Positions 1 to 64,000 of a stretch of DNA of 64,000 nt are shown here, one piece after another; positions within the stretch are counted from its first letter, which is position 1; every line of letters begins with the position of its first letter. The notes below the pieces were generated by a model. It was not told the origin of the DNA. It did not search any database and worked only from the letters and a program-made list of their open reading frames with translations. Origin of the DNA: Guillardia theta CCMP2712. Its lineage: Eukaryota; Protista; Cryptophyta. The position numbers were made by a program, and so were the translations under genes. Where the stretch lies: NCBI RefSeq assembly GCF_000315625.1, contig NW_005434638.1:251300-315299 (forward strand), read 5' to 3'.

Positions 1-3000
1 GCTCGCTCCCGCTCCCTACTCGCCCGTAGAAAGTGTACACCTCCCCTCGCTCTGCCTTGATGAAACCAGCCCACTTTGAAAAGATTGTTCCATTCAGGAG
101 CATGCCGCTTGCATTGTTCTCTAAGTGATAAGAAGATTGCACGGAGACAACTTGAGGCAGAAACAAGGAACCGGAAGACTGATAGTAAGTTGCCCAGAGC
201 CCTGAATCATCCGGCAAACTCTTAAAGTAGCCTGAATATTGAAACACCAGTGGTTGATTCACTGTAATTTGCGAGTCCTGAACAAGAAATCTCTGAGAGT
301 AAAGAGTCAGAAAGGGAGAATTGCCAGCGACTGTGTTCGCTGTGAAGACATCGACCTTCAAACAACCATCCTTTGCACCTTCCAAATTCAACACCCGCAA
401 CCCGCTCTTCTCTGTTAAGGCTGCACCATAGATCTCTCCATCGTGTATATCAGAGGATAGCACCCTTGTATCTCCAAAGAACTTTGACATGATAGTCAGA
501 TTTCTGTCAGGAGACGGGTTTCCGTAAGCGTCGTTGATGAAAATCGAGAAAGTGGATTGAGCCCCAGCGGTAGCGAGGGTCAAGTACATCCCTTGAGCTA
601 GACAAGCCCCAGTGCATGCTGCTGAAGGGTTGACAGTCAAGTTCTGTGGGAAACCCTGAAAGAGCCCCTGAGCAATGAACGCTGAAGACGGAACCAGGGA
701 AAAGGCGGCTCCTCCTACCTGCCATTGAAGCTCCAGATCATAATTTGCCGCGCACCGAACGTTCGCTTCTACTCTGATGGGATAGAAGGATGAAGTCGTA
801 GGAAACGTGTAAGGGAACCTCACTTCAAGACTTGCCAATGACGACCATGAGTCAACAAGCAATTGATCATCTATCCACAGGCGCATCCTCTCTTCAATGC
901 TATTTGCTTTCAAGGAGAAGTTGTACGTCTGTCCTAATACGGGGACAATCGATCCTTGATATCTGAAGCTGAAGGATTGACCTCTGAGCAGATTGCTTCC
1001 TGTCGGAACTCCATTGCAACTACAAACAGATCTAGTGCAAAGGTTGACGTTGGGCACTCCTTCTACCAGTGATGCTTTTGGCGAAGTAAGGTTAAGACTC
1101 TGATAGTACGTCGCTGACAGACTTCCAGGATAGAGAAAGGACACATCGACATCGTAACGTCCTGCATGGGTCAACAGATATGAAATGCTGCAGTCTGCTG
1201 AGGTTGAAACAGACTGATTCTGATAGTCATACGCAGCTTGAGAGATCTGAAAATAACGCGAATATTCACACGTATCGATACTGTTTCCATACTGGTCTCT
1301 CGTCCTCACAGCAAACTGTGACAGCGTTCCAGCAGTTGTCAGCGACAATTCATTGCCGTATGCTTGAGACAATGTGGGACTGCTGATAGACGGGTTGACA
1401 GTAGTCTTGTATGGACTAGCATTGATGGGATAGGAGAAGAAGAGATTGTTGGAGGTGATCGAAACAAAACCTTCAGTCACCAGCGCATTCTTCCATCGCA
1501 ATGATAGTCCGCTACTCAATGTTGAAGTGGAGTAGTCGGCTTCAAAGTAGAACAGACTGGTCGATTTGAACGTGTAGTTTGACTGCAAAGTTAAAGATTG
1601 CAAGCTGTCCCACTGGTCCACGAAGATGAAGTTATCAATCCAAATGCGTACACGATCATTGACTGACAACAACGTCAACTCAAAGGTCCGTGAAAGACTC
1701 GATGAAATCTGAAGGAATCCTGTCAAATGGGCATTCAAACTATTCCAATCGGAAGGGATTTCCAGGTTTGACACGTTGAAAGACAGAGAACTCAACGACT
1801 GTGTGATCGTTGCTACCGAATCAGCAGATGAAACAGCCGCCGTGATGCCTCCAACTTCTGTCAACGAACAGAATATGTTGTAAGAGCCTGCGATGTTGAC
1901 ATTTTGGATGATGAAAGCCCACAAACCAGCAGAGAAGTAGGACGCTGTGCTTCTGACAGCTTTTGCAGACTTTGTCTCGATTGCAAACTCAACGATAATC
2001 TGATTGGTAATGGCTGAATTAAGATCGTTGCCATAACTGTCTTTCGTCTGAACGTAAAGAATGGAAATCAGTCCTGCTGTTTGCACACCCAAGGCTTGCC
2101 CTGACACCGTAGACATAGATGCACAGACAGAAGACGGTAAAACTTGGACTGAAAACGGACTGTCTCCTATGGAGGCAAGAAAGACGAGTTGTTCTGGATC
2201 GACGACTTGTCTATCAAAGCCGCTACCACTCCAATCGAGCTCCAAATAGAAAACTCCAGTGACATAAAAGTATTCGATCACGACTTCATACAGATTGGAA
2301 GTAGCCAAGTAAAACTGCTGATTGATGACAAGAGGTGATGTGGGTAGAAAGCTGTCAAACAATGTCATACCATTGAAGTACAACCTTGTAGGTGAAGAAC
2401 TGTTGACATAGATGGTATACATCCCTGACACCTTGGGCTTCAAGAACCCTCTCTTCCTTCCACCATAATATCCCGACAAGGCTGGAAGCTGTGAATCTTG
2501 GGTAGATGCTAAGATAGGAGTAGTGAAAAACCGATCGCTGTAATATGTGGAAGACAATCCACCGGAAAGCAACAGATAATATGATACTAGGAAGGATCCC
2601 TTCTGATTGATGGAGACTGAGAATGACTGTAATGAAGTGTTGTAGAGCATAGAAGAGGTATCGTATTCGCGGAGAACAATCGTTTCACCAGGTACATCGT
2701 TCTGGAACGAGTCCTGGACAACGATTGAAAGTTTTGATGGGGTCCCTGCTGTCATGAGCGTCAGGCCGGACCCGAGCAATTGACTCTTAGAGGCGCACAC
2801 AGGAGCAGGCACTATCTCGACTGATGTTTCAGAGATTCCTACTGGAGCGCAAGCGTAAAAAACATTCCCACTCACTCGCCAAGACTGACTTGAACCAGTG
2901 GTGATAGACAATGACGAGATGTTGGTGCTGTTGCTATATTGTTGAAATTCTGATCTGATGCTCAAGTATTCGTTCGTCGTCCCTCCAAAGTCGTACGTCC

Positions 3001-5686
3001 CGCTGCTCTCCCTCCCCCCGTCTAGACTGCTCCAGTGATCCAAGATCAGCTCGTTGTCTACCCACACCTTCACCCGCTCGCTCCCGCTCCCTACCCGCCC
3101 GTAGAAAGTGTACACCTCCCTTCCCTCCGGCCGCATGAAGCCTCCCCACCGTATGCTGAAGCCCGCGTAGTTGGATATGCTCGAGCCGGGGGGAGGGGAG
3201 CCAGGGGCTGCGGAGAAGTCCATGTCGGGGACGGGAGCAGACTTGACAGCGAAGGCGGGGTCAAGGTCGGGAGAGTCGTAGTAGGTGGCAGATAAGATAC
3301 CAGGAGTCAAAATACAGTTGACCACTCGTCCGTATCCAGCTTTAGTGGCATTATACACGATGACGGAGCTGCCGTTGACTTGGATAAGCGTTCCTCTCAC
3401 ATCCTTGACGCCAGCCACGGAATACACCAGAATCATATCGAAGATGACGTCATTGAGGTTTATAGGATTCATGTACGAGTCGTATGCTGCAATTGTGAAT
3501 GGGCTTGACTGCCCTGCAGTTGCTATAGTAAGAGCGTTTCCAAATACCTGTGAGAACCTTGAATTGACTCCCGAAGGATGAACCGAACATCTGATGGGAC
3601 TATCGATGGTTAATATGCCATTGAAGCTGATAAACATTTCATAGGTTCCAGAGGAAGTCAAGAGATATTTTACAGTAGTCGCAGGAGAATTCACCCCCGG
3701 GTCTTGAGCTGGGAAAGAAATTTGGTCGGTTGAAGAACCAACCTTTGAAGCGTTGAGCTGCATATTCGAATATGAGATGGAGACTTCGTTTCCGTGTTCG
3801 TCGAATGAAAACACAGTGAATTGAGATGAGATGCCTGCTGTGGCGATGGATAATCCGTCACCAACCGTACGAAAGGACGAGACTGAAGCGACGTTCGGAG
3901 AGATGTTTATCTGAAAAGGGCTGCCGTGGACGTGAAATCCTTCGTAGCGACAGAATACCGTAAATGTCCCCGCTATTGTAGATATTGTCGCTACATCCAA
4001 ATGATCCCATGCTTGACTTTCAGAAGCCAAGATGTTGTATATCCTGTTGCTGACGGAATGCCTCGCTGTAATTTCAAAACTATCTAGAGATGCTTGTGTA
4101 GGATTTTGATATTTGTCTCGGACTTTGATGGTCATTTGTATTTGATCTCCGGCCTTGAAACTCATATCATCATTCAGCGAGAGAAGACAATTGTGGGCAT
4201 GAGCCGAGCCCGGGATAATGATGAAGGTTGCTGAAGGCAAATTTCCAGATGGTGTGAATAATGTGAGAGGTTGGGAATAACTTAAAGCGAAAGACTTTGA
4301 AGAAAACGGATTGGATGCCTGATACTCTGACTTCATACTGAAGTATTCGTTCGTCGTCCCTCCAAAGTCGTACGTCCCGCTGCTCTCCCTCCCCCCGTCT
4401 AGACTGCTCCAGTGATCCAAGATCAGCTCGTTGTCTACCCACACCTTCACCCGCTCGCTCCCGCTCCCTACCCGCCCGTAGAAAGTGTACACCTCCCCTC
4501 CCTCCGGCCGCATGAAGCCTCCCCACCGTATGCTGAAGCCCGCGTAGTTGGATATGCTCGAGCCGGGGGGAGGGGAGCCAGGGGCTGCGGAGAAGTCCAT
4601 GTCGGGGACGGGAGCAGACTTGACAGCGAAGGCGGGGTCAAGGTCGGGAGAGTCGTAGTAGGTGGCAGCAATGAGGTCAGAGGATAGAAAGAAATATTTG
4701 AGATCGTAGATTCCAGTTACATTGGGAGAGAGAAAATTGTATTGTAGTCCATCTGGCACAACTTCATGAGACATTGAAAGCGAGTAGACGGTAAAAGGAG
4801 TAGAAACCACGATCGTAAAGTTTTCTCCATCAACAGGGTTACCCCATGAGTCAAAGAATAATATTGTGGTGTTTACAGGAGAGGAGGGAAGGAGAAGCTT
4901 GGGAAACAGAGCAGCAGAGGACAGCAAAGGTGAAGGCCTTCCAGGAACAACCCATACAGGGCTGATGCGAAGGTCAATAACTGTTAGAATCAAGGAACCT
5001 GTCAGCAATTGAAGATTCATGCTTTCAGAGCTCCACAGAACTTCTAGTACTCGCCAATCGAACACGCTGACATTGAGACGGAAATCATTGATTTCGCTGT
5101 GATTGAGAAAAACAGATTGAGATCCCCCAACCTTGTACAGATCCTTGTTTATAGTCATGGCATATCCAGAGGTCATATCCAACCCGTCTGTCTTGATCTG
5201 AAATCGGTAATATCCTGAAACTATTGGCTGCAAATTAGCAGTCCAAGTCATCAGGTAAGGCAAAGTTTCAAGATCTTCCTTCAGGCATCTAGAAGACGGT
5301 AGGGAAAAGTTTCTGATTGGGTCGAGCAAGAGACCCGGAGATTCGGAGCTCGAATACAACGTTACTTTCATTCCAGGGACAGCTTTCCTGATTTCCAAGT
5401 CCATCGCGCCGGCTTTCTGCGGTGTTATTGACAACTCCATGTTCGAATTGGCCTCCATCGCGTAGTACAAGTCTTCTCCGGTGCTGGAGCCGCCTTTCAG
5501 TATAGCTGATACAACAGCACCTTCACGCATCAAGAATTCATCTTGGGAGCTGATGATGAGTGTAAACGGAGAACCTGCTGTCATCAAGATCCTTTCGGAG
5601 ATGTTGTTCTCGGTGGAGCTGGCAAGAACTTTCCATTGCCAAGAGAGAATGAAAAGCACGAGAGCGATTCGCCGAGGAAGCGACAT
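1..5686 (-). CDS. Giant secreted/surface protein with alternating PA14 and filamin/Ig-like repeats (5' part; runs off the left edge)
   Basis: ATG at 5686 gives the signal peptide MSLPRRIALVLFILSWQWKVLA. The same frame holds at anchors 4666, 3289 and 40. PA14 signature ATYYDSPDL...FSIRWGGFMRP...YTFY...ERVKVWVDNELILDHW, plus TAG...FTV...D..GN filamin-like repeats. Probably absent from the ORF track because no stop falls in the window; not every codon was checked. Confidence 0.85.
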   Translation of the reverse strand, partial: MSLPRRIALVLFILSWQWKVLASSTENNISERILMTAGSPFTLIISSQDEFLMREGAVVSAILKGGSSTGEDLYYAMEANSNMELSITPQKAGAMDLEIRKAVPGMKVTLYSSSESPGLLLDPIRNFSLPSSRCLKEDLETLPYLMTWTANLQPIVSGYYRFQIKTDGLDMTSGYAMTINKDLYKVGGSQSVFLNHSEINDFRLNVSVFDWRVLEVLWSSESMNLQLLTGSLILTVIDLRISPVWVVPGRPSPLLSSAALFPKLLLPSSPVNTTILFFDSWGNPVDGENFTIVVSTPFTVYSLSMSHEVVPDGLQYNFLSPNVTGIYDLKYFFLSSDLIAATYYDSPDLDPAFAVKSAPVPDMDFSAAPGSPPPGSSISNYAGFSIRWGGFMRPEGGEVYTFYGRVGSGSERVKVWVDNELILDHWSSLDGGRESSGTYDFGGTTNEYFSMKSEYQASNPFSSKSFALSYSQPLTLFTPSGNLPSATFIIIPGSAHAHNCLLSLNDDMSFKAGDQIQMTIKVRDKYQNPTQASLDSFEITARHSVSNRIYNILASESQAWDHLDVATISTIAGTFTVFCRYEGFHVHGSPFQINISPNVASVSSFRTVGDGLSIATAGISSQFTVFSFDEHGNEVSISYSNMQLNASKVGSSTDQISFPAQDPGVNSPATTVKYLLTSSGTYEMFISFNGILTIDSPIRCSVHPSGVNSRFSQVFGNALTIATAGQSSPFTIAAYDSYMNPINLNDVIFDMILVYSVAGVKDVRGTLIQVNGSSVIVYNATKAGYGRVVNCILTPGILSATYYDSPDLDPAFAVKSAPVPDMDFSAAPGSPPPGSSISNYAGFSIRWGGFMRPEGREVYTFYGRVGSGSERVKVWVDNELILDHWSSLDGGRESSGTYDFGGTTNEYLSIRSEFQQYSNSTNISSLSITTGSSQSWRVSGNVFYACAPVGISETSVEIVPAPVCASKSQLLGSGLTLMTAGTPSKLSIVVQDSFQNDVPGETIVLREYDTSSMLYNTSLQSFSVSINQKGSFLVSYYLLLSGGLSSTYYSDRFFTTPILASTQDSQLPALSGYYGGRKRGFLKPKVSGMYTIYVNSSSPTRLYFNGMTLFDSFLPTSPLVINQQFYLATSNLYEVVIEYFYVTGVFYLELDWSGSGFDRQVVDPEQLVFLASIGDSPFSVQVLPSSVCASMSTVSGQALGVQTAGLISILYVQTKDSYGNDLNSAITNQIIVEFAIETKSAKAVRSTASYFSAGLWAFIIQNVNIAGSYNIFCSLTEVGGITAAVSSADSVATITQSLSSLSFNVSNLEIPSDWNSLNAHLTGFLQISSSLSRTFELTLLSVNDRVRIWIDNFIFVDQWDSLQSLTLQSNYTFKSTSLFYFEADYSTSTLSSGLSLRWKNALVTEGFVSITSNNLFFSYPINASPYKTTVNPSISSPTLSQAYGNELSLTTAGTLSQFAVRTRDQYGNSIDTCEYSRYFQISQAAYDYQNQSVSTSADCSISYLLTHAGRYDVDVSFLYPGSLSATYYQSLNLTSPKASLVEGVPNVNLCTRSVCSCNGVPTGSNLLRGQSFSFRYQGSIVPVLGQTYNFSLKANSIEERMRLWIDDQLLVDSWSSLASLEVRFPYTFPTTSSFYPIRVEANVRCAANYDLELQWQVGGAAFSLVPSSAFIAQGLFQGFPQNLTVNPSAACTGACLAQGMYLTLATAGAQSTFSIFINDAYGNPSPDRNLTIMSKFFGDTRVLSSDIHDGEIYGAALTEKSGLRVLNLEGAKDGCLKVDVFTANTVAGNSPFLTLYSQRFLVQDSQITVNQPLVFQYSGYFKSLPDDSGLWATYYQSSGSLFLPQVVSVQSSYHLENNASGMLLNGTIFSKWAGFIKAERGEVYTFYGRVGSGSE
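2964..3291 (-). repeat. 328-bp PA14-coding cassette, copy A
   Basis: Matches 4341-4668 with one visible mismatch; in frame with the host gene. Confidence 0.95.
4341..4668 (-). repeat. 328-bp PA14-coding cassette, copy B
   Basis: Matches 2964-3291; a third partial copy lies at 1-48. Confidence 0.95.
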
Positions 5687-5844
5687 GGCGGGGGGCGAGC
5701 AGCTCAGGTGAGAGAGAGCGTCTCACCTCCCGCGCGGTCGGAGGCTGAGCACATGAGCGACAACCAGACGGATCGTGAGGATATCATGAGCGACAACGTC
5801 GAAAAAACAAATCAAACCGCTTAGTCAATTTGAAAAGTTTGAGA

Positions 5845-6310
5845 GCCGGACTCGGGACAGCCGGGCCGCCGCCCGGCCGGCGGCGGCCCCGGGCCGGACT
5901 TTGCGGACGGTCGGGCAGTGACGCACACTGAGCGACCGCACGCCGGCCCCTCGGACTCCGGAAGTCACACGGCTTTGGCATTGGACGGACCATCATCACG
6001 GTCACGTGTCAAGCCGCCGCGTCACGGACGGACTGTGAACTGAGGTTCACTGCCAAATTCCGAGCTCAGTTAGTCTGAGTTGTGCTGGAGCCCCCCCGGC
6101 CTCAAGTCGGATCTGGCCGCTCCCGGAGGCCCGGCGGCCGCGGGGCGCTCACGTGAGCCACTGACTCTCAGCACCCGGCATGTCAGTGTCCCCGGGCCCG
6201 GACCACACGTCCCCGGGCCCGGGCCACACTCCGGGACTCAGTGGGGAGTCTAAAAAATCAAAGTTAAGTTAAAAATCAGCACGAGGACAATCTTAACTTT
6301 GAGTAATAAT
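5845..6310. promoter_or_regulatory. GC-rich island between divergent genes, ending in the TCAAAGTTAAG motif
   Basis: GCCCGG/CCCGGGCCC-rich tract between divergent starts (5686 minus, 6931 plus). Similar islands occur at 31710, 46600 and 53400. Confidence 0.45.
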
Positions 6311-6930
6311 CTGACAAGTAGAGGAGGCGTCACTTTCAAAGGGCCCCACCTGGAGTATCTCCGAAGTTCACTAACGCCTGCGCCATGGCTGGCCCCCAGA
6401 TGCCAGGGGTGGGTCCTGAGTCCGCAACTGAAATGCAGCCCACCCGTACCCAAGCCTTGAAGGTGCAGTAGGATGATATGGTAGGGTTATATCATGTGAG
6501 GGGTGGCTGTGTTTGAAAAAGGAATGGTGCAGGGCAAGCATGGTGCGCGGGGAGAAAAGGAGAGCAGATGAGAGCTGTTTGGGAGATGATGCTGTCAAGC
6601 TTGTCTTCTTTCTGCTGTGTGGTAGATATCGTGTAACTTTTTCAGAGCGATGGGCACCTGCCCTGCAGCCTGCCCTGTCTGCTCTATACCTCACAGCTTC
6701 CTACCTCATTCCGCATTCTTTTGTTTGCTTTTCCCCTGCATTCACATTGTTCTACTCCTCCAACCCCTCCGCGTCTCTTCTATCTCTTTCAGTAGGAATG
6801 GTAAAACGGGGTCACGAGGGAGGAACATGAAAGGAAGCAGTCTAGAAGTTTCTCTGCTGATCCATACCGCAGGTCTCGGGATCTCGTCGACACGATGATC
6901 GGAGGATCCTGGCACTAGAGGAGGCTCGGA

Positions 6931-7720
6931 ATGTTGAGATGCTTTGGGAGCCCGTCTCAAGTGAGACCGGAGAACGAGCAAACAGAGGAGGAGCTCGAGA
7001 AAGCAAAGAAAAAGATCTCGGAGCTGGAAGGGAAGCTGACGAGTTTGGCAAGAGAGAAAAAAGAGCTTCAGCTGGCGCTCCAGCAGGCGACTGTCAAGAA
7101 CGCACCTGCCAGGCCAGAGAATGCTCGAGGATGGGAGAACGGAAACTATCAGACCTCGCACGACAGCAAGTTCGCAGTGAACAAGTTAGAAGTTGTGGGG
7201 GGCGATGGGAAGCCTCAGGCCATGTTAGGAAAGATCGAGGAGAGAGTGCAAGAAGGAACAAGTATATTGGGAGAGGAGCTGCTGAGGGACAAGACGAATG
7301 CCGAGCAGATATGTGATGCTTTGGCATGGCTCAGATTTTAGAGTATGATCTAAACAATGTTGTGGTATCGACTCGTCTCAGACACAGTTGCGACTTCCTT
7401 TGTCACCATGGATCCAAATCAAGCCTGTTCGAATTGGAATGTTCCATCAGCTCTGTGACTGTGTCAGCCTGTCACACGAGCACTGCTCTGAGAAGCTCCG
7501 GACACAGAACGGTTCGTTATGACTCCTGCCGAGTCAGTAAGGTGTGCACACCAACTGGACTTGGATTCAAGTGGAAGTCGAGCTCGAGCGCATCGGTAGT
7601 CAGTTGTGGACTAGTGTCTCTCAGAGAGCACCCGGGTGTGGCAGTTGAGATAGAGTAGTATCTCTCTAGGTGATCTCGCGAGGCTCCACTGACTGGCCAT
7701 GGGTTCAGTGAGATGGGATG
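6931..7720 (+). CDS. Hypothetical coiled-coil protein (3' end uncertain)
   Basis: ORF with heptads EEELEKAKKKISELEGKLTSLAREKKELQLALQQ; probably spliced downstream. Confidence 0.5.
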
Positions 7721-8453
7721 GTACATGTTCGGAGATGACGACCAGAGTTAGTTTTCCACTTGTTGGAAGTTGGCGACTGAGAAGTACTGATGAGGGGTTG
7801 TTGTCTAAGCCTTGTCATTCGGCCCCGCTGTACTTTCATTCCGACGCCTTGATCACACCCGCAATCATCCCAACATACTTTTGTAGTGTGACTTACCGTA
7901 CTCAGTTTGATGACTCTAGTGCTTCTGCCCGGGCCCGGGGAACACTGGCGGCCTCGACGCGCGTACGGCACGGTAGTCATGCTGAGTGACTGTACTGTCT
8001 CGTGTTGATTAAGACCATTTGCTATTGCTATTGTCAACCACTGCATTCAAGTACCGGCGACCGTGACTCAGTGAGTAACGCCTTCCCGAAGTTCCGTGCA
8101 CCAGTCCGTGCACCCGTGCACTGTCAAACGACTGGTCTGCCAGCAATCGCGGTTTCCAAGTTAAAATACAATTAGCTAAATCCTTTTAAACGTTCGTTGG
8201 AAAGTTTATGGTTCGCACAATGAGGGCGGGAGGTGACAGGGAGTGAGGGGATGAAGAGAGTCGATGACAGGCTTGTCACGCCTGAGAGGGAGTCAGCGGT
8301 AAGATGGGGCCTGATGCTCGGTACCTTGTGAGGAATCTGCTAATGAGTCCCTTACAAGTTGAGGCTACTTCATCCTTGACTGCGTCATTCTCGTTCTCGG
8401 CCCTTGAACAGTAAGTTACGGAAGTTTCTCGATAGCTAGTAGAAGCCACAGCG

Positions 8454-10339
8454 ATGGAGAGTGACATTGTCGAGGAAGACGTAGATGACATATTCTTCCC
8501 CCCAGCGAAGCCGGTCAGAGCCGCTTCACGTCCAGCCCGCGCTGGTCGTCGAGCCATGTTAGCTTCTTCGGACGAACAGGATGATTCGGGTGCAGGAGAT
8601 CAACCCACGACGTATGGGAGCAGCATAGCACAACGAAATGATACAAGAGTGCAATCAGAGGAAACGGCTGCAGACAAAGGAACAGGGTCTTCCGGTTACT
8701 CCGCCAGTCTTGGGAGTTATAATCCCTCGAATCGGAGACGGAGAAACTTCTTGTTGGGCGGCTTGATAAACAAGGACCCTGACAATGATGACGATGGCAA
8801 GGAGAATGTCGTTGACAACTCAGAAAGCAACGTTTCATCTGAGAGGCAAGAAAAACTACGACCGAGCTTCTCCTCATCGCCGCAACCTGGGCAGGACAAC
8901 AATTACAGTCAAGACAGGACCAACCCAACCTCCTATCAACAGCAAGATTCTGCTCCATCACGATCGCCTGGGCCTGGTGCACAGGCTCCATCGTTCATGG
9001 GGAGAGATGCGAGCAATGCGGTTGTGCAACCTGCACAGTATAGTGGCTCTGTTGATCCGCCTCAGTCCTCCAAGCCGAACTTTCCTTTGATGCAGAATGC
9101 GAACGCAGCGGAGTCGAAGCAAGGATCGATGAGCAACGGGATGATGATGGGTGTTGGGCTCAACTCTATGGCTGCGCCTTCCTCCATGCCAGCGAAAGGA
9201 GGCTTCAAGTTCAAGTTCGGGGGGAAGGGAGTGGAGCTTCCGTCGGCAGGGGGGATGATGGCGATCCACGAGGAGAGAGGTCAAAACACTCAGGGAGAGG
9301 ATCAAAGTCTACAAGGAAACCGACACATGTCCTCGTCTCCCTCAGCTGTTGGACCTTCTGTGCGATCCTCCCACCAGTCTCATCACAGTTTCGCCCCGTC
9401 CAGGTCGGAGGAGAGTTCGATCTCCCCAGAGACCTCCAAGCCGAAGCACAGGCGGGACGGAGATGTGAAATCGTTCAAGAGCGATCGGCTGAGACTGTTG
9501 GAGGAAGAGCTGAACGCGCTGGAAGTCACCCAGAAGCTTTCAAATGCTTACGTAGATGACAAGGTATGATTGGACGGATGAGCACTGTTCGAATGAAGTG
9601 ACATGCTGGTCTTAGGGACAAGATCTGAAGACGAAGCAGAGGAAGATGAATGAACCAAGATCTGCTGAGATTGACGTCCAGGCAAAGGTGGACACAGGTC
9701 TTCGACATGGAAACGATTCAGAGAGCATCAAGGCGGAGTTGCTGAAAGCTTACAAGCAAGCCGAGGAATACAGGAGGCAGTGCGAGAGGTAGAATTTGCT
9801 CTTCCTCCCTTTCTACTTCTCCTTCTCTTTCGATCGGCCGAACGATGGGCTGATTGACTGCTTCTCTGAAGGTATAAAACACAGCTTGATCAATTCACAA
9901 ACGCATATGATGAGATAGCAAGACTGAAGAATCTTGTTGCAGAGAAGGTGAACTATCCCATCTGTTCCTCTCCTGATCACCCCTACCGATACATCCCATG
10001 AACCTTTCCATGAACTTGCTCTGCTTCTTGTACCCTCCTTCCATCCTCTCCCTCTCCTCTTGCTTTCCTAGGCTTGCCCTCTTCTCTCTCGACTGACGTC
10101 TGTGCAGGTGAAAGTGATCTCGATCCTAGAAAAGGAAAGGAGCTCGTTGAACAAGGTACATCGCCAGTACCAGAAGGAGTACAAGGGGCAGGAGACACTG
10201 GAGGCAGAGCATGCGGAGAGGATGCGGAGGCTGAACGAGGAGCTGAGGGTCTCCAAGGCAAGAGTCGCCAAGTACAAAGAGATTCATGCTGAGCTCGAGT
10301 CGCAACTCACCAAGGCAGAAGACAAGGTGCCGACTACGA

Positions 10340-10379
<40 letters not shown>

Positions 10380-12735
10380 GAGGAAGCTGCCTACATGAAG
10401 CAGACCTGCTCTTGCGCATAGTTCTGCTCGTGCTTTCTTGCTGCTCTCGTTCTCCTCTTGCCGCTGCTTTCCTTCTCCTCCCCTCGCCCCTCTGCATCTG
10501 CTTACGATCCATCAGAGTCGAGATCTGGATCAAAAGAATCGACAACTCCGGGAGAAGCTCCGGGCAGTGACGGGGTCAGACAAACTTTCCTTCGATCCTA
10601 TCAAGGCTAGCGATGCTGGAGCAGGAGGTGGAGGGTGATGGCTGATGCAGGTCAAGGCGCAGCTGGAGGAGAAGGATGCGTTGATCAAGAAGCTGGAACA
10701 TGACAACCTTGTGTTGAAGAGGGTGAGAGGACTTCGTTTCCTACTACCTTTCTGCTCCCTGCTCCCTATTCCCCCCTCCCTTCTCCCTCCTCCGCGATCC
10801 TTGCTTCCAATTCCATGCACATTCCTCCCTCGTTCTCAAATTCCCATTCCGAACTCTTCTTTTCTTCCCCCTTCAACTTGCCAGCTCTCTTACGTGGATG
10901 GTCAGGTTGCTGAAAGCTCTGAAAAGAAGCTCAAGGCAAAATCGAAGGAGCAGGCGGTGGGAAACCAGGACCTGCGGGAGCACTGCAAGTTCTTGGAGGA
11001 GGAGATCGAGAACAAGAACCGTGAGCTGCGCGAGAGTCAGGTGAGGCAGGTTGAGGAGTAGTGTTAGAGACACGCCGATCGTTGATGGTTGTTACCCTCG
11101 GCGGATATTCTTTTGACTTTTCCTCTCCAGGTCATCATCAAGAAGCAGCAGTCACAGCTGAAGAGGATGCGGTTGGACTTCAACAGCCTGCAGAAGTTGA
11201 ATCAGGTCAACTGGTGTGAGCTGGGATGAAACTCTCCTTGACTTGTTTCCTCCCCTCAGGATCGAATCAAGCTCGATGCAATATTAGATGAGGTTGCCCC
11301 CACCACCTTTTACCTTACCCCTCCCTCCTCCCTATACCCGTCTCTCTCGTGCCCTCTCATTGCTCCGTCCTCTCCTCCTCGTCCTCCTCGTCCTCGTCCT
11401 CCTCCTCCTCGTCCTCCTCCTCGTCCTCGTCCTCGTCCTCCTCCTCCTCCTCCTCCTCCTCCTCCTCGCCTGAGCCAAGCGCTTTGTCCAGCCGATTGAA
11501 GATAATGAGAGCGGCAACACATTCCTCACTGGAATAGATCGATACGGCAGAAACTTACAATCGCACCCCCCGGACTCTGCGAACATGCAGATGGATGCAG
11601 AGTTCTGTAAGAACCTTGTTGCTGTCAGTGCTCTTCCTCTCCTACTTGCTGTCTCCTCGCTTTCTGTCTCCCTGCAGCCCCCGCGTCTCCTTCCTTGGCA
11701 GGCTCCTGCTCCTGTCTCCTCCTCTTTGCCCGTATCTTCCTCAGCCAACTCACCGCCTTCGCAGATCGACATTCTTCTGCCGGCTCCAAGAGCACGAGCG
11801 AGGCTGATTCGGACGCGAGATCTGACAGATCGAGGTGACTTCAACACTGAGGAAGAGAGGAGGAGGAGGAGATGAGATCATGGCCCCTCACAGGCAGCAG
11901 AGCCGCAAGAAGGTGATGGCCAAGAAGGGCAGGCCGGGAGAGAAGAAGAGGAGGAGCAAGGTTGTCAACGAGAACAACGAGATGGTCCGGCTGGACGATG
12001 GGTGGAAGGAGGAGAGAGGAGGGAACAAGGCGCAGAGAAAGCCGATCACGCCGGCAGACATGGCAGGCAAGCTGGACTGGTCAAAGTTTCTCAACGGCTG
12101 CTTGACTCGCTCGCAGGACTTTACAGCAAGAACAAGAAGATCCCAACTCTCAAGATCGACGATGACGTCTCAGACCGGTCTGCTCGGCCTCCTGGCTGTC
12201 ATGCTGCTGTTTCATCCTCACCTGCAGCAGGAAGTCGATGACCTACGAGTCCTTACTGAGCCCGGATGCCAGGAAGGCGTTGGATGATGCCAGAAGTTGG
12301 CGGTCAAAACAGCACAGGTGACAATTGTTGATTTCTCCTCGGATAAAGTTAGATGCCTCCCGTACTCTGATCTGATGCTTTTCTTCTGTTTCGTCGTGTC
12401 CTCCCTCTTCTCTTGTTCACTGCTCTGATCCGAACTCACATGTTCCTCTGCAGTCTCGATGGGAACGAAGACAATCACGGTTGGCATCCCCGTCTGCTCC
12501 CCTTGGATGTGATCCTCGTTGCAGATGTGGGGTCAGAAGATGGTTCGGAGCCAGAGGACGATGATGAGCCGAAGGAATCCGCGAGGGTGAGAGGAGGAGA
12601 AGGAGGAGGAGGCTGATAGTTGATCGCTGACATGTGTAGCAGACCGAACAAGCTTACGAGGACGAAGACTTCGAGGAGATGAGTGTAGCTGACTCGCAAA
12701 GGAGTGCTCGTGTACATAACAATCAAGATGAGGTG
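8454..12735 (+). CDS. Large multi-exon protein with a disordered N-terminus and long coiled coil, function unknown
   Basis: 371-codon first ORF ending at donor AAG|GTATGA, followed by coiled-coil exons (LEKERSSLNKVHRQYQKEY; VKAQLEEKDALIKKLEHDN; LEEEIENKNRELRESQ) separated by GT-AG introns. The 3' end is approximate and this could be two genes. Confidence 0.65.
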
Positions 12736-13008
12736 AGTCGAGATGGAGGGATGACCAGTGACAAGTCCAGAGAGAATGTGCTGTTGTTGGTGGAGGTGTA
12801 AAGTGATGCGAGGAGCAAGTGAACTCTGTTGATTGGTCTAGATTCTGCCTTGTTGTCTAGTCTTGTTCTGTCATGTTTGCACTGTTCTCACCTGTATTTT
12901 GACAGGAGTCGGTAGAAGAGGATATGGACATGTTGTTGGCAGGGCTAACAGAAGGAAACTAATCATTATGTACATTATTCTTTGATACTTGAAATCAATA
13001 AATTCAAC

Positions 13009-13123
13009 TCCTCTCCTCTCCTCTCCTCTCCTCTCCTCTCCTCTCCTCTCCTCTCCTCTCCTCTCCTCTCCTCTCCTCTCCTCTCCTCTCCTCTCCTCTC
13101 CTCTCCTCTCCTCTCCTCTCCTC
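13009..13123. repeat. (CTCTC)n microsatellite
   Basis: Pure pentanucleotide run; a similar one lies at about 25697-25780. Confidence 0.95.
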
Positions 13124-13248
13124 ATGTCTCCTCTCCTTCCCTCTCCATTCTCTCTGCTCCCCGTCCTTCCTTCTCATCTCGTTTCTCATCCTGATTCAAC
13201 GCACCGTCGATCAGTTTCTGCAATCGCTGGATGCACGCAGCAACAATC

Positions 13249-15212
13249 TCAATGAGGCCCTGCACATAGTTGGAGGCGAATATCGCCCTGTTCGAGGGAA
13301 GAGAAAAGAAGAATCAGAAAACAGGAGGAGGAGGAGGGGAGGGGGAGGGACAGGAATTCAGGGTAAGGAGCAGGAGAAAGATGAGGAGGAGGCGGGAGCG
13401 GAGGATGAGCAGAGGAAGAGGTTGACGAACAACCTGCTCCCTGGGAGCTTGGAAAGATCCAACTTGTCCAACTTCTCAAGTTTCACTTCCTTGGAGGAAC
13501 TCAGTTGCTCGTCAAGTCACAGTCTGAGGTATCAAACCTGCATCTCCTTCAGCTCTTCGAGCATCTCCGGGTAAATCCTGATGGGCTGACCCTTCTCGAT
13601 CTCTGCAAGGTCTTCCTGCACATGCGGGGAGGAGCAGCGGGCAGCGATGGAAGAAGGATTCGAGAGGGGAGGGGAGAGGAGGGGAGGAGAGGAGAGGGAA
13701 GAGGAGGGGAGGGGAGAGGAGGAGGAGGACGAAGAGCAGAATGAATGAGACGTCAGGGAGACCGGATCACAAGTAAAGGGGGGAAGAAAAGAAGCAACCT
13801 CGTCTGACAGCAAGATGGCGATATTTGAGATGTTATCCTGAAACATGTGAGTCTTTCTCGGCACAAGGAAAGCTGAACAACCATCGAGATCCCGGTCGGG
13901 ATATCCATCGAAATGTAGAAAGTTTCTGAGAGCAAGCAACATCGTCACTATCTGCCTCTTGAACTAGGAGATCTGACTTGTCAAGATGCGATTCTCCTCC
14001 GGAATGACGGTGAGGATGTGATCTTTCAGCAGGCTCATCTTCACTCTTCCATCAGAACGCTTTCGAACGCACTGACAGACGACAACCTTTCTCTTGAACA
14101 TGTCAGGATCCGATTCCACACAAGAGAACCTCGAAGCTGCAGAGTGCTCTGATCAGAACAACCCAGCCATCGACGTCAAATGTTTCAACTCACCCAGCTT
14201 GTCTGCGGGGTTGTCTTCGAGTGCAAACCCGTATGCAAACATGAGCTCCTCATTCGACTTAGAGCTCCCGTAGTTGAAGAACAGCTGCTCCCCCTTCGCC
14301 ATCTTCTTCTGTCCACGTCGTCACCTCCCCCCCTCCCTCCCCCCTCTCCCTCCCTCCCTCCCTCCCTCCCCCCCTCCCTCCCTCGCTCCTCCCCTCCCTC
14401 CCCTCCCTCCCTCCTCGCCTTCAGCTCACACTCGCTCTCAGAATGACGTGGGACTCGTCGCCTGATAGCTTGCAGGACGCAAGCGCGTCATGATTGATCA
14501 GATCCATCACGGGGAGGAAGCAAGGCAGAAGGTCCTCCTCCTCCCTCCCCAGCACGGCCCCAGCAGGCTTGACGAGGCCCTGGAGGAAGCATCGCTCGAG
14601 CACAACACTACGGCACCACATCATATCATCCCACGTCATCTCCTCTCCCAGCGAGAGCTCCTGGCACACCAACTTCATGTCTGACAGCTCTGACCGGGCT
14701 GACAGGGCGAGGTTGGTTCCTTCCAGCGCAGCTCGCTCCTCCTCTGGCCAGTTGAGGAAGTTCAGGCCCTTAGGAACCGTGAGCAGGTACTCATAGAGAG
14801 GATGCTGAGCGAGCCTCCTGGCCTTGAACAGCTCCCAGAGCAGGGGTAGGTGGAGCCTCTTGCTGACTTCCCCCATCCTCGCAGCATGCTCCTGAGGAAC
14901 GGAGCGAAATCTCCGTTGCAGCTCCTCCTGCTGATGGCTTGGGAACGGCATGGTCTTGCACTTCTCCATCCTAGCCAGCTCCGCTCCCTCCTCCACATCT
15001 TCATCGCAGAACAGTCCCACCTCACACCCTCCTTCACAGTCGTACCCCTCCACATGTAACCGATCAAGGCAGGATACCTTCACTCTCACTCCTTCCACCA
15101 TCTTGCGCATGCAGGAGTTCAGGAGCTCCACTCTCGTGCCCGCATGGCAGGGAACTTCCGCCATCGTCGCCAGCATGAGCAGCAGCAGTAGCGCCCCCGC
15201 GCTGACTGACAT
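13249..15212 (-). CDS. SET-domain protein lysine methyltransferase (Rubisco-LSMT/SETD3-like), multi-exon
   Basis: LEGTNL...MMWCRSVVLERCF...LPVMDLINHD, next exon GEQLFFNYGSSKSNEELMFAYGFALEDNP: the SET NH and NYG/YGF motifs. Hydrophobic N-terminus. The 3' end is approximate. Confidence 0.85.
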
Positions 15213-15436
15213 TGCGACCGGTGAAATCGGGAATCGGGAAAAATAGGAACTCGTTCAGGGAGGGTAAAATGGGGATTGGGAGGAGGCCGCTGGGAGGGAA
15301 GTGTTGAGGGAGAAGAGAGGAGGAGGAGGAGGAGCAGGCGAGGAGGAGGAGAAGGCGAGGAGGAAGAGGAGGAGGAGGAGGAGGAGGAGGAGGCGAGGAG
15401 GAGGAGGAGGAGGAGGAGGAAGACGAGGAAGGGGAA

Positions 15437-15536
15437 NNNNNNNNNNNNNNNNNNNNNNNNNNNNNNNNNNNNNNNNNNNNNNNNNNNNNNNNNNNNNNNN
15501 NNNNNNNNNNNNNNNNNNNNNNNNNNNNNNNNNNNN
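15437..15536. other. Scaffold gap (100 N) flanked by GGA/GAG low-complexity DNA
   Basis: Seen directly. Confidence 0.99.
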
Positions 15537-15738
15537 TCTTTGCTGTGAATCCATGGGTCTGGTACCGAGGAGGAGGCGGTAAGGAGGAAGACGAGGAAGG
15601 GGGAGGGGGGGGGGAGGAGGACGAGGAGGAAGACGAGGAGGAGGAGGAGAAGGAGGAGAACGACGACGAGGAGGAGGCGGTAAGGAGGAAGACGAGGAAG
15701 ACGAGGAGGAGGGGGAGGAGGGGGAGGACGAGAAGGAG

Positions 15739-15774
<36 letters not shown>

Positions 15775-15832
15775 GATGAGGAGGACGAGGAGCAATGAGA
15801 AAGCCCCGTCTAACGAGAAGTTCCAGCCCGGC

Positions 15833-17883
15833 ATGTCGATCCTCAAGCTCAGCCAGTCAGGCGCGGCGAGCGTGCTGATGGAAGCCATCAGGAACGGAGG
15901 GAACGTGGACGAGAAGGACAGCTATGTGCGCCTCTGCTCTGACCTGCCTCCTCTCGATGATCCTCTCGCCAGGGCTCGTCAGCCTTGCATCGAGCAGCGC
16001 GCGGAGGGAACGAAGAGGCGGTCCGTGTGCTCCTGGAAGCCAAGGCCGCAGTTGATGCCAGGGACAGGAAGATGGTGAAAGTTGGACTTGTGCCAGCTAG
16101 CAGTGAAGCTGAGCGACTCTTGCGTTGTTCAGATGACTCCTCTGCATGAAGCATGCTCGGGCGGCCATCGGCGATGCGTCGAGCTCCTGCTGCAGTATCG
16201 AGCTGATCCCAACACCAAGAAGACAAACTCGAGCGTTACCAACGGAGGTTTCACCCCACTGTAAGAGATGTTACTAGATTGAGAGAGGTTACATGCACTA
16301 GATTGAGAGAGGTAACATGTAGTAGATTGAGAGAGTTTACATGCAGTAGATCGAGAGAGTTTACATGCAGTAGATCGAGAGAGTTTACATGTAGTAGATT
16401 GAGAGAGGTTACATGTACTTGATTGAGAGAGGTTACATGTACTTGATTGAGAGAGGTTACATGTACTTGATTGAGAGAGGTTACATGTACTTGATTGAGG
16501 GATGATGCACGTTCTTGGTTCAGAAACGTCACAAGTTCTAGATGTAGATGTCCAACCAGTTCGTCTTTGTCATGACTTGTCGCTTCCCAGGCATTTCGCA
16601 GCCTGCCATGGACATCTCGACTGCATCGAGATCCTCGTCGCTGCCAAGGGGGATGTGTGTCTCATCCTCCGTCCCTGTGCAGCGTCCAGCTGAGGGTCCA
16701 GCAGGTGTTGGGAGGAAACAGAGCAGGAGAATGTCCACTACATGTTGCTGTACGATCAGATCACCTGCCTATCGTCCGCCATCTCCTGGTGCGTCTGTCC
16801 TGACCCATCCTCCTCTCTCTTCCCCTTGCTCAGTGTCACTGTCAGTGTCAGTCTCCTTCGCCAACTTTGTCCATCCCTGCTCTTTCTTTCTCTTTCTCTG
16901 TCACTTTTCTGCTCTGGATGATTCCATGATTCGTTCTTCCTCAGGAAGCAGGGGTACCTCCGTTTGCCAAGTCTCACAACGGCAGAACTCCCCTGCATGT
17001 CGCCTGTCTCCATGGCAGGTGCGCCTGCCGACGGCAGCAGCAGCAGGTGTTTGCTCAGATCTCTAACAGGACAGAATGTGCCCGGGCTCTGCTGGACAAG
17101 GCAGCCAGCCTGGAAGGTGGAGCAAAGCGCTTGATGCTCCAAGGAGACTGCGGGGACTCGATCCCGCTGCATGAAGCTGCGGCGGTAAGGTCGTGAATCC
17201 TGAACCTTCCGATGACCCTCAGCACAGGGAGGGCACGCGAAGCTCGTCGAGTTGCTAGTCGATCGGTAGAGTTTGAGTCAGAGGTCCCCTCCGAGCAGGG
17301 CCTGACCATCAGCAAGGGATTCCCCCGTTGACAGCCAAGACAAGCACGGGAGGACCTCGCTGCTGTGTGCGAGTGAGGAGCGGCACCTTGAGACCGTCCG
17401 GTGAGGAGCAGAGGAATCCTTAGCTTCCTTGTCACTGCCCCGCCAGTTTCCTCATCCAGAAAGGCGCCCTCCTGCAGCGAGAACATCCTCAGGTCCAGCA
17501 AGAGTTGCCGCCTGTCCTGGGCAGCTGAGTCTTTGCAGGTGATTGCAGCGCTGGAGGGGAAGCCCGCTTCATCGATCCAGCCAAGTTTCCTCCAGCAGGT
17601 CCTCCCTCCCCACCTCCTCCTCCTCCGTAAGCACAGCCAGCAGGCTGTCGCGAAAGTCTCACCAGTGGCCAACGCGATCTTTCAGTCTCTTGAGGTTCGA
17701 CAGGGTGGGGGTTTGTGTGTTGTCCAGTGAAAGACGCTGTAGGAAAACTCCAACAAAGAAGTCAAGGAGCAGGACGATGTTCCAACGGGAAAGCAGAGGA
17801 GGAAGGCGTCGAGACAACTGAGGAAGCAGAGAGCGCAGGAAGAAAACTTAGCCAGCACAGAAAACAACCCGATTCTTAAGTGA
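15833..17883 (+). CDS. Ankyrin-repeat protein, multi-exon
   Basis: SALHRAA, MTPLHEACSGGHRRCVELLLQYRADPN, GFTPL|HFAACHGHLDCIEILVAAKGD, IPLHEAAA. The true start may lie upstream, near the gap. Confidence 0.8.
16277..16499. repeat. 24-bp intronic minisatellite, about 9 copies (AGATTGAGAGAGGTTACATGTACT)
   Basis: Head-to-tail copies without spacers inside the intron that starts at 16261. Confidence 0.9.
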
Positions 17884-18730
17884 GAATGGAAAACTTAACG
17901 TGCATGAAGAAGTTCAGTCCTGATTGCCCTGGGGCAGTCCGATCTACGTCAACCGTACAAGAAGCGCTCGATCAGAAATGTCTCGCGTGAGTGTTTCGGT
18001 TCTCCAAGTTAACTAAAGTTCACAGTAGTATAATCTCTGTGGATTGAGGGGGTAGTGTTATCTAATTGCAGGGGGTGGGTAGCTGCTGTCCGTTATCAAC
18101 GCCTGACGATGGCCAGTGCCAGGGAGGGAGGAGGAGGAAGAGAAGGAAGAGGAGAAGGAGGAGCAGGAAGATTAAGAAGAGAAGGAGCGGGATATGCATG
18201 GAGACAAAAGAAGGACAGGATAAGGACAAGCGCAATGGCGGAGTGTGGGAGATTAGGAGGAGGATGGTGGCAGAGTAGTAGGGGAGATTGTGAAATCTGT
18301 ATAGAAGAATCAGAAGGCAGCGGAGAGAACGATCGTTATGACCATGACAATGACGTTGTTTGTCTTTGTGCACGTTTTAATGATTGTAAGATTTGAGGAG
18401 AAGACAAGAATATATATGTACAAGGGAATTATGTAGTTATCTTTGATATACCTCGAGAATAATTGAAGAAAATCTGAGGAGACCGAACAGAGGAGCTTCG
18501 ACATCGAGGCATTCTACAATTTTCAGCTGTTTTCTTAGACATCTCTCGCTTGTACAAACCCTTGCACTCGTGTCTGATAATTTGTTTTTTTCTGCAGATA
18601 CATCGGACGAGATTTGCCATTTCATTCATTCTTTTTGTTGAGTTCTTCGGGCAAGGGGAGTACCTTCCTTGTCCTCTGATGCCCTTCTGAGCAGGAGCAG
18701 GCAGATCGCCCGCACCTGAACATAAGTACG

Positions 18731-20179
18731 ATGATGTCCAGTCCCACCAACGGGACCTACTCCTTCGCCTCCGAACCCCGGCCTGTGTCCAACAGGAAGC
18801 TCGCTCCCGACGTGGCAGGCGATGCAGAGGACAGAGTCGCGATCAACATCATGTGGGACAAGAGGGTCGTGCGTGGGAACACCTTGTCCTCTCCTCCAGT
18901 GCCTGCACGTCCCGTGGAGAAACAGCGGTCGTCGAGCCCGCACGCGTCCCCTCCCAACCTGCTGGGAACTACCCGGGGGTCGAGGAGGAGGAGGTCGAGA
19001 GGGATGAGCCAGACGCAGATCAGTGTGCCTGTGGTGGAGTGTCTGCTGGAAGAGATCACGGACAGACCTGTGGAGATTGTGTTCGAGGCAGGAGGGAAGA
19101 AGCTGGAGGACAGGCCGCCGTCTCCTCTCTTCATCCCCCAGCAGATCGGCGTCGACAAAGAGACGCAGGTGGAGCCTGGGGATCTGTTTGACTTCGATGC
19201 GGAGGTGCAGCCTCTGCTGGAGATGATCGTGGGGAAGACGCTGGAGCAGAGCCTGGCGGAAGTGATGGAGGAGGACGAGCTGCGTGCCAAGGCGGAGCGG
19301 CGAGATGACTGGGAGATCGTTCAGATGTCAGAGAGGTTCGAGTGTGAGCGAGTCGAGCACGAGCATACCAGGAGGGAGCAAGAGAAGGCTCGGAGAGCCG
19401 TGCAGAACAATCAGAGGGAGCAGGAGGAGGCAGCGCGAGACGTCAAGGTCGTCACTCAGAGCTTCTCGCACAACTGGGTTGGAGATGTGTTCTCAACGGT
19501 GTTTGAAGAGCTTAAGGATAGCGGTGAGTGGTCGGTGTGGAGGAGGAGAAGGATGGGAGGAAAGAGGCAGAGGAGGACGAATAGACGAGCTCGTGACTGT
19601 TTCGCAGGATTCTTTTATGACCCCCTCGTGCGTGAAATTGAGGAGGAATTCCTGCCCTGGCTTGCTGAAGGGGTGAGGAGGGGGAGGGGGAGGGGGAGGG
19701 GGAGGGGGAGGGGAGGGGGAGAAAGGAGGATGAAAGAGGAGGAGGAGGAGGGATGGGTCTGGGGGAAGTGGATTCAAGAGTATTGGGTATCTAGAACTGA
19801 TGAGGATCACAGGTTTCAGCGAGCATACAGCACTATCATGATGCAGAGAAGCTCGTGGAGGAAGAGATCAAGAAAACAGTGAAGCTGCACGAGCAGAGGT
19901 GAGGAGGAGGGGAGGATGGAAGAGGAGGAGGTAGTGGGAGCGGTGGGGTATGGAGGGGGATGGGGGGTTGAGAGGGAGGAGGACATGACACGGGGTTGCA
20001 GACAATCGGATGCCCGGCAAGCGTATGAGAGGCAGGTTGAGGAGGAGAAGAGAGCAAGAGAGGAGGAGGCAGCGGAGGCAGCAGCTGAAGCGGAGGCAGC
20101 AGCCAAGGAATTGGAAGAGAGTGAAGGGAAAGAGCAGGGAGCGCCGCAGGAAGAGAACAGCGAGGCACCTGAAACATAA
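18731..20179 (+). CDS. RSP3: Flagellar radial spoke protein 3
   Basis: NIMWDKRVVRGNT, LEEITDRPVE, RPPSPLFIP...DKETQVEPGDLFDFDAEVQPLLEMIVGKTLEQSLAEVMEEDEL, GFFYDPLVREIEEEFLPWL. Introns after about 19524. Confidence 0.92.
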
Positions 20180-20759
20180 GAATGGTACACGACATGATGC
20201 TGTAAATGTATCCTCAACTCCCTTTTCTTTCCTGCTCTTTCCCAGCTCGTCTCCTCCTCTACTTTTTCCAGCTCTCAAAGAAACCTCCACGTCACGAGCA
20301 CAAACTTGCGCGATCTCCGACTACATGTTTTATTGTAATATGCTTGTGATATGTCATTCTCCATATGGTTTGCTTCCATCCAACATGTTTCCGCTCCCCT
20401 TTCCCACCCACACCCATCCCTGCCAAGGTGCATATCATGAGAATGGCAATTACGATGACGATGCCGGAGGGTGGGACGAGGAGGAGAGGAGAGGAGAGAA
20501 GAGGAGCTGAGAGTGAAGGAAGCAAACGATGTTGACGAGGTTCAGGGAGGATCACGAGGATATGAGCAGTAGAGGAGACGCAGAAGATATCCCAACAAGA
20601 ACTTTGAAGGTACCTCTTTCTTCCCCTTGTATCGATAGTTCTGAGGACAGAAAAACCTTGCAAACGGATTCTGCTCCCACAGTCACACCTCCACTCTCAC
20701 CACCACACTCAGATCCTCCTCACCTGCGCTCTCAGCTTCACTGCTAACTTCTTGACCTC

Positions 20760-22557
20760 ATCGCCTACGGGAGATCAGCCCCACCATGACAGCAGAAGCA
20801 TGGCTCACAGAGTAGCTGGTATGAGTCTCTGCACTGCTTCGGCGTGATGCCGATGAGTTCAGGAATGATCTGCACCGCGGTAAGGAGAAAAGCGCTGGCG
20901 AAGAGAAGCGGGAGAGAGAAGAGGCTTGAACAAAACCATGCATATTAAGGAAGAAAGGAGGAAGGAGAGAAGGAGGGATAAGGACGTGAGAGAAGGAGGG
21001 AGGAAGGGAGCAAGAAATTTCTACCTGTTGTCGTAACTCTGCACTTTTATACACGTAATGACTGTCCATATGGTACAAGTTGTCGACACCTGAAAGTGTT
21101 CAGCATCACATCAGAACAATCATAAATACCCATCCTCCAAAGTTTCCAATGGCTCCATCCATACACCACTTTGCACATACTCGTGGATTCACCTCCGCAT
21201 GCGACAACGCAACACAGCACAGCATCGCGTTCCATTCTTACTCATGACTTGGTCTCACCTCGTAGTGGAATCAAGTTCCCATCGTCATCATATAGGACCG
21301 AAACTGTCACCAGTGAACCATCAGCCTTGACCATCTACAATCCATCACATTTCACTTGAGATCCCTGAGCCCCCGTTGTAGATAAATCCGTTCTCAACAA
21401 GGAAGAGCTGCTTCGGCTCGCTGAACCTGCGCACATACCGCTTACTACATACAAGCAACATTTACAATGTTCGTACGTATCATCCTGCTCGTTCAGCAAG
21501 ATCGATTTGTGCTGGAACACCATCGCACGTCCTGCCCTCTCACCCTTCCACATTCCCAGCAACATCTCCTATCGATCCCCGTCACCAGCTTTCATGCATG
21601 CTCGGAAGCCTTACATCCGGAAGCATCGATTTCGCACCACTTGCTCTACTGAGCTCCTCCAAGTGACGACCAGCAAACCAATAATCAACTTCCTGCAGCG
21701 CGTGTCATGCTCAAGGGAACATCAGGGCATCTTAAACCTCGAACTCTCCCCCACCGTACCTGACGTAGAGAATTAGCGAAGAGAAAGGAGGAATGCAATG
21801 TTGACACGACACGGTGCACGGCATACAGGAGCAGGATCAAGAACACAAGGGATAAGAGGAGCAGGAGCAGGGGCAGGGGCAGGGGCAGGGGCAGAAGCAG
21901 TAGTCTGCCTTACATGATTTGTGCTTTCGCCCTGCCATTAGATGTTTTGCTGACCCAGGCCCAGTTTGGAATGAAGCGGAAAGCCATAAACTGTTCGACC
22001 GATCCCTAGCAATCAACAAGCGTGAGAAGGGCAGGGGCGAGAGGCTTACATGAGCCTCACATGATAAAGTTGCAATGCGATCCCATAGCGCTTGTGGAAG
22101 AAGGTCGTCAGAATACTGCCGTCCTCATCGTTCCCCGTGACCGCGTCCCACCATTCGCAGGGGTCATCAGTCCCTTGTACTACACTGCAAAGCGAGTCAG
22201 GACTAGAGTCGTAGTAAGAGCTCTCTGCAACCTCAACTTGTTGTGAGGTTAAAAAAGCACGTGTCTAAAGCATCTGCCATTCTCCTTGTTGACCTCTCTC
22301 CTAGTCTCAACATCTCCCATTGCATATCATGGAGCTACATATACCACCAAATACCTTCACGTTTGACTTAACTCCCTCTCCACTCCAGCCCCGTTACCTT
22401 CCTCAACTCTGGCCCATGAAAATTTCCTGCATCAATCTCCTTCTATCCTCTCCCTTCTTGTCTCCGCTCCCCCGGCCTCTCCTCCTTCATAGAGATCTTA
22501 CATGGCATTTTCTTTCTTGAGTCTTCTGCTTTCTCCTCTCATCACCTCGACGCCCAT
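20760..22557 (-). CDS. Probable multi-exon gene of unknown function
   Basis: Short coding-like segments bounded by GT/AG (e.g. DDPCEWWDAVTGNDEDGSILTTFFHKRYG); no recognisable family. Confidence 0.3.
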
Positions 22558-24429
22558 GATGAGAAGAACTAGCGCCGCCACGACGGCAGACCGACCCGCC
22601 ATGGCTGAACCAACCACAAGAAGGGTGATTGTGCACTCAGTGTAGGTGGGGGTCCTTCCACTACCCCTGACTTCTCCATGAATTCGGGGTAATATATAAG
22701 GATGACTAGGGGGTGATACTCTTCCTTTACTGGGTACTCATTCCAAATGGGTAGGTCATGGAACCCCCTGGAGGAGGCCGCTGAGGTCAACCCACCCTTG
22801 CCTTCTCCCCTGTCAAGTACCGGTGTGTGACCAGTAATCAGAATTCCGGTAATAATCCGGCGATAATTAGTTGTCTTTCTTTTTTTATTTTACAGATTTT
22901 TTCTATCTTTTTGTTTTGCCTTGAACAGTGATGACTGGAGCATTTCGGCAGTGTACCCTACCCTACTAGTGTGCAAAGTGAGGGGCCATAACCGGTACTT
23001 TGACCAGGCTACATCTACTCGTGAGAGCGGCATTGGCCGGTGACCACCGGCGGGTGAGTCATGGCGGCCGTGAGTGGTGAAGTGGGGTAGGGGGTACTTT
23101 TATGGCCTATGGCACGGGGTTCATTCTGGGCTTTGAGGGGGGTCAGACGGTGCCAAGGTTGAGTGATCAGATCACCTTCCAGGGGTAGTGCAAGGACCCC
23201 ACCTACCCTGGTCCTGCTGCAGATCCAAGAATGTGACGTTAAACGGTCTCTGTCTACTACCCCACCGCTCCATTACCCTCATCAGTACCCTAGCTAGTCA
23301 GAGCCTCCCCTCAACAGGACCCTTGCAACCTCAATGATAAGTACGGGTACTTAACAATAAACTGAAAAGACCGGTGTTTAGTACCCCATTCCAGGGGTAC
23401 TAAGCAATGGGAATGTAGTACTCCATTCCAGGGGTACTACCAACATGGTGTAAGGGAGGACCCCTTCAGTGGTCAGAATCCGACCACCCTACCCCACCTC
23501 CTCATAGGAGAAGTTCCTCGGCGTCTCGCCAGCTCTTCCGCCGATCGCCATGCCCATGCCACTCCCTGTTTCCTCTGGAATGTACGCCACCGGTGCCCCC
23601 TTCGGCTCCATCACCCAGCAGGTGAGAAGAACCTCCTCTATCTCTTCGCATCTCCACATTTTGTTATCTTTCCATGTGTAAAGCTTGACATGTCTCTCGC
23701 TCTTCTTTCCTCTCCAATGTTTTGCACGTGTCCGAGCGTGATATGTCGGGTTGGCACATGAGTCTATTTGAGTTTTGTAATCGGATGACTTGCAATCATT
23801 CATAATCATTTCTCCTATTTGGTGGACCTTCATTTTGACCCGGTCAGGGGTAATGTACACTGACTGTCATTTTTAGCAGATGTACACCTCTGGAACTCAG
23901 ATGTCTTACACCAACTACCCCATTGTGAACTCTGGCAACGTGAGTTGATTCTTTACACAAGGATTGCCTCTGATTTTTGTTGCAGCCCATCCAGGAGGCC
24001 GAGGTCGGAGCGCCAGGCACCCCCCTCACCTTCGAACTCTGCGAGAGGTTGGGTCTTCCTCAGGGAACTCTCTGGGGCAACAACGCTAGCGCTACCATGG
24101 CTGCCCCCGCCCCCACCGCAACCGGCTTCCTCCTCCCCGGCAAGGTTGCATGAAGAGTTATATAGTTTGAAGATGACATGTAGCTAAAATGATTAAACCC
24201 CGACTAAAAGATGCGCACATGGCAGATTCCACTCTGTGTTTTGCTGCTTGTACTCGATCATTCGTACCGGTTTCGCAATATTTAGGAACAGATAGAAGAG
24301 AAGATTTTGCTCATCACTCAAAATTCTCTGTAATGTCTGCGCTGTCTGCTTTTCTGGTAGGTAACTTAATTTTCATCGGCCGCCACGGAGGAGTGGGAAG
24401 GGCCGCCGTAGACGTACCTTAGCAAATTG

Positions 24430-25394
24430 AGTCATACCACTTTCTCATACGACTGTAGAACAAACCCGTAAGGGACATAGTCGGAGTCCGAGAAATCGGC
24501 GATGCTAAGGGGCTGGAAAACCAAGTGTCAACGGCCACGAACTTTGTAAGACGGTCTTACCTCTCCGTTGTGCCAAGCAGCAGGGTCAGCAGCGTTCTTT
24601 CCTCCACGGTTGCCTAACAGAGAAAGGAAGTAGAGAAGCAGACGTCAGTCTGCAACGCTCTTCACACAAACATCCTTACCCCAGAAGACATTGGTTCCAG
24701 CAAGAGCAGGATCCCAGCCCATGGCATCATTGACAGTCTCGTCGGGCAGAATCTTCGTTCAGGCTGTCACTTGTACAGGTGTGCAAGGAATTTCACCAAA
24801 CCTCGGTATCCTCCCCATCATGCAAAGTGGTGTCGTAGTAGCCAGTCCATCCGTTGGAAGCGGTCACAGACCCTCGTCCCTTGAAGGCGTAGCCGACTTC
24901 ATGGAAAGGTCATGACAACGGAGCATAGTTCACTAGTTGAACTTTCACACCTGATGGGTCGCTCTGATCCTCCCAGGCACCTCCGTTGGTGGGAAGAACC
25001 TGTAGCGACTTTAGTTGCCCACCAAGAGGGGAAATGGTGCAAGGGGAACATACGGTATCGATGTCCTGCCAAGCTTGATCTGGGCTGTACCAAATGTTTT
25101 TGAGAGCGGCCGGGTCAGCGTTGGAGTCCAATGGTCTTCCACTCTCAAGGTACTTGGCAGCATCGGAGCTTCCCAAGATGACGGGGCCTTTGAAACATAC
25201 CTCAACTCAAGGTTCAAGAATCATTTGCTAAACTCACCTTGGTTGTTTCTTTGCCCCATAATTGTAACCACAGCCAAAGTGCCCAAGATCGCACTCGCCG
25301 AGACGATGAACCTTACAGTGGCAGCACGGCGAGATCTTGAAACAAACCTTCCACCTGCCTCGGGCAAGGAGCCATAATCCGAAATGGTCACCAT
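24430..25394 (-). CDS. Small type II membrane protein (YGS motif plus one TM helix), multi-exon
   Basis: MVTISDYGSLPEAGGRFVSRSRRAATVRFIVSASAILGTLAVVTIMGQRNNQ|GT donor, followed by W/D/G-rich exons. The 3' end is approximate. Confidence 0.6.
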
Positions 25395-26647
25395 CTCACT
25401 GAAAAGAAAAGTTTGATCAGGGCAACCAACCTAATCAAATGAGGGGGAATCCAAAGCTGAATTTAATGGATCAAGGAGAAAGTCTCTAATGTGTGATAGA
25501 TAGTTTGCACCGTCTCGAGAGCCATACAGACACCTGAAAACTATGCTGAAACTCTTCCGAGTTCGAAGTTCCTGGTCCATGCCTACTCTTTGCCCTCATT
25601 TGCTTCCATCATCCATTGCAATTGAAATACTCAGGGCTGTCTGTTGCAAAGGTACGGCTATCATGTTGAAACATCAAGCGAGTCGCTCCTGTTATTCCTC
25701 TCCTCTCCTCTCCTCTCCTCTCCTCTCCTCAGCCTCCTCTCCTCTCCTCTCCTCTCCTCTCCTCTCCTCTCCTCTCCTCAGCCTCTTCTTCTCTCCTCTG
25801 TTCTCTTCTTTCTTCTGTTCTCCTGCTCTGCTGTGCCCTGCTCTCTCCTCCTCTCCTCCATGCGTCTTAAGTTTCCAGCCTCATTGACGCGAAGAGCCAT
25901 TGCATCACCTGAGCCCGCCCGCCCTTCCAGTGCTGTGAAAAATAGGACAGCAATTTTGATATTCTATGTGATTTATTAGATCAAATAATGATTTTTCGAA
26001 TTCTGTCCTCAAATCTCACCTATGTATTTGATGGGGCAGACTTGTTGAAGATGCGGCCGCACAGCGACAGACCTAAAAGATGGCTGAAGACGAACAGCCG
26101 AACAAGCGGAGAAAAGTGAGTGAGGAGGAGAGAGAGAGGAGAGAGAGAGAGAGAGGAAAAGAGGAGGGGAGAGGAGGGGAAGGGGAAGGGGAAGGAAGGG
26201 GGGAGAAGAAGCGGAGGGAGGGCAAGGTGTGGACAGGGAGGAATTGATAGATGAGAAATCACAGAAAAGAAGAGAAAGATAACAAGATCTAACCCATCAC
26301 ACAAGGGGGATACAAGGAGTGGAATTAAGGAAATGTTCATCAGACACAGCTGAAGTGATGCTTGAGGAAACACAGTGATGGTGAACCAATGTAGGACAAC
26401 CAAGGAGTTAAAAACATCCCTGCCCATCGTGGAGCTTTCAAGAGACATCTGCGGAAGCACACCCTGCTGTAACCAATGGCAGAGGGATACCAGATGTCCT
26501 GACGCTGCTAAAGGTTCCAGCGCGAAGGGGGTGAATTATCGCCAGCTTTCCTGGTGACCTGCGATCAAGGCAAAGAAGCAAGGTTTAGATCACGATGGGA
26601 GTAATTGCAGATCAGTGTGACAAGGTCTCAGGTGCATCCAGTCAGCG

Positions 26648-27920
26648 GTGGAAGTGATCAAAAATGGAATCAAAGCTCTCGGAGGCGAAAGAGGCAACAG
26701 GTACAGGAGTCGGGCTGTCCTGGGATGGCGGCTGCTGAGGAGCATGCAGCTCAACGGAGGCAGGAGGATCCGACCACGCGGAGAATTCGCTAGAAAGCAG
26801 CGAGGATGCTGCGAAGCCTGCGACATCTAAGAGGACGAGAGGAGCAGAGGATTCAAAAGATAGTCCGGAGGAATCGAGCCAAGGACAAGGCAAGCAATCC
26901 GGCAAAGAGGAGGACACATGGGTTTGCGATGCTGGATGCAATGGAGTGGTAAGAAGGAGAGGGCAAGAGATTCTTCTTGATGTGTTTGCTCAGGCATGTG
27001 TCACCATAGAAAGGAAAGGAATAGATCCCGTCGCTATACTCGAGTATCTGTATCCTCCTTCTCCTTTCTCTCTCTCTATCGCTGAGCTCGCCTGTAGCTG
27101 GGAGCATGTGAAGAAGTTGTCCGAGAGCCACAAAGTACGTGCAAGTTTGATCCTCCTCCTCCTGATTGTCCTAGGAGGAGCTTCACAAATTCATCCGGCA
27201 ACACAAGTTTTGTTATCGCTTCATTCCTCTGCAGGTTCTCGTCGCTCCTCTTCCTCCTCGATTGATCGATGAGTTTCTGGCCTGCAGAGGTTCTGCCGAG
27301 CTACGATGGACGACATCAGCTCGCTCACGACCGCATTCTTGAAGCTCGAGCTCGAGAAGATGGAGTCGACTTCCTTTTCGGTGAGATAGAGACGAAGCCG
27401 CACCAGGGTTTGAAAGGGAATTCATTTACAGATCATATGTGATGTCAGGAGCTGCAACTCGCTGAAGAAATCGGAAATCATCGAGAAAGTAGCCTTGCAG
27501 AACCTTCCTTCTCAACATTGAGCACGTATTAGATCGCCAAGGAGATCCCTGAAAAGCACAAGGTCCAGCTTTACAAGCCGGTCCGTCAACTCGCTCTCCG
27601 ATCTCTCAGCTGACTTGCCATGGACAGGAAGTCGTCATTGTTGTACAGGTCGCCGAAGCTTCAACCATCTGCTCTGAATGTCCATCAGGTCATCAAGTCT
27701 GCCTGCGGCATGTCGGTAGTCAAGGATGCTGCTCGCTTCCTCAAGAGCCAGTCAGGCAACTGAGGCACTTGCTTGCAGGCTGACTGTCGCTGCAGGAGAT
27801 CTTCCTTCAATCTCCTCCAGTACGCCCAGTCTCTCCTCGGGGGAGAGGAGGTTCCTTCTACCCAGGAATCGACATGACGAGAAATTTCCTCCTCAAGCTG
27901 CTCACTTATCGTTACCTTGA
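26648..27920 (+). CDS. Probable multi-exon hypothetical protein
   Basis: Coding-like exons (ILLDVFAQACVTIERKGIDPVAILEYLYPP; DDISSLTTAFLKLELEKME) with GT-AG introns; converges on the kinase gene. Confidence 0.4.
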
Positions 27921-27983
27921 CTTGCTTTTCACGCCATAACATTGTCATTACTCGAGGATTTCACGGTGTCTTCGCCCTCGCTG

Positions 27984-30586
27984 TCAAATCCGATTGCAGA
28001 AGAAGTTGTCAGGATGGTAAGCGCGGATGTCGTAGAAGAAAGGGTGCTGCAGCGCTTCCTCCGGTGTGATGCGCAGCATTGGATCAATCTGCCCCATCAT
28101 CATCATCTCGACATCCCTTCACGCCTCATCGCTCACCTCCAGCATGTGCGACACGAGATCCCGGAAGTCTCTGTGCTCCGGTAGGATGCGATCGCTCAAC
28201 GGCCACACTCGCATTACTGATTCACGCTGCGCCTGCGACTGAGGGACCGTCAAGTCGAGGAGGAAGAGAGGAGGGGGAGAAGGGAAAGAGCAGCACAGCA
28301 GCCATCGCGCGCAATAGAGAGGAGCATACCTGTGCCATCATCGGCCAGTTCAATTTCTGACCCCCGTCAAACATTTCTGCCACACTGAGCTGAAGTCAGT
28401 TCCCAATATGCCGGGCTGGAGGCGAACCTGTTGCCGAGCGGGATCCGCCGGACCATGTGGCAGGGAATGCGACCCGCGACCCTGAGGCAGAAGAAGAGGC
28501 TCAGAGGAGTCGGAGAGAGCGGGAGGGAGACCTTTGGATCATGGCCAGGTGCTGGAGGGTGTCGTGAGTGTTGAACGTGAGTTGGCCCTCATACAGCTCC
28601 TGCGAGCAGGTGAGAGGCGCTAGGTGGACGAGGCGGGTCGACCAGGAGGATGCAACCGACGCTCCACATGTCACAGGGGAAATTCCAACTCAGACCCAGG
28701 ATGACCTGGCGGAGTTTCAACGTCAGTCACTCCCCCCTCCTCCCCTCCCTCTCCGCCACTGAACCTCGGGGGCCCTGTAGTGTCTCGTTTGAATCAGCTC
28801 ACTGTGATGGTCCATCTCCCATGTCGCTCCGCCGAAATCGATCAGCTTCATCGAAAGATTTCAGCGAAGGTTCAATACAGGAACAAGGAGGAGGAGGAGG
28901 AGGAGGAGGAGGAGGAGGAGGAGGGGGGCGCAGAAGAGGGGGAAGGGAGGAGGGGGATAACCTTGATCGACACAGAAGCATCATCCAGCGTCATGGCCTC
29001 TGAGCCAAGGAGGATGTTCTGACACAATCAGTCACATGGACAATGATGGCACCAAGTGCCATGAGACCTCTGTCTTCAAGTCCGTGTGGATGAGGCGGAT
29101 AGTCCGCAAGAATGCAAGAGCCTCGCAAAGCTGTCTTGCTACTTGCCAGATCACTGACATCTGAAGGACAAGACACGTTAGGAATCGCCTCCCAATTGCT
29201 ATGAACTTCTCACCCTAGGCGCTCGCCCTTCATGTCTCATCTTCTTCAAGGCATGATACAAGCTATTTCCAAGAATTTCGGTCACGATGCAGAGGTGCCT
29301 GGATGCAAAAGTCACTCTCGGATGGAAATAGTTCCCATTGGGAGTCACCCATGATAATGGAAGTATTTGTATAACTTGACACAAAACCTGCAGGAAAAGT
29401 GACTTCATCCGAAGAAGTGAAGAGGATTTTGACCTCCCCGAGCGGTCGAATGTGGCAAGTTTGTCAAGGACCGCGACTTCATACTCAGCATCTTCAGATC
29501 TAAAGGTCATTTCTCAAGAGAGATGCGAGGACCTTGGACAACCTTGAACGTAGACAGGTACCCGACGAACAACCTTGAGAGCAATGTAATGTTGCCACTT
29601 GTTATCCCACGCCTGTATTGATTGAATGAGTCTGTGAAGAAGAAGCATCTAAATACTTTGAATACTGTTCCGAATGTTCCCTTGTCAATCAAGTTTGCAA
29701 TATCAAAGCGGTCCAGTGATGTTATGTTCGCCAGGATGTGTCTGTTCATTGGTGTTACGCTCGCCTGGAAGGAGAAGGTTTCTCACCCATCCGAATCAAC
29801 TGGAGGGGGCGATCGTACGCTGCTCCTTGCGAGTGCTGCGAGAACAGTAAGAGGCCAAGTAGTGCAATCATAGTTGTCAACCGAACGAAGGCTGTCTTGT
29901 TGAAGACAAAGTACTCTAAAGTAAACATGGAATAAGATCCAATGGAGAAAAACGACAAACAGTGAGAGATTTCTGAACACCTGTTCATGATTGAGAGAGC
30001 TCCTGCTATCTCCAATTCTGGAGTTTTCTGCTGAATCCATCGCTCGTGCATCTGCCAGTTGCTTTGCTTCACGCTTTTCCGAAATAATGTTTCTAGATCG
30101 CGGTGTTCCACTCGCTCGAGAAGTCGGCGCACTGCAACACAGTAAGACCTAAACAATTGCAGAAGTACACTCAGGATTTTACCTCGCGTATCCACATCTG
30201 GCATTGAAAGATGGTTTGCTCTTCAGGTTCATTCCTTTCCTAGCAGAGAATGTGTTCGCTCTGGCTCCATTGTCGTATATGCTCGCGCCATAGCCGTACG
30301 GAGGATCGAAGATTGGAGTGTTCCTGGCTTCCCCCGTGGGGCAATCGTCTCCTCTAGCTCGTTGATATCCATTTCCATCGAAGATTAACGAGCCAGATTC
30401 GCCAAAGTTGCTTTGAGGAGAATATTGAGCAATGCCTGGATTAAGGCCAGATGTTGTCGAGCAATCTTCTTGGCGTCTGTACCGTGATTGAATGAAAAAC
30501 AACATCCCTTTTCGGTGAGCCCTCGAGGTTTCGGTGCACCCACTCGAAAGAAGAGTGAAGGCGAAAAAGACCACAAAGGGCTTCAT
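27984..30586 (-). CDS. LAMMER/CLK-family dual-specificity protein kinase with N-terminal extension, multi-exon
   Basis: DSDG|HIL...[39 protein letters not shown]|[38 protein letters not shown] (EHLAMMER-like), [13 protein letters not shown]. The frame can be spliced back to ATG 30586. Confidence 0.85.
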
Positions 30587-33302
30587 TTCCCTTCTGTTGC
30601 CCAACATTCGGATTCCAACAACCAACAGGTTCCAAAACTTAGCTAGACCATCCGGCTTTCCACCATTTGGGAGATTTCTTGAAGGGAAAGACTCGGCTGC
30701 TGTCAGAGAGGCATTTCATACTGGCAAAAGCTGAAAAACAGTCAGAAACATTTCAAAAACATAGTCCTGGATTGTAATTATGTGTTTTGCGGACAAGTTC
30801 CATCAAACAAAGAAGAGAGAATGTGAGGGTTACGATTTGATATCACAGGCGAGTTCATGTAGCAAAGTTGTCACATCGTTGATGAGCTTGTGCCTCGTGG
30901 TAAAGAGCGACAAGCAACTAGTCATTAACTTCTACTATATTTGAGATGTGTGAGTGTGTGAGAGTAAGGCTTATGAGATGTGGAGCGAGTAAAGCTATGG
31001 AATATGAACTAAGAGCACTAGGAGTTATACAGGATGTCTTCCTCCACCCCCTCCCCCCCCCCCCCCGCCCCCCCCATCTTCCTGTTCCCTGATCTTTGCT
31101 ATGGGGTTTATCAATTGCAGGGGGTAACCCCTGACCAGCCCCTGGCCTTCAGAAACAAGCAGCGAGATCAAACCTATGGCTCACAAATGTGTACAGGATA
31201 TGTTGTCACAAGGAGAGATGGAAAGGTAGTCAGGAGAATGAATTTTAGGGAGGGTGAATGGGAAGGAGGCAGCCGGGAAGGCGGAGGCGGGGATGGTTGA
31301 AGGAGAGTAGAGAATTACAAGCAGTAGAGGCGGGGACTGAGGGATGCAATGAAACGAAACAGAAAAGAGTTTAGCTTACAGCAGTGAACGAGAGGAAGGA
31401 AAAGAGATTTTTATGGCGGGGGTTGTCAGGAAGCGCTCGAGAAAGGAAATGAAGACAGGGGAGGGGAGGTTAGATTAACATGTGTTGATACTGGTGAAGG
31501 AAAGGCAGAAAAGCAGGAAAAGAGGTTCTGATATTGTGCGCTATGTCCTGCTGACCTCTTATCTTGTGACCTACTGATGACTGCTGCTGCGTCATGACGG
31601 TACATGCCGCGGCAGTCCTGTTATGACCCTCCCACATTATGCTGTACCTCAACTTTGAAACTATCCGGGAAGGTATCCGCAGGTATCCGTGAAGTTATCC
31701 ATACAGTGACAGGCCCGGGCCCGGCCCGGCGCCGCCGGGCACCGGGCGCCGCCGCGGGCGCTGAGCCTCTCCGCTTAGGCCGCGGCGGCGCCCGGGCGCT
31801 GACCTCTCCGCTCGAGTCACTGATGTCGGGCCTTGAACGGTGCTGTATAGGGGAAGCCGTACCACACACGTCATCAGTAGGCCGATAGTAAGACGGTCTG
31901 CAGCCCGAGATTGGCAGAGTCACAGAACTTGATCAGCCTTCAGTGAACGGTTGAACCGTCGGGTGTGGGGCAGTAGGGGCCCGGGAACCGGGGGGCCCCG
32001 GCCCTAATGATTGGCCGACTCGATCGGAACTGTGGGGCAGTCACGGTGACAGTGGCTGGAAGTCACTGCTAGTGAGCCTCAGTTCAAGTTTCATAAACAA
32101 TGCATAATTGATCAAGGCAACGATGCATTTGAATCATGAGGGATGACGCGTGTTTGTTGAACACGTCAAAGCCCATCAACGTAGATATAAATTGTACCCA
32201 TGCTTTTACTCTAAATTACAACCAATGCAAAGAAACTCGAATTGAATTATGCCCAGCTCTGTCCGATACATCGGCCAAGGTGTTTTTCATGGACATTGTT
32301 TGCAGGCTCGTCCTTCTTCCCTGTGCTGATTGACGTTTCAGAATGAGAGCAGAAGTGGATGAAGATGGAATTCGAGTCAAAGAGAGTTCATGGCATACGA
32401 CACAAGCTCTCGAATGTACCACAGTTCACGGAGATCACATGGAGGCACAAACATGCAATCAGATCGTGGATCTGTCGTGATTTGTCGCACCATTGGAGAA
32501 GCATGGCAGGGTCAAGAAAACCACCCGTCTTGCTGTGACAAAATAGTGCAAAATGCGAAACTATGATCACATCATTATGATCACATCACGAAATTATGAT
32601 CACATCATGAAATTATGATCAAACGGCATAAGATCGAATATAAGCTTTGACAAAAGAGTTTGTCATACCTGGTGATCTGAATAGTTCAGCTTCCTTCGTC
32701 CACAAGAATCTGGTGACAACACACGAAATGTAAGCATTGTACCCAAACGGGGTTGGTTCTCAAATTGGTGAGGCAAATGTGCTTCAGTCTATGTGAGAAT
32801 TCTTTCTTCAGGTTTATAAGTTCAGAATCAAAGTTTTTTTTAGTGATTGAAGACATCAAAAGCACGTGTCCACCATGGGAACAGGTTTGTGTAATGCAAA
32901 CATCAATCATCATATCCCCAGCATACTCCTCCACCCCCCGACTTTCACGTGTCACTCACCAGTGTGCTTCCCGAGGAAGCATCTTCGGCACGCGCAGTGG
33001 AATGTCCACCCTACCCCTTAACTTTGAGTAAAGAAGTGGCACCCCGGGGAATATGGCACCTACTACGACCCCCGGATCCTATTCATTACCCTGCAAACCC
33101 TACTCCCCCTACCCCTTTTCCTAGTCCCCCTAGGACCCGCCGCCTAGGACCGGATCACTCTGGCCCGCCCCGGGCCCGGTAATGCCCGTGGCGTTCAACG
33201 GTTATCCGGGATGGCGGCGCTCCGCATCATCACTGAGTTTCAAGCAAAAACCTATCGAGGTAACTTTTGGAGTCCTTCAACTCAAAGTTAAGTTAAAAAT
33301 CC

Positions 33303-33404
33303 TTTACTCAAAGTTAAGTTAAAAATCAGTACGAGGACAATCAGGAGAGTCGAGGAGGCTTGACCCTGACACTGTCGCACAGGCCAAACGGCGAGAAGAG
33401 AAAA
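33303..33404 (+). repeat. 102-bp direct repeat, copy 1 (starts TTTACTCAAAGTTAAGTT)
   Basis: Identical to 36203-36304. Confidence 0.95.
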
Positions 33405-34658
33405 CTTAAAATCAGTCACGGTCACCGACTTCGTTCCCCGCCCCCCCGCCCCCCCGCCCCCCCTTTCGTTTCCTGTCACATCCCCGACGTTAGGACTTCA
33501 CCGACCTGATCACCCCACCCCCACATTGAGGCCGGCTGAGCCCCCTTCGAGTCCCCACCGCTCCCCTTGGTGGCCCCGTACCTGGCCTCCTCCGGCAGCC
33601 CACCCGCCAACTTTAACCACCCCGTCCCGCCCCCACGGAAGTCACAATCACGACAGCTCCTCAGTTTACAATGTTAAAATCCAGCCGTCACAAAACCACG
33701 TCGTTCAGTGTAGATGTGTCCCTCGGCCCCCGCTTGGCAAGCAACGAAATCTTAACATTTCGCATAATACTATATGAGCAGATACGACCCGGTTAATGCT
33801 CAAGTACGTGACTGCAGGAAAAGGATTCATTTCAGCCATGGAAAGTCAGAGTGCGTTTTAGCACCCCAAGGACGGTACCCCCGCTAAAGATTGGGAAATC
33901 ACGGGTGCATTGGGATAGGTCTGTCAATGACTGCCTGGTGCAGTACCTGCAACCAAAGTACAAGTAATTTTATTTCACTGTCAGCGTGATGTCAAAAGTA
34001 GGTTTTTCGTTTTACCAAAAGCTAAACTTTGGTACCCTGACCACCCCTCCTTCCCCTCCAAATAACCCTCCCCTCGAAGTACCCAACCTGTGTGGTAACA
34101 AATGAGAGATAGCACCTTCCAGGTTGGCCTCCAATCTTCGCCTCCTCTGACCCCACCCCTACCCCCTTTTAATCATTAGAGTACCCAGTCGAGGCAGTGC
34201 AATAGATTGCACTCCTTCCACCCACCTGTTATAGGGGAAAAGAACCCTACTGTTGACGAACACACATCGTGGTACCCTACCCTGATTATGACTGAAACAG
34301 TACCCCTCCAACGACCGGAACTGCGCCCTACCCTCGATTGCCCATCCTGCTCTACAAACTCATCCTGCAATCTCGCCTACCCACTCGCTTCCCCGCAACA
34401 TCGCAGATCTTTACCTTCTTTACTCTCTTCTACCCTCTTTTGCTCTATCCATCTCTACCTGGACTATAGCCCAGACCTGTTCCTCCCTCCGGACTTAATT
34501 GCTATCTATTTCGTGCAAACCTCAACTCCTCCACTTGCTTGAATCCCCTCTCCTGCAATACATGTAAATAAGCCTCCCCGGCTTTTCTCTTTCCTGATTA
34601 TCTCTTCAAAGCTTTCGACTCTCTTCTCTTCATCGAACCCCATCGAATTCTCAAAGCA

Positions 34659-35252
34659 ATGGGAAATATCAGCTCGAACGATCAAGCTTACGGCAATTGC
34701 AGAATCGATGCTCTCTGCGAGAGTTTCCTCTCCATGCAGCAGCTCCGTGCCGAGAGGCTCCTCGGCCCCATAGACTGGCAGGACGACGACAGCTGCGAGA
34801 TGCACAGCACAATGAACACCATCAATAACTCCCTCATGCACGCTGCTCTACAAGACGTCGAGTGTACAAGGAAACCTCGCAGACGGCGGAACAGCTGCAG
34901 GGTAGCCTTCAGCATCCCCGCCGACGAGCCCGCCAGCTCAGACAGGCCCTTGACAGTCCCTCTGACCAAGACGTTCAAGGCGACCTTCACGACCTTCTTC
35001 CCCAGGACCCGCAGCAGCGACTCGATTCCTTGCGAGACATCCGCTAATGTCGACCTGGACGAGAGTGGGCTCAACAGCCCTGCGGAATTTGAGGACTCCA
35101 AGGTCGCCCTGCTGAAGCAGCAAGGTGCCAAGCTCAAGAGAGCCGCCGCCTACGTCCAGGAGCGGATCAAGTCGCTGTCATTGCCCAAGGCGGTGGATGT
35201 AGGGAGCTGGACGAGGATGGAGGTACAGCAAGCATGGATGGAGGGTTATTGA
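34659..35252 (+). CDS. Intronless MGN/RVAF family protein, copy 1 (197 aa)
   Basis: Open ORF MGNISS...KPRRRRNSCRVAFS...WTRMEVQQAWMEGY; paralogous to the copies at 36768 and 41687. Confidence 0.75.
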   Translation: MGNISSNDQAYGNCRIDALCESFLSMQQLRAERLLGPIDWQDDDSCEMHSTMNTINNSLMHAALQDVECTRKPRRRRNSCRVAFSIPADEPASSDRPLTVPLTKTFKATFTTFFPRTRSSDSIPCETSANVDLDESGLNSPAEFEDSKVALLKQQGAKLKRAAAYVQERIKSLSLPKAVDVGSWTRMEVQQAWMEGY

Positions 35253-36202
35253 AAGGCAAATGGACTTGTGGCATTATAGTAGCTCTGTATTGTAAATGAT
35301 GTAAATACACTATTCTTTCTATCGAAGTCAAGGAGCGCCGCAAAAATCATTTGAGGTAATCGAGAGTACTGATAGGCAATGTGCCACTCCCTGGGGTGGA
35401 ATGGCAGCAGAAAACAAGGTCCTTTTGCGTGAAAATCCAAGCGCTATTGCAATACGAGCTATATCGTGTTAGAGCTGGGGACCTATCATCTCTACACTTT
35501 CAAGGTGTTGCTGACGACGATGTGGGAATGGCACTAGACGGTCGCCTTTTTTCGGTGCGGTATCACACTGTTGGTGCCATCCGCTACTTGTTTCGCTGCA
35601 GAAGTTGATTTACAATTCAGCCATGCTGGCTCGATGACAAATTCCATTCATTACTTGACATCGTGCCTGAGAGGACACAATGATAGATCAAAAAGACTTT
35701 GCGATCTTGCACCTGGCTCGTCACGTAAGGAGATATGCCAGTATTGAGCCGAGCGTACCCTGCGGCTGCTTCGCTCTGTACGAGGCTTGCGGGGAGACAG
35801 ACTCTCCGGCAAAGTCTTGTAGTGCAGCGTGTGCTCAAACAGCCTCTGTGAGATCACACATTGCCAAGAGAACTTATTTATTCCTTGTTGACCAGAACAT
35901 TTCAATGAGCAGAGCAAATGTGCTCAAGTAGAGATAGACAAAGTCTGTGAACCATCAAAACCCAATGAAAAATACCTTTACAACGTGTCACAGCTGCTTT
36001 CAGATTCAAGTTTATTCCAGATGAATTGTGACCTGTGTTGTCCAGCACATCATCCAATGCTTTGTGTTTGTGATGCATGATTTACGCCGACGAGCAAGGC
36101 GACCTTGACGACCTTCTTCCCCAGGAGAAGGGCCAGGCTGTAGGGCCTGAGGAGCGGCTGATGAGTGTCATCGTCCGTCGTGCATTCTCTCAGTTCACCG
36201 AG

Positions 36203-36304
36203 TTTACTCAAAGTTAAGTTAAAAATCAGTACGAGGACAATCAGGAGAGTCGAGGAGGCTTGACCCTGACACTGTCGCACAGGCCAAACGGCGAGAAGAG
36301 AAAA
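36203..36304 (+). repeat. 102-bp direct repeat, copy 2
   Basis: Identical to 33303-33404, offset 2900 bp. Confidence 0.95.
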
Positions 36305-37325
36305 GACAGCGAGAACCAAACCTAAACCTGCCGAGGCTTTCACTGCCGGGCGCGACAGGATGCACTGGGCATGGGAGGGGGTGGGTCATCTCAGTGATCA
36401 CCCACTTCACTGTACTGAACCAAAAAAGAACTGATAACCCCACCCCCCTCCTGTATCTATTTATATGACTTTTTCACTGGGTATCTCGATTAGCACCACT
36501 CGTCTACATTTTTTTGCTCCTTCACCTCCCAAGTGCTGCTAGCGACGCTTGAGACGCATTCTGTCCCTCGACCCCCTGCCCACCGATCCGCTCCAATTCA
36601 CCTGTCCTCTGCTCTTTGATCTTATTGTTGCACGCACATTCAAGCAAAACAACCTTCAAGTCTGGATACATCATCCCTTCAAGCTCGCTACAAAGGTACC
36701 ATTCGACTCTCAACTACTTTCAACATTACAACGATACTCGTTTCATCGTTGTATCTGATCTTGTAATATGGGAAACGTCCCCGCTCACCAGCCCCAGCCC
36801 CAAGCCTACGATTCCCTCAGCATGCAGCAGCTCCGCGCCCAGAGGCTCCTCGGTCCCATAGACTGGCAGGACGACGACAGCTGCGAGATGCATACCACGA
36901 TCAACACCATCAATAACTCCCTCATGCACGCTGCTCTACAAGACGTCGAGTGCTCGTCTCCCCGCAAGCCTCGTACCAAGCGAAGCAGCCGCAGGGTAGC
37001 CTTCAGCGTCCCCGCCGACGAGCCCGCCAGCTCAGACAGGCCCTTGACAGTCCCTCTGACCAAGACGCTCAAGGCGTCCTTGACGACCTTCTTCCCCAGG
37101 ACCCGCAGCAGCGACTCGTCGGTAGCTCCTCGGAAGGGCTGGGGCAGGGCGGACCTGGAGGAGAGCGGCGGGCAGGAGGACTCCAAGGTCGCCCTGCTGA
37201 GGCAGCAGGCAGCGGCCAAGCTCAAGAGAGCCGCCGCCTGGAGCTGGACGAGGATGGAGGTACAGGTGCTTTAAGGGCCGAATCCTCCTCACATGTCCAT
37301 CCACTATTACATCTTTCCCCAAATT

Positions 37326-39580
37326 CTACCACATAAACATATTTTGAACTCTGCAACGCGAAGGAGATGTTCCTTCCCATTCTTCATCCCCCTGTCCAGG
37401 TGACGAAACCAGCACAGCATTCCTCTCCGGTGTCCCCTCCCTGCTCACTTCTGCACCTTGCTCGGAATCACTCTCATTCAATCTTCCATTCGAGCCACCT
37501 TCCGGCACTAGGTTGCTCACCCCCTGCGCCATCAAAACTTGGCCTTCTCCATCCAGTGCCAACAGGAAAGGTCGCATAGCTTCACCCACGGCGGTCTGCA
37601 CCTGCTCCCCTATATTGCCCATCTGCTGCACCTGTTGTCCTATATTGGCCACCTGTTGCGTCAGGATGCGGAGAGCATCTGTGAAGTCCATGCTTCCAGA
37701 TGTAACCTGCTCTCCACTGGGACCTGGTACATCCCTCATCCATGCGGCAGCAACACAACTTAAATTCGTTCGCACTTCCTCCCTGATTACAGTCTTGAGA
37801 TCGTCAAACTTGTGCTCGAGTTCTTCCTTCATTCCTTTCAAACTCGTTCGCACTTCCTCCTTGATTGCATTTTTGAGATCGTCAAACTTCTGGTCCAGTT
37901 CTTCCTTCATTCCTTGCATCTTCCCATCCATCTTCTCCTCAATTACCTTGATCTCGCACTTCAACCCTCATCTCGTTCATGTATTTCAATATTTCTGTCT
38001 TTGTTGGAGTACCACTAGCTGACATGCCGCGATGGGTACATCTGTGCGAACACACGATGATATGCTCTCGGCATGACATGAGCCTTGCCATACTGCCTTG
38101 TCCAAACATTCCGAACATCGGCATGCCCCATATGTCATCGTCGCTGTGCGGAAACCATTCTTGTAGAGTTGGAAGGTGCCATAAGATACTTGAAGGAAGA
38201 AGCGGATACATTTTTTGAAATCCTGCCGGGAAACTGCTGTAACCTGATATTAAGCTCTGCCAGCCGATCTCTTCTATTTGCTTCAATCCTTCCGTTGTGA
38301 AGTGGGGGGGAAGTACAGCAAAGTCTGCGGTTCCGCTGTCGTTGCCAGCAAGAATCCTGCCAGCGAACTTGTCTCCACCCGTTCCACCAAGGATATAACG
38401 ATCCTGCGTCTCTCCTGCAACAATTTTACTTCTTATCCCAGTTCCGCAAGCAGACATACCTATCTTCCAATTGGCTCGGATATACACTGTTGGAGCTCCT
38501 GGCATCAGTCCTGTCACTAACAACCGGCTGACAAACAGCACTGCAAGTCGCACCGGGACCATCCATCATACCCAGCAAATGGGTGATTCCTCCCTTCCGC
38601 AATGAATGGGTCCCAGCATTGTCCAAGTTGCCATGCTGGTCCTTTGCAGCTTGAGATGCCATGCGTTGCATCAGCCGTGCATACCTCTGTTTCTGATCCC
38701 GCCCCATCAGCAGCTTGTTTCCCTCCCTGGCAAGGAAGACGCTTCGAGTGGCAAAGGTGTACAAAGCAAGAGCAAGGACTTGACATATCTCTGGATTGTA
38801 GGGTGCGGCAAAAAGATGCTTGATCCTGGTGCTTTTCAAGTCAGTCCCAATCCCGGCTTGGTCTGTTTTGGTGCGCAAAAGTGAGCACCACTTTCATGTA
38901 ATCATTCTCCCAATCAAAGTGCTGAAGATGCAAGATGTCAAGGCTCTCACTCCTGCAGATGAGAATCCACATGAAACATGTGCATGTCCATCCAAAAATC
39001 CACGTGTCTCCGGGTTCTGTGCTACCTCGACGAGGTTTCACGTTCCTAAACGTTGTGCATAGGCAGATATACTCATCCATGCTTATCCTTGTTCTGCCTT
39101 CATGAATGCGCATGACTCCTCGAGATTTCTTCTCCGTAACTGCTTTCGTGTAAGACTTCATGCAACGGTCCAACACCTCGTCTATACACATTGCTGCTTC
39201 TCCTTCTGGCACTGTCCCTAGCTACAAATTCCACGTTTCTACATTGCTACAGGTACTTCAACGCCCTTTTGTAACCTCGTATCGTAGGCACTGCTACTGT
39301 CGGTTTGTCATCATTGCTGGTGGTGCCTGCTTGTTCTTCATTTGACTGTAATTCTCGAAATGCCTGGATATTCAAAATCAAGTACTCCTGAACCAATGAC
39401 CCCGCGATCCTGGAAGACATGTAATAATTCTTCGTCAGATTGCCCACCTTTCAGACTACTAGCACAAAGATGATGTAAGGGTCTGTTGCAATACTGGTAG
39501 ACTTTCAACTGAGCCTCAGGTTGCCCTCGCATAACACATGAGGCTTCATACAAGCATGTCTGCCCAGCCGGTGCCGACAT
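37326..39580 (-). mobile_element. Crypton-type (CryptonS-like) tyrosine recombinase gene, intron-containing, decayed
   Basis: HEGRTRISMDEY...WILICRS...HFDWEND...TKTDQAG...HLFAAPYNPEICQVLALALY...GTHSLRKGG...RANW...QDRY...GDKFAGR...FAVLPPHF. Introns at 38553-38499 and 38459-38415. Frameshifts near 38880 and 37965, and stops near 39250-39340. Confidence 0.85.
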
Positions 39581-39799
39581 TGTTTGCCACGATCCAAATG
39601 TTCTTTCTGATATGGGTACTTAAGATTGTGGTGGAATCTGTGAAATTCTGTGTTCTTGGCAGTGTTTCACTCTGATGATTATGATGGCAACGAAGAAAGG
39701 TGCTCATCGGAACCGCTCTAATTCCGGTTTGCTTTTCTTTTTCTCGCGCCATTCATGGCTTCTACACATACATGCTCGTTTGGCTATCAATTCAAGGTA

Positions 39800-40782
39800 C
39801 ATGATGAAAGCATTCGATTGTATCAATGATCAAGATGCAAGCCTGATGTGCCATCATCTTTGCGTGAATGAATATTTTGATTCGGAAGGATACACCAGCT
39901 GTGAGTGTGAGCAACGTGGGAAAACAGCCCTTCCATCAATTTCTCAAGATGCACTTGCTTGCAACAAGCCATGTAGAAGGATCTAATTATGGCACAGAGT
40001 GGATGATGATGATGATGATGTGATTTTGATGATGCTGAGGAAGAGGTGGTGGTGGAGCACGAGCTGGAGAACATGCAACAGGACGAGGACGAGGACGAGG
40101 ACCGTACGAAGACGAAGGTTGCCTTTGGGGAATGTGAAGAAGACGAGGAAGATGTAAGGGGGCAGATAGAATCAGTAAGTGGAATCTGTAAGAGATTGGA
40201 TGGGAAAGAGATTGGATCTGTAAGAGATTGGTCAACCCGAAGACCTCCTATTGGAGTTCGGTAAGCCAACTGATTACTTTGCTGGAGTTGAGCACAAGTT
40301 TGCAGTCCAACCCGTAGTTAAGAAGATCAAGAGTTGCTGGAAAGACGGGGTCGGTTTCTTGGTACATGAGGAAATGCTCGCACCAGCAAATGTCTTCGTT
40401 GCTGATAATGAAGAAAAAAGCTACTTGAAGTTTCAGTCAAACATGTCTCTAAGGTCTGGCGTCAAGCATGTTTACAGAAGGAACAACCGCTCAAAGACTT
40501 TCGGTGGAAGATTGATACAAACATATATTGGAGTAGATGAGGCGGCAGTGGGTGTCACGGGATGTCATCTGTAGGTCCATGAACACGATTCAGATCCTGC
40601 TGCATGCAACACATCTGATGGCAAGATGATCATATGTGCGTTGGTGTTCCGAGCCTGGAGGATTTGAAACGCAAGGTTGCAGCAAACAACGATTCAGTCG
40701 CAGGCATGCTGAAGGAGATTCCGGAGATAGGGCAACATGCGACAGAACACCAGGAACAGGAAGAGGAACCTGACCTCGGAGA
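39800..40782 (+). pseudogene. Decayed ORF divergent from the recombinase (HHLC/Cys motif, acidic tract)
   Basis: Frame-broken segments LMCHHLCVNEYF, DEDEDED, EFGKPTDYFAGVEHKF; lies inside the same insertion. Confidence 0.4.
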
Positions 40783-41177
40783 CCTACGTCCAGGAGCGGA
40801 TCAAGACGCTGTCATCGGCGAGGTAGGAAGCTGGACGAGGATGGAGGTACAGCAAGCGTGGGTGGAGGGGTACTGAGAGGCGAGAGTAAGGGAGAGAACG
40901 GGGAGGGTCTGTGATATAGGCGAGGGCTGTAGCGGTGTGTGTGCGAGGGATGTAAATAAAGCGCTAGGAGAGCAAGGCGGGAGCACAAGCGTTTGACATG
41001 TTGTCTCCGTGATGCAAGAAGAAGTTGAGTTGGGGAACTTGTCCCACATCGGACTTGAGCTGGACATGCTACCGCACTCTTCACGCGTGTCTGTTGGCTA
41101 TCGACACTTTATCTACACCCTTCGACTTGTCTACAAGCGATTCTCTCACGTCCTCTGCAGTTCCGTGTCCTCGCCTC

Positions 41178-41687
41178 TCAGTACCCCTCCACCCACGCTT
41201 GCTGTACCTCCATCCTCGTCCAGCTCCCTACCTCCACCGTCGCCGGCACCGATGACAGCGTCTTGATCCGCTCCTGGACGTAGGCGGCGGCTCTCTTGAG
41301 CTTGGCCGCTGCCTGCTGCCTCAGCAGGGCGACCTTGGAGTCCTCCTGCCCGCCGCTCTCCTCCAGGTCCGCCCTGCCCCAGCCCTTCCGAGGAGCTACC
41401 GACGAGTCGCAGCTGCGGGTCCTGGGGAAGAAGGTCGTGAAGGACGCCTTGAGCGTCTTTCTCGGAGGGGCTGTCAAGGGCCTGTCTGGGCTGGCGGGCT
41501 CGTCGGCGGGGACGCTGAAGGCTACCCTGCGGCTGCTTCGCTTGGTACGAGGCTTGCGGGGAGACGAGCACTCGACGTCTTGTAGAGCAGCGTGCATGAG
41601 GGAGTTATTGATGGTGTTGATCGTGGTATGCATCTCGCAGCTGTCGTCGTCTTGGGGCTGGGGCTGGTGAGCGGGGACGTTACCCAT
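41178..41687 (-). CDS. MGN/RVAF family copy 3 (in-frame internal deletion)
   Basis: MGNVPAHQPQPQDDDSCEMH...KRSSRRVAFS...QQAWVEGY; near-identical to copy 2 in inverted orientation. Confidence 0.75.
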   Translation of the reverse strand: MGNVPAHQPQPQDDDSCEMHTTINTINNSLMHAALQDVECSSPRKPRTKRSSRRVAFSVPADEPASPDRPLTAPPRKTLKASFTTFFPRTRSCDSSVAPRKGWGRADLEESGGQEDSKVALLRQQAAAKLKRAAAYVQERIKTLSSVPATVEVGSWTRMEVQQAWVEGY

Positions 41688-42439
41688 CTGTGTGAGGAGG
41701 TGATGATGGTACGGCAAAGGGTGAAAGGGGGCTGGTGAGCGGGGACGTTACCCATCTGTGTGAGGAGGTGAACTTGATCTGTGAGTAGGAGCTGCTGTTG
41801 CAAGCCGCCTTGTATGTGATGGTGATAAACTCGATTGACAAACTTGATCTGTGAGTAGGAGCTGCTGTTGCAAGCCGCACGTGGTAGCCAGGGGTAAAGC
41901 GGCAGGACGCAGTCATCAGGACACACGATTGTCGAAGTACCCACGTTTTCGCTTCAGTCGCTCGCGGGAAAGGGGGGGTAGGGTCCTTTGGAAGCAGGTG
42001 GAGATGCCAGGTCGCTCGTTGTACCGTACTCGGTACTGTCCGAGTCGGGTTCCTCAAGACATGTTACTCCTAGGGACTACCCCCATCTACACGCTTCTCT
42101 GTACCCCTCGTTACAGGAGTACCGGGCCGCATTCCGTCGAGTCAACCTGATTGAGATGGCGCGATTTTCATTTGATGACTCTCGATGACAGTAGATGGCT
42201 GACCTCATTCCTCAGTCCCAGGCAGTCCCCTTTCTTCCTGCCATCCTCTTCTACTTCGTACAACAGATATGGATCCCCTGCCCGCCCCAGAGCTCCTGCC
42301 CTCGTCCTCCCCTTGACCCCGTCTTGACGTGTCATCCGCTCAGGTCTCAGATTGGTGACGTCCCCGCTCACCAGCCCCAGCCCCAAGACTACACAGATTC
42401 CCTCAGCATGCAGCAGCTCCGCGCCAAACAACTTCCTTG

Positions 42440-43600
42440 GCCCTGACAAGAACCGCAATATTGTCGCATTGCCAGGTTTTTGAGTGTTGTTGATTCGAAA
42501 CTCATAATCTCCTGGGAGAATCTCATGCCCCTCGAATCTTTCGCTCCAAACGTTGACGACACCAATCAACTGCCATCACCAAGTACGGCATGATTTTGTG
42601 TGTTGTTTTGAAAGCGTCGATATCGTTACTGGCAAACATCACCAATTCAGAAACTACATCTGGCAATCACCACAAGCATGTAAGTTTGAAACTGCTCTTT
42701 CGACATTGCATATCGCAGAGAACTCATGCTCTGATGTTTTCTTTTGTGCTTGATACAGAGAGTCGTGCTTGCTCACTCAGAATCCTTCGGATGATTTCGC
42801 ATCGGGTGTTGCCATCAAGGGTTCTGAACGTTTCACAAACTGTCTGAATGAACAGCTCGGAGTCTGCGTTGGTGTGCTTCTTTGGGAGACATGGATCAAT
42901 ATGCTCATCCGACAATTTTGCATATCTTCAGAATGATCACACTACAGAGAGGGGAAGAAAGCAACATCACAGACTTACCGCGAAAAGTAATCGTGAATCG
43001 TGGATTGTAATGAATTCAAATCTTCGAAATGTGAGGTAGACCACTTTTCGATTCGGGAAAAAGAGTTCGATGCTTTCTGTGCATATTGACAAGCTGTGTA
43101 CGAAGTCGATTTAAATGCTCATACATAGCAGTGGTTCCTGCATGTGGATTTCCAGATGCTTGTGTTTCGAAAACCTTCGTGTAATAGTAGAGAAAGCATT
43201 TCGCAAACCCTTCTGATGTATGACCGTAAACATCTCCAAGGACTTTTAGCTTCTTTTGGACTTCAAATAAGGATACAGAACGAAGACTTAACTTCAGATG
43301 CTGGGTCGCTGAAGTGAGAAGATTGTTGTCTTCACACTCAAAAGACAAAGTTGCATGATAACCGACATTTTTTATTGCAAGAAATCCAACAGCTTGAAAA
43401 CCAAGGTATCATCCCACTTCGAGAGAAAATCCGCTTAGAATCACACTCATCCTTTTGGGTTTTGAATAAATGTACACAAGTTGTGCAAACAGGCACACCT
43501 TGCCACCTTCGAACACTGGCCTTCTTCCTTGGTTTTTGGCATGATTGGCATGTTTCGGTCTTCCGCACCTTCGGCTTGCCCATGGCGAGGGGGGTCACAG
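42440..43600 (-). pseudogene. Decayed gene with an N-terminal CxxC...CxxC motif, possible TE relic
   Basis: MGKPKVRKTETCQSCQKPRKKASVRRWQGVPVCTTC followed by frame-broken AT-rich coding segments; no catalytic motif recognised. Confidence 0.35.
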
Positions 43601-45023
43601 GTTTGCCCGCCAAAAATCGGATTTGAATTTTGTTGTGATACCCTGCCATGGCATGCGGCAGAACCCCCTGAAAAAACTGCCATAGCGCCCCACACAGACC
43701 GCATGGAGGCGACAAGGGGGGGGGGGGGGGGTATTTAACTAATTATTTGTACTGTTTACTTCCCGGTCCAGGGGTTGACCCGCCTGTCAGCACCTATCAA
43801 ATGGACCCCTTCCCCCTCCCCGTTGGACCCCCTCCGCACTCTAGAACTAGAACGAGGCTCTATGGTGAGGTGGTTGGGGTTCCCTCTTGGGACTACCTCC
43901 ACCACCCTCCTTGGCTCCGTAGTACAGTCCTCGACCCTCATCAGTCCCCGACTCACAGTCCCCGACAGTCCCCCTCTCCCCTCCCCCACTGCTCCTACAC
44001 AGCTGTAGCTCACCCAGCCCCGCCCCAGAGCTCCTGCTCCTGCCTCTACCTCGTCAATCCTTTCACCCTTCGCCATAGCGCCGTCTTCATGTGTTTTCCG
44101 CACAGGTCCTCAGAAGGATAACTTCCCACCATTCATCAGCCCCAGCCCAAAGACTCCATCCATGCTCTCCGCGAGAGCTTCCTCTCCATGCAGCAGCTCT
44201 GTGTCGAGGGACGATGACAGCGGTAACTTGGAAGTTGAACTTCTGTCAACGACGAGATTGATCAATAAGCTTGTGGACGAGGTGGAAACAGGAAAAGCCA
44301 AGACAGAGATCTTGATGACACAAGTCTCTTCTTGAGGGGGAAGACACATACTCAAGATAACATTCCTTACCCCCCGTTTCTCCACGAGATTTTGAGTTCA
44401 TGGCAAGGGTGGTATAAAGTTGATTAGCCTCGATGTACACAATCCTCCCCGACAATCCCCCTGCCCCACAACGCAAATCTTGCAAGATCTGCTCCTACAC
44501 AAACATAGCCTACAATGTAGCCTACCGGTCTATCCCTTGCAGAGGGATACTGAGAGGCGAGGACGCGGACTCTGCAGAGGACGTGAGAGAATCGCTTGTA
44601 GACAAGTCTAGGGGTGTAGATAAAGTGTCGATAGCCAGCAGATGCGTGAAGAGTGCGGTAGCATGTCCAGCTCAAGTCAGATTTGAACAGCAGAGCGTGA
44701 ATGAGGGAGTTATTGATGGTGTTGATCGTGATATGCATCGTGGTTAGCGACAGATAATGGAGAGATTTGTAATGAGAGGTGCGAGTCATGTACAGAGATT
44801 AGTTATCTGGACTGATCAATTAAAGTAAATTGTGTAGCTTTTGACGGTGGTACTAGATAAGTATTCATTCCAACAAAAACCAAGGGAGACGGTAGATACG
44901 AGCAAATACACTCAAACGTCGGGAAAGGACATGACATGAGGGGAGGGGATGCTGACGGCTCTGAATACACGAAGCAAGAAAGAGGCTAGAGGTATGCATC
45001 AGCCTCTAAACGTCTGCCGTCGC

Positions 45024-45750
45024 CTAGAGCTCCTTTTTGTCGTCTGCTGTTTCCTTGACCTCGAACTCTGTCGGCGCACAGATCTTCGCAATCTCAGAGC
45101 AGACAGTCTTCTTGTTGGATTCGAGCAATCCCGAGGTCCGGGCATCGAAGAAAAACTTTACAATGTCATGCTCGTGCTCCGCAATCAGACTCTGGGTAAA
45201 ATTGTCACTTTGAAGAGAGCTTCTGGATAAAGACGGTTACCTGGCACATGGCCAACAGCTGATTCTTGTATTCTTTGTTGCCGACTGACGTTTCCATGCG
45301 CGTGTACTCGGCTTTCCCGCTCACCGACGTCACGTTGTACTTGTCGAAGAGATGATCCATTGTGCATACACGATCTACAGCTTCCTGCACGGAGAGTTCG
45401 CTCTCGACGTATGGCACTTTCGTCTTCTTCTTTCTCTGGTTCAAGATCAGTTCAACCCTCCCAACCTTGGAGGCCGATCCTACTCACCTTCTCGATAAGG
45501 ATGGTCTCTCCGGCACGTGTTTGCCATTCGTGTTCAACCTCTCGTCTCATTTCTTCCGCGACTGCTTTACATGCCGAGCACTTAAGAGCCTTGTAGGTAG
45601 TCTTAACTTTCTGTGAATCTGATTAGCAAACCTGTGCATCGTGCATTGAACAAATGCCTTCTTCTTTCCTTCAACCGAAGGAAACAGTGCAAGGAGCACG
45701 CATAAGCATACAACCAAGAGATGTGTCTTCCTGCAGTGCATATTAGACAT
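45024..45750 (-). CDS. Canopy/MSAP (DUF3456) saposin-like ER protein
   Basis: Signal peptide; LKCSACKAVAEE; VPYVESELSVQEAVDRVC; LLAMCQ; C-terminal VCSEIAKIC...DDKKEL* (KDEL-like). The first intron is GC-AG. Confidence 0.85.
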
Positions 45751-46681
45751 TTTAGTGGTACGACAAGTCAAACAATAGCAACACACCTCATCATCACTGC
45801 ACAAGTCTCAGTATCGTTGTCAGGACGTGTTTTGGCCGACTAATCAGAACGAATCCATGCGGAGGTTGCTTGATATCAGCAGTTGCAATACTCGAGACTC
45901 CGATTCGTCCTAGGCATGACCAAGGTCATGACGAATTACGATTTTTGATGCAAGGAATGGGATCTTTGTTCAGGGTTCGTGGCAAGGGCGCGCAGTACGG
46001 ACGGGATACAGGGTGCTGATCCCTTGGAAGTATGCAAAGGATTCCGTTCTCAACACACTACATTTCTGCAACCAGCTTACTTTCTACACTTCTGCCACCA
46101 GCCTACTTTCTTATCGAACGTTCTACGGACTCCTTGCCGCTCCTCTTTGTCATAATTCCAATACGCAACAAGGTGGTTAATATCATACTGTCTCAGTTGT
46201 AATCCACACGCATGCTCTGTCTTTCCCTCGTTCCCAATTTTCTGACAGAGAGCAGAGAAAAGAGACAAACACATTTTTTTCCGATCGACTTCTTTCCTCT
46301 TCCCTGCTCCTTTTCTCCATCTCCAAGCACTACCGGCTCCTCCTTCCCAAGCATTTCCTCCATGCCGTCATCGTCCTGGTGCCACGCGTCGGGTAGGATG
46401 ACTCAAGTCTGTCGTGGGGTCCTTCCGGATACAAATTTCAACATGTACCTTTTAATTATGAAAATGAAAAAGATGCCCTGACGTAATGTTTCAAAAATAA
46501 GTAGACCCTGACGAATATCTGGTAAAATATTTCCCAGACAAAAGAACGTTCTGGCGATCTCGAACCCGGCTTCACTGCGAGTCCTCGGACCGACTTGCCA
46601 GCGGCCCGGGCCGGCCCGGCCGGGCCCGGGCGGCCGGGCCCCACACGGTGACCCGCCGGGACCGTACGGATCGGACTACGG

Positions 46682-48742
46682 CGTCACCATCGTCTCATAT
46701 GTGATGCATATATGATCGGATGCAGTCCGCCAAAGTAAGATGAAGTTTTATTACCGTCACAACTTGCCGTCGCTGAGTCGGATTAGGATCAGCGACGAGA
46801 CTTGGACGGTCTCCAAACTGAAATAAGACGGAAAGTATGGAGAGCGACGCGAGTCAGGGAGAAAAAGTTGAGAGCAGCGAGGCCCCCCCCAAGCTGAACT
46901 ACCGTATGTTCCAGAAATCCACATGCTTGAATTCGCCAACTTGACGCGACAAGTAAGTGGTATTGGGGAACTTTCCAGACATGCAAGGTTCTTCACTCAA
47001 CTGATGTTTTTCTGGCATCCATGGAGCGCAACCTGAACAAATATTGGGCCACAGCGACATCAAGTTTGGGGTTGTAAAGCACAAGGCGTTGTGAAAAATT
47101 TCATCTACATGAATTTCATTTACATACAGATGGATGTTTGCTTCTTCAGCTACCTGCCATGGCGATTTATCAACGACTGGGGAACAGAAAAAAAATTCGA
47201 TGGCTGGGATACTATTGAATCAACGTCTTGAAGGAATAACGAGATACGATCTTTGCATGCACTATACACGTTCACTTTTGTGGTATCGGCACCGCAAACG
47301 AAAGATGTGTCATAATCTCATAAGAGTTTGTATGATGTCCATGAGCATGTACGCGTCTTACCGGGAGACCCTTGGAAATATCTGCCAATATATCCCTGTC
47401 TATAAGTACCGAACGTGATAAATATCCGCATCAACGGTACCGACGTGAATCCACCTTCCCCGGTTGTCGTACCGCTGCCACAGAAGTTCGACCATTGCTG
47501 GGTACCGTACATATCTATGGCATCCTGGCCGTCGCTCATCTCGATTCAGGCTCACCCCGACCTCTTGTCTGCTTGTTGGTTCATACCAGGGGTTCATACC
47601 CCTACTGCTACTACCCGCGCTGTTCCACACTATTCGATCTATATTCGATTTTCAAGCTGTTCATTGCCTGCAATGTCAAGGTCATGCAACTTTGTCTATG
47701 GAGTGTGAATGTTTTTGGACAAACATTAGAAGGATTTTCTGGGTCTTCTTCCTCAGAACTCTCTTCAGTAATTTCAGAACCGGATACCCCTGATTGTCTG
47801 AATTGAGATGGATGGGCCCTTTCCGGCTGAGGGTTCTTTCCTCTTCCTTTCTTCGAGGCTCGACAAGCAGTCTCAGAGATAGAAGTCTCTAGCGCTGGCT
47901 TTGGAAGTCATCGACAGGATCCGTGTCAGTCAAAGATATATCAAAGGACGTATCTTTCTGTTACGTTTGAAGGCTTCGTGGTTGCAATTGATACTCATTT
48001 GGAAGTACAGTAGCACTGCGCATGTGAAAGGTAAGAATCATGAGCTGGGAGATGGGGGCTTGCGAGGCGTTGCTTTTTGCAAGTCGAAAAAAGAGAATAC
48101 GTAATGTACAAAACATTGAGCGCGCTGCAACGATGACATGCAAATGATTGATATCGTGATATAGGTCTCACGAATCCTTCATAGGCTATGGTAGTTGCAC
48201 GATTGTCATCATTGCACAGGCTGAATTTAATTGGTCGCCGCCTTGCCATTGCGATTTATCCGAGTTTGACAAGCCTGGAGTGGGGTCTCGCCGTGTGCCG
48301 AATCAAAGGGTGGGTAGTGGACGGGGTAGTCACTGAGTGAACTAGGGTGGGGTAGTGGACTGGTCCCGCGGGTGTGTGGTGTTTCCGAGGGTGGGGTAGT
48401 GCACTAGAGACCACCCTAACCTTTACTATCCCACCCTCGCCTTCACCGGACGGCGGATCTCTATTCTGAAGCCGAGGGTGGGGTAGCGCACTAGTCCGAA
48501 ACAGCCGAGGGTGGGGTAGTGGACTAGTTCCTAGCTCAACTCATCCACTTGAAGCGTCTCAGACAGCAGACGCGAGCGCGTCGTAGGTCAAGATGTGCCA
48601 GATCTCCATCACAGTCCTGATCCCCATGAGCGTTGTCAGCATGGCTCTTGGCTTGGCTCTCCTGATTGCTGGGATCGTGGCGGGAGCTCTCAAGGTGCCT
48701 GACAACTGCAAGCAAATCGAATCTACGTACAACACTGGATAC
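46682..48742 (+). repeat. Left arm of large inverted duplication
   Basis: Reverse complement of 51382-53114. The inner part 48090-48742 is near-identical; the outer part has indels. Confidence 0.95.
48300..48530 (+). promoter_or_regulatory. Array of (CCGA)GGGTGGGGTAGTGGACTAG-like motifs upstream of four-TM gene A (mirrored at about 51595-51820)
   Basis: About five direct copies plus one inverted partial copy within 300 bp of the ATG. Confidence 0.55.
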
Positions 48743-49923
48743 AAGCATGGAATGAAAACGGGATACAACACAGGATTCGCTGAGGAATTCTCTTCAGAGT
48801 TCAACTCAGGATACAACTACGGATACAACTCAGGATACAACACAGGGTTTAAAAAGGAGAGGTATTACCTAACAGCAGGTAGCTATGGTTCATCTAGCAC
48901 CCAATCGTCGACATCTTGGTATTCAAGTAAAGGTAGATACAACTCAGGATACACGGGAATCAACTCGCCTTGGTACAACTCGGGGTATAGACATGGACAC
49001 GACGATGGATACAATTCTGGTTCACATGTGGGACATGAATCTGGATATAACATGGGATACAACATGGGTTACAACTCAGGTTATCGCACTGGTAATAGTT
49101 CCATCAACCAGGAATTAAACTACATGCAAGGCTTTTACGCAGGGGCGTACGACAGCAAGAATGCTTTGTCAGGAAATAATCCAACATACAAGGCAGAATA
49201 CGATGCTGAATACAACTCCTCGTATCAAATTGGAGACAAACAAGCAATCACAGCAATCAAAATGGTTAGGGACTATGACTTCACTGACTGTTTTCATTAC
49301 AGAAATGTGGCCATTGATGGTACCATCACTCTAACATTGCTGGGATGCGTTCCTGGGTTTACATGCCTTGTCTCTGGAGCATTCGGCTTCATGGCCGGCA
49401 AATACAAGAACAAGATCGTGGGAGATGTGTCTTTTACGCTTCTCATCCTCTTCCTACTCAGCTCTGTTGCGACAGTACCGCTTCTTTTCATCTTAGCTTA
49501 CTTTCATGCTTACAGCTACTGCGGTATACGTTTTCTCGTGTCTTGCTTCTTTGCTTCTATGTTGGCATCATCTGACTTGATCTTACACATACAGACGCAT
49601 ATCCAGGGAGTTACTGTGAAGGTACTTCCTTCTGCAAGACATACAGCAGAACGCTCTGGATCATCGTGTCGCTGAATATCGTCCTGTTTTTGTTCGAGCT
49701 TGGCATTTCGATCATCTGGTGCTGCATTTGCTGCTACCCTGATCAGGACAGAAGCAGCTCGACGGCAGTCACAGCAGCACGAGAGGAATTGCCCATGGCC
49801 AACGTGGCATCGGACGTGGTCCATCAACAACCAGCAAACGCACACCAGGGGAGACCGCGAGCAGCAGGCGCGGCTAATAGCAAGACCGGAGCAGCACCGC
49901 AAGGAGCGGCAGCACGCAAGTAG
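48593..49923 (+). CDS. Four-TM MS4A/CD20-like protein A with GYNxGY-repeat loop (2 exons)
   Basis: TM1, Cys, GYNSGY repeats, Cys, TM2 (LVSGAFGFMAG), TM3, intron after YC, TM4 (LWIIVSLNIVLFLFELGISIIWCCICC), polar tail. Confidence 0.8.
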
Positions 49924-50266
49924 TGTACTAAGTGTTGTGAAAAGTAAAGCATTGAAAGGATGCGAAGCGAAGAGCATAGAGAGGGAAGCGGGGAGGGAAG
50001 GGCAGAGTAAAGGGATGGCTGGAAGAGATGTAATAGAAATATCCTACGGGGAAAACCAAACGTGAAATGCATACAGCAGAATTGCGTGTCAAGCGCTGGG
50101 CAGCGGCCGTGGAAATTTTTAAAACTTCGGATAGAAATCGATGAAAGAATACACGGATGTCTTACTCCGTGGCTTTGCTTGTGCAAATGTGCTTTAAGAG
50201 GATCTGATAGTCAAACCAGCAAATTTTCTTTATGTTTCTGTGTTACGTTCTTCCTCTTCTGAAACA

Positions 50267-51531
50267 CTACATCCGTAGTACGTGCCCTTCAGCTGCTCGT
50301 TGCAGTCGTGCTGCTTCGGTCTTGCCATGGGTCGGCCCCGCTACTCGCGTTCTCTCCTGGTGTGCGTTTGCTGGTTGTTGATGAACCACGTCCGATGTCA
50401 TGCTGGCGATAGGCAGCAGGTCAACTGCAGTATTGTCTTGACCCCACTCGTTAGGCCGACAGCACAGAACGCATGTGATGATTGAAAGCGCAAATTCATA
50501 GAAGAACAGACAACCATTCAGTATCTCGATCGTCCAGAACACCCGGATGAAGGCATCACAGAAAGTGCTACCGTTGAAGGCTGTATATCCTGTGAAACAA
50601 GGCTGGTCAGAAGCAGATGAGTTCGGAGACTGTGGTTAGGAGAGCGCATGGAAATCTCACCGCAGAAGTAAAGACCAGCCAAGGATATGAAAGGGAGTAG
50701 TAGCAATGCTAGCAACGAGCAGATGAGGGCGACAATAAGAAGTGCGAGATAAAACCCTCCCACTATCTTGCTTCTGTAGATGCCAGCTGCGATTCCTAAA
50801 GCTCCTGAAACTATGTAGAAGAAAGCAGGGACACATCCAAGGAGAGATGCACTCAAAACAGAACCCCTAGCGGAAGATGATGCAGCATTGCAGTCGCTGA
50901 AGGGATAGTAGTCTTCTTGTCTAGCTGTGAGTGGTGAATATTCTACACTTTGGTATCTTGCTTTGTACTCCAAGCTGTATTCTGATTTGTATGCAGTACT
51001 ACGGTACGACCCCGAGGAGTACCCCGTGTTAAAATTGACTCCGTTTTGAAACGAGTCGTGCCCTTGATTGTATCCCGTATTGTATCCCGTGTTGTATCCC
51101 GCATTGAATCCTGAGTAGCCTGCATTATATCCCGAGTTGTAGCCTGACTGGTATGCTCTGTAGTAATTCGATGAAGAGTATCCCGTGTATTCTGAAGGGT
51201 ACGTGTTTGCATAAGAAGCCGATGGGGCTAAATTATAGTAAGTCCCTGCATCAAACCCTGCGTTATATCCGTAGTATCCGTAGTTGTATCCTGAGTTGTA
51301 TCCGTAGTTGTATCCTGAGTTGAAACCAAGATTGAAACCAACATTGTACCCATTATCATATCCCGAGTTGTAGACATCATAGTATCCAGTGTTGTACGTA
51401 GATTCGATTTGCTTGCAGTCGTCAGGCACCTTGAGAGCTCCCGCCACGATCCCAGCAATCAGGAGAGCCAAGCCAAGAGCCATGCTGACAACGCTCATGG
51501 GGATCAGGACTGTGATGGAGATCTGGCACAT
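50267..51531 (-). CDS. Four-TM MS4A/CD20-like protein B with GYNxGY-repeat loop (2 exons)
   Basis: Same first 50 aa as gene A except one D/N change, same intron position, TM2 IVSGALGIAAG, TM4 FWTIEILNGCLFFYEFALSIITCVLCC. Confidence 0.8.
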
Positions 51532-53114
51532 CTTGACCTACGACGCGCTCGCGTCTGCTGTCTGAGACGCTTCAAGTGGATGAGTTGAGCTAGGAACTAG
51601 TCCACTACCCCACCCTCAGCTGTTTCGGACTAGTGCGCTACCCCACCCTCGGCTTCAGAATAGAGATCCGCCGTCCGGTGAAGGCGAGGGTGGGATAGTA
51701 AAGGTTAGGGTGGTCTCTAGTGCACTACCCCACCCTCGGAAACACCACACACCCGCGGGACCAGTCCACTACCCCACCCTAGTTCACTCAGTGACTACCC
51801 CGTCCACTACCCACCCTTTGATTCGGCACACGGCGAGACCCCACTCCAGGCTTGTCAAACTCGGATAAATCGCAATGGCAAGGCGGCGACCAATTAAATT
51901 CAGCCTGTGCAATGATGACAATCGTGCAACTACCATAGCCTATGAAGGATTCGTGAGACCTATATCACGATATCAATCATTTGCATGTCATCGTTGCAGC
52001 GCGCTCAATGTTTTGTACATTACGTATTCTCTTTAATCAGGGGCATATTACTGGTAAACCTCCATCACATTCTTCTGATTCATCATACAATCGTTGAATG
52101 TTGAGGACCTTCTTGTTCAGATGGCCGATCAAGGACCATAACACTAATGGTGTAGAGAGTTCGTGAATTGAAGACATAGCCCCCATCTCCCAGCTCATGA
52201 TTCTTACCTTTCACATATACTGGCAGATATTTCAAAGGGTCTCCCGGTAAGACGCGTACATGCTCATGGACATCATACAAACTCTTACGAGATTATGACA
52301 CATCTTCCGTTTGCGGTGCCAATACCACAAAAGTGAACGTGTATAGTGCATGCAAAGATCGTATCTCGTTATTCCTTCAAGACGGTTGATTCCATATCCG
52401 AGCCGCCATCGAATTTTTTTTCTGTTCCCCAGTCGTTGATAAATCGCCATGGCAGGTAGCTGAAGAAGCAAACATCCATCTGTATGTAAATGAAATTCAC
52501 GTAGATGAAATTTTTCACAACGCCTTGTGCTTTACAACCCCAAACTTGATGTCGCTGTGGCCCAATATTTGTTCAGGTTGCGCTCCATGGATGCCAGGAA
52601 AACATCAGTTGAGTGAAGAACCTTGCATGTCTGGAATGCTCAGGGAAGGCCCTGGGGTTATCATCGTACATAGGATATCTTCACTTCATCTTCATCCTGT
52701 GCTTGCTTCCGAATATCCCGGAGTCCTGCCGCGGTTCCCCGGCAATGCCATTTACTTGTCGCGTTGGCGAATTCAAGCATGTGGATTTCTGGAGCATACA
52801 GCTTGGGGGGGGGCGGGGAGGGGGTGATGCTCGGGGGGCGAATCATCTCCTCCTTCTCTCGCATCCTTCCTATCGCGTGCTTGCGAGCAATGTCGAATCG
52901 CTGCCGCCCTCAACTTCAGTTTTCTCCCTCGCGTCGCTCTCCACACTTTCCGTCTTATTCAGAGCATGTCCAAGTCTCGTCGCTGATCCTAATCACCCAA
53001 AGCCGGACCGTCCCCGGACGACTCAGTGACTTGTGACGGTAATCAAGTTTCATCTTACTTTGGCGGACTGCATCCGATCATATACAGTGCATCACATATG
53101 AGACGATGGTGACG
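51382..53114 (-). repeat. Right arm of large inverted duplication
   Basis: Reverse complement of 46682-48742. Confidence 0.95.
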
Positions 53115-53716
53115 GTCAATCCATTTTTGGCCGAAACAGTTCTGCACAAGCATGTTCTGAAAACATTTCAGACTTGTGGTACAAGGCTGGAAGCACTGAA
53201 TCAGGCACCGCACCTTGCCCAGGCTGGGCCAACTTGGCAAGTCACGTTGAGAGCCCGGCGCGACTCCACTGATGAAACTTAACTTTGAGTAAAGATGAGA
53301 CCGTGAAATTACCGTGCCTGAACTTCGGAACTTCTCAACGTCTCCAAGAACTTATGTGAGTTCTTACAGTACGGTCTTAGGAGATGTCAGTGTGTTACAC
53401 GGCGTCGGGCCGTGGGCCCTGCGGCCGCCGCGCCGGGGTTGCCGGGCCCGGGCCGAGACGAGGCAGGCTCAGGCAACTGAGAGTCACCGGCCGGGCAGGG
53501 GGGTAGGGGTAGGAGGGTTGGATGGCTCAACAAGCGAAGGGGCAGTGGGTCAGGTATCACTGATTACCGGGAGAACCAATTCAATTTCAATACTTTCATC
53601 TTGATTTAAGTTGATTTTGTATATTTGAAATTTTAGTATGACACGAAAACTATAACTATCAAATATGTTGGAAAGAGCCTTGCGCCGGAAATTCGATAAG
53701 GTGTGGAGTGAATGCC

Positions 53717-56700
53717 ATGCGCATAGCGGCGTTGCTCTGCCTCCTCGCGCTGGCAGGAGCGAAGGAAGGTGAGTGATAGGTCATGATTGAACTCGCGTGA
53801 GATGCTCTCCCATCATCCCTCTTGCTCTCTCACATGCATCACAACGCGCTCTACAATGCCAGCTTGTCATCATCAGTCTGACTGTACTCACGCAGGTTTT
53901 CAATCATGGGGTGGAACTTTTCGGTTTAGCAAGATAGCATGGAGGAGAGTGGTAGACAATACAGTCACATTCAATCTAGAGGTTGCTTTCACAAGAAAGG
54001 TGGACACTGGTTACTTTAAAGGCTCCTCGCTGGACGGCTATGCGAGGGTTGGAGACAGCATTACCATCACGGGTCAAGCAACGCCTGAGTTCAACTTCGG
54101 CGATGAGACTCTTCGGCGGGATCTTGTCATCAAGGTCACTGCGATCTCGGAGCAGGAGGACTGGGTCATGGGCGAGCTTGACATAACACATACATACGCT
54201 ACTCCAAACGACAACGGGAACCCCTGGTATGCCAGTTTCACAGGTTGCTGCAGATATTTCCGGCTATCAAACAACGCCGATGCACCGTGGGAGTTGATCA
54301 CCACTGTCGACTTGACTGTAGCCAAGGAATCTCCACGTGTGAACATGCTCCCAGTTGTTACGTTGGCCTCTCAGTCTGTCGATCCTACCAAGACGCAGCC
54401 TTACTTTCAAATACCTGCGATCTCCCCAGATGGCAGCGACCTCTCCCTCAAGATCATCGATGGCAATGATAACGGCAATGCGATCAAGTTCGATCAGAGT
54501 GCCGTCGTGTCCCTACCCCTCAACCCTTTCCTGACTCAAGATGCCATGGACTGTTGCGATGGGAAGGCCTCCAGTTGCCCTGTAAGTTCTCTCAGCGCAA
54601 ACGTGTTTGCATTCACTGTCATATTCAGAAATACATCAAGAACAACTTTGGCGCATCCCCAGGCTGTCTGGGAAGATTGTTAAGAACCGACAACGTGTTA
54701 CCAGCCTTGACTGTGAGTTCGAAGCCACCTGTTGTGTCAATGTTCTTACGACAACGGTGTCAGGTTGAAGGATGGTTTTACTTCACCAGCGTCGGAGGGG
54801 GGGTCCTGTTCACAGCAAACGACACGAGCTGTCGGCAGAATTGCGAGGGATCTCTATTGTGAGCTACCTGATGTTTGCGACATACTTCCCTTACAGTTGT
54901 GTTGATGTCAATTTCGGCTTACGAATTTGTGCTAGAACTATCGCGGTGGACCCTTACTCCGTTATTGTTGGACACAATGTTTGGGATGCAACAAAGAATG
55001 CTCTGCAGTTCCAAAACGTGACCTTTCGGTTCGCTAGCAACCCCAATGTCGGGACGGTTTGTGATGTTGTTGTACAATCCATTTGTCTTACACAGGAAAT
55101 TGCAGAATAGCATGCAGAATATGTTCGTGCATATTGCAGTTGTGCGCAAAACCATTGTAAATTGCTCTTCGGAAAACTGTGGAGACTGGTACTCTACGTA
55201 CAAGGTTTACATCAACGGGTAAGACCTCAATTCCGAAAAGAAAACCAGCTGAAAGCTTTGCACAGACATCTTCTTGGCATCCGCGATTATCCGCGTTGCA
55301 TATCGGGACAATCTTGCTCGATTGGGTTGCGAAATCGCAACTGCCAAACAACTCCGGCAACATGCTCAGCCGAGTTAACGATTGGAGAGTCGAACCCAGT
55401 GAGTTGCTAGACTCATCTCGTGCCAGGACTGAGTCATTGCTAGATTGTTGGACCACGACGTGCGAGCGCCTTGACTGGCCCAGGAGCTTCGTGCAAGACT
55501 CTCTCAGGCTCATCCATGTATTGTGCAGACAGCATGGGAAGAAATTCTAGCATCATCTTCGGCAGTGCAAGCACAATAGGGGCGTATGGACCCTTCGAAG
55601 GGTAATGGACGTTTGCGCTGAACACGACCTTACGATTCTCGCAGGTATCTGGACGAGTGGCGCATATGGAATGGTGAACGTTCTCAATCCGACATCAAAG
55701 CTTGGTATCAGATCAAGCTAGACCCAAGGACTTCGGACTTCAATGGGGATCCAACGGTCATTCTGGACATGTCGATGCAACCTATGCAAATCAACAAGAA
55801 CAATTTCGACAAGATGTCGTTGTTGTTGGCTTCCTACAGCTTTGACGCCAGGCTCGCTACCTCCTCTACGGGAGTCACATGTCGCATTCCTGGTTGTAGG
55901 TTCTTGAGCTTCAAATCCACATTCCCCGACATCGGCAAGATGGATCAGAGCTGGATTGCAGCGTGGACAGCTCCAGTGAGCCCTCAGACAGGAAACGTCG
56001 TGATGGCTGATATTGACAACACGGGCTACGTGAAGCAAGGGTCGGTCGCGGTATTGGATCCGCAAGGAGGATGCATGTGTGGATGTCCCTTCTTCGTGGG
56101 GAGCCGGTGCGCCATTGGCTCCAGCTACAGCATCCTCCCTGGACTATACCAGGTCTCGATCCAGGTCTCCAGCTCACTAGTCAATGGTCCTAGCACTCCT
56201 GTCGACTTCATGCTGAATGTTCTTGCTTCCACCTACGACTCGGGGCACATGCGGCTGCTCAACAAGGATACATTCTGGGTAAACCAGTACATCCCGGACA
56301 GCGACATTGTGGGAAGCTTCAGGACACTTCAGTTAGGAGGAGTAGTCGAGATGGTCAGCCCCTCGCTCGTTGACGCTCGCTCGTTGCAGTCCTTCTTGTA
56401 CCCGCAGATTGTGCAGACTTATGCGAACTTCGAAATCAAATTAACCTTTGTTGGATCTGATGTGCAAAAAGACATCAACGGAAACATCGACACGAAGAAC
56501 ACGCGGGTGAGTCTTCTACTCGTTGTCTTCGCTGCTGCTTGTGTCTCACAGGTTGTCTCAGGTCTCCTTCACGCTCTCTCACGCACCTCCCGAAGCTCAA
56601 TTCTCTGTCGTGACGGGAATGAACCCCGCACATATGGTAATGACGTGGACCCCTTGCGAGAGCGAGTATGGACTGAACATCTTCTGCTTCAACGCTGTCG

Positions 56701-57593
56701 ATCAACACATGATCGGGACGGTCTGCAGCGGTGGAGCCCACGAGTATTGCAACAGCGACCTCACCGCCAACTGCACCTCGGGAACTTGCAGCACGTACAA
56801 CCAGTATGACACGTCAGCATCGTCCAGAATGAAGTGCGCGCGAGTCAACGTGGTTCAAGATCCGGCACCCTACTTTGTGAGCATGGTCCCGTCATACAAG
56901 GAGTTCATCGCCGGCAAGGAAGACGGCCTCATCGTCTCAGGACAAGATGACAACTGCTTGGACTCTGTGAGGATAGAGATCGAACCCTCCACCCCTCTCC
57001 CACCCGGTGCCATGTTCGGCCCCCAAGAGAGAGTCTCGCTAGGAGTGGGCAAGGACTGTAACGGAGTGCAGCGAGTGTTCAAGTGGAAGCCGGACGTGAA
57101 GACAGGAGGCTACAACCGAACGACCTGCTTCCGCATCGTAGACACTGGGGGCGACTCTTTGTGCAGGCCGCAGGCACCTCAGAGCGCTGTCACCTGCATC
57201 CTCATTCATGTTTTGCGGTGCAAATACGCCCTCCAGCAGAACCAGCGGCTCCTCGACATCGCGAGCTCCTTCGGCATCAGCTGGATGCAGCTGTGGAGTG
57301 CTAACTTGGACCTCCACCATCCCGACTACATCCTCTACCGATCGCAGGTGCTGCAGCTGGGGCACCTCTACCACGTCAAGGGGACGGAGACCAAGGATGG
57401 GCTGGTGGCGCGATTCGGCATGAACCTGCAGCTGCTCCATGAGCTCAACTACGATCTCATGTCGTCCAGCAGCCTCAGCGCTGGCTCCCTGGTTTGCGTC
57501 ATTCCCAACTCCTGCACCGGGATGGCGTCGACTGTGTACCAGGGAAGCACACAGAATGGGAACTCCCTCTCCTTCCCATCTTCGTGGGTCTGA
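53717..57593 (+). CDS. Large secreted Cys-rich protein with two C-terminal LysM domains (possible LamG-like middle), multi-exon
   Basis: Signal peptide MRIAALLCLLALAGAKE; FTGCCR motif; KYALQQNQRLLDIASSFGISWMQLWSAN...QVLQL and LYHVKGTETKDGLVARFGMNLQLLHELN...GSLVCVIP (LysM pattern). Confidence 0.8.
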
Positions 57594-57852
57594 CGCTTGT
57601 ACCCCTCTCCTCCTCTCTCCCTCTCGCGGACCGGCGCATCTCGAGATTCTTTTACTGTAAACCTTAGACCTTGTAAGTATTCAGAGCGATCATACCATAA
57701 TGAGGTTTCTACTTCCCATAAACTTGTACAAGTAGGCGCTGACTGCCCTTCTCCCTCGTCTGCTCTACCGCCACTCCATTCCACCCGCCTTCACTTACTC
57801 TCCTCTTCGTCACCTTCTTGACGTTTGCTTGCCAGTCTTGTGCGAGAGTCTC

Positions 57853-58792
57853 TCAGGCACTTGCCCAAGTCGGCTTCATCTCTCTTACATGTCGGAGGAG
57901 TGTGACCTGTCGTAAACTCAGGGGAGGAGGTAGGAGGAGGAGGAGGAGCTGCTGCTGCTGGCGGTGGTGGAGGAGGACGATGACGAAGAGGTGGTGGTGG
58001 TGGTAGAGCTGGAGGAGGAAGGGAGAGTTTGACCTCGAAGGGCGTCTGATCCTCCCGCTGAAAGGTGAGCGACACAGTCGTGTAGGGTTGGCCAGCGAGG
58101 AGCTGAAGAGAATTAGAAAGGGCAGCGGAAGGAAACGAAATGAAGCAGGAATGAGAGGCAAAGGAAGGTGCGGGCTGGGGCTGGGGAGCAAGAAGGAGGA
58201 AGGCGAGGGTTTCTCACTCTCTTGACCCGCTGGATGGGTAGATCCTGAACGTCGAGTTGGTTGATGGACAGTAGTCTGTGGAGGAGAGCAGCTCAGGTTC
58301 TACTCTCTCCTCCCCGCTCCTCCTCCTCACCTGTCGCCCAGCTTCACCTCCTGGTTGGCATAGCCCTGACTGCAGTCAGCGAGCTCCTCGCAAGAGAAAT
58401 GTTCACCTCCTCCGTGTTTCGCTTCCCCAGGTGGTCCATGAGGACATTGATCTCCTCGACCACGTAGGGCTTCTCGCTGCTGTCTTGCTCAGCGACCCTC
58501 CTCGTCCTCCACTGCTGCTCACCTGCTGATGTACAACCCCAAGACTGGCCGCCGCAGCTTCTCTGAGTCATACCACAGCGGATTCATAAGGTTCCAACTA
58601 GTGAAAGACTGTCAGGGTGGGGACGCGATCGGCCGTACAAGAGCCACCTCGAGATGTTGTACTTCTCCCAGTCTTCCGCCACTTGCCCTCCAAGAATGAT
58701 GCCTCCAGCAGCGCATACCTGCCACTTGACATCACTCATGACAGATGGAACTGCAGTCGTACCCCGATGCATGGCCACACTATCACCTCCAT
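57853..58792 (-). CDS. Small PDZ-domain protein, multi-exon
   Basis: Spliced segments VLGLYISR, PYVVEEI, LLSINQLDVQDLPIQR, LLAGQPYTTVSLTFQR...VTLLR. Confidence 0.65.
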
Positions 58793-59427
58793 GGCGGGAC
58801 GAACTGCGCTCAGGGTAAGGAAACGAGGCGAGCACTTGAAGGTGAAAATGCAGGAAGATCAAGAGCAGAAGCAATCCTGATGGGGGCGAGGAATGGAAGA
58901 ACTTTTGCAGTGCCAACGACTCCAGGGAAGCGATGGAAAGATGAAGGGGCAAGGAAAGAGCTAGGAAAGGAGATAGATCAACGACGAGATATTGTCTCCT
59001 CCTCTCGCCTTCTTCGTTTTTCCCTCTTCCTCCACATGCTTACTCTCATGTTTCCTCCCTGTCCCTTCACATCCTCCTCTTCCACTCCTTCCCGATGCTC
59101 CGCTCGGCCTGCATTTTCTCAGGCGACCATGTGCTATCCCACAGGACAAACTTTCTAACTCTGATTATCAAACTTTGAAAGAAAGTTTCTCAGCTAATAT
59201 GATTTGAAGTTTCAGGTCAAACGATGGCGGGAACCATGGTGGGACGGGTGGGACAAGACGGAGGCGGTGGGGTGAGAGTTGAGGTATCAGCGAGCATGGA
59301 GTAGCTGAGGATAAGAGGAGAGAGGGGGAGAGGGCACATGTCAAAGAAATCCTTCGATCAAGAAGGGACGAACTCCCCCCATTCACTTCCTGTTTCTCGT
59401 CAAATTTTCGCTCCTTCGCAACCTAAA

Positions 59428-62209
59428 ATGTCGAAGCCGAAGCAACAAGAGAAAGCCAACAGCAGCAGGCCTTCGGAAGTTGAGCTTGTTCTCAACCGAC
59501 CCGGATCCGCTCAGATGACAAGCTTGGATCTTAGTGACTATAACATCACCTCCCTGGCTGCCTTTCAGGTCTCGATCTCTTCCCTTCGAAGGTTGAAACA
59601 GATAGACATATCTAAGAACTCAATTTCTTCTCTCAAGTACATTCGAAGTCTCCCCATTCTTGAGACGGTGATATGCAGCAACAACGCGATGACAACCTTG
59701 GTGGGCCTTGAGGAATGTCCTATGGTTCAAACTGTTGATGCTTCCGACAATGCCATCACAGTCATCGGGGATTTGCGTCACTTGTCGCGTTTAAAGAACC
59801 TGGATATTCATGGAAACTCCATGTCATCCATTTCCTCTCTGCCTCACAATCTGCCTGGATCGCTCAGCACGCTCAACATTTCCAACAATGAGCTTGGAAG
59901 CCTCTCAGACCTGCGGTACGTTAGTTCGCTCATGGAGCTCCGACGCCTCGATCTTCGGTAGGCCTTGTCTCCCGCATGCATGCCGACCTGACGTCTCCTT
60001 GCTCAGAGCAAACCCTATCACTTCTGCCATCTACATGAAGGGGATTGATCACAGACCTTTCGTTGTCTTCCTTCTACCTCGGCTGTCCACTTTGGACGAT
60101 AAGCCTGTCTCGAGGCAGGAGTGGGCGGTCTCACGAACGCTCTTCTGTGAAGAGCCAGGCATCTTGTCGGACGCCCTCATGGCTCTCCTCCAGGTCTCCT
60201 TGTCATGTTCAACTCCCCGGTTTGACGGTTGTCACCCAGCCCGCCAACGAAAAGCGCCTTAGGCAGTACCTCATGGAAAAGTGTTCCATGGCAGTTCATG
60301 AACCCTCGCAACATGCCTTGACAGCACATGATGCCAACATTGATGAAGAGCTGGAGAGTAGATCGAGACCCTCAGGGTTCAGAGCACAGAAGCGAGACGA
60401 TGGTGCTGTTGTTGAAACCCTCCAGAGCCATTCTAGCAAAGGATTTAGCGACAGGGCCGGTGCATCGTCTCATGCCAGGATCCCGTTTGCGATGGATGGC
60501 GTTGGACTGTTAGCACTGGAGTCCGAAAATGGAGAAGCAGGTGACAAAGCTGTTGATATCCATACACTTGCGAAGCATGTTCGGGAAATGCGAAGGTACT
60601 GAGATTGGGGAAGGGGAAGGGGAAGGGGAGCAAGAGCTTTTCTGCAGGACGTTGGGGCGGGAGGATTGAAGTGAGAGATGATTGTCACTGTGCGATGTTG
60701 TTAGGTATTTCAAAGTTTATCTGAAATCGGAGAATCGGCGGAGGAATGCTTCAGCAATGAAGATTCAAAATGCTTATAGATGTCATCATTCACGCCTGAT
60801 AGCCAAGGTGGAATAGATTGGCTTGCCATTCTCTTGTATCTACTTTGTCTGAGATCTGTTTTCTTGTCTGAAGAAGGCTTTCTCAAGAAAGCAGGATACG
60901 AGCGACGAGAGAGATCGGTGCGTTGATTGGTGTCAATGGATATGAAACTTGACTTGTGGTTTCGCAGATGGATGCGATGGCCAGACATTGGGACTTCCAC
61001 CTTGCCAAAGATCTTACTCAAATCAACAGTACGACCTTCAGTCCGAGATGTCTGCGCAGCGAGGTAAGGAGGTGGTTACGTGCGTGCAATCGTCTGAGAG
61101 GGGTTGCAAGGCTTCAGGCCGTCGCAAGGAGCTTTCTGGTGAGGAGGAGATTGAAGAGATGGAGGGGCGACCTAGCGTCTGTCTCGAGGGGAACGGCAGG
61201 TGGTACTCCCGTTGTCTTGCCTCGCTTTCCTGACGGCGATGGAAGAACGGCTGGAGGCGGATACGGGCATGATGCCCTCGTTCTTGCGAGGGAGCAAAAG
61301 GCGAGCAGGTTGCTTCAAGTCTACACATCTTCCAACTTGTTGACAAACATCAGGAGCGAGGCCCTCCGCTCTCCGTGCAGATAGCCTTCTTGACGGATCA
61401 TGGGAGATCCATGCCCTAAAGAGTCAGATACAGATGTTGACACAGCAGGTGAAGTCTTGCTATGTTAACGAGTTTCACAACCACCTGATATCAAACAGCT
61501 CGAGGAGGAGCGAAATGCTCGATCTCGGCAGGACGAGGCTTTGCGCATCTTATGGAACGAGGTCAGAGGCAGGAGGAGGAAGGGGGGGAGAGGCACTCGG
61601 AGTGAGCAAGAGTGCAGGTGGGTCGACTGAGAGGGAAAGACGAGCACAAGGCAGCCATCAAGATTCAGGTCACTTTTAGGAGAGTGAGCCGGCAGTGGAT
61701 GACCCGGCAGCGCAGAAATGCTGGAGAGGACACGATGACAGGGAGCTGTTCCGCATCGCTATGGATCATTACACTAGGTAACCCTCCTCCCCCTCTGCTC
61801 CGTATGTTCTGATTCGTCCCTCAGGTTCAAACTGGAGCGGTCCGCTGCTGTCGTGAAGCTCCAGAGGTGGGCACGGAGGGTCTTCTGGAGGTCCTTCGGG
61901 ACCCTCTTTCGAATGCAGGACACAGCCACCCGCTGCCTTCAGCGGGTAGTTCGCGGCCATCGGTCGAGGAGGAAGATGGAGGGGCTGCTGGGAAACAACA
62001 GCCTCAAGCAAGAGATCCGCTACATCCGGGATGTGGAGATTGTGAGATTGCAGCGAACGCTCAGTGCAGTACAAGACACCATGGACCATGTGACAAGATC
62101 CCTCGCAATGTGGTGTGATGACTCGGCTGACAGGTGCTATCCATCCTCGGCCCCGCCATCGGGGGCTACGGAGTCAGAGAGGATGAGGAGAGCTGAAACA
62201 TTCTGGTAG
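59428..62209 (+). CDS. CEP97: LRR plus IQ-motif centrosomal protein, CEP97-like, multi-exon
   Basis: SDS22-type LRRs, cap DHRPFVVFLLPRLSTLDD, LRQYLMEKC, IQ motifs (ARLQAVARSFLVRRR; KLQRWARR), LEERNARSRQDEALRILWNE. Confidence 0.7.
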
Positions 62210-62843
62210 AGCACGAAGACGAACGGGCCAGGGAGTCCCGGGGAGGCAGCTAGCATACTGAGCCAGCTGCTAGTAAAACTGCCAAATGTCTGCTGAACCT
62301 CCTGCTGAACCCTTCCCGGGTAGTTCCGAAGTTCCCGAAAATGTTTTGATAATGAGCGGGGATGAGGGGAGGTTCTGGAATGATTCGGTGGTCGCCCAAC
62401 GGTGGGTACCTGATTGTACTACCCTACCCCCTTTCACAGCTAATTATAGTGTAAAAGCACGGGTAGTGATATGGAATTGTCGTTCTACTCCACCGGTTTC
62501 ACCACCGCGACAGAAGGTTTCCCGCCATCGGTTGCGCGCATGCGAGGGGTTTGTGGGTTGACGGAAGAGGGGGAGGAGGAGATGGGCGAGGAGGAACAGA
62601 AGCATAACCATGAAATGAGAGCCAATGAGAAAGAGAAGGGCGGAAAGAGCTTACAAGATGAAACTTCTTAGGCATGCGATGATGCATTCTCAACGAATGG
62701 AAGAAGCGATTACGCAAGGAGGACAGGAATTTCAGTGCTTTGAGCTCAGATAGGAATGTGCAGACCCTCCCAGACTCTTGTAGCTCTTAGTTGCCTGAAA
62801 TGTTGGAAACGCTTTTGACTTTCTATCGTTCTCAGACCTCGTC

Positions 62844-64000
62844 ATGGCTGGCAACACCAAGTACGATGACACACTCTTCGCCATGATGACTCAGCATGAG
62901 AGTGAAATGGAGTTCCTGAACACAATTTTCGGATTTTTGCAACGTAGAACACAATGCTTCAATGGACCGAAGGTCTCCAATGTTTCGCTGCCATGTCCAT
63001 GGCATGACTTTCTCAACAGGCGGAAAACAACTTTCAGACGCTCATCAACACGCTCTCCCACCAGCTGGACGTTTACCGGAAAGCAGAGTATAAGAAGCAG
63101 CAGGGGATCGACGAAGATGACGAGGAGCTGAAGAAAATCGAAGAGGAGAAGAAAAAGAAGCAGCTTGCAGAAGAAAAAGCCGCTAAAGAGGTTCCTAAAA
63201 TAATTGTAACTCGCTGATTCCTGCCTGACGCTTGACCAGGCCAGGGAGCTGGCAGAGGCACGAAAGAAGGAGCAGGCGGAACGTGAAAAGTTGCGCAAAG
63301 CCAAAGAAGAAAGGGGAGAAATACCCAAAGAGCCTGAAGAACCCAAGGATAAGGAATCCGAAGACGAAGATGAAGGCGAAGACAATAAGGGGGCCAAGCC
63401 GATATCCAACGGAGGAGTCACGGACAAATACACCTGGACTCAGACGCTGTCGGAAGTGCAAGTAATCATCGATTCCCAGAAGCTAGGGTTGCCGCCTGGA
63501 GTTCCATTGAAATCTCGTGATCTTACGGTCTCGTTGACAAAGAAGAAGCTCAAGATTCAGTTGAAGGGGAAGGAGCCTCTTGTGGATGGTGAGCTTCATA
63601 AGGAGGTCAAGACTGACACTTTCATCTGGACTATCGGTGATGCTTCATTTCTCTTCTATTCCCCCCGAACTTTCGCTGAAACATGTTTCATCACAGAGGA
63701 TGCGAACCGGCTGGTGTTGAGCATGGACAAAGAGAACGGGATGGAATGGTGGAAATGCGTGATTATTGGAGACCCAGAGATCAACACTCGTAAAGTAGAG
63801 CCGGAGAACTCGTCGCTTTCAGATTTGGATGGCGATACTCGACAAACTGTTGAGAAGATGATGTTTGATCAGCGGCAAAAGGCAATGGGTCTTCCTACCA
63901 GGTAAGATCTCTCCTTTGATGTCCCGCTGTACCAGACTGACCATTCGATCATAGTGAAGAGCAGAAGAAACAAGACATGCTCAAGAAATTTATGGAGCAA
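62844..64000 (+). CDS. NUDC: Nuclear migration protein NudC (3' end beyond the window)
   Basis: FLNTIFGFLQRRT; NGGVTDKYTWTQTLSEV; CS domain; WWKCVIIGDPEINTRKVEPENSSLSDLDGDTRQTVEKMMFDQRQKAMGLPT. Confidence 0.95.

What the first reader, a model, noticed from the sequence alone, without database searches (positions are those of the whole stretch)
46682..53114. Palindromic constant/variable locus: two convergent four-TM genes with a shared 653-bp head and divergent repeat ectodomains
Seen: 48090-48742 and 51382-52034 are equal-length inverted repeats with only two mismatches found by eye, covering the promoter, 5' UTR, TM1 and the first Cys. Identity stops abruptly at the first STYNTGY repeat, and the enclosed 2.6 kb (loop, TM2-4) is strongly diverged though clearly paralogous. 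The outer arms (46682 to about 47400 versus about 52215-53114) are older, with indels. Inference: ongoing arm-to-arm conversion or inversion keeps a constant head on variable bodies, like a shufflon or antigenic-variation cassette. A crossover in the arms would flip the interior and swap which variant sits behind which distal upstream region. A tyrosine recombinase relic lies about 7 kb away, but no link is shown.
Basis: partly seen in the sequence, partly recalled or inferred. Interest (0 to 1): 0.8.

Follow-up and report, generated by a model that had tools for sequence, protein, structure and literature searches.

The report
Partial gene conversion between inverted membrane-protein paralogs
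Two old, tail-to-tail copies of a cryptophyte-only four-helix membrane protein gene in Guillardia theta have had their promoter and first 50 codons made almost identical by gene conversion; this is an ordinary recombination outcome, not a demonstrated switch for varying the cell surface.

Summary
In the Guillardia theta CCMP2712 nuclear genome, 48090-48742 and 52034-51382 are a 653-nt inverted repeat with exactly 2 mismatches. Identity collapses at the first Gly-Tyr-Asn repeat. The repeat covers 503 nt upstream plus codons 1-50 of two convergent genes, GUITHDRAFT_108865 and GUITHDRAFT_139144. Each has one 71-nt intron at the same site.

The gene bodies are old:
- Synonymous divergence is saturated (dS about 1.8-2.2).
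- The introns and 3' flanks are no more alike than shuffled sequence.

The head has dS = 0. Its upstream DNA is not conserved in the one available orthologue, a metagenome contig. So the head was homogenised by interlocus gene conversion. Older tracts (96%, 84%, 80-87%) show that this happened repeatedly.

Independent read sets confirm all four arm junctions and exactly two head copies, so this is neither an assembly artefact nor a cassette archive.

Nothing supports a shufflon-like or antigenic-variation mechanism:
- Both genes carry their own complete, identical promoter.
- Pfam found no recombinase domain in the six ORFs tested at 37-40 kb.
- Neither gene has detectable RNA in the data examined.
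- The orientation isomers could not be tested, because no long reads were available.

The proteins belong to a small cryptophyte-restricted family with an MS4A/CD20-like fold.

The parts
48593..49923 (+). Gene A (GUITHDRAFT_108865, 419 aa). CDS 48593-49523 and 49595-49923, with a 71-nt GT-AG intron at 49524-49594.
   Evidence: The spliced translation equals P0001. The gene call in L001 is at the same place.
50267..51531 (-). Gene B (GUITHDRAFT_139144, 397 aa). CDS 51531-50661 and 50589-50267, with a 71-nt intron at 50660-50590 in the same codon and phase as in gene A.
   Evidence: The spliced translation equals P0002.
48090..48742 (+). Left head: the most recent conversion tract, 503 nt upstream plus codons 1-50 of gene A.
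   Evidence: 653 nt with 2 mismatches to the right head. dS = 0. Depth is twice single-copy in collapsed contigs.
51382..52034 (-). Right head: the mirror copy, upstream region plus codons 1-50 of gene B.
48022..48060 (+). 39-nt block identical to 52216-52178. It is separated from the head by 29 nt specific to A (48061-48089).
52035..52177 (-). 143 nt present only in the right arm. It includes a 31-mer (52108-52138) that is also found in a high-copy, highly transcribed sequence elsewhere.
47394..48021 (+). About 628 nt present only in the left arm. No terminal inverted repeats were seen.
46973..47393 (+). Left outer arm, intermediate-age tract: 96.2% identical to 52636-52215. It is intergenic.
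   Evidence: It differs in age from the head (Fisher p = 0.0007).
52215..52636 (-). Right outer arm, intermediate-age tract.
46682..46965 (+). Oldest recognisable part of the left arm: 80-87% identical to 53114-52743, with indels.
52743..53114 (-). Oldest recognisable part of the right arm.
48800..48841 (+). 42-nt identical patch inside the repeat loop (matching 51324-51283), lying after 57 diverged nt.
49790..49897 (+). C-terminal tail patch: 84% identical to 50415-50308, ungapped. An older conversion tract.
   Evidence: Tail dS is 0.49 between A and B but 1.6-1.9 to the orthologue.
50308..50415 (-). Tail patch of gene B.
49924..50266 (.). 343-nt spacer between the two stop codons. The two halves are unrelated (52% identity, 53% for shuffles).
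48345..48538 (+). Promoter-proximal motifs inside the head. GGGTGGGGTAG occurs four times (48345, 48389, 48476, 48509) and GTTCCTAGCTCA once (48527). They are mirrored at 51586-51779.
   Evidence: One GGGTGGGGT and an exact GTTCCTAGCTCA also lie about 100-145 nt upstream of the ATG in L002.

Best explanation
Two ancient paralogues of a cryptophyte-specific four-helix (MS4A/CD20-like) membrane protein lie tail-to-tail. Non-reciprocal homologous recombination between the inverted copies (interlocus gene conversion) has repeatedly overwritten the 5' flank and the first 50 codons of one copy with the other. The most recent tract covers 48022-48742. Earlier tracts cover 46973-47393, the far outer arms and the C-terminal tail. 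The repeat loop, TM2-TM4, the intron and the 3' flank have stayed diverged. Shown here: the mosaic of divergence, the two-copy state and the reality of all junctions. Inferred: tracts end at the loop either because homology is exhausted there or because conversions that erase the difference between the two bodies are selected against. The conserved TM1 coding sequence would serve as the homology anchor. The consequence is that both genes share the same proximal promoter, 5' UTR and signal-anchor helix, so they are probably regulated alike, while displaying different Gly/Tyr/Asn/Ser-rich outer loops.
For: Head: 2 mismatches in 653 nt, 503 of them non-coding. Head dS between A and B is 0, against 0.40 from either gene to the orthologue C in L002. 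Body: dS is 1.8 (TM2-4) and 2.2 (loop). Intron identity is 59% against 55% for shuffles, and 3' flank identity is 52% against 53%. The upstream region is not conserved in L002, where similarity starts 3 nt before the ATG, so selection on a conserved promoter cannot explain the 99.7% identity. The TM2-4 tree gives (A,(B,C)) with 91/89 support, while in the head A and B are nearly identical and equally far from C. The identity classes differ significantly: head against the 96% block p = 0.0007, and the 96% block against the tail p = 2e-6. Raw DNA reads give depth of about 9.8 on the arms against about 10.3 elsewhere when both arms are offered. 373 reads fit two places, close to the roughly 344 expected for two copies. 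Collapsed arm contigs sit at 170 against 90.
Against: The AU test does not reject an A+B clade for the body (p = 0.119). The claim that the duplication predates the split from the L002 organism is therefore favoured but not proven, and gene A sits on a long branch. Head dS is also lower than body dS between the orthologues B and C (0.40 against 1.0) and in the second pair (0.23 against 0.96). Part of the head's conservation is therefore a general constraint. The donor and direction of conversion are unknown. The reason tracts stop at the loop is inferred.
Confidence: 0.82

Rival explanations
1. In addition to conversion, crossovers between the 653-nt inverted heads flip the 2.6-kb interior now and then. 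Cultures would then hold both orientation isomers. This would be an unprogrammed by-product of homologous recombination with little functional effect.
For: The geometry allows it: inverted arms of 653 nt at 99.7% identity, 2.6 kb apart. Recurrent conversion shows that the arms do pair. The two isomers have identical short-read k-mer content, so no available data contradict it.
Against: No read or contig spans an arm, so there is no positive evidence. The same 2501-nt interior contig and the same junctions appear in the 2011 and 2021 runs, but both isomers would give that result.
Confidence: 0.25
2. A programmed inversion or cassette switch, like a shufflon or an antigenic-variation system, places alternative ectodomain bodies behind one constant expressed head.
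For: There is a constant head, variable bodies and an inverted geometry. The products are predicted surface-exposed membrane proteins. Another scan note reports a similar arrangement for other surface-protein paralogues in this genome (unchecked).
Against: There are only two head copies in the genome, and no further close variants in about 5.8 and 1.8 billion proteins searched. Each copy has its own full promoter, ATG and TM1, so there is no silent-versus-expressed asymmetry. The bodies are old and under purifying selection, and B has an orthologue. The arms are long homology blocks rather than short recombinase sites. Six ORFs at 37-40 kb gave no recombinase domain in Pfam. Neither gene is transcribed in the RNA data examined.
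Confidence: 0.03
3. The head identity reflects strong purifying selection on the promoter and TM1 rather than any recombination.
For: TM1 is the most conserved part of the family, and head dS is lower than body dS even between orthologues.
Against: 503 non-coding nt carry a single mismatch, yet this region shares nothing alignable with the orthologue's upstream region apart from two short motifs. There are zero synonymous differences in 50 codons, against dS of 0.40 to the orthologue.
Confidence: 0.01
4. The arm identity is an assembly artefact, for example a collapsed or wrongly duplicated repeat.
For: The window comes from a draft assembly that has a gap at 15437-15536.
Against: All four arm boundaries and the interior are reproduced by contigs of two other runs. 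Raw-read depth fits two copies. At 48506 all 8 raw DNA reads laid on the left arm carry its own letter, and no differing letter was listed at the mirror place, so both variants are present.
Confidence: 0.02

Closest known systems
Interlocus gene conversion between inverted paralogues. From my own knowledge: arm-to-arm conversion in human Y-chromosome palindromes, and segmental conversion between the tail-to-tail RHD/RHCE membrane-protein genes.
   Same: The copies are inverted and close together. Non-reciprocal tracts with sharp ends produce mosaic genes. The events recur, leaving tracts of different ages.
   Different: Here the tracts cover the promoter and N-terminus and spare a very old, saturated body. 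Y palindromes homogenise whole arms. The organism is a cryptophyte alga, for which the two literature searches run here found no description of this locus or family.
Shufflon of plasmid R64 and other site-specific DNA inversion switches (from my own knowledge).
   Same: A constant N-terminal part with alternative C-terminal parts in inverted orientation.
   Different: Those systems use short (about 19-31 bp) recombination sites and a dedicated recombinase. They have one promoter and several promoterless segments. Here there are 653-nt homology arms, two complete genes and no linked recombinase.
MS4A / CD20-like four-helix membrane proteins (Pfam PF04103), and more broadly tetraspanin and sarcospan.
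   Same: The fold is a four-helix transmembrane bundle. The best structural match is the Fc-epsilon-RI beta chain (MS4A2), with Z 16.5, rmsd 2.8 A and 154 residues aligned. Uroplakin, sarcospan and PRPH2 score about 15. Weak CD20-family hits occur in 8 of 18 family members, best E 1.2e-7.
   Different: Gene A itself scores 15.4 bits against a cut-off of 27.9. The long loop here is the first outer loop (about 175-195 residues, 53-61% Gly+Tyr+Asn+Ser), whereas in CD20 the second loop is the larger one (my own knowledge). The family was found only in cryptophytes.
First extracellular loop of occludin (MARVEL family), which is rich in Tyr and Gly (my own knowledge).
   Same: A four-helix membrane protein whose first outer loop is dominated by Gly and Tyr. 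A source names one G. theta paralogue 'MARVEL domain-containing'.
   Different: The Pfam MARVEL family was not among the 25 best-supported families. MARVEL structures score lower than MS4A: synaptophysin Z 13.4 and synaptogyrin Z 11.5. The likeness in loop composition is an analogy, not evidence of homology.

Membership tests
Interlocus gene conversion between paralogues | Divergence is sharply discordant between adjacent segments of the same pair, including at neutral sites. | tested here: met
   The head has 2 mismatches in 653 nt and dS = 0. The body has dS of 1.8-2.2. Introns and 3' flanks are at shuffle level.
Interlocus gene conversion between paralogues | Phylogenetic incongruence: the converted segment groups the paralogues within a species, while the unconverted segment groups orthologues. 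| tested here: inconclusive
   In the head, A and B are nearly identical and equally far from C (dS 0.40). The body tree is (A,(B,C)) with 91/89 support, but the AU test does not reject A+B (p = 0.119).
Interlocus gene conversion between paralogues | The identity cannot be explained by selection on a conserved element. | tested here: met
   The orthologue's upstream region is not alignable. Similarity starts 3 nt before the ATG.
Site-specific DNA inversion switch (shufflon, Hin/Gin, fim type) | A dedicated recombinase is encoded beside the invertible segment. | tested here: not met
   Called neighbours carry DUF3456 or SIBA-E_N; others have no Pfam family. The six ORFs at 37-40 kb gave no integrase or recombinase domain at E of 0.01-0.1 or better. 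Pfam may miss Crypton-type enzymes.
Site-specific DNA inversion switch (shufflon, Hin/Gin, fim type) | One fixed promoter or N-terminus with alternative promoterless segments, so that inversion changes what is expressed. | tested here: not met
   Both genes have the full identical 503-nt upstream region, ATG and TM1.
Site-specific DNA inversion switch (shufflon, Hin/Gin, fim type) | Both orientations are present in a population. | not testable with these tools
   Reads of 38-60 nt and contigs that break at the arms cannot link the flanks across 653 nt. No long-read run was listed.
Antigenic-variation cassette system | An archive of several silent variant cassettes sharing the constant part. 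| tested here: not met
   Head copy number is 2 by raw-read depth and contig depth. Only A and B carry this head among the proteins found.
Antigenic-variation cassette system | Mutually exclusive expression of the variants. | tested here: inconclusive
   Depth on both gene bodies is zero in about 20 million RNA reads. Thirteen probable RNA contig sets hold none of the interior's words. Neither gene is seen, so exclusivity cannot be judged.
MS4A / CD20-like (PF04103) | A Pfam match above the curated cut-off. | tested here: not met
   Gene A scores 15.4 bits against a cut-off of 27.9. Within the family, 8 of 18 members match at E of 1 or better, best 1.2e-7.
MS4A / CD20-like (PF04103) | A four-helix transmembrane bundle that superposes on solved MS4A structures. 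| tested here: met
   The TM helices have pLDDT above 90. Chain 8k7t_B gives Z 16.5, rmsd 2.8 A, with 154 of 160 residues aligned. It is the top of 48161 chains, though helical bundles score high in general.
MARVEL (occludin, synaptophysin) | A sequence or structure match better than to other four-helix families. | tested here: not met
   MARVEL is not among the 25 listed Pfam families. Synaptophysin scores Z 13.4 and synaptogyrin Z 11.5, both below MS4A and tetraspanins.

The most novel reading that the evidence does not exclude
Homogenisation limited to the head could be a maintained feature of surface-protein gene pairs in Guillardia theta. Inverted paralogues would keep an identical promoter and signal-anchor module, so that alternative ectodomains are co-regulated. 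They might also be exchangeable between two chromosomal contexts by homologous inversion, in a life stage or condition not sampled by existing transcriptomes.
Probability: 0.07. Interest if true: 0.6.

Novelty: new member of a known kind. Interest (0 to 1): 0.3.

Why it matters
This is a clean, well-bounded example of partial concerted evolution in a cryptophyte nuclear genome. A regulatory and N-terminal module is kept identical on two paralogues that are otherwise saturated. It also documents a small cryptophyte-restricted family of MS4A-like membrane proteins with long Gly/Tyr/Asn-rich outer loops, whose function is unknown. For annotation and assembly, the 653-nt arms mean that the orientation of the 2.6-kb interior rests on the original paired-end assembly alone. 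The result does not open a long-standing question. The attractive surface-variation reading is unsupported.

Tried and rejected
1. Two scans of metagenome contigs for further orthologous pairs found nothing. I could therefore not test whether other species also homogenise the head.
2. The exhaustive profile search gave only 24 family members and no A-type orthologue outside G. theta. The long 'hits' P0006, P0008 and P0021 are unrelated proteins that share only GYN-type repeats.
3. Testing for orientation isomers with reads is impossible with the runs on offer. Reads are 38-60 nt, and contigs break at the arms.
4. I considered head-limited conversion in the second (tandem) pair, 119098/146992. 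Head dS is 0.23 against 0.96 in the body. I did not accept this as conversion, because the orthologue comparison shows a similar ratio (0.40 against 1.0) and the upstream regions are not shared.
5. I found no gross sign of positive selection on the loop. dN/dS is about 0.27 in both loop and TM region, although dS is saturated.
6. I looked for transposon features at the 628-nt and 143-nt arm-specific segments and saw no terminal inverted repeats.
7. Rfam gave no match in 46500-53300.
8. Pfam on six ORFs of the reported recombinase region gave no recombinase domain.
9. Two literature searches found nothing on this locus or on a cryptophyte MS4A-like family.
Full report
**Identity of the DNA.** The window is nuclear DNA of the cryptophyte alga Guillardia theta CCMP2712, scaffold JH993000.1. 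Locus L001 equals window 38593-59923. The window has few long ORFs, short GT-AG introns and a radial-spoke-protein-3 gene, all consistent with a flagellate eukaryote.

**The observation.**
- The repeat finder and blastn show an inverted repeat, 48090-48841 against 52034-51283.
- Base by base, the first 653 nt (48090-48742) carry exactly two mismatches, at 48506 and 48704.
- In the next 57 nt, 30 positions differ. A 42-nt identical patch follows (48800-48841), and after that the alignment needs gaps.
- Outward there is a 39-nt identical block (48022-48060 / 52216-52178).
- Beyond it lie a 96.2% block (46973-47393 / 52636-52215), then 87% and 80% blocks with indels reaching 46682 / 53114.
- The left arm has about 628 extra nt (47394-48021). 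The right arm has 143 extra nt (52035-52177). Neither shows terminal inverted repeats.
- Near the centre, 49790-49897 and 50415-50308 are 84% identical without gaps.

**The genes.**
- Gene A (+) is 48593-49523 plus 49595-49923.
- Gene B (-) is 51531-50661 plus 50589-50267.
- Each has one 71-nt GT-AG intron in the same codon and phase.
- The spliced products equal the deposited proteins GUITHDRAFT_108865 (419 aa) and GUITHDRAFT_139144 (397 aa).
- The head therefore holds 503 nt of upstream DNA and codons 1-50, which encode TM1 and Cys39. In those 50 residues the proteins are 49/50 identical. Over the rest they are about 40% identical.
- The outer arms are intergenic. They lie between a DUF3456 gene (45024-46363, -) and gene A, and between gene B and an 1111-aa SIBA-E_N gene (53717-57593, +).

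**Is the structure real?** I laid four runs on 46950-52700.
- Contigs of a 2011 run and a 2021 run both contain one 2501-nt piece (48812-51312) with no differences. This confirms the tail-to-tail interior.
- The same runs contain short pieces across each of the four arm boundaries (48022-48119, 48713-48829, 51295-51411, 52005-52102).
- The arm itself collapses into one contig at about twice single-copy depth (170 against 90 in one run, 10.8 against 6.4 in the other).
- Raw 38-nt DNA reads of a third run give about 9.8-fold depth on the arms against about 10.3 elsewhere when both arms are offered. 373 reads fit two places, close to the roughly 344 expected for two copies.
- At 48506 all 8 raw DNA reads laid on the left arm carry its own letter, and no differing letter was listed at the mirror place.
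- So the head exists in exactly two copies in the genome. The structure is not an assembly artefact, and no further head copies are hidden elsewhere.

**Age of the parts.** One close relative exists: a 2418-nt metagenome contig (L002) carrying a gene I call C, with an intron of 68 nt at the same site.

| Segment | dS A-B | dS to C |
|---|---|---|
| Head (aa 1-50) | 0 | 0.40 (A-C and B-C) |
| TM2-TM4 | 1.8 | 1.0 (B-C); saturated (A-C) |
| Loop | 2.2 | 1.5 (B-C) |
| Tail | 0.49 | 1.6-1.9 |

- The two introns are 59% identical against a mean of 55% for shuffles. The 3' flanks are 52% identical against 53%. Neutral sites inside the interior are therefore saturated.
- L002 shares no alignable sequence with A or B upstream of position -3. 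The 99.7% identity of 503 non-coding nt cannot be conservation of an old promoter.
- A maximum-likelihood tree of TM2-TM4 with eight other family members gives (A,(B,C)), with 91/89 support for B+C and 95/97 for the trio.
- The AU test does not reject A+B (p = 0.119), and A sits on a long branch. That the duplication predates the split from the L002 organism is therefore favoured but not proven.
- The identity classes differ significantly: head plus 39-mer against the 96% block, p = 0.0007; the 96% block against the tail, p = 2e-6.

The picture is a mosaic made by several conversion events of different ages, laid over an old pair of paralogues.

**Selection.** dN/dS is about 0.27 in both loop and TM region, for A-B and for B-C. 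There is no gross signal of diversifying selection, though dS is saturated. The loops contain 12-nt periodic repeats, including a perfect 24-nt doublet in B at 51274-51322. Slippage probably contributes to loop change.

**Expression.**
- In about 20 million sampled reads of a 2026 RNA-seq run, depth is zero over both gene bodies.
- The only pile is on a 31-mer (52108-52138) with loose ends on both sides. It belongs to another, abundant transcript.
- Thirteen probable RNA contig sets of this species hold none of the interior's words.
- Both ORFs and their splice sites are intact, and B has been under purifying selection since its split from C. I therefore read the genes as conditionally expressed rather than dead. 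This is an inference.

**The switch hypothesis.** Five points argue against a shufflon or cassette system.
1. The head exists in two copies only, and searches of about 5.8 and 1.8 billion proteins found no further variant behind it.
2. Each gene is complete, with its own identical proximal promoter, so a flip would alter only distal context.
3. The arms are long homology blocks rather than short recombination sites.
4. Pfam can miss Crypton-type enzymes.
5. The bodies are old, not rapidly diversifying.

An occasional unprogrammed inversion by crossover within the arms is plausible. It cannot be tested here, because both isomers have identical short-read content.

**The protein family.**
- A profile of TM2-TM4 found only 24 proteins among 1.84 billion representatives.
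- The named members are G. theta paralogues (108865, 139144, 119098, 146992, 111499, 147092, 146648, 162029), a Rhodomonas salina protein and marine protist transcripts.
- The first outer loop ranges from about 10 to about 240 residues across the family. In A and B it is 53% and 61% Gly+Tyr+Asn+Ser.
- Pfam gives weak CD20-like hits in 8 of 18 members (best 1.2e-7) and Tetraspanin hits in 7 of 18. Gene A itself is below the cut-off.
- An AlphaFold model built with the family alignment has four TM helices at pLDDT above 90 and a disordered loop.
- Its best structural match among 48161 chains is the Fc-epsilon-RI beta chain (MS4A2): Z 16.5, rmsd 2.8 A, 154 residues aligned. Uroplakin, sarcospan and PRPH2 follow at about 15, synaptophysin at 13.4 and CD20 at 11.7.
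- I call the fold MS4A/tetraspanin-like. Membership of PF04103 is not established for A and B.
- The Gly/Tyr-rich first loop recalls occludin, by analogy only.

**A second pair.** Genes 119098 and 146992 are direct tandem neighbours on JH993103.1. They share a 93% identical 121-nt head that starts 3 nt before the ATG, but no upstream DNA. Head dS is 0.23 against 0.96 in the body. The orthologue comparison B-C shows a similar ratio, so I do not claim conversion there. Local duplication is nonetheless how the family grows.

**Verdict.** The shufflon or antigenic-variation part is not. This is a new example of a known process in an understudied lineage. That would be worth comparing.

Noticed in passing
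window 52108-52138: This 31-mer, inside the right-arm-only 143 nt, is covered by hundreds of RNA reads whose ends on both sides do not fit the window. In one DNA run a contig of about 9 times single-copy depth joins 48181 to 52108 on opposite strands. It probably belongs to a high-copy, highly transcribed element elsewhere. It remains unexplained.
   Followed up: partly
window 48345-48538 and L002 606-660: GGGTGGGGTAG occurs four times in each head and nowhere else in the window in that form. An exact GTTCCTAGCTCA follows it. One GGGTGGGGT and the same 12-mer lie upstream of the orthologue in L002. These are candidate conserved promoter elements.
   Followed up: partly
L003 10001-11001 and 12636-14286 (JH993103.1): A second pair of family members (GUITHDRAFT_119098 and 146992) lies in direct tandem. 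The heads are 93% identical over 121 nt and the loops differ greatly in length (about 50 against about 130 residues).
   Followed up: yes
window 51274-51322: A perfect 24-nt tandem doublet (period 12, Gly-Tyr-Asn units) lies inside the loop of gene B. It suggests recent in-frame repeat slippage.
   Followed up: no
window 53717-57593: The neighbouring 1111-aa gene carries an SIBA-E_N (integrin-beta-like) N-terminal domain, and an ORF within it matches LysM. It is another probable surface protein beside the pair.
   Followed up: no
window 15437-15536: A run of 100 N marks an assembly gap.
   Followed up: no
window 18731-19882: This ORF gives a strong match to radial spoke protein 3, a flagellar axoneme protein (E 1.7e-52).
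   Followed up: no
This does not exclude a Crypton-type enzyme.
   Followed up: partly
proteins P0006, P0008, P0021: These unrelated proteins of about 510 aa carry long GY(N/D)xGY repeat tracts and match Pfam Yae1_N. They resemble the cryptophyte loops in composition only.
   Followed up: no
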